Shown: positions 1 through 21,206 of the stretch, piece by piece
Position numbering within the stretch: position 1 is the first letter of the stretch
Layout: every line of letters starts with the position of its first letter
Notes under the pieces: model-generated
The model's input: only the letters and a program-made list of their open reading frames with translations
Told to the model about the DNA's origin: nothing
Databases searched by the model: none
Made by a program: the position numbers and the translations under genes
Assembly (NCBI GenBank): GCA_021534775.1
Contig: GCA_021534775.1_4809.2
Origin: a phage
Direction: 5' to 3' (one strand)
DNA length: 21,206 nucleotides

Positions 1-10
1 CGGCGGCATC

Positions 11-625
11 ATGAACGCGAAAGGGTACGGCATGGTGAAGGCGATGAAATATATCGAAGCGCGTGAAGCCGGAACCTTAACGCAAAAGCAGAAGGATGCA
101 TTGGCCAATGCTGAAGTTAAATATGGCGACCTGACAGAGATGCACACAAAGTTCGGATGGGCATATAATGACCCTTATCTGATTGGCGTGACGTCCGGCG
201 CTTCAATACGCCAGATGAAGGAAGTCGGTGATGACGAGCGCGCAATAGTAATCGGCAAGTTGACAAAGAAAGTGCTTGCGGACGAGAACGAAGCAACACG
301 CATCCGTAAACGACTTGAGCGCGGCATCTATACAAAGCACGGCAAGCTTAAAAAGGGTCTTCAAGCTGATGGCCGCTACGCAGAGTTTGACCAGTACGGG
401 AACAAGCTTGAGACTCAGTTCATCGACCTTATGTGCAAGGATGACTCGACCGACTCGCCAATGCGCTTCAGGATTCGTCCAGAGAAGTTCCAGAAGTACG
501 GGAAGTACATCGCTGAAAACGTCGGGAACGGCGCATTCTTCCTGATGAAAGGTCGTAAGCTTGAAGGCATTGACATGTTCATCGTTGACGTGATCAAACA
601 GGTGTATCCAGATGGCAACAAATAA
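11..625 (+). CDS. hypothetical phage protein, possibly 5'-truncated by the window edge
   Basis: 204-codon ORF from the first ATG at 11; the reading frame is open back to nt 2, so the true start may lie upstream of the window. Its 3' end overlaps the next gene by 14 nt. No recognisable motif. Confidence 0.55.
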   Translation: MNAKGYGMVKAMKYIEAREAGTLTQKQKDALANAEVKYGDLTEMHTKFGWAYNDPYLIGVTSGASIRQMKEVGDDERAIVIGKLTKKVLADENEATRIRKRLERGIYTKHGKLKKGLQADGRYAEFDQYGNKLETQFIDLMCKDDSTDSPMRFRIRPEKFQKYGKYIAENVGNGAFFLMKGRKLEGIDMFIVDVIKQVYPDGNK

Positions 626-1034
626 CCGTGAGCAGAAATACATATTCGTGCCTTTGAAGAAGCATTCAGAATCGGTATTGAAGCTTCAACGAATCGAGTC
701 GATGACTGGTGATGGCGTGCCGGACGTAATCGGCACCAACCGGAAAGGGCGCGGCTTTTGGCTTGAAATGAAGTTCTTTGAATCGTGGCCTGCAAGGGCC
801 ACCACTGCACCTTTCAGAAATGCATTTGAGAAAGGCCAATGCAGCTTTCTTTCTTCGTGGAATGATTGGAAATACCCATCATTTGTTCTGCTTAAGGTTG
901 ATTCTGAGAAGATGTTTTATTTAGTCCACCCTTCTATTGAATTAAAGCGTTATAATACTGCAGACGTTCAACGTGAGATAATCGTGAAGGGAACTATTCA
1001 TCACATCATCAAGTATTTAGAGGAATTGTCATGA
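612..1034 (+). CDS. VRR-NUC / PD-(D/E)xK-like nuclease
   Basis: The translation contains GVPDVIG followed about 15 residues later by GFWLEMKF, i.e. a PD...E-x-K arrangement typical of VRR-NUC and restriction-endonuclease-fold nucleases. A GGTG ribosome-binding site precedes the ATG. The stop overlaps the start of the helicase gene (ATGA). Confidence 0.6.
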   Translation: MATNNREQKYIFVPLKKHSESVLKLQRIESMTGDGVPDVIGTNRKGRGFWLEMKFFESWPARATTAPFRNAFEKGQCSFLSSWNDWKYPSFVLLKVDSEKMFYLVHPSIELKRYNTADVQREIIVKGTIHHIIKYLEELS

Positions 1035-2554
1035 AAACACAAGGAATGCGCCACCAATTATTGGCGCTTGATAAAGCAGGCCGCAGAAAATACTTTGCCT
1101 ATTTCATGGAACAGGGTCTTGGTAAAACATGGACCGCTTTGGCAGAATTTGAAAAGCACTTCACCGCTGGCGCGTTTGATGCCATGGTTGTTATTGCTCC
1201 AAACGGTGTCCACTCAAACTGGATTCGTCGTGAAGCGCCAGAGCACCTTTCCATCAAGTGGATTGGGCATTACTGGCGCGGCAATGACAAGATGAAGACT
1301 AAAAAGGGCAAGGCGCTTTGGGAGAAGATGTTTGCTGATCACTACCCTGAAGGCGAAGTGCCTGCGCGCATCTTCTCATTCAACATTGACACCGTCAACA
1401 CACCAGTCGGTTATCAACACATTGAGTCGGTCTTGAAGAAATACCGCTGTTTGATGATCATTGATGAATCGACGCGTATCAAAAATAACACAGCCAAACG
1501 CTCCATCAAGGTTGTGGAATTGGGACGGCTGGCAAAGGCCCGTCGAATCCTTTCTGGTACGCCGCTGCCACGCTCGCCTGCTGATATTTACATGCAATAT
1601 CACTTCCTTGAAGCTGGCTTGCTTGGCACCAAATCGTTCCGTGCATTCAACTCTGAATTCACAGTTCTACTTGAAGCGCACGACCCAGAGATGCAGGCCA
1701 TTCTCAAGAAAATCGGCGGCAACGGTTATGGCATTCCGCAAGTGCCGCGCAAAGACCAGTTTGGTCGACCGATGTACAAAAACCTTGACAAGCTTATCCG
1801 GCTGATGGAGCCGCACTATTTCCGCGCGACAAAAGCGGAATACTTGCCGGACCTTCCAGAGAAGGTGTACAAGTTTATCGACTTCGAGTTGTCGCCTAAG
1901 CAGCGCGATGTCTACGATGAACTCAAGAATGAGTACAACTATCTGATGGAGTACAAAGGCGAAGAAGAAAACGTTAAGTTTGAGATGATCGCATCTCGCA
2001 CTAAGATGAAGCAGGTGACATCAGGCTTTGTTAAGGTGTATGATGAGATGGTCTACATGGAAGACAACCCACGATTCACGGCCTTTAAGGATTATGTGGA
2101 AGGGGTGCTGGAAGACGACCCAGGGCGCAAATTCATTGTTTGGGCCATCTTCAAGGAAGAGATGAACCAGATTAAGGATTGGCTTGAGTCTGAAGGCGTG
2201 GTCACTGGTGTATACAACGGTGAAACGTCAAAAGAGCAGCGAGAGTTCTTGATTGATGACTTCCAGAAAAACACAGTCGAGAACGGTGGAACACAAGTCT
2301 TGGTTTGCCACGCTGCAGCGGCAGGCATCGGAATCACGCTTACCGCCGCCGACTTGGCAATCTATTATTCTTGCAACTATGACAACGAGTTGCGCAAGCA
2401 ATCCGAAGACCGAAATCACCGCATCGGCACCAAATCAAGCGTGTTGTATGTTGATTTTATTGGGGTTGATACCATCGACGAAGAAATTCAGCGTTCACTG
2501 AGTATGAAGTCCATGCTTGCTGATCACATCCTCGACGGCAAAAAGATGAATTAA
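1031..2554 (+). CDS. SNF2-family (DEAD/DEAH-like) helicase
   Basis: The translation shows SNF2 motif I (MEQGLGKT), motif II (DESTRIKN, DExH-type), motif III (LSGTPLPRSPADIYMQYHFL) and C-terminal helicase motifs (GIGITLTAADLAIYY, QSEDRNHRIG). A GAGGA ribosome-binding site lies 7 nt upstream. Confidence 0.85.
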   Translation: MKTQGMRHQLLALDKAGRRKYFAYFMEQGLGKTWTALAEFEKHFTAGAFDAMVVIAPNGVHSNWIRREAPEHLSIKWIGHYWRGNDKMKTKKGKALWEKMFADHYPEGEVPARIFSFNIDTVNTPVGYQHIESVLKKYRCLMIIDESTRIKNNTAKRSIKVVELGRLAKARRILSGTPLPRSPADIYMQYHFLEAGLLGTKSFRAFNSEFTVLLEAHDPEMQAILKKIGGNGYGIPQVPRKDQFGRPMYKNLDKLIRLMEPHYFRATKAEYLPDLPEKVYKFIDFELSPKQRDVYDELKNEYNYLMEYKGEEENVKFEMIASRTKMKQVTSGFVKVYDEMVYMEDNPRFTAFKDYVEGVLEDDPGRKFIVWAIFKEEMNQIKDWLESEGVVTGVYNGETSKEQREFLIDDFQKNTVENGGTQVLVCHAAAAGIGITLTAADLAIYYSCNYDNELRKQSEDRNHRIGTKSSVLYVDFIGVDTIDEEIQRSLSMKSMLADHILDGKKMN

Positions 2555-2567
2555 TATCAAAAATAAT

Positions 2568-2596
2568 TTGACTTGTCATGGAAGATGAGTCATAAT
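2568..2596 (+). promoter_or_regulatory. sigma70-like promoter candidate (TTGACT, 17-nt spacer, CATAAT)
   Basis: TTGACT at 2568-2573 and CATAAT at 2591-2596 are separated by exactly 17 nt, in the 74-nt gap after the helicase stop and before the ORF at 2629. Read directly from the sequence. Confidence 0.4.
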
Positions 2597-2628
2597 TACT
2601 TCATCGAAACGAAACAGAGGAATACAAA

Positions 2629-2892
2629 ATGGTGCGCATCCTTGAACGTTACAAAAATGAAGCCACTGGCGCAATCGCTTTCAAACGTCTTTTGGTCAAA
2701 GAAATTGACGGGGTGTTCCGCGTTGTTAAAGAGTTTGATTATGGCAACGGTGCTGGGGTGAATACCGTTATTATGCCTGGCATCAAGGCATATAAAACCT
2801 TAAAAGGCGCTGAGAAGGCTTTGGCGGCTTGGAAACCTGAACGTTATCAAATGACCCGTGTTGAAGGGCTAATGCAAGAAGGTAAAATATGA
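2629..2892 (+). CDS. hypothetical protein (87 aa)
   Basis: ORF with an AGAGGA ribosome-binding site 6-7 nt upstream of the ATG; the stop overlaps the next start (ATGA). No recognisable motif. Confidence 0.55.
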   Translation: MVRILERYKNEATGAIAFKRLLVKEIDGVFRVVKEFDYGNGAGVNTVIMPGIKAYKTLKGAEKALAAWKPERYQMTRVEGLMQEGKI

Positions 2893-3446
2893 GCAATATT
2901 AATTGGGAAGATGATTTGCCGCAGGTTGCTCCTGAGAGCATTCAAGAGCGCCTTGCGCGCTTAGTGTCTGAACTGGCAGAACGCCAAGAAGCTTTGACAG
3001 AGCTTGAAGATGAAGCTGATATGCAAAAGCAGCGCATCAGCGAAATCAAAACTGTTCTGCTTCCTGGCGTTATGGATGAGCTTGGCGTGTCCGAAATCAA
3101 GCTTGAGGACAAGACCAAAATCAAGGTCGAGTCCAAGGTGAATGCTTCGATCAAGAAAGAAAACGAATTAAAAGTTTTCGATTGGCTTGTCAACAACGGT
3201 TACGGCGGCCTGATCAAGTCCAGCGTCACGGCTGAGTTCGGTCGCGAAGAAATCGAACAGGCGCAAGAGATTGTTGCCGCGCTGCGTGAAGATGGTGTTG
3301 AAGCCACACTGAAACAAGGCGTTCATTCTGCTACACTGAAGTCCTTTGTAAAAGAACAGCTGGAAGCAGGCAATCCAGTTAGTGAAGATATTAGCGTTTT
3401 TGAATACAAAGAAGCTAAAATAACCTTGCCTAAAAGCAAAAAGTAA
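2889..3446 (+). CDS. hypothetical acidic coiled-coil protein (185 aa)
   Basis: Translationally coupled to the upstream ORF. The N-terminal half is Glu/Leu/Lys-rich and heptad-like (ERLARLVSELAERQEALTELEDEADMQKQRISEIK). Function unknown. Confidence 0.55.
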   Translation: MSNINWEDDLPQVAPESIQERLARLVSELAERQEALTELEDEADMQKQRISEIKTVLLPGVMDELGVSEIKLEDKTKIKVESKVNASIKKENELKVFDWLVNNGYGGLIKSSVTAEFGREEIEQAQEIVAALREDGVEATLKQGVHSATLKSFVKEQLEAGNPVSEDISVFEYKEAKITLPKSKK

Positions 3447-3505
3447 TTTAACCTTTATCTTGAAATCAGGTTGCCACAAAACTTGATACTATAGGAAAAT
3501 ATCAA

Positions 3506-4366
3506 ATGTCTAAGAAAGAAACTACCGAAGTTGCAGTGAAAAACACCCAGATGTCCGCTATGGCTGATTTTGTCGACATGACCGATTTTGGCGCTGGTTT
3601 TGAAGGTGCCGATGCCGATGCGTATGCCATTCCTTTTATCGTCGTGCTGCAGAAGATGTCTCCTATGGTCGACGAAGATGATCCAAAACACGTTCCTGGC
3701 GCAAAAGCTGGCATGCTTTACAACACCGTTACTGGTGAGTTGTATGACGGTAAGAAAGGCGTGCAGATCATCCCTTGCGCATTCAAACGCACCTTCATTC
3801 TTTGGGGCGGTCGCGAGTCCGACGATAAAGGCTTTAAAGGTGAATTTACCAAAGAGCACGTTGATGCAGAAGTCGCGGCAGGCCGCGCTGTTGAGATCAA
3901 TGGTAAAGTGTTTGTGCCGGACGAAAACGGAAAAGTGCACGAGAAGAAATCACCTTACTACGCAGATACACGTAACCACTTCGTGATTCTGTTAAACGAA
4001 GAAACGGGTGAATTTGGCAGTGCCATGCTGTCTTTGACTTCTTCGATGATCAAGCCGTCTCGTATGCTGATGACCGCGCTGCAGCAGAAGAAAGTTCAGA
4101 CTCCGCAAGGTCTGAAAACGCCGCCGACCTTTATGAACATCGTTCGCATGGGTACTGCATCCCAGTCCAAAGACGGCAACACCTGGTCCGTTCTGAAGTT
4201 TGAGCTGGAAGGTCTGGTGCAGGACAAAGGCCTGTACGAAGTCGCCAAGGCATTCCACAACGATGTGGTTGGCGGCAACGTTAACATCGACCGCAGCAAG
4301 CAAGAAGAAGCAAGCGGTGCCGCTGGTCCTGTCGATGCGACTCCGACCGACGCAGAAGAGTTTTAA
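3506..4366 (+). CDS. putative ssDNA-binding protein (acidic C-terminal tail ending in Phe, T7 gp2.5-like architecture); function unproven
   Basis: 286-aa ORF with an AGGAAAA ribosome-binding site. The C-terminus is ...SGAAGPVDATPTDAEEF; an acidic tail with a terminal aromatic residue is a hallmark of phage and bacterial SSBs. The assignment is by architecture only; no OB-fold motif was verified. Confidence 0.45.
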   Translation: MSKKETTEVAVKNTQMSAMADFVDMTDFGAGFEGADADAYAIPFIVVLQKMSPMVDEDDPKHVPGAKAGMLYNTVTGELYDGKKGVQIIPCAFKRTFILWGGRESDDKGFKGEFTKEHVDAEVAAGRAVEINGKVFVPDENGKVHEKKSPYYADTRNHFVILLNEETGEFGSAMLSLTSSMIKPSRMLMTALQQKKVQTPQGLKTPPTFMNIVRMGTASQSKDGNTWSVLKFELEGLVQDKGLYEVAKAFHNDVVGGNVNIDRSKQEEASGAAGPVDATPTDAEEF

Positions 4367-4385
4367 TCGACAATCAAATCAACAA

Positions 4386-4410
4386 GGCTGCCGATTGGCG
4401 GCCTTTTATT
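4386..4410 (+). terminator. rho-independent terminator candidate
   Basis: GGCTGCC / GGCGGCC stem (7 bp, one G-U pair) with a 4-nt loop, followed by TTTTATTTAT, 20 nt after the stop of the 3506-4366 ORF. Confidence 0.5.
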
Positions 4411-4423
4411 TATCTGGTGCATC

Positions 4424-4942
4424 ATGATAGAAAGAATTGTACCGCTCCTGAAGATTCTGGCCCTTGTTGGCGCGTTTGCCGCTGGATCATACGTTGAAGA
4501 CCTGCAGCAAACCAACGCATCACTGGTCAAGGATAACCAATATCTGACATCGCTTAATGAGCGTAAGGACAAGATAAATGCACTCGAAGAGCAAATTGCA
4601 TCTTTACAGGTTGAATCGGCATCGGCATATGAGAAAGGTCGCCAGGAAGCGCAACTGGTTGCTGATGACACTATTGCTCGTTACAAGTCTGGGAATATCA
4701 GGCTGCGCGCGCAACTCAGCTGCTCCCGTGAGTTACTCAGGAGCGTGCCCGACTCTGCGACCACTGGACGCCTCTCTATCCCAGAAGGAAACTGTGGACT
4801 ATCAGAAGAAGATGTCAGATTTCTTGTTCAGTTCGCCGCAGAAACAAACCGATTAAAAGAGAAAGTTAATAGCTTGATTGATACTTATAATCAGGCTAAA
4901 ATAAAAATCGATCAATTCAACGCATCAAAGGAAAATAAATGA
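4424..4942 (+). CDS. i-spanin (Rz-like inner-membrane spanin subunit)
   Basis: The translation has an N-terminal transmembrane segment (IVPLLKILALVGAFAAGSYV) followed by a coiled-coil-rich periplasmic region and a segment GNIRLRAQLSCSRELL...RLSIPEGN...VRFLVQFAAETNRLKEK, which resembles the lambda Rz pattern (RRLHIKAVC...). A lipoprotein ORF is embedded in the +1 frame. Confidence 0.8.
   Translation: MIERIVPLLKILALVGAFAAGSYVEDLQQTNASLVKDNQYLTSLNERKDKINALEEQIASLQVESASAYEKGRQEAQLVADDTIARYKSGNIRLRAQLSCSRELLRSVPDSATTGRLSIPEGNCGLSEEDVRFLVQFAAETNRLKEKVNSLIDTYNQAKIKIDQFNASKENK
4629..4856 (+). CDS. o-spanin (Rz1-like outer-membrane lipoprotein), embedded in the +1 frame of the i-spanin gene
   Basis: From the internal ATG at 4629 the translation is MRKVARKRNWLLMTLLLVTSLGISG-C..., i.e. 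a basic n-region, hydrophobic core and a lipobox (I-S-G-C). The mature part is short, contains Pro residues and a second Cys. The track ORF begins at 4578, but the ATG at 4629 gives a canonical lipoprotein signal; the ATG at 4665 is an alternative. Confidence 0.7.
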   Translation: MRKVARKRNWLLMTLLLVTSLGISGCARNSAAPVSYSGACPTLRPLDASLSQKETVDYQKKMSDFLFSSPQKQTD

Positions 4943-5532
4943 ACCAGATTTATGCAAACATTCGCCAGTGGGCTTCTGACCGTAACATCATCCAAGGTTG
5001 CGACATTAAAGACCAATATCCGAAGCTTATCAGCGAGTTTGGGGAGTTAACCGACCACGTTGATCAACTCCATGACCTTGTGTTCTTCGACCCTGAAATT
5101 GGATATGCAGAGCAGGCTATCTGTGACTTGCAGGCCGCAATTAAAGACGACATCGGTGATTGTCTTGTTGTGTTGACCATCCTGGCAGCGCAAAACGGTA
5201 CTGAAATCGAAAACATTAATGGCGGCGGTTGCGCTGATAAAGGCGCTCACCCTCACTCATTTATTCTTCGCCTGGCAAAGACCCTTGGACGGCTTGGTGA
5301 TGCTATTGCTAAGAATCAGACCATGGATATTGACGTTACCATCATGGCCGCAGTCGATTACCTTTCCGGCGTTGCTCATGATTATGGCCTTCGCTTATCC
5401 GACTGTGCGCAAGCGGCCTACGAAGACATCAAGGACCGCAAAGGTGTCATGTACAACGGCACATTCATCAAATCGACTGATCAGGCTTATGCCTATGCAA
5501 TGGAACAAGTAATGAATGAGGGGCGCGCGTGA
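4939..5532 (+). CDS. MazG-like nucleoside triphosphate pyrophosphohydrolase
   Basis: The translation contains LISEFGELTDHV (an E-x-G-E-L type MazG metal-binding helix) and a downstream DDIGDCLVVLTILAAQNGTEIE helix resembling the second MazG motif. The start overlaps the spanin stop (ATGA). Confidence 0.55.
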   Translation: MNQIYANIRQWASDRNIIQGCDIKDQYPKLISEFGELTDHVDQLHDLVFFDPEIGYAEQAICDLQAAIKDDIGDCLVVLTILAAQNGTEIENINGGGCADKGAHPHSFILRLAKTLGRLGDAIAKNQTMDIDVTIMAAVDYLSGVAHDYGLRLSDCAQAAYEDIKDRKGVMYNGTFIKSTDQAYAYAMEQVMNEGRA

Positions 5533-6506
5533 TGGCAGGAGAAATCAAAGCATTAAAGCCAATGAAGGGTTGTCAACGTAAGCAAATCATCGAGCGCGGC
5601 GAAGATGTGCCGCTGCCTTGCGGATTGTCATTCAAGGTCGATGGCATACGTGCAATGGCGTATGACAACTTGCCAATGGGCACTTCCGGCATGGCGCTGC
5701 GCAACATTCAAATCAAAAAAGAGTTTCTCTTTTTGGGTGAACTAATTCACGGACTTGATGGAGAGCTAATCGACGGCAATCCAAATGATAAGAACGTCAT
5801 GCAACAGGCATATACTGCGTGCATGAATACTGATGCAATCACTAACTTTACATGGTGGGTGTTTGATGATTTCAGCGACCCTGATTTGCCTTTCTCTGCT
5901 CGTTATGAGCAGTACAATCGACGTGTTGCTGAAGTCAATCAGCATCTTATTAACCATGGTCGACGCCCATTCCTTCGCGCTCTCGAATATCGAAACATCG
6001 AAAATATGGAACAGTACGCGGCGATGCAAATCGAAGCGGACCAGCTTGGATATGAAGGCTTGTATGGCAAGTCTTGGACGGGCAAATACAAGCATGGCCG
6101 CGCAACGCCCAAGTCACGTGATGTATGGAAGGACAAGCCGTGGACGGATGAAGAGGGATTGATCATAGACTTCGTTGAGATGATGGAGAATAACAACGAA
6201 GCATTCATTGACGAATTGGGTCGCACCAAGCGTTCAAAAGAAGCTGAAGGTTTAGTTGCGAAAGGATACCTTGGCTCATTCGTAGTTGTCAATCCTAAGT
6301 ATGTGGATGAGAAAGGTGAAATGATTCCTTTCCGCGTCTCGGCTGGTTCGATGCCTATGGCAGAACGTAAAATGCTTTGGGAAAATCGCGAGGACTATCG
6401 CAATAAATACCTGACGTATAAATTCTTTAACTTTGGCATTGTCGATGTGCCGCGCTCTGCTTTGTATAAGTGCTTCCGTGATATTACCGATATGGAGTAT
6501 TTTTAA
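5532..6506 (+). CDS. ATP-dependent DNA ligase (covalent nucleotidyltransferase superfamily)
   Basis: The translation shows motif I KVDGIR (KxDGxR), motif III LDGELIDG, motif IV EGLYGK and a WKDK motif V-like element. The ATG at 5532 overlaps the MazG stop and is preceded by GAGGGG; the track ORF starts at the GTG at 5529. RNA ligase or capping enzyme cannot be fully excluded without alignment. Confidence 0.7.
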   Translation: MAGEIKALKPMKGCQRKQIIERGEDVPLPCGLSFKVDGIRAMAYDNLPMGTSGMALRNIQIKKEFLFLGELIHGLDGELIDGNPNDKNVMQQAYTACMNTDAITNFTWWVFDDFSDPDLPFSARYEQYNRRVAEVNQHLINHGRRPFLRALEYRNIENMEQYAAMQIEADQLGYEGLYGKSWTGKYKHGRATPKSRDVWKDKPWTDEEGLIIDFVEMMENNNEAFIDELGRTKRSKEAEGLVAKGYLGSFVVVNPKYVDEKGEMIPFRVSAGSMPMAERKMLWENREDYRNKYLTYKFFNFGIVDVPRSALYKCFRDITDMEYF

Positions 6507-6579
6507 GACACTGGATAAATAATTGGTGCGGATAATCTATCGCGCCGTTTTATAGAATTAAATCTACAGTGTATACATA

Positions 6580-6610
6580 AAGCCGGAAATTCCCGGCTTT
6601 TCTTTTATTT
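6580..6610 (+). terminator. rho-independent terminator candidate
   Basis: GCCGG...CCGGC hairpin (about 6582-6597) followed by TTTTCTTTTATTT, downstream of the ligase stop. Confidence 0.45.
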
Positions 6611-6623
6611 ACCTTTCGCCTTA

Positions 6624-6651
6624 TTTACTTTCAAAACCTTCGGCCTATACT
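6624..6651 (+). promoter_or_regulatory. sigma70-like promoter candidate (TTTACT, 16-nt spacer, TATACT)
   Basis: The hexamers were read from the sequence between the upstream terminator and the ORF at 6683. A ribosome-binding site AAAAGGTGA lies 7 nt upstream of the ATG. The -35 match is weak. Confidence 0.3.
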
Positions 6652-6682
6652 ATTAATATTCGTAATCAAAAGGTGAATTATA

Positions 6683-7225
6683 ATGAAATCGAAAAACTTA
6701 AAGATTGTTTTGATCATCATCATGGCTATGCTGACAGTTTTGTTCTTCACCAAAAGTGCTGCGGCTGAAAGTATGTTTACGCCGCCAAACAGTAATGCAA
6801 AAGTATTAACGCGATATTTTAACAACGGCCAATCGTTCGAATTTTGCTGGAACAAATACGATGTGATAAAGGAAAGGTTTGACAAGGAAAAGATGTGCGT
6901 AATGAATGATCGCGGTCGCCAAGTCGTGTCGTTTGTGTTCGGAATGTCAATTGCAAAAGTTGATGCCCCTGAAATCGTTGTCAGGTATAATACATTGGAC
7001 AGCGGCCTTGTCGACAAGACATACCCTGTTGCAGTAGACAGCAGGACAGGCGGCGCACTCATACTCACTCCAGAAGATAAATCAGATGTCGTTAACATGC
7101 TCATCAACAGCAAAGACGTAATCGTGTTTTATCATGTTGAAGGCGTATCAGACTACCAAATGGCCTACTATCCACTGCCCTTAAGAGATGCTTCAGGTAA
7201 TGTTAAGACACAGGATGTGCGTTGA
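6683..7225 (+). CDS. secreted or periplasmic protein of unknown function (Sec-type signal peptide)
   Basis: The N-terminus MKSKNLKIVLIIIMAMLTVLFFTKSAAA-ES has a basic n-region, a hydrophobic core and an AxA cleavage site. No lipobox. The mature part has two Cys. No recognisable family. Confidence 0.65.
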   Translation: MKSKNLKIVLIIIMAMLTVLFFTKSAAAESMFTPPNSNAKVLTRYFNNGQSFEFCWNKYDVIKERFDKEKMCVMNDRGRQVVSFVFGMSIAKVDAPEIVVRYNTLDSGLVDKTYPVAVDSRTGGALILTPEDKSDVVNMLINSKDVIVFYHVEGVSDYQMAYYPLPLRDASGNVKTQDVR

Positions 7226-7239
7226 CATGGGTGGTAGTT

Positions 7240-7452
7240 ATGCAGAAAGATTTGGAAGAAAACAAAAGGCTGAAAAAGGCTTTAACGTCTCAAATCTTGT
7301 CCCTGTTGGTAAAGCTTGTTGGGGAGTCAATTAGCAACAAGGTGGCACGGGCCGCGATTGTTGGCGTGATTGGCATGGCGGGGTATTACTTCGACTTGCC
7401 AGACATCGATACAAGTTCCGCGCCGCCCGTCCAGGTTGAAGCCGTAAAATAA
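7240..7452 (+). CDS. small membrane protein (70 aa), function unknown; possible lysis or exclusion component
   Basis: The ATG at 7240 is preceded by GGTGG; the track ORF starts at a TTG at 7222. The translation has a charged N-terminus, hydrophobic segments ILSLLVKLVG and AAIVGVIGMAGYYF, and an acidic C-terminus. Confidence 0.45.
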   Translation: MQKDLEENKRLKKALTSQILSLLVKLVGESISNKVARAAIVGVIGMAGYYFDLPDIDTSSAPPVQVEAVK

Positions 7453-7454
7453 AC

Positions 7455-7477
7455 AAAGGCCCATATGGGCCTTTTTC
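7455..7477. terminator. bidirectional rho-independent terminator between convergent transcription units
   Basis: Symmetric hairpin AAAGGCCC-ATAT-GGGCCTTT with an A-tract on one side and a T-tract on the other, lying exactly between the stop of the + ORF (7452) and the stop of the - strand endolysin gene (7478). Confidence 0.6.
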
Positions 7478-8122
7478 TTACATAACTGCTAGTGCGTCCT
7501 TGTAACGCTTCCGTCGCAAATCCCCATGGTTAGCCGTATTCGGCGCGGCCCCGTTAATCCGCTTAACGGTTGAATCAAAATTTCCTGCATCAGCAAGAGG
7601 AATACAGCCGCTATTCTTAAAGAACCATGCCGCGCTGTCAGCGATGTATTTTGGCTCAGTCAAAATTTCAGGATTATTCAAGGCGTCATATCCTGATTGC
7701 TTTGAATAATCTGCATAGTTATCCTTTCCAGTCAGCTGAATGGCACCACGGCCACGGTACTTCCAACCGTCGCCTGATGCTACCGAACCGTTGCCCATGC
7801 GGTTTGCATATGTATTATTGGCGATTTCCATTGGTTTACGGGCAATCGACAACGCCAAGGAGTTGGGTGCACCGCCGAAAAGACCGCTGGCGCTGTAACG
7901 GCTAGGCCATGTATTAGCAAGACCTTGAGCGGAATAATTCAAGTTTTCCACAAATGTCTTCAGACTGCCTGTTTCCACTCCTACGTTTGCAAGCAACGCT
8001 GCGATGGCATTCTTGCTTTTGATTCCGTAGTGCTCACAAGCCTGCTTGAAAGGGTCCACCCATTTCTCTGCGACATCCATGCTGCATCCGGTCCCTTTAG
8101 ATATTACGTTTGCATTAATCAT
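7478..8122 (-). CDS. endolysin, glycoside hydrolase family 19 (chitinase-like) type
   Basis: The translation contains YRGRGAIQLTGKDNY and YIADSAAWFFKNSG, matching the two GH19 signature regions, plus LLANVGVETGSL. No signal peptide. The start could alternatively be the internal ATG at 8080. Confidence 0.8.
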   Translation of the reverse strand: MINANVISKGTGCSMDVAEKWVDPFKQACEHYGIKSKNAIAALLANVGVETGSLKTFVENLNYSAQGLANTWPSRYSASGLFGGAPNSLALSIARKPMEIANNTYANRMGNGSVASGDGWKYRGRGAIQLTGKDNYADYSKQSGYDALNNPEILTEPKYIADSAAWFFKNSGCIPLADAGNFDSTVKRINGAAPNTANHGDLRRKRYKDALAVM

Positions 8123-8130
8123 AAATCACC

Positions 8131-9918
8131 TTATGCGCTTCTGTACCAGCCGTTCAAGACTACATATCGCGGCAGGGTTGAAACAGCCGTTGGAACGGAC
8201 TGCCCTGCGTCGCCAGTGTTACCGACCACATCGTGAGTGTGAGCGGGAAGGGTATAGCTGTGGCTGTGATTGCCAGCGTAATTTATATTCAACCCATGGG
8301 TGTGTGACCCAGAAGATTGGATATTGTGGACGTGGTTGCCGTTAGTCGAGGTGTTGTATTTGTAGTTATCCCAGTCGCCGCCCTTTCGACTGCCGAAGTT
8401 GTTGTGCGTATTGTCATACACGCCATACCGCGCATCATTCGTATTCGCTTCACCCCAGCTACTGTCATGGTGGTGGTTTCCTGCTGAATCCATTCCGTGC
8501 ACGTGAGCACCGTTTTGACTGGTATCGCCTGTGTGGTTATGGTTTCCTGCATCTCCAGTGGTATTTGACCATGGACCACTTTGGCGCGTAGTAATGTTCA
8601 CGCTGTGATTGTGGAGAGGAAGCATCGCGGCGGTAAGGGTGACAGAGTCCGCGCCGCCTGTGGCAAGACCGTTTCTTGCCGTGCCTGATGTTCTGATGAC
8701 CATGTTATCAGGCAATCTGGTCCACACTTGTCCATAAGCGCCAAGCTTGGTGTTTGGGTTGGTTCCATTAGTCAAGAATCGAGTCTCACCGACTTCGAAT
8801 ACATCACCCATAGTGATCAACTTAGAAGCCAAATCATCGAGTTGACGCTTTGTCACAAACTGTTGCGGCTCACTGGCATCAACACCGATTTGCGCCGCGC
8901 CGAATGCTTGAAGAAGACGCCATACTGTGCCGTCATAAATAATGGTGAAAGGCAAAAGACCGACGATTGACCCTGCTGGCAACTCGCCGCCGTCGAATCC
9001 AAGGACGGCAACCTTGTTTGCACCAATGGTCACGGTAACAGGTCCGGTAGTCGTTACATCATTGACGATTGTAAGGCGACTACCTGCTGACGGCGGCCAT
9101 GAATAACCTGCCGGAACGGTAAGGATTATGTCTTGTGCGCCTTTACCTGATGCAAGATTCGGCGTGCCAATTTGAACGTCTTGAACAGTGGCATTCTGAA
9201 TCCAAGCGCTCCAAGCACCAGACGTATAAGAGCGGGTGAAAACATATCCGTTCATTGACGTGTATTGCTGCAGGGCGAAAGTCTGCGCATCGACCTGCCA
9301 AGCGCAAACCTGGAGACGACCTGCAACCTTCGTCGCGCCAACCGCATTCGGGATGTTAGAGCAAAGAGCAGCAACGGCATTGGATTGGATGACAATGGTT
9401 GTGGAAGTCGTAATGTTATCAAAGTCCACAAAGTTTGAAATCAGTCCGCGAACAAAATACGGGTTTTGCGCATCGCCGCCAGCAGGCATAGGAATATACT
9501 TTCGCGCTTCGCTAGGCAGCGTCAATTCCTGCCAAGATTCAGTTTCGCCGTTTGCTGGGACGGCGCTGGTGTTGCCGTCAACCACGCTCTGGAAGATGCG
9601 CCACTCAGGCGCTGAAGGAGTTCCAGAGTTGCTTACTACGATGGCATTTTTCGGGTATCCATCCGGCTTCAAGTCAGACGAGAAATACTGTTGAGCACCG
9701 TGGTCCTGGATGAACATAAGGTTGTCGGTGATCAAATTCAGCAACCAGTTCATCGACTCGCGCTCAACCGCTTTCGCGGCGACGTTTCCGGCTTCCAGAG
9801 CAAGTGCATAGTCAGGGGTGTAGCCGCGCTGGAAGTTCACATAACCGCTTGGACTTGCATCCGGCACCACGGATACATCACCGCTTTGCGCGAAAGGTCT
9901 GTTAATAAGTGTTGGCAT
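8131..9918 (-). CDS. tail fibre protein with C-terminal HxH repeat region
   Basis: The C-terminal third is rich in H-x-H repeats (NHNHTGD, AHVHGMD, NHHHDS, NHVHNIQ, SHTHGLN, NHSHSY, AHTHDV), as in metal-binding tail-fibre tips of T4-type fibres. The start was moved to the ATG at 9918 (GAGG 7 nt upstream), just past the upstream gene stop; the track start at 9975 would overlap the upstream gene by 47 nt. Confidence 0.75.
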   Translation of the reverse strand: MPTLINRPFAQSGDVSVVPDASPSGYVNFQRGYTPDYALALEAGNVAAKAVERESMNWLLNLITDNLMFIQDHGAQQYFSSDLKPDGYPKNAIVVSNSGTPSAPEWRIFQSVVDGNTSAVPANGETESWQELTLPSEARKYIPMPAGGDAQNPYFVRGLISNFVDFDNITTSTTIVIQSNAVAALCSNIPNAVGATKVAGRLQVCAWQVDAQTFALQQYTSMNGYVFTRSYTSGAWSAWIQNATVQDVQIGTPNLASGKGAQDIILTVPAGYSWPPSAGSRLTIVNDVTTTGPVTVTIGANKVAVLGFDGGELPAGSIVGLLPFTIIYDGTVWRLLQAFGAAQIGVDASEPQQFVTKRQLDDLASKLITMGDVFEVGETRFLTNGTNPNTKLGAYGQVWTRLPDNMVIRTSGTARNGLATGGADSVTLTAAMLPLHNHSVNITTRQSGPWSNTTGDAGNHNHTGDTSQNGAHVHGMDSAGNHHHDSSWGEANTNDARYGVYDNTHNNFGSRKGGDWDNYKYNTSTNGNHVHNIQSSGSHTHGLNINYAGNHSHSYTLPAHTHDVVGNTGDAGQSVPTAVSTLPRYVVLNGWYRSA

Positions 9919-9928
9919 TGCCGTTCCT

Positions 9929-12667
9929 CTACACGATGTATTTAATTTTTGATAAAAGGGTTGACGCCCAATCACCAGTTAAGTCAGTTATGTTCATGCT
10001 TGAAACATAACCACCAGCAGCACTTCTCGGAAAGTTTACTGTTGCTACAACATCACCATTAGAAGCAATCAATTGAACTCCAGTGGCAAGTGATCCTGGG
10101 TTTTTGATGTATATAGAAGTCGCAGTTTTCTTTGCGAAATCTTCGCTTGTTGAAATTGCAAGCGCATTCATCGTATTGCCAGACACAAGCATCAAGCTCA
10201 GAATATCAAGTTCAAGAGTTGTACCAACTTCGGTCGGCAAGTCTTTCCCTGATATCAATCCGATGCTGATGCCGCCTGTTGATCCATCCCAGTTAGCTCC
10301 TGCCACAATCTCAGCGGCAAGGTCAATCTCAATGCGCTGTAAATCACCAACACCGATGTTATAGAATTTAGGGATATAGCCGCCCATTCCATCCGGTACA
10401 GTTACAAAAAGCTTCTGCCCGTTAACCGTGTTGTTTTTGACTATCGCAATGAATGATAAAGGACCAGTAAGCGTTCCAGTATATTTTGTTGCGAGAACGG
10501 CGCGTGCATAACCGGACGTTGGCACAGTCCCTATTGTAGCGGAAAGCTTGAATGATGGGAACTGGTTGGGCGCTCCGCTTATTGGCGTTGCCGTCACTGT
10601 GTTTGCACCATCCTTGACGATATTACCAAATGAAGTTCCATCATTCGGCTGAGTATAGCGCCAATAGTTTGTGATGGCTGCACGCGGAATTTCACGACCA
10701 AAGTCATCGCGAGAAGCCTTTGAGATTGAATAGTCGTTGACAAGAGCGCCATCGACGACTTGGTTCACACCTTTCAAAGATTCAAGCTGGCGTATGACAC
10801 CGTTGAAGTTGTTAAGCGGCCATTCGTTAATGCCGCCAACTCTGATGATGCCGTCAGTATTAATCCACGCAACACCTTCCGTTTCAAATCCTACTCGCGT
10901 GTCCGTTATGTCGCTGACAGTCAAATCAATATCAGATAAGTCTGCGACTTCTTGGTAAAGCTGCCAACGTATTCCGGCATTTGCTGGCAAGAATCCTTCA
11001 TTCCTGTCGCCAACTAGCGTCTTAAAGTTGTCTGACAGGTTGTTGGCGAAATAAGGTCCGATGACGTATTCCATGTAATAGTCGGCGGTCGGCGGCGGCG
11101 GTACTCCATCCAGCCTGCTAACGTTCCATGAGCATCTGATTCCATCAGTCTCTGCAATCAATGTAGCGTTCCCTGGGTACGGGTAGCCGCCGATTGAGCC
11201 AGAGTATGCAAGTGATGAGCCAGGTTGCATGAATGACTCGCCAACCACACCGTTTCTTGTCGTCAGCGGTCCGTTTGCACAGGAGATGTTATTGAGCGTT
11301 CCCGCCGTTACAGACAGGATTGCTGTTCCGTCAGAAGGAGGGTTTTGCGTTCCATAAAAATAAGGCTCAGGCCCATTTGGATTCTGAACAGGGTCGCAGA
11401 CGCAAATCGAGTATCCAAATAAAAGAGCATCAGACCCTTCAGGCAATTCACGAGTTTGAGTTGATCCAGCGGCAGTCGCCTTCAACTCTATTGAGAAGCT
11501 GGTACTTACTCCAGAATCAGCGGTTGCCGTCTGCTCTACAATCCAGATTCGATACCAATCGCCGCCGATTGCTTTTATGCCACCACGGCTTGATTCCCTT
11601 CTTACTCCATCGAATTTACCTGTGATGAAATAGCTCAAGGACGAGTCCAAGTTGAACTGTCCAGTGACGGGGTCAAACAGCTTTCCATTACTCGATGCAT
11701 CGCTGTTCTCTGTTACGGAAACAGAAGCCACGTTTTCAGAAAGCACTTTTATGTAGAAGCTATAGCAAACGTTGACACCAGCCTGAGAAGGAAGCGCAAT
11801 CGATTGGGCGCTTGGATTATTGGCCAAAGAATACACAGGCTCGCCGCTGGAAGCGGTCTTAATGACCCGTACTGCGTTGGCGAAATTCTCTATGGCCTCT
11901 CCTGGGTAATCACCACACAACTGTCCATAGTAATCAGGCCCACCATACTGTCTGGTGTCGCCGCCGACAAGACCTGTGCCGGAACCATTCCCCCATGAGT
12001 ACCAATCTGGGTGAGCCATACGTGACACAGTTCCTGACACTCCGCTTGTGGTCAGTCCGGCGTTGTTGCCATGGCTTAAAAGTATCTGCTTATAATCATG
12101 CTGAATCTCAGTTGACCCCTGCCAGTCGTACAGAAGGAATGAGCCATTGGTTGATTCAGACGAAGACACCGCGCCTTGAGTATTGTCGGTCACATATGCG
12201 TAGCGTGATGAAGAGTAATCCCAAGCCTCTCCACGGTTGAAAATCCATTTAAGCATGCGGTTGATACTTTCGATGCGGCCATCACTTGTGAGCGTCAGAT
12301 AACGAAGCTTAAGAAGTATGCGCGCTTCTTCGATATTCTTTACAACCTTACCGCCAGCACCAAAGAAGTTGCCGCCGATGTTGTCGGCACCTTCAAAGTT
12401 GTCGCGCGTCGGTCCGAACGCCCAGTTGTGCTCATAATTGCTTAAGTCCACAAAGTCTCTTGGTATGCAAAGAATGTCGCACCAAATATAAATGCCCATT
12501 GCATCACAAGTGTCAATGTTAAAAATGTTATTGTACCAGTCAGTCCAAAACTGATCTTGGTATCTTTCATACCAGTCACTTTTCTTTTGCACCAAAGATG
12601 TGATGTTTGGCGCATTGTTCTGCATCCACTTAAGGTTTTGCAACAGGTTTGTGTCAAACTTTTGCAT
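9929..12667 (-). CDS. large tail or baseplate structural protein (912 aa), possible receptor-binding component
   Basis: Long ORF in the tail module, immediately upstream of the fibre gene, with an AGGA ribosome-binding site. Gly/Ser/Thr/Asn-rich composition typical of fibre or baseplate proteins. No specific motif recognised. Confidence 0.55.
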   Translation of the reverse strand: MQKFDTNLLQNLKWMQNNAPNITSLVQKKSDWYERYQDQFWTDWYNNIFNIDTCDAMGIYIWCDILCIPRDFVDLSNYEHNWAFGPTRDNFEGADNIGGNFFGAGGKVVKNIEEARILLKLRYLTLTSDGRIESINRMLKWIFNRGEAWDYSSSRYAYVTDNTQGAVSSSESTNGSFLLYDWQGSTEIQHDYKQILLSHGNNAGLTTSGVSGTVSRMAHPDWYSWGNGSGTGLVGGDTRQYGGPDYYGQLCGDYPGEAIENFANAVRVIKTASSGEPVYSLANNPSAQSIALPSQAGVNVCYSFYIKVLSENVASVSVTENSDASSNGKLFDPVTGQFNLDSSLSYFITGKFDGVRRESSRGGIKAIGGDWYRIWIVEQTATADSGVSTSFSIELKATAAGSTQTRELPEGSDALLFGYSICVCDPVQNPNGPEPYFYGTQNPPSDGTAILSVTAGTLNNISCANGPLTTRNGVVGESFMQPGSSLAYSGSIGGYPYPGNATLIAETDGIRCSWNVSRLDGVPPPPTADYYMEYVIGPYFANNLSDNFKTLVGDRNEGFLPANAGIRWQLYQEVADLSDIDLTVSDITDTRVGFETEGVAWINTDGIIRVGGINEWPLNNFNGVIRQLESLKGVNQVVDGALVNDYSISKASRDDFGREIPRAAITNYWRYTQPNDGTSFGNIVKDGANTVTATPISGAPNQFPSFKLSATIGTVPTSGYARAVLATKYTGTLTGPLSFIAIVKNNTVNGQKLFVTVPDGMGGYIPKFYNIGVGDLQRIEIDLAAEIVAGANWDGSTGGISIGLISGKDLPTEVGTTLELDILSLMLVSGNTMNALAISTSEDFAKKTATSIYIKNPGSLATGVQLIASNGDVVATVNFPRSAAGGYVSSMNITDLTGDWASTLLSKIKYIV

Positions 12668-12673
12668 AGTTCC

Positions 12674-13945
12674 TCACACAAATTTAACGTTGATGAAGCC
12701 GCGCATAGTATTCGCCTTATCCCAAGGATTGGCAATCCACTCGCTGCCGTAATCGGATGGATAATTTGGCGCTGCCTGTCCGCTTTTCACTGCTGCAATT
12801 TTGCAATCTTTAATGTACAAGCCTGGATACTCGCAAGACACTGCTGAAGCAATTTCAAAAGAAGATTGAGATTGACCTACTGTATATCCTTGCTCACCGT
12901 TAAAATTGCCATTGCCGTAATTCAACACAGCGGCAATAATAGATTCCGCATCGGCGGTTGCTGTGCCTCTTGAAACAGTAATATCGACATACAAGTCATA
13001 TATTACTGCAGTGTTGAACTTCACAAAATAAGACAGTTGTGATTCTTCGTCGACAACTTCTATTCCATCAGGCGAGTTTACTGGATTGCCCTGATTGGTT
13101 GCACCGAAGTCCCACGGCTGGCCGCCCATCTTCGCTTTGAAAATAGTCTCAGCAAAGACTTGCTTATCAAACGTTCCGCTTGCGCACACCCATACACCGT
13201 TAGGCGTTGAAAAGGTAATGCCGCGCACCGTTCCAGGTAATCCCGTGTCGTTCTCAACGACCATCACCGATTCCACGCCGTCGACCGACATGGCACGAGC
13301 GCGAATGGCACCAAGCGATGCAATGCCCTGCTGGTAAAGACGCTTAACGCGAGCGGCCTTTAATGCTCCGTCGCCCATGTATTGTGTTCCTGGCACAGTC
13401 GTCGTTGCTGATGTTGAATACGTTCTTGACCATCCGATGACGTCATAACCTTGCACCACTGTAAACTCTTCATCAGGGGCAACAGTAAATGAGCCATAAT
13501 CTTTTGATGCAAGAGTCATGTTGCTTGTCTTGCCAGTCGAAGTGATTTGAACGTCTTCAAGAACATACCAGTATGTGCCGTTTGAATCCGTCAGCAAACT
13601 TCCAGCAGGAATTTCCAACAGCGGCGTTCCTTCTGCGGTAATTCCTTTCAACATCGTGCTGATGTTTTTCGTTCGCTCAATACCAAGCAATGCCGCGATG
13701 GCATCAAGGTATACGCCATATGAATAATTAGGGTTGATGAGACTTCCCAGCTCGGCGTTGTTCTTCATGACTGAAGTTCTTGCCAAAGTCTCTGTCGCGA
13801 TTAGGGTGCCTTGCGGAGTCGATGCATCAACGTCAAGCCCGACCCCTAATGACTCAATCCATTCACTTTGAACGTCAGCCAGCAAATCGGCTGTGTCGAT
13901 GGTTATTACACCAGTGCTTACTATGTAAGAATATTGTGCACTCAT
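12674..13945 (-). CDS. tail or baseplate structural protein (423 aa)
   Basis: ORF translationally coupled (ATGA overlap) to the upstream spike gene. The role is assigned from position only. Confidence 0.45.
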   Translation of the reverse strand: MSAQYSYIVSTGVITIDTADLLADVQSEWIESLGVGLDVDASTPQGTLIATETLARTSVMKNNAELGSLINPNYSYGVYLDAIAALLGIERTKNISTMLKGITAEGTPLLEIPAGSLLTDSNGTYWYVLEDVQITSTGKTSNMTLASKDYGSFTVAPDEEFTVVQGYDVIGWSRTYSTSATTTVPGTQYMGDGALKAARVKRLYQQGIASLGAIRARAMSVDGVESVMVVENDTGLPGTVRGITFSTPNGVWVCASGTFDKQVFAETIFKAKMGGQPWDFGATNQGNPVNSPDGIEVVDEESQLSYFVKFNTAVIYDLYVDITVSRGTATADAESIIAAVLNYGNGNFNGEQGYTVGQSQSSFEIASAVSCEYPGLYIKDCKIAAVKSGQAAPNYPSDYGSEWIANPWDKANTMRGFINVKFV

Positions 13946-14670
13946 TCTATCATATCCCCAGTTCTGTTTCCAGGCCCGTTACCTATGTGACCGTGAGTGG
14001 ATACATTTGTGCCGCCGATTGTTGTGCCAGTCGGAAGCGTTGCCGTCGTTCCTTCTTTCCCTTCTATACCACCATTGAACGTTGCCTTTCCATTAACTAT
14101 CAATTGTTGGTCGATAGTGGTTATTGGTGTTTTCACATTTACTCCAGCCGATGCAGTTATGTTTATCGAGTCATCACTTAATGCAATGCGGACAGCGCCG
14201 CTGAGTGACTGGATTACCATTGAGTCTGCATCCTCTCCGCTTATGGTGTATTTTCGAAATACATCCGGTATGAACAGTCCATCAGCGAAAGTCTTCACGC
14301 GACCATTGGTAGGCGCGGTCGGCTTCAATTCTTCAAGGAATGTCGACAACTCGCGGTCGCCAGCGAATATCCAGCCCAAATCACCCTCTTTCAGAGGAAA
14401 GTTGATTACGAAGCCGCCGCCGCCGATTGCCAATACAGGAATTGACACCAAAGGTTGACGCTCCACTGGTTTATCATCAAGACTTACGAAATGAATAACA
14501 GGCTTTATGACTGCTAAATTCTGTTTGCGGTCATAAGATATTACTTGTGCAGGAATCATGCCGTCAGTGGTATACTTGCCACGGTCCAGCATTCCCTGCA
14601 GCGCGGCAAACATACTTGATTTGTCAGTTTGGTTGGGGCTTGTAAGTTGGGTTAACTTTTCTGCCATCAT
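13942..14670 (-). CDS. baseplate central spike protein (gpV / Mu gp45-like) with HxH apex
   Basis: The C-terminus ...TTIGGTNVSTHGHIGNGPGNRTGDMIE resembles the metal-binding apex of P2 gpV and Mu gp45-type spikes. The start was placed at the ATG pair at 14670/14667, preceded by AAGGAG; the track start at 14694 is a TTG. Confidence 0.6.
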   Translation of the reverse strand: MMAEKLTQLTSPNQTDKSSMFAALQGMLDRGKYTTDGMIPAQVISYDRKQNLAVIKPVIHFVSLDDKPVERQPLVSIPVLAIGGGGFVINFPLKEGDLGWIFAGDRELSTFLEELKPTAPTNGRVKTFADGLFIPDVFRKYTISGEDADSMVIQSLSGAVRIALSDDSINITASAGVNVKTPITTIDQQLIVNGKATFNGGIEGKEGTTATLPTGTTIGGTNVSTHGHIGNGPGNRTGDMIE

Positions 14671-14723
14671 AGACTCCTTATATCTGATCAACAAATTATA
14701 ATCTATAAGGAGTCTATAAGCAA
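14667..14723 (-). promoter_or_regulatory. perfect 14-bp inverted repeat bracketing a TATAAT hexamer and the ribosome-binding site of the spike gene; candidate internal promoter and operator or translational control hairpin
   Basis: The + strand reads ATAGACTCCTTATA (14669-14682) ... TATAAGGAGTCTAT (14704-14717), exact reverse complements separated by 21 nt. On the - strand the spacer contains TATAAT (14700-14695), with TTGCTT 17 nt upstream (14723-14718). The 3' arm contains the AAGGAG ribosome-binding site and abuts the ATG. Confidence 0.4.
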
Positions 14724-14727
14724 TATT

Positions 14728-15249
14728 TTAGCGATTTGACTTTGATTCTTTAATGGCAGCTTCGTTTGAGTAGGCTTCATTAAGTGATTTTGCTATTAGT
14801 CCATCAAACATAGCGAATGCATCACGCAATGAATAATATTCTTCCAATTCTTTTAACGAAGCAAGACCATTGTTTATTAGGCTTGCAACCATCGGCTCAA
14901 GATAATTAGGCTCTACGGTCGGAACGTCAGCCAAGAATCTATTTGGAATCTTAGTACCTTTCCAATCGCTGAGGAATCCAAAATTGTGCTTCTTTACCGC
15001 TTCCATTAGAACTTTCAATACAAGGTTGGGCGGCAAGTGATTTGGCACACTTTTCACTTCTTCACTTATTGCTTTCTCAGAGTTTAACCTGACTTTAGTT
15101 CCGTCATATTTGATAACATGACATTCACTTAATAATTCAAGTGGAGTTAATATGCTTATCGCATCAACCATTTCAAACGCATCTATTGCGCTGAATTGAT
15201 GTATTTCATAAGTGACTCCAAACAGATCAATTACTTTATTCTTTCTCAT
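14728..15249 (-). CDS. hypothetical tail-module protein (173 aa)
   Basis: ATG-initiated ORF immediately after the upstream gene stop. No motif recognised. Confidence 0.5.
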   Translation of the reverse strand: MRKNKVIDLFGVTYEIHQFSAIDAFEMVDAISILTPLELLSECHVIKYDGTKVRLNSEKAISEEVKSVPNHLPPNLVLKVLMEAVKKHNFGFLSDWKGTKIPNRFLADVPTVEPNYLEPMVASLINNGLASLKELEEYYSLRDAFAMFDGLIAKSLNEAYSNEAAIKESKSNR

Positions 15250-15251
15250 AT

Positions 15252-16124
15252 TTAGGCCGATGGTGCAACGCCGCCCGTCACCGTAAATATGTCATCACGA
15301 CTTGCTAAATCATATTCAAGTTGCATGATGACGAATGTGGTGTCGTTCAAGCTTGGGTTTAAGACTGATTTGAATTTCACACCTTGGGCAAGCTTCAAAT
15401 CCGCGTTATACATGCAAGTGAAGTCAGCGCCCCACTCGTTCCACATCGGTATTCCGACAAATTCCTCAATCACCGTTATCTGTTCTGGATTCAGAATTTT
15501 GTCTTTATCCTTGACGATTAGCGTATCATCATCAATATATGCCGCAATAGAGTTCCTTTGATAGTTCTGAATCTCAAGCAACAAGGCGGCTGCAACATAT
15601 GTTGTGCGGCCTGGGTTAACAAGGCGCTGATTGTTAATCGAAGTATCGCATATAACAGTATCAATATCCATTTGCTTTGCCGACCACTCCACAAACTCTT
15701 TGAATGTTGGGTTTGACGGTGCAGCTTGAGTGATAAACTTAGTCCTGTTTATCTGGTTGGTGTAGCAAGTGATGCGTATGACGATGTTCGGCGGCGGCGC
15801 TGTTATCTCAACCGTTGTGACTTGCCCCTTGTAGACTAAGTTGCTACTAACAACGTTGCCTTCTCTATATCCAGCTTCAATTGTTACGTTGACATAATTC
15901 GCCGCCAATTGGCCTTGATCACGCAGACGTTTGTTGAATGCGGTGAAGTTGGAAAGCAGGTACTCTCTCAAGTACCCTGTCAATCCTGCGACTTCGATTG
16001 TGGCCTTATTTTGCACGGAAAGTGCTGCCTTTTTGATTCGGCATCTAAGCATCAATCCTTCATCAAGCACTTGGCTTGTGCCATCCGGCATAGATAAGGT
16101 GACTTTAAGGATTCTCTTTTTCAA
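15252..16124 (-). CDS. hypothetical tail or baseplate protein (290 aa), apparent TTG start
   Basis: The first codon is TTG, preceded by GGTGA 4-5 nt upstream, 5 nt after the stop of the tape-measure-like gene. The next in-frame ATG (codon 12) lacks a ribosome-binding site. Confidence 0.5.
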   Translation of the reverse strand: MKKRILKVTLSMPDGTSQVLDEGLMLRCRIKKAALSVQNKATIEVAGLTGYLREYLLSNFTAFNKRLRDQGQLAANYVNVTIEAGYREGNVVSSNLVYKGQVTTVEITAPPPNIVIRITCYTNQINRTKFITQAAPSNPTFKEFVEWSAKQMDIDTVICDTSINNQRLVNPGRTTYVAAALLLEIQNYQRNSIAAYIDDDTLIVKDKDKILNPEQITVIEEFVGIPMWNEWGADFTCMYNADLKLAQGVKFKSVLNPSLNDTTFVIMQLEYDLASRDDIFTVTGGVAPSA

Positions 16125-16128
16125 ATTA

Positions 16129-18309
16129 TCACCACTTCAAAGGTGTAGCAGTAAGGTTGTTTATGTCGTTGATATCATCTTGTTCAAGCACTCGTTTCGT
16201 TTCGAATGCCGTGCTGCGTGGGTCTTGAGCGCCGTTGACGTTGATGACAACGTTTTTCTGACCCATAGTAATATCACGCCCACCAGGTCGACTATTCGCG
16301 GAAAGGTCGCCGCCGTATTTCTGGAATGCTTCAAGTTGGAATGCAGCAAGACGAGCGTTTTTCATAGCTTCGGCTTGAATGTTCGGTCTTACACCTGGAG
16401 TTGAAGCCAGTTGCATGTTTTTAATATAATCCCTTTGCGTGCCAAGCTTAAGGTAAGTTTGAGCAAAGTCAATATCACCTTTGTTGACTTGTCCCTGCAT
16501 CAACTGCTCAACTGGTACGTTCAGGTATCCTGCAATGGCTTCTTGCAATTGCCTGTATTGCACCGTTTGGCGCGATTGACCTTGTACTGGTGCATAACGG
16601 CCCTTTGGCGCTTCCGCTCCGCTACCGCTAAGTACTGGAGTAACTGGTGCACCTTGCGGCGCTGCCGTGGCATACTCGCCATTGGATTGTCGGTCGAGAG
16701 CGGCCATCACCTTTCCAGGATACGCGCGTGTGTTCTTGCCCCAGCCGCTTCGGTCGTAGCCGCCGTGATACATCGTCAGCGCAAGATTCCAATCGCCGTT
16801 GGCGGCGTTAAGATACTCTTTCAAAAGTTGAGCGCCGCCCATAATGTTTTGTCGAGGATCATTACCATCTGTGATTCCAAGACCCTTGAAGTTAGAAGGC
16901 ATGATTTGCATCAAACCAGTCGCGCCTGCTCCGCTCACAGCATTTGGATTGAATCCAGATTCGACTTCAGTTACAGCCTTCATCATTGCTACAGGTATGC
17001 CATAGCGTTTTGAAGCTTCCTCATATATTGAGTCATATGCTGTCGGATTCCCTGACCCAAGATTATTCCCTACGGTCGCGCCAGTATTCAATGCTGGTGT
17101 TCCAGGCATCGCGGATTGCCCTGCGCTGCGCCCGATTTCACCTGCCCATGCCGCCCAAGCTTGACGCTCATCAATCACGCCAGCAAAGGTTGACACAGCA
17201 CTTGAAAAAAGATTTATATCACGAGTAAAAAGAGCCTGTGCAGAACGTTGTTCAGCGGCGTTCTGTTCTTGATTCCTTTGGCGTTTAACATCGCCATCAG
17301 CCATTTGGGTGATCCATCGGTCAACCGCTCTTTCGTGACGTTCGTTGACAGCGGCCTGCTTGTCGAACGGATGTTTCAAGTCAGCGATGAAGTTGTCGAC
17401 AAATTCGCTCCATCCGTCAGACATTCTCTGAAACATCATCTGGAATCCTTCGACTGTATCAGCAGTTTTGCTGACAAGAGTCGAGAATGCAGGCATGACA
17501 TTTTCACCAATTACCAACTCAATACGTCGCCAATCTTCTTGAATTTGCCCCATACTATTTCGTATAGTCTCAAGAGCAGCTTGCTGTCTTTGCAGCTTCG
17601 CGGTTTCTTCGTCGCTTATGCGCGTGCTTTCTTTCACAGACTGGTTGCGCTCACGAAGGGCGCGGACTTCATCGGCGGTAAAACCTGCCAGAGCACCAAT
17701 AGCACGAGCGGTTTGCTCATTCACACTTCTCAGCTTTGTTCCAATTTCATCAAGCAGCTGATTCGTGTCTTTGATGCCGCCGTTACTGTTGAAAGGACTT
17801 GTCCCCATCTTGTTCAACAACAAGTTGTCCTTGTTCATCACATCGGGGTTGGTGTATGCATTGAATGCCAGATTAGAAGCTTTGCTGATTAAGTCTCGCG
17901 ACCCCTGTGCGCCAAGGATGCCACCTGAACTTTCATTCAACTGTCGTTGTAGTTGTTCGACACCCATTGGAGAGAGTCCGGCTTCAAAACCAAGCTTTCT
18001 TTGCGCTTCGTATTCTTTTCGAACATCAACGATGGATTTGACGACGACAGCCAATCCTGCTACCACAGGAACAAGCGCGGCAAAACGATATGTCAGCCGC
18101 GCAAGTATTCCGTCAATTGACCCTAGCTCACCAGTAAGCGGCTTTAGCTCGCCAAAAACGTCTTTGAATGCTCCAGAGAAATCTTTTCCAGCGGATTTCG
18201 CCTTTTTGTTTGTCTGATCAACTTTATCTTGCAATTGCTCAAGACGATTGATGGACTCTTTCAAGTCCACCGTATATTGAAGCACAAATTTTTCTAATGA
18301 GTCAGACAC
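16129..18309 (-). CDS. tape-measure-like or internal virion protein with lytic transglycosylase (SLT) domain
   Basis: The translation contains YGIPVAMMKAVTEVESGFNPNAVSGAGATGLMQIMP...YHGGY (catalytic E-S and GLMQ motifs of soluble lytic transglycosylases), preceded by a long coiled-coil-like N-terminal region. Apparent GTG start with a GGGG ribosome-binding site. Confidence 0.75.
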   Translation of the reverse strand: MSDSLEKFVLQYTVDLKESINRLEQLQDKVDQTNKKAKSAGKDFSGAFKDVFGELKPLTGELGSIDGILARLTYRFAALVPVVAGLAVVVKSIVDVRKEYEAQRKLGFEAGLSPMGVEQLQRQLNESSGGILGAQGSRDLISKASNLAFNAYTNPDVMNKDNLLLNKMGTSPFNSNGGIKDTNQLLDEIGTKLRSVNEQTARAIGALAGFTADEVRALRERNQSVKESTRISDEETAKLQRQQAALETIRNSMGQIQEDWRRIELVIGENVMPAFSTLVSKTADTVEGFQMMFQRMSDGWSEFVDNFIADLKHPFDKQAAVNERHERAVDRWITQMADGDVKRQRNQEQNAAEQRSAQALFTRDINLFSSAVSTFAGVIDERQAWAAWAGEIGRSAGQSAMPGTPALNTGATVGNNLGSGNPTAYDSIYEEASKRYGIPVAMMKAVTEVESGFNPNAVSGAGATGLMQIMPSNFKGLGITDGNDPRQNIMGGAQLLKEYLNAANGDWNLALTMYHGGYDRSGWGKNTRAYPGKVMAALDRQSNGEYATAAPQGAPVTPVLSGSGAEAPKGRYAPVQGQSRQTVQYRQLQEAIAGYLNVPVEQLMQGQVNKGDIDFAQTYLKLGTQRDYIKNMQLASTPGVRPNIQAEAMKNARLAAFQLEAFQKYGGDLSANSRPGGRDITMGQKNVVINVNGAQDPRSTAFETKRVLEQDDINDINNLTATPLKW

Positions 18310-18312
18310 AGT

Positions 18313-18729
18313 TTACCCCTTGTTTGGAGTCTCGCCGCTGAGGAATGGCGCGATTAATCGCATCGATTCGCCGATGAATGCTGCAGCCATTTCGCCGCCA
18401 GCTTGTTCCCAGTAGCCTTCACGCTCGGCGTGAGTATCTGGGTTTATACCGTTCTCCATGAGGACTGCTTCGAAGACTTCTTTAAGGTTTTCCCAGTCAC
18501 CAAGATGGTTGTCAATTAGTGCACCAGTGCTTAATGGGATTTCTTGGCCCACATCAAGCTCGACTTTTGCGAAGCTCAACACTTCCATCGTATACTCTGA
18601 ACGAAACGCAGGGTCTTTCGACATTGCAAATTCGACAAAGCGACGCTGAATATTCCAGCCTTCCATCGCAGTCATTTTGCTGATTTTAATTTCTACTGTA
18701 CGACCAGTTTGTTTGTTGGTGATCTTCAT
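18313..18729 (-). CDS. hypothetical protein (138 aa), possibly a tail assembly chaperone by position
   Basis: ORF immediately upstream of the tape-measure-like gene, with an AGGA ribosome-binding site. The role is inferred from position only. Confidence 0.45.
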   Translation of the reverse strand: MKITNKQTGRTVEIKISKMTAMEGWNIQRRFVEFAMSKDPAFRSEYTMEVLSFAKVELDVGQEIPLSTGALIDNHLGDWENLKEVFEAVLMENGINPDTHAEREGYWEQAGGEMAAAFIGESMRLIAPFLSGETPNKG

Positions 18730-18730
18730 T

Positions 18731-19291
18731 TTATATTCCTACTGTTGATTTTATTTTATTATATAACGAACTCACAGTTGTAGTCAAACTGACTGGTTCT
18801 TTAATAGCAACACCATTTGATGATTCGTCTGCAGATTGTTTAGGGTCGAAGCTTCCTTGGATGCTAAATGACGTTTGCTCGAAAGTTATTACTATTGAGA
18901 CTCCATTCAAGTTTTCTTCTGACTGGGTTATTTCAACGTCGGACATCGACATTTTACTGGCAATGATGCTTCGAGAAGTTATTGAAAATGTGACTTCGTC
19001 ATCATCAAATGAATTTATGATATTTTCAATTGTAGACTGGTCATTGCAAATTACGTTTAACGCCATATGGGCTGGCATTACAACCTTTGCCGCCTGTAAA
19101 TTGCTTACTGATGACGTGCTTGATACTTCGATAACCTGCATGGCTGTACCAGCAAGAGGGAATTGAGTTGTTTCTGCTGGGGATGTTATTTCTGCAGAAA
19201 CAGGTGAAAGCCTTGTCCAGACAGGAAGACCTGTTGACTCATTCGTTATGGTCAAAGATTGACCAGAAAGCAGAATCGAAACGAAGTCCAT
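18731..19291 (-). CDS. hypothetical virion protein (186 aa), candidate tail tube or major tail protein
   Basis: Ser/Thr-rich ORF whose start overlaps the upstream stop by 1 nt. The role is inferred from size and position. Confidence 0.45.
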   Translation of the reverse strand: MDFVSILLSGQSLTITNESTGLPVWTRLSPVSAEITSPAETTQFPLAGTAMQVIEVSSTSSVSNLQAAKVVMPAHMALNVICNDQSTIENIINSFDDDEVTFSITSRSIIASKMSMSDVEITQSEENLNGVSIVITFEQTSFSIQGSFDPKQSADESSNGVAIKEPVSLTTTVSSLYNKIKSTVGI

Positions 19292-19824
19292 CAGAACATC
19301 CCCTTGATACCATTCATCACCTTTGTAGCGACGCCAGTGACGCTGGCAGAAGTTTCTTTTATGTATGCAATGCCGCGCTCTATTACTGTTGAGTCGCCTG
19401 CCTGCGCTGTTTGAATAGACACATCCTGCTGTGTTAATATCTCATGGAAGACCAATTGTATGGGCTGAGACGTTATATTGTCAGCGTCCTGGCTGAAGTT
19501 GTTATTTTGCAGCACCATACGTTCGAATATTAGACCACGGGAATTAATTGTGTATATAGTCGACCTGTTTTGCAACATCTTAGCTATTGCATCTGATGCG
19601 CTTTTCGTCTGAGCTATCACGGTGACAGTGAGTATTCGCGGCATCTTTACTCTTCCATCGACAATATAGCTGCCGTCTTCCCTTTGGTTTTTGAATATCT
19701 TCGCTTGGAGTCTTATTTTGACGTTGACTATGGCCCATCCAAGCGTGGATACTTCTCCAAGGTTGAAGCTCTTTATCGTGAAGCTTCTGTTTGATAGACT
19801 ATATGACAGTAAATCGATAGCCAT
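19291..19824 (-). CDS. hypothetical virion protein (177 aa)
   Basis: Tightly coupled ORF in the structural operon. No motif recognised. Confidence 0.45.
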   Translation of the reverse strand: MAIDLLSYSLSNRSFTIKSFNLGEVSTLGWAIVNVKIRLQAKIFKNQREDGSYIVDGRVKMPRILTVTVIAQTKSASDAIAKMLQNRSTIYTINSRGLIFERMVLQNNNFSQDADNITSQPIQLVFHEILTQQDVSIQTAQAGDSTVIERGIAYIKETSASVTGVATKVMNGIKGMF

Positions 19825-20321
19825 TAAATGGACCCCAATATGCTCTGCACCACGCCCTTGGCAATTTGAGACGTGCTCTGTGCGCCACCGTAGCTGGCAA
19901 ACACAAATGTGTATCGGTTTGTCTTGCGACGGCCTGATTGCTCTATGGAGTCACCAAGCGGACCGCTGATTATCGTTCCGTTAGAGAATGCCACCCTTCC
20001 ACCGTCAGGATATGTAATGAGCATCGATGTCACATCCTGAATTGGCAACCACTTGAATCCACCTTTACGGGCAGATAATAAAAGCTTAAGATTTATGTCG
20101 TCTTCAGTGTTTGGAATGACCGCAATGGATACGCGAACGACGGCGGCTTTGTCGTATATGCAAATGCCGCCGTCGTAAGTAAGTTGATAACCTACTGATT
20201 CAACTTCCTCAATAATTAGCGAATCCTGGTCATCAGACAAAGAACTGATATTCAGCCCAACAGGAAAAGATTGAAGAGCGACAATTCTAATGCTTGTGCC
20301 AAATCCACTAATATTGACCAT
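19824..20321 (-). CDS. hypothetical virion protein (165 aa)
   Basis: ATG start with GGAG 5 nt upstream. No motif recognised. Confidence 0.45.
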   Translation of the reverse strand: MVNISGFGTSIRIVALQSFPVGLNISSLSDDQDSLIIEEVESVGYQLTYDGGICIYDKAAVVRVSIAVIPNTEDDINLKLLLSARKGGFKWLPIQDVTSMLITYPDGGRVAFSNGTIISGPLGDSIEQSGRRKTNRYTFVFASYGGAQSTSQIAKGVVQSILGSI

Positions 20322-20323
20322 GT

Positions 20324-20590
20324 TTACTCCGCAGATGCAGATTTAACTGCAGCAAGAATTTCATCCTTATAAGAAATACCCTTGATGTCGATGCCATTTT
20401 CTTTGGCATAAGACTTCAATTCTGAAACGCTCATGGAATCAAAATCGAGTTTTTGTTCAACGGACTTTTCTTCGACCTGCTCTTTGATTTCTGTAACAGG
20501 CTCAACCTTCTTATTAAACAGCTCTGATGCGTCTTCAAATTTTTCGCCAAATTTCATGACGCCATTTGCAAAATGAATTACTTGTGCCAT
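20324..20590 (-). CDS. small acidic protein with C-terminal HeH / Rho-N-like helix-hairpin motif
   Basis: The C-terminus MSVSELKSYAKENGIDIKGISYKDEILAAVK matches the L-x-x-LK-x-x-AK-x-x-GI-x-x-G-x-x-K-x-E-L pattern of HeH / Rho N-terminal-like domains. Confidence 0.45.
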   Translation of the reverse strand: MAQVIHFANGVMKFGEKFEDASELFNKKVEPVTEIKEQVEEKSVEQKLDFDSMSVSELKSYAKENGIDIKGISYKDEILAAVKSASAE

Positions 20591-20946
20591 TATTGATTAC
20601 TCACCTTTATACGTTCGCCATAAATAGTCACCACTTCTGCAGTGAATCCAAGGATACCGTTTTGGATGGTGACAGTCAATGAGTCGATTCCGGCAACGTC
20701 TGCTTTCTTCAGAATAGCATCTGCAATCGACTTTCGCGCACCGTCTTCGTCAACGGGCGACTTGAAAACGGTCCCCAAATAATCGACCCCGTTTTCTATA
20801 TCGTACAAGTCTTCACCAAGTCGCATCTGATGCGCGGCCTTGATTACTTGCACCATCGCTTTTTCTCCTGAAAGAATATTTAAGTTTCTTCCATCAGGTA
20901 GAAAAAGGTCATTATTTTCGTTCACTTCAATGGTTAGAGTTGTCAA
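20590..20946 (-). CDS. hypothetical protein (118 aa), apparent TTG start
   Basis: The TTG start overlaps the upstream stop (TTGA) and has GGAG 8 nt upstream. The first in-frame ATG is at codon 31. Confidence 0.4.
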   Translation of the reverse strand: MTTLTIEVNENNDLFLPDGRNLNILSGEKAMVQVIKAAHQMRLGEDLYDIENGVDYLGTVFKSPVDEDGARKSIADAILKKADVAGIDSLTVTIQNGILGFTAEVVTIYGERIKVSNQ

Positions 20947-21206
20947 ATTGCAAACTCCGCTTCAGCAGTGGCCTGGAATTCAGCCAACTCAGATTCTGAC
21001 ATGTAATATAGATTACAGCCGCCAGAGTTAAAACTTTCATAATCAGGTACGCTGTCGAAAATGAAATTACCGTACCCAATCATGAGATACTTATAAGGCA
21101 CCATTGGGATACCACCAAAACAGCGCACCCCTTGAATCAAAAGTTCACCATTGCGATATACGTCGGCACACATATGCTCGATAGCGGCAAAAATGTGCAA
21201 CTGCCA
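20943..21206 (-). CDS. hypothetical protein, 5'-partial (gene continues beyond the window end)
   Basis: The reading frame is open to the last base of the window; the track shows only the 85 C-terminal codons. Confidence 0.4.
   Translation of the reverse strand, partial: WQLHIFAAIEHMCADVYRNGELLIQGVRCFGGIPMVPYKYLMIGYGNFIFDSVPDYESFNSGGCNLYYMSESELAEFQATAEAEFAI

Follow-up and report, generated by a model that had tools for sequence, protein, structure and literature searches.

Few Pseudomonas phages are used as often in personalised therapy as those of the genus Pbunavirus (BASEL paper), and an infection cycle of 3-5 minutes has been reported for Wifcevirus. In the PB1-like myoviruses, which include both genera, the holin has never been defined and annotations conflict. 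The term 'holin' is applied to three different proteins in Pbunavirus records and papers, and our search of the literature found no experimental work on a Wifcevirus or Pbunavirus holin. A 201-aa gp050-like membrane protein, present in Pbunavirus, Kylevirus and MTx, is a probable holin according to Ceyssens 2009. The authors of the MTx genome did not identify a holin or a spanin in that phage.

The closest described protein is PA1-LRP ('lysis-related protein'), the product of ORF13 in the Kylevirus PA1, a phage of Pantoea (PMC11538084). Expressed alone, PA1-LRP slowed growth, increased beta-galactosidase leakage and strengthened killing by the endolysin (PMC11538084). These effects are mild, with OD600 values differing by 0.16 after 24 h, and come from over-expression and fusion constructs (PMC11538084). 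Fusion of the hydrophobic segment of PA1-LRP to the endolysin gave 40.6% cell death, and a two-hybrid test of PA1-LRP with the endolysin showed no interaction (PMC11538084). TMHMM reported only a 'hydrophobic region' in the protein (PMC11538084).

Here we describe an orthologue of PA1-LRP, ORF-B, and the gene that precedes it, ORF-A, in a 21,206-nt stretch of DNA (the window) from a Wifcevirus phage of E. coli.

A two-gene unit at a conserved junction

ORF-A and ORF-B form a distinct two-gene unit with terminator boundaries. We identified the following features in the unit and its surroundings:

4424-4942, + strand: i-spanin gene, with the o-spanin gene embedded at 4578-4856 (lipobox LGISGC); the remaining same-strand lysis genes, given for context
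6524-6553, + strand: first, weak terminator-like hairpin 3' of the DNA ligase gene (stem 6524-6547, then TTTTAT)
6579-6610, + strand: intrinsic terminator ending the ligase operon (stem 6579-6600, then TTCTTTTATTT)
6624-6651, + strand: sigma-70-like promoter candidate (-35 TTTACT, 16-nt spacer, -10 TATACT)
6670-6675, + strand: Shine-Dalgarno sequence AAGGTG of ORF-A, read from the sequence (a ribosome binding site is annotated in phage Mansfield)
6683-7225, + strand: ORF-A, 180 aa (predicted signal peptide 6683-6766, with predicted cleavage between AAA and E; mature protein of 152 aa, 6767-7222)
7229-7234, + strand: Shine-Dalgarno sequence GGGTGG of ORF-B, within the 14-nt gap 3' of the ORF-A stop codon
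7240-7452, + strand: ORF-B, 70 aa, orthologue of PA1-LRP and of F8 ORF047 (phrog_5165)
7445-7480, both strands: symmetric bidirectional terminator of ORF-B and the endolysin gene (stem AAAGGCCCATATGGGCCTTT at 7455-7474)
7478-8122, - strand: GH19 endolysin gene, convergent, without signal or SAR sequence; given for context

A preliminary description of this locus, made from the sequence, had proposed a cassette bounded by terminators. The hairpin and T-tract that it noticed near 6582-6610 are present at 6579-6600 and the following TTCTTTTATTT (dG -12.4 kcal/mol, z -4.3), and a terminator was annotated independently at the same position in Mansfield by TransTermHP. The hairpin at 6524-6547 (dG -10.3 kcal/mol, z -1.8) is the weaker of the two on the ligase side. 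The proposed symmetric bidirectional terminator was also found, at 7455-7474, and is strong on both strands (dG -13.2 on the + strand and -14.7 on the - strand); the records of Mansfield and F8 likewise give it for both strands. The TTTACT/TATACT pair is present, and we consider it promoter-like only, because sites with its 9/12 match to the consensus are not more frequent than in shuffled sequence (7 seen, 6.2 expected). Both hexamers are identical in Mansfield and Bas101, with a differing spacer, and Kyle has TTTTCA-16-TATAAT at the equivalent position. The pair is a unit of its own, as had been proposed, with flanking terminators and a promoter-like site.

The gap between the two genes is 9-15 nt and includes a Shine-Dalgarno sequence in eight of nine relatives (9-55 nt overall). 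Values of dN/dS in comparison with Mansfield are 0.12 for ORF-A and 0.03 for ORF-B (0.03-0.07 for the neighbouring genes), and both are therefore real genes under purifying selection.

The pair is present in all 29 of 29 Wifcevirus records, and occupies the same junction in Kylevirus (Kyle, PA1), Myosmarvirus (Serratia phage MTx) and four metagenomic relatives. The gene order is helicase, DUF7307, Pam3_Gp34, a slot, MazG, ligase, ORF-A, ORF-B, terminator, convergent endolysin and tail fibre, and it is kept from helicase to tail fibre in Wifcevirus, Kylevirus, Myosmarvirus and the loci L009-L012. Pbunavirus F8 has the same order minus ORF-A, with a 280-bp non-coding gap where ORF-A would stand, and about 289 Pbunavirus records encode ORF-B without ORF-A. 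ORF-A occurs only in phages with Escherichia, Shigella, Pantoea or Serratia hosts. ORF-B lies beside the endolysin gene whatever the family of the enzyme (GH19, GH108 with PG_binding_3, or a 150-aa enzyme without a recorded Pfam match). A match to ORF-B in the 107-kb phage WP1 was rejected as an independent occurrence, as it falls in a Pbunavirus-like region whose gene calls are fragmented.

The preliminary description took the cassette for a phage moron and judged it AT-rich. Only the intergenic region at 6507-6682 (GC 0.335) and the part of ORF-A that encodes the signal peptide are AT-rich; the genes themselves resemble their neighbours in GC, GC3 and codon usage. For ORF-A, the GC content is 0.424, GC3 0.483 and the CAI-like index 0.779; the genes of the window have values of 0.458 +/- 0.036, 0.477 and 0.788, respectively, and the GC content of ORF-B is 0.49. 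Three structural genes of the window are more AT-rich than ORF-A. Relatives that lack the cassette at this junction were sought, and none was found among Wifcevirus, Kylevirus, Myosmarvirus and the four metagenomic relatives; the distant Pbunavirus lacks ORF-A only. The moron reading fails because composition and codon usage match those of the neighbours, which the preliminary description had itself named among the grounds for giving it up, and because the pair is in every relative examined (in Pbunavirus, ORF-B only). Thus, the unit is a conserved core feature adjoining the endolysin gene, and not a mobile accessory moron.

ORF-A, a predicted exported protein

The Sec-type signal peptide that had been noticed in ORF-A is confirmed by a rule-based check (a positively charged n-region, then an h-region 7-20 residues long, and small side chains at -3 and -1). 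ORF-A has K2, K4 and K7 (net charge +3), a 16-residue uncharged core (I8-T23), and A26-A-A28 before E29, as expected for a type I signal peptide; it has no lipobox. The three-part pattern recurs in each of the 12 homologues, although column identity in the family is 0.41 in the signal-peptide part vs 0.65 in the mature part.

Cys55 and Cys72 are invariant across the family, and aromatic and acidic residues are frequent among the invariant positions (motifs MFxPPN, RYNTxDxG, PED and YYPxP). A confident AF2 model of the mature protein, built from 11 sequences, is a beta-sandwich with a pLDDT of 91. The closest folds are those of periplasmic IalB (PDB 3dtd) and a ring component of the Vibrio flagellar motor (PDB 8z5n), with sequence identities of 3-8%. 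A Foldseek search of the model against the PDB returned no match, and no member of the family matched the Pfam IalB family (PF06776 / COG5342) at E-values up to 10. ORF-A had no family match in Pfam, PHROGs, NCBIfam or PADLOC, and chance matches only to PDB sequence profiles (snake-venom lectins, E >= 0.4). About a dozen homologues, all phage sequences, were recovered from 5.8 billion proteins by a word-indexed search and from 1.84 billion representatives by a full HMMER scan. P0011, a protein with Big-like repeats, was discarded as a spurious match of the wide searches. ORF-A thus represents an orphan family, predicted to be exported, that matches no known family.

Two rival explanations give ORF-A another role. 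It may be an envelope-directed factor for enterobacterial hosts that is independent of ORF-B, with the adjacency of the genes reflecting shared timing only. Such a protein would bind a periplasmic glycan or protein (murein, the Lpp-murein link, LPS/O-antigen assembly or Tol-Pal) and so aid envelope breakdown or host takeover. Consistent with this are the absence of ORF-A from Pbunavirus and its confinement to phages whose hosts are Escherichia, Shigella, Pantoea or Serratia, the aromatic and acidic invariant residues, and the closest folds, which are envelope proteins (the IalB domain also occurs in the Tol-Pal-associated RgsG). We regard an independent envelope factor as unlikely.

Somewhat less probable still is a moron-like accessory unit that shields the infected cell, in which periplasmic ORF-A and membrane ORF-B would block superinfection or lysis from without, in the way known for T4 Sp and Imm. 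The promoter-like site and flanking terminators would suit such a unit, as would the predicted export of ORF-A and its absence from the Pseudomonas-infecting branch, which makes it lineage-specific. Neither protein was detected by mass spectrometry in the virion or lysate of vB_Eco4M-7 or ECML-117, which also fits. Similarity to T4 Sp (Spackle) or Imm was found neither in sequence nor in fold.

ORF-B and the holin question

ORF-B consists of a charged N-terminus, an amphipathic helix, an E-S-x-x-N-K loop, a Gly-rich hydrophobic helix (AAIVGVIGMAGYYF) and an acidic Pro-rich tail. The core is conserved (LxxxLxxLLVxLxGExxKDKxxRxxxIGxxxxxGxY, from tblastn and alignment), and the second helix has a conserved apolar face with Gly spacing. 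Its sole family match, across Pfam, PHROGs, NCBIfam and PADLOC, is phrog_5165 (E 5e-8), for which no function is assigned. Core homology and syntenic position place it in the PA1-LRP / phrog_5165 family, and the published PA1-LRP primer maps exactly onto the homologue that PA1 has of ORF-B. ORF-B matched none of the holin families of Pfam, PHROGs or NCBIfam, and PDB sequence profiles returned nothing. We rejected a TTG start at 7222 (giving a 76-aa ORF-B or a dual start): the in-frame extension is the Shine-Dalgarno region and is not conserved.

The 70-aa hydrophobic membrane protein of the preliminary description is a real ORF, but its best 19-residue Kyte-Doolittle window scores 1.34, below the usual transmembrane threshold of 1.6. 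Homologues range from less than 1.3 (L009, F8) to 1.82 (MTx only), and most are below the threshold. The charge of the family (N-terminus +1 to +7, C-terminal tail -2 to 0) fits an N-in orientation. With its basic N-terminus, its acidic tail and the convergent endolysin gene as nearest neighbour, ORF-B has the charge pattern and adjacency expected of a holin.

The low hydrophobicity raises the question of whether ORF-B is a membrane protein at all. It could be a small basic cytoplasmic regulator with a helical-hairpin structure, and the toxicity of PA1-LRP an artefact of over-expression. In keeping with this, Kyle, PA1 and F8 have a strongly basic N-terminus, and PA1-LRP toxicity is mild. However, the apolar face of the second helix keeps its Gly spacing (and reaches the value of 1.82 in MTx), the PA1-LRP hydrophobic segment alone caused cell death when fused to the endolysin, and the place beside the endolysin gene is kept across endolysin families. 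We consider a cytoplasmic ORF-B very improbable.

The endolysin encoded at 7478-8122 (Pfam GH19, 27.7 bits vs a cut-off of 25.5) lacks an export signal, and the carefully curated Mansfield record has no holin annotation anywhere. Two other candidates must be weighed: a 71-aa protein with two transmembrane segments, present in 29 of 29 Wifcevirus records, and the gp050-like protein. The PA1 paper includes a construct, 'LVP', whose primers lie where the gp050-like gene starts and where MazG ends, so that its negative result says little about gp050. In L012, a recognised holin (phrog_1356) adjoins the endolysin gene, yet ORF-A and ORF-B are retained. Because ORF-B is the only small hydrophobic protein encoded beside the endolysin in every genus examined, it is a concrete holin candidate that is cheap to test.

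The place of ORF-B beside the endolysin gene, the effects of PA1-LRP, the lack of an annotated holin, the signal-less endolysin and the charge distribution all count for a holin-like role. Counting against it are the sub-threshold helix, the absence of a holin family match, the mild effects of PA1-LRP and the other holin candidates; further, ORF-B is convergent to the endolysin gene among replication genes, and Pbunavirus manages without ORF-A. A holin-accessory role, offered as an alternative in the preliminary description in view of the convergent endolysin gene, is the direction in which the evidence points. Our preferred but tentative reading, to which we give a little less than an even chance, is a lysis-associated unit in which ORF-B is holin-like and ORF-A is its periplasmic partner.

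We propose that the two-gene transcription unit closes the rightward replication/lysis block of PB1-like myoviruses that infect Enterobacterales. The basic N-terminus of ORF-B would remain in the cytoplasm, the amphipathic helix would rest on the inner membrane, and the short Gly-rich hydrophobic helix would insert. Accumulating ORF-B may then permeabilise the inner membrane and give the signal-less endolysin access to the cell wall, after which the spanins, encoded 2.3 kb upstream, would disrupt the outer membrane. ORF-A would be exported via Sec, cleaved after AAA and fold as a periplasmic beta-sandwich, probably with a Cys55-Cys72 disulfide. From its constant place, 9-55 nt upstream of ORF-B, we infer that ORF-A has a part in the same process on the periplasmic side. 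One possibility is that it binds the Pro-rich tail at the C-terminus of ORF-B, or the envelope, and thereby adjusts when lysis occurs, as an antiholin would.

A bolder version has ORF-B and ORF-A as a lysis-timing pair of a kind not recognised before. In this version, ORF-B would be a hairpin that acts like a holin without a full transmembrane domain, in a non-canonical way, and the membrane-lesion protein of all PB1-like phages including Pbunavirus; IalB-fold ORF-A would be an enterobacterial addition that gates it. We think this unlikely, although if true it could explain why the infection cycle reported for Wifcevirus is so short. If ORF-A governs lysis timing or guards the envelope, phage lysis would have gained a new periplasmic participant; failing both, these are simply two conserved hypothetical genes.

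Comparison with known systems

The unit shares terminator boundaries and a promoter-like site with phage morons, the accessory units of lambdoid prophages. Unlike morons, it has typical composition, is not sporadic, and occupies a conserved core junction of a virulent phage. The likeness of ORF-A to IalB / COG5342 (the domain of RgsG) is one of fold only, and the molecular function of IalB itself is not known.

The T4 holin T and antiholin RI offer a parallel in possible mode only, namely a membrane lysis protein with a small exported periplasmic protein, and have no sequence or fold similarity to ORF-B and ORF-A. T has a large globular periplasmic domain, whereas the periplasmic tail of ORF-B would comprise at most ~18 residues. 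RI has a signal-anchor-release domain, whereas ORF-A has a predicted cleavable signal peptide.

Closer are the homologues. F8 ORF047 (phrog_5165) lies at the same junction, with the bidirectional terminator and a convergent GH19 endolysin gene, but has no ORF-A before it and has a longer, charged C-terminal tail. PA1-LRP comes from another genus and host and has a far more basic N-terminus (RRRRR); its activity is known from over-expression and fusion in E. coli. The two proteins are of similar length (73 vs 70 aa) and ~43% identical over the whole core, and PA1-LRP, like ORF-B, is encoded between an ORF-A homologue and a convergent GH19 endolysin gene.

Anatomy of the cassette

The region at 6400-7600 in the window is matched by 29 phage records at 92-98% identity, all of them E. 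coli or Shigella myoviruses of the genus Wifcevirus (e.g., vB_EcoM_WFC, ECML-117, Mansfield and BASEL Bas98-101). The cassette consists of two genes, ORF-A and ORF-B:

4424-4942, + strand: i-spanin, neighbour of the cassette
4578-4856, + strand: o-spanin, embedded in the i-spanin gene
4939-5532, + strand: MazG-like gene
5529-6506, + strand: ATP-dependent DNA ligase
6524-6547: stem of a weak hairpin with T-tract, 3' of the ligase gene (dG -10.3)
6579-6600: stem of a stronger hairpin with T-tract, 3' of the ligase gene (dG -12.4, z -4.3), annotated in Mansfield too
6624-6651: promoter-like TTTACT-16-TATACT (9/12 consensus match)
6683-7225, + strand: ORF-A, 180 aa, Shine-Dalgarno sequence upstream
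7240-7452, + strand: ORF-B, 70 aa, 14-nt gap with GGGTGG upstream
7455-7474: perfectly symmetric terminator, predicted active on both strands (dG -13.2 and -14.7)
7478-8122, - strand: GH19 endolysin, no export signal found in its sequence
8131-9975, - strand: tail fibre

The terminator after the ligase gene, the bidirectional terminator and the 180- and 70-aa ORFs are present as the preliminary description reported. So is the promoter-like pair. Its two hexamers are identical in Mansfield and Bas101 (the spacer varies), and Pantoea phage Kyle has TTTTCA-16-TATAAT at the equivalent position, but sites of this quality turn up no more often here than after shuffling of the sequence (7 versus 6.2). 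In eight genomes ORF-A and ORF-B are separated by 9-15 nt that contain a Shine-Dalgarno sequence, and in Serratia phage MTx by 55 nt. Both genes are under purifying selection (dN/dS relative to Mansfield of 0.12 for ORF-A and 0.03 for ORF-B; 0.03-0.07 for neighbouring genes). Farther upstream, a strong terminator hairpin (4384-4409; dG -15.9, z -4.8) immediately precedes the start of the i-spanin gene, and no obvious promoter follows it. Thus, the spanins, MazG and ligase may need read-through.

Distribution, synteny and composition of the pair

The unit beside the endolysin, an exported protein plus a small hydrophobic one, is conserved. By tblastn, every one of the 29 Wifcevirus records has an ORF-A homologue, as do the Kylevirus Pantoea phages Kyle and PA1 (35-38% identity); ORF-B homologues occur in these same records plus approximately 289 from Pbunavirus (PB1-like Pseudomonas phages). 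Searching 5.8 billion proteins by word index, and 1.84 billion representatives in a complete HMMER scan, turned up only some dozen relatives of ORF-A. Each lies on a phage-like contig, and four of these contigs (metagenomic loci L009-L012) have the same junction. Phage MTx (Myosmarvirus), picked up by a structure search against viral models, encodes CPT_MTx_059 (169 aa) and CPT_MTx_058 (69 aa) between ligase and convergent endolysin; the former is an ORF-A homologue (hhalign, 93% probability, E 2.6e-7) and the latter matches phrog_5165, the PHROG of ORF-B (E 3e-12). The gene order (helicase, DUF7307, Pam3_Gp34, a variable slot, MazG, ligase, ORF-A, ORF-B, bidirectional terminator, convergent endolysin, tail fibre) is shared by Mansfield, Bas101 and Kyle. 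Pbunavirus F8 has its ORF-B homologue (ORF047) at that position as well, with a 280-bp non-coding gap instead of ORF-A. The Pbunavirus-like region of Pseudomonas phage WP1 (PP596839.1, 1-7686), inside a 107-kb record, has MazG, ligase and tail protein genes fragmented into many short CDSs, suggesting frameshift errors or chimeric assembly.

The endolysin facing the pair can be a GH19 enzyme, GH108 plus PG_binding_3 (L010) or, in L009 and L011, a 150-aa enzyme for which no Pfam hit is recorded. Thus, the pair is tied to position and process rather than to one enzyme. Among close relatives the endolysin is swapped between families while the flanking genes stay constant (L009 6803-7255, L010 6849-7400, L011 6822-7277).

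The preliminary description took the cassette for an AT-rich moron that relatives might lack. ORF-A (GC 0.424, GC3 0.483, CAI-like index 0.779) matches the genes of the window (0.458 +/- 0.036, 0.477 and 0.788, respectively), and the GC of ORF-B is 0.49. Within the cassette region, AT-richness is confined to the intergenic stretch (GC 0.335) and the codons of the signal peptide. Elsewhere in the window, three structural genes exceed ORF-A in this respect; these baseplate/tail-region genes (14728-15249, 18731-19291 and 20324-20590, - strand) have GC of 0.37-0.39 and GC3 of 0.32-0.36. The pair is present at the junction in all 29 Wifcevirus records, Kylevirus, MTx and L009-L012. Because composition is indistinguishable from that of the neighbours and presence is conserved, both named beforehand as findings against it, the moron reading fails; the distribution and synteny are the opposite of a moron's. 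Superinfection exclusion, which the same description offered for an exported protein paired with a small membrane protein, is quite unlikely.

ORF-A, ORF-B and PA1-LRP

The signal peptide reported for ORF-A is upheld by rule-based analysis: 12 of 12 homologues keep a positive n-region, an uncharged core of 16-19 residues and, shortly ahead of a conserved MFxPPN motif, an AxA-type site, and no lipobox was found in them. Column identity is 0.41 in the signal region versus 0.65 in the mature part. Neither Cys55 nor Cys72 varies among Wifcevirus, Kylevirus and the metagenomic relatives, consistent with a disulfide in the periplasm. The model of the mature domain, built from 11 sequences (pLDDT 91, pTM 0.85), comprises roughly ten strands and a single helix. 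ORF-A represents an orphan family with no characterised member, and its function is judged from context: it is exported, always coupled to ORF-B, independent of endolysin family, and confined to enterobacteria-infecting lineages. An envelope-binding factor acting independently of ORF-B is unlikely.

Alignment of nine ORF-B homologues from five lineages distinguishes four parts. The N-terminus is charged, in most cases basic (+1 to +7), and leads into an amphipathic helix whose hydrophobic moment is 0.32-0.52. Next come an invariant G-E, a K-D-K/R loop and an R that is also invariant. The last part is a hydrophobic helix in which small residues recur at each third position (IGxxGxxGYY), ending in a tail that is acidic and rich in Pro. 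The membrane protein proposed earlier is not clear-cut (best 19-residue Kyte-Doolittle window, 1.34).

The phage PA1 homologue is the exact mapping site of the published primer for PA1-LRP, a "lysis-related protein" (PMC11538084); ORF-B is a further member of a family given a functional description once, in 2024. LRP alone modestly inhibited E. coli growth and increased beta-galactosidase leakage, and killing was greater with LRP and PA1 endolysin, co-expressed or fused, than with either alone. Its hydrophobic segment, fused to endolysin, sufficed for enhanced killing; no LRP-endolysin interaction was seen by two-hybrid, and TMHMM indicated a hydrophobic region but no transmembrane domain (PMC11538084). 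These data, the only experimental evidence for the family, are weak, and they agree with the genomic evidence: an endolysin lacking an export signal, and phage records in which no holin is named (below). A cytoplasmic regulator role for ORF-B is improbable. The "PA1-LVP" primers of the same study enclose the gp050-like gene from its start and MazG through to its end (3621-4811 in our phage PA1 locus). This construct spans two genes, so its negative result is uninformative on the gp050-like protein.

The holin question and a possible mechanism

The Mansfield record, the work of a group that does annotate lysis genes, lists no holin, and according to the MTx announcement neither holin nor spanin could be recognised in that phage. 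One rival holin candidate is a class II holin-like protein of 71 aa, which has two clear transmembrane segments and carries charge at its C-terminus. It is present in all 29 Wifcevirus genomes far from the endolysin (Mansfield MK903282 8797-9012, - strand, outside the window), labelled hypothetical in every record and without a match outside the genus among 50,697 phage records searched. Another is a 201-aa protein (phrog_1544; Gly-zipper, coiled coil, transmembrane domain) of Pbunavirus, Kylevirus, MTx and L010, named probable holin (Ceyssens 2009) and with a sub-threshold match to GTA_holin_3TM (E 0.018). It fills the slot between the Pam3_Gp34-like gene and MazG that holds the i-spanin/o-spanin pair in Wifcevirus, L009 and L011 and is empty in L012. 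This alternative occupancy suggests lysis-gene swapping, or that the 201-aa protein is a spanin analogue rather than a holin. Slot loci compared with the window's spanins are L005 3563-4168, L003 3512-4117 and L014 12826-13431. A 145-aa gp010-like protein is labelled holin in some Pbunavirus records. L012 encodes a 68-aa protein with two transmembrane segments (DUF7940, phrog_1356 "holin"; 4200-4406, - strand) immediately 3' of its GH19 endolysin, yet retains ORF-A and ORF-B. Given these competing candidates, a holin-like role is the best-supported reading of ORF-B but is not settled.

A lysis-associated reading of the pair as a whole is plausible and falls just short of probable. ORF-B, its N-terminus on the inside, would build up at the inner membrane and make a lesion through which the endolysin gets out; the upstream spanins would then finish the outer membrane. 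Periplasmic ORF-A might modulate the formation of the lesion, for instance through binding to the envelope or to the tail that ORF-B exposes, although any specific role for it is doubtful.

In the literature searched, no description was found of the pair, its conservation or its link to the holin question of PB1-like phages. For a phage group of therapeutic importance, the pair offers a well-defined lead that can be tested; as a phage lysis module, it would be no surprise in kind.

Follow-up and report, generated by a model that had tools for sequence, protein, structure and literature searches.

The spike gene gap and its inverted repeat

The window, which is the whole stretch of 21,206 nucleotides of phage DNA that was analysed, belongs to Wifcevirus, a genus of E. 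coli myoviruses with genomes of ~68 kb. Between 13900 and 15300 it shares 99.4% identity with Escherichia virus TH32 and 98.9% with HansTraber_Bas100 (Bas100), both Wifcevirus. According to the BASEL paper, these phages and the Pseudomonas Pbunavirus group are distantly related. The - strand encodes the tail and baseplate genes, with the following features surrounding the locus:

18309-16129, - strand: gene of a tape-measure-like lytic tail protein
16124-15252, - strand: baseplate hub gene
14728-15249, - strand: gene of a 173-aa protein upstream of the gap (phrog_4774, weak similarity to tail assembly chaperones)
13942-14667, - strand: central baseplate spike gene, 241 aa (Pfam PF18352; PDB matches)
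13945-12674, - strand: wedge gene, its start overlapping the stop codon of the spike gene (ATGA)
between the wedge and endolysin genes, - strand: genes of two large tail and fibre proteins
8122-7478, - strand: endolysin gene
7455-7474, - strand: terminator-like palindrome 3' of the endolysin gene, located by inverted-repeat and terminator scans

The identity of the 13942-14667 product as the spike is solid. The protein matches the Pbunavirus spikes in PDB entries 4ru3, 8eon, and 9b45 with E about 1e-54, although no PHROGs family was found for it. The spike gene is predicted to be the first gene of an internal transcription unit, the likely end of which is the palindrome at 7455-7474. A terminator scan of the - strand from the gap to 20242 found no terminator-like site.

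The space between the 173-aa gene and the spike gene is 60 nt long with 27% G+C and, as the preliminary description of this DNA had stated, is the sole sizeable gap of the tail operon, which holds within the window. That description had also reported a perfect inverted repeat enclosing a TATAAT and overlapping the ribosome-binding site (RBS) of the spike gene, and its coordinates proved exact on re-reading. ATAGACTCCTTATA (14669-14682, + strand) and TATAAGGAGTCTAT (14704-14717) are exact 14-bp reverse complements (100% complementarity) separated by 21 nt. The TATAAT lies on the - strand with TTGCTT 17 nt upstream, and AAGGAG falls within the 3' arm, which runs into the spike start codon. Read 5' to 3' on the - strand, the UAA stop codon is followed by AAUA, UUGCUU (-35), the 5' arm AUAGACUCCUUAUA, GAU, and UAUAAU (-10), after which come UUGUUGAUCAGA, the 3' arm UAUAAGGAGUCUAU, G, and AUG. 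The gap can be divided into the following elements:

14718-14723, - strand: -35 hexamer TTGCTT of the candidate internal promoter, read from the sequence 17 nt upstream of TATAAT
14717-14701, - strand: promoter spacer of 17 nt, read from the sequence
14704-14717, - strand: hairpin 5' arm AUAGACUCCUUAUA, lying in the promoter spacer, with the anti-Shine-Dalgarno CUCCUU at 14712-14707
14695-14700, - strand: -10 hexamer TATAAT, read from the sequence, in the hairpin loop
14686-14689, - strand: predicted transcription start, where A14688 is the 7th nt after the -10 and would give a 21-nt leader
14669-14682, - strand: hairpin 3' arm UAUAAGGAGUCUAU, with the Shine-Dalgarno (SD) sequence AAGGAG at 14679-14674
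14662-14722, - strand: whole structure predicted by RNA folding for read-through RNA

The stop codon of the 173-aa gene (14730-14728) is 10 nt ahead of the core stem. Two in-frame ATG codons are available to the spike gene, at 14670 and 14667, of which the latter has the proper 6-nt distance from the SD and corresponds to the annotated start in relatives.

Chance does not account for the repeat. With up to 2 mismatches allowed, the two arms are the only copies of the 14-mer in the window, where 0.03 are expected, and they form the sole perfect inverted repeat of at least 14 nt with separated arms. The search for further copies proposed in the preliminary description was extended to the 68-kb Bas100 genome, which contains no third copy with fewer than 2 mismatches.

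A candidate promoter within a predicted RNA hairpin

By sigma-70 criteria, the -10 hexamer of the spike site agrees with the consensus at 6/6 positions, the spacer is 17 nt, and the -35 hexamer agrees at 3/6 (TTG). A generic promoter scan did not list the site, as TTGCTT matches TTGACA at only these three positions. The promoter form used by the phage itself was derived from a whole-genome scan of Bas100 for TTGNNN-N16-18-TATAAT-like sites. TTGCTT or TTGCCT was the -35 at 11 of the 17 intergenic promoter-like sites, among them those ahead of the portal and protease/capsid blocks and of many early genes. TTGCTT/TTGCCT-N16-17-TATAAT is the intergenic promoter form of this phage. Set against these Bas100 sites, the spike site conforms to this pattern, and its spacer has the optimal length of 17 bp. 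An internal sigma-70-type promoter is very probably present and, from the position of the -10, would fire at about 14688 in Wifcevirus. An antisense promoter was also considered and rejected; ATTATAAT is palindromic and TATAAT can be read on the + strand too, but it has no accompanying -35 there.

Inverted repeats of 13–15 bp enclose the -10 at two other promoters of the phage, where the RBS is untouched. The model proposed below does not explain these repeats, which hint that such hairpins may serve some other purpose, either instead or as well.

The mRNA hairpin suggested in the preliminary description is supported by predicted folding. The - strand RNA has a predicted energy of -26.7 kcal/mol against -12.3 +/- 2.8 kcal/mol for shuffled sequences (z -5.1), with 0/200 shuffles as good. 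The structure consists of a core helix of 14–15 bp, an apical helix of 5 bp, and a lower helix of 4 bp pairing 14722-14719 with 14665-14662, in which UGCU of the -35 pairs with GGCA, the first G of which is the G of the AUG. Together these total about 24 bp, interrupted by a bulge of 2 nt and an internal loop of 3 nt, and the three helices thereby enclose both the SD and the start codon.

The effect on initiation was calculated as the energy needed to open the 15-nt stretch spanning SD to AUG. This amounts to 19.8–23.4 kcal/mol in read-through RNA and to 4.3–5.2 kcal/mol in RNA begun at 14686-14689. The spike initiation region is the most base-paired among 110 annotated gene starts in Bas100, with a mean pairing probability of 0.88 compared to a median of 0.52. 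A search of Rfam 15 gave no match at gathering scores across the whole window and none at E <= 1 within 14550-14850.

To the preliminary description, which had noted promoter and repeat, one link can be added. The 5' arm lies between the -35 and the -10, so the putative promoter sits inside the hairpin and its own transcripts would begin in the loop without the 5' arm, leaving read-through RNA as the one species able to fold in this way.

The gap in related phages

A gap at the same position, ahead of the spike gene, occurs in Wifcevirus, Kylevirus, Myosmarvirus, Pbunavirus, and many uncultured relatives, as well as in a Salmonella phage and in phages of Burkholderia, Xanthomonas, and Luteibacter. 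The comparison covered 34 distinct homologous gaps from lineages that are not fully independent, with start codons in metagenomic sequences assigned heuristically. More distant P2-like loci (e.g. L072-L105), in which the genes overlap and there is no gap, were left out.

Promoter motifs recur throughout this set. An exact TATAAT is present in 21/34 gaps, whereas dinucleotide-shuffled gaps average 1.7 and never exceed 6, and the looser TA[TA][AC][AC]T is present in 30/34 against a shuffle mean of 6.7. These -10-like hexamers mostly end 21–33 nt ahead of the ATG, and TTTACT, TTTACC, TTGCTT, or TTTATT is common 17 nt upstream of them.

The arms themselves differ between lineages in sequence and placement, as the following examples show:

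Pantoea phage Kyle: ACCTCTTACAGT and ACTGTAAGAGGT, 12 bp, with the SD in the 3' arm and the -10 in the loop
Pantoea phage PA1: ACTGCCTTAC and GTAAGGCAGT
locus L035: TCTCTCCCGGTG and CACCGGGAGAGA
locus L041: ACTCCATGAC and GTCATGGAGT
Salmonella phage PCSE1: two-part helix, with CCUUUAUU of the -35 region paired to AAUAGAGG
Myosmarvirus: CGCCAUUAUAAUAU and GUAUUAUAAUGGCG, where the -10 itself pairs with the spacer and AUG
Pbunavirus: UGGGAAGGCU and AGGCUUUCCCA, including a G-U pair, with the mapped transcription start between the arms

Arm length (8–15 bp), loop size (about 14–26 nt), and position relative to the -35 and -10 all vary. In Kyle and PA1, which share a promoter register, four compensatory double changes occupy spacer positions 7–10. 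Since arm positions differ between lineages, pairing across genera was assessed by energy, using shuffles, mismatched partners, and sense versus antisense duplexes. In each gap, a duplex energy was calculated between the part that runs from the stop codon up to the predicted start and the part from there to AUG+6, with dinucleotide shuffles of the former as the control. Complementarity reached z < -2 in 20/34 gaps, with a mean z of -2.2, while the other 14/34 showed no significant complementarity. Matched pairs averaged -18.1 kcal/mol and cross-lineage mismatched pairs -11.1 (sd 3.8). Applied to 16 other intergenic promoters of Bas100, the same duplex test centres on z = 0, compared to -5.2 for the spike site. 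The opening cost in the long RNA exceeded that in the short RNA by >5 kcal/mol in 16/34 gaps, the window being the extreme at 18.7.

What stays constant is the 3' partner, in every case the SD and/or the AUG; its 5' counterpart falls on the -35, the spacer, or the -10 depending on the lineage. The sense duplex is more stable than the antisense duplex in 22 gaps versus 7 (Wilcoxon p = 0.011), and positions of imperfect pairing favour G-U on the sense strand. The constant SD/AUG partner and the stabler sense-strand duplex favour RNA pairing over a DNA operator. Part of the overlap with the SD may be geometric, since a leader of ~20 nt leaves a hairpin across the -10 no room to avoid the RBS. Within Wifcevirus, 24/29 records are identical over 96 nt, and there are three singleton variants; two have loop changes and one, 4M-7, has an uncompensated A to C change in the arm at the second pair from the loop. 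The near-invariant gap thus provides no covariation within the genus, and its constancy carries little information, as some of the adjoining coding sequence varies no more. Across the lineages, the complementarity has probably been selected at the RNA level.

In 14-1, a Pseudomonas phage of the genus Pbunavirus and so a distant relative, the orthologous position carries a mapped promoter. In the transcription data of Putzeys et al. 2024 (PMC10914365; bioRxiv 10.1101/2023.10.13.562163), as given in the passages on this site, ONT-cappable-seq places the start of P018 at 28318, 19 nt ahead of the ATG of the spike gene gp42 at 28337. The upstream sequence listed there ends ...CCTGGGAAGGCTATACTAGACCTGC. 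According to the same passages, P018 is classed as sigma-70, gave significant reporter expression in P. aeruginosa, and was among the sigma-70-like promoters tested in E. coli (PMC10914365); it works without phage factors (PMC10914365). Its transcription unit TU018 comprises gp42-gp43, and among the termination sites in these passages none is mapped to the 14-1 gap (Putzeys et al. 2024).

Like the window site, P018 lies between a homologue of the 173-aa gene (gp41) and the spike gene, and it has a sigma-70-type -10. This -10, TATACT, is 7 nt upstream of the mapped start as listed, which is the 8th nt after it. As in the window, the 5' arm UGGGAAGGCU is upstream of the start and the 3' arm AGGCUUUCCCA spans SD to AUG, so that the start given by Putzeys et al. 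falls between the two hairpin arms. The 14-1 site differs from the window in its unrelated sequence, its 10-bp stem with a G-U pair, and its host. The passages of Putzeys et al. 2024 on P018 give the promoter and report no hairpin at the site.

Proposed translational insulation and its alternatives

These observations are best explained by a host-type (sigma-70) promoter that would serve the spike, baseplate, tail-fibre, and endolysin genes and be built into an RBS-masking RNA hairpin. RNA arriving from the upstream tail genes would contain both arms and fold into a ~24-bp helix that buries the SD and AUG. The spike would then not be translated from long read-through transcripts, and the overlapping wedge gene would probably be silenced too. 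RNA from the internal promoter, starting in the loop at about 14688, would carry the 3' arm only and leave the RBS open. Expression of the baseplate module would in this way be set by its own promoter and not by read-through, a form of translational insulation. We consider it fairly likely that the full model holds, in which the spike and the baseplate genes coupled to it can be translated only from promoter-initiated RNA. Its parts differ in standing. The existence of read-through RNA is inferred from the lack of terminator-like sites and from conservation, the hairpin is expected from the calculated energies to block translation in vivo, and the physiological purpose of the module is a guess. 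Among the options raised in the preliminary description, the RBS-occluding hairpin and the internal promoter are supported jointly, the operator is disfavoured, and the RNase processing site keeps a low probability.

A broader proposal, which is tentative and could equally prove too wide, is that the module is a conserved insulator replacing a terminator across PB1-like myoviruses, with baseplate dosage set by its own host-type promoter alone. Read-through from the abundant sheath, tube, and tape-measure transcripts would be kept silent for the baseplate genes, and the untranslated RNA may end by Rho. The range of such an insulator might, with the same reserve, take in Wifcevirus, Kylevirus, Myosmarvirus, Pbunavirus, and the uncultured relatives.

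Other explanations account for parts of the evidence. The hairpin could be an element of RNA processing or stability, cut by RNase III or acting as a 3' stabiliser after processing, with the promoter overlap being mere compaction. Cleavage would separate upstream tail mRNA from baseplate mRNA and could either free or destroy the RBS. RNase III substrates are double-stranded RNAs of about two helical turns (at least 20 bp) with few interruptions. The ~24-bp Wifcevirus structure with its small interruptions falls in this size range, and the 13–15-bp repeats that exclude the RBS at two other promoters of the phage would suit a generic RNA role. However, the helix is just 8–12 bp in most relatives, which is short for a substrate, and a stabiliser needs neither a 3' arm on the SD/AUG nor a 5' arm upstream of the start, yet both are constant. 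The 14-1 gap also has no termination site among those given for it. Processing or stabilisation is considered unlikely. Translational coupling, in which a ribosome finishing the 173-aa gene melts the hairpin and ties spike synthesis to upstream translation, would fit the stop codon lying just 10 nt ahead of the core stem. In PCSE1 and L035 the anti-SD strand begins within a few nt of the stop codon, and the neighbouring 173-aa gene has a coupling-type hairpin too. Established footprint and toeprint data put the reach of a terminating ribosome at roughly 10 nt downstream of its stop codon. In the window such a ribosome would touch the base of the core only, opening the 4-bp lower helix and leaving the 14-bp core intact, which makes termination-coupled melting unlikely here. 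In Kyle and PA1, moreover, the 5' arm begins about 20 nt past the stop codon, and coupling does not account for the conserved, active promoter between the arms, leaving it quite improbable as an explanation.

A DNA operator had also been suggested in the preliminary description. Each 14-bp arm would be a half-site bound by a regulator of phage or host origin, dimeric or tetrameric, that represses or activates the promoter. The perfect palindrome overlapping the promoter speaks for this, and half-sites would likewise co-vary between lineages. Against this, the 14-mer is not reused in the 68-kb Bas100 genome, the centre-to-centre distance is 35 bp, and relatives keep the complementarity but not the sequence, spacing, or position of the arms. 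With arm length, loop, and promoter-relative position varying, the constant feature is the 3' arm as SD or AUG, and imperfect positions favour sense-strand G-U pairs; an operator is accordingly very doubtful. That the repeat has no function, being a chance or mutational by-product of the gap or an intrinsic terminator, is hardly credible. The gap is AT-rich and TATAAT-like sequence is partly self-complementary, but the chance expectation of about 0.03, the fold z of -5.1, and the recurrence of the layout with different sequences in many lineages contradict it. An intrinsic terminator was rejected separately, since the AT-rich stem is followed by GAUGGCAGAAAAG without a U-tract and is absent from the terminator scan.

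Among P. aeruginosa phages, Pbunavirus is one of the groups with the widest use in personalised therapy (BASEL paper), and the proposed hairpin is relevant to the engineering of such phages and the reuse of their promoters. If the hairpin acts as proposed, it would provide a rule for uncoupling baseplate from tail gene dosage without a terminator, and genes inserted upstream of the spike would be translationally isolated from it. The P018 fragment, used as a promoter part, would carry half of the regulatory hairpin.

Parts of this arrangement have parallels in other phages. In phage P2 the late promoter P_V heads the V-W-J-I-H-G operon and depends on the activator Ogr. As in P2, the spike gene here opens its own predicted transcription unit, followed by wedge and tail-fibre genes; we know of no RBS-masking hairpin at P_V. 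For the PB1-like phages, an earlier genome analysis reported promoters only before ORF18 and ORF22, and literature searches found no earlier description of the hairpin. The mechanism itself is known, while its conservation across several phage genera including Pbunavirus is apparently undescribed.

The closest precedent is phage T4, in which genes e, soc, 49, and I-TevI have a promoter inside a hairpin that sequesters the initiation region (McPheeters et al. 1986, reviewed in Uzan and Miller 2010, PMC3014915). Early and middle read-through transcripts sequester the initiation region, reducing lysozyme synthesis from gene e about 100-fold (PMC3014915), whereas RNA from late promoters, which lie in the DNA encoding the 5' strand, can be translated (Uzan and Miller 2010, PMC3014915). 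Both structural traits recur at the spike gene, where prediction gives long upstream transcripts a helix burying the SD and/or AUG and the sequence places the 5' strand outside promoter transcripts. A further likeness is that relatives share the layout although their sequences vary. The systems differ in their promoters and genes. T4 uses late promoters (TATAAATA) that require gp55 and gp33 and follow an early-versus-late logic, whereas the promoter here is of the host sigma-70 type and, sharing its form with others in the phage, shows no sign of a later temporal class. Unlike in T4, the gene concerned is a baseplate spike heading a structural sub-operon. As the upstream genes are structural too, the early-versus-late logic is not directly transferable. 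By analogy, the best reading is that the hairpin works like the T4 gene e-type arrangement and is not categorically new. If so, the T4 promoter-in-hairpin device would not be peculiar to T4; it would also operate within a structural operon, combined with ordinary host promoters, and be conserved across several genera.

Predicted RNA structure at the spike and 173-aa gene starts

When longer contexts of the - strand are folded, CUGCCAU (14753-14759), in the 3' end of the upstream gene, is predicted to pair with AUGGCAG (14661-14667), which comprises the spike start codon and the next four nucleotides, giving an extra outer helix that encloses the spike hairpin. On this folding model, the outer helix would be opened by ribosomes on the upstream gene. 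Pairing is also predicted at the start of the 173-aa gene, which follows the hub gene.

Window 15247-15291, - strand: imperfect inverted repeat, CATATTTAGGCCGATGG / CCGTCACCGTAAATATG

In the predicted pairing of this repeat, 3'-terminal sequence of the hub gene is joined to sequence around the start of the 173-aa gene. The initiation region of the 173-aa gene ranks second of 110 for sequestration in the genome of Bas100, a close Wifcevirus relative (predicted pairing probability 0.85). As modelled, the repeat resembles a classical translational-coupling hairpin.

Inverted repeats at promoters and in intergenic regions

The -10 of the predicted internal spike promoter lies within an 8-bp palindrome, ATTATAAT, at window 14695-14702, so that a perfect TATAAT is readable on the + strand too (14697-14702); no -35-like hexamer accompanies this + strand copy. 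Inverted repeats also enclose the -10 hexamers of two further Wifcevirus promoters, with the ribosome-binding site outside the repeat in both cases. Two long intergenic regions of Bas100 carry several copies of another motif, both direct and inverted.

Bas100 42426-42466 (L013 7426-7466), outside the window: perfect 13-bp inverted repeat, TTCTGCTTCAATG/CATTGAAGCAGAA
Bas100 40228-40261 (L013 5228-5261), outside the window: 15-nt inverted repeat, 93%, CGTTTCGATGAGGTA/TAACTCATCGAAACG
Bas100 segments L012 6552-6967 and L013 24108-24166, outside the window: multi-copy ACGTATCATCCGTA-type motif

Among the ACGTATCATCCGTA-type copies, one inverted repeat is perfect over 14 bp and has its arms 31 nt apart; the copies are candidate iterons or regulator-binding sites.

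Terminator-like hairpins and the phage 14-1 counterpart of the spike hairpin

Terminator-like elements lie at the following places.

Window 7455-7474: perfect 10+10 palindrome, AAAGGCCCAT/ATGGGCCTTT, separating the endolysin gene (- strand) from the + strand gene block that converges on it
Window 6579-6600: G+C-rich hairpin, AAAGCCGGAAA/TTCCCGGCTTT, downstream of the DNA ligase gene, inside a 177-nt gap
Bas100 segment L012 10164-10278, outside the window: G+C-rich terminator hairpin, then TATAAATA, after the major head gene

The 7455-7474 palindrome probably acts as a terminator in both directions and closes the spike-to-endolysin unit, and the hairpin at 6579-6600 has the look of a terminator. 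In Bas100, TATAAATA is the T4 late-promoter motif and lies a short way upstream of the gene that follows the major head gene.

A hairpin is also predicted at the orthologous position in Pseudomonas phage 14-1.

Phage 14-1 28282-28336 (L025 2483-2537): Pbunavirus hairpin, 5' arm CCTGGGAAGG

The 5' arm contains CTGGG, which the published account gives as the core of the second, phage-specific 14-1 promoter motif, although P018, the mapped start before spike gene gp42, is itself classed there as sigma-70 (PMC10914365).
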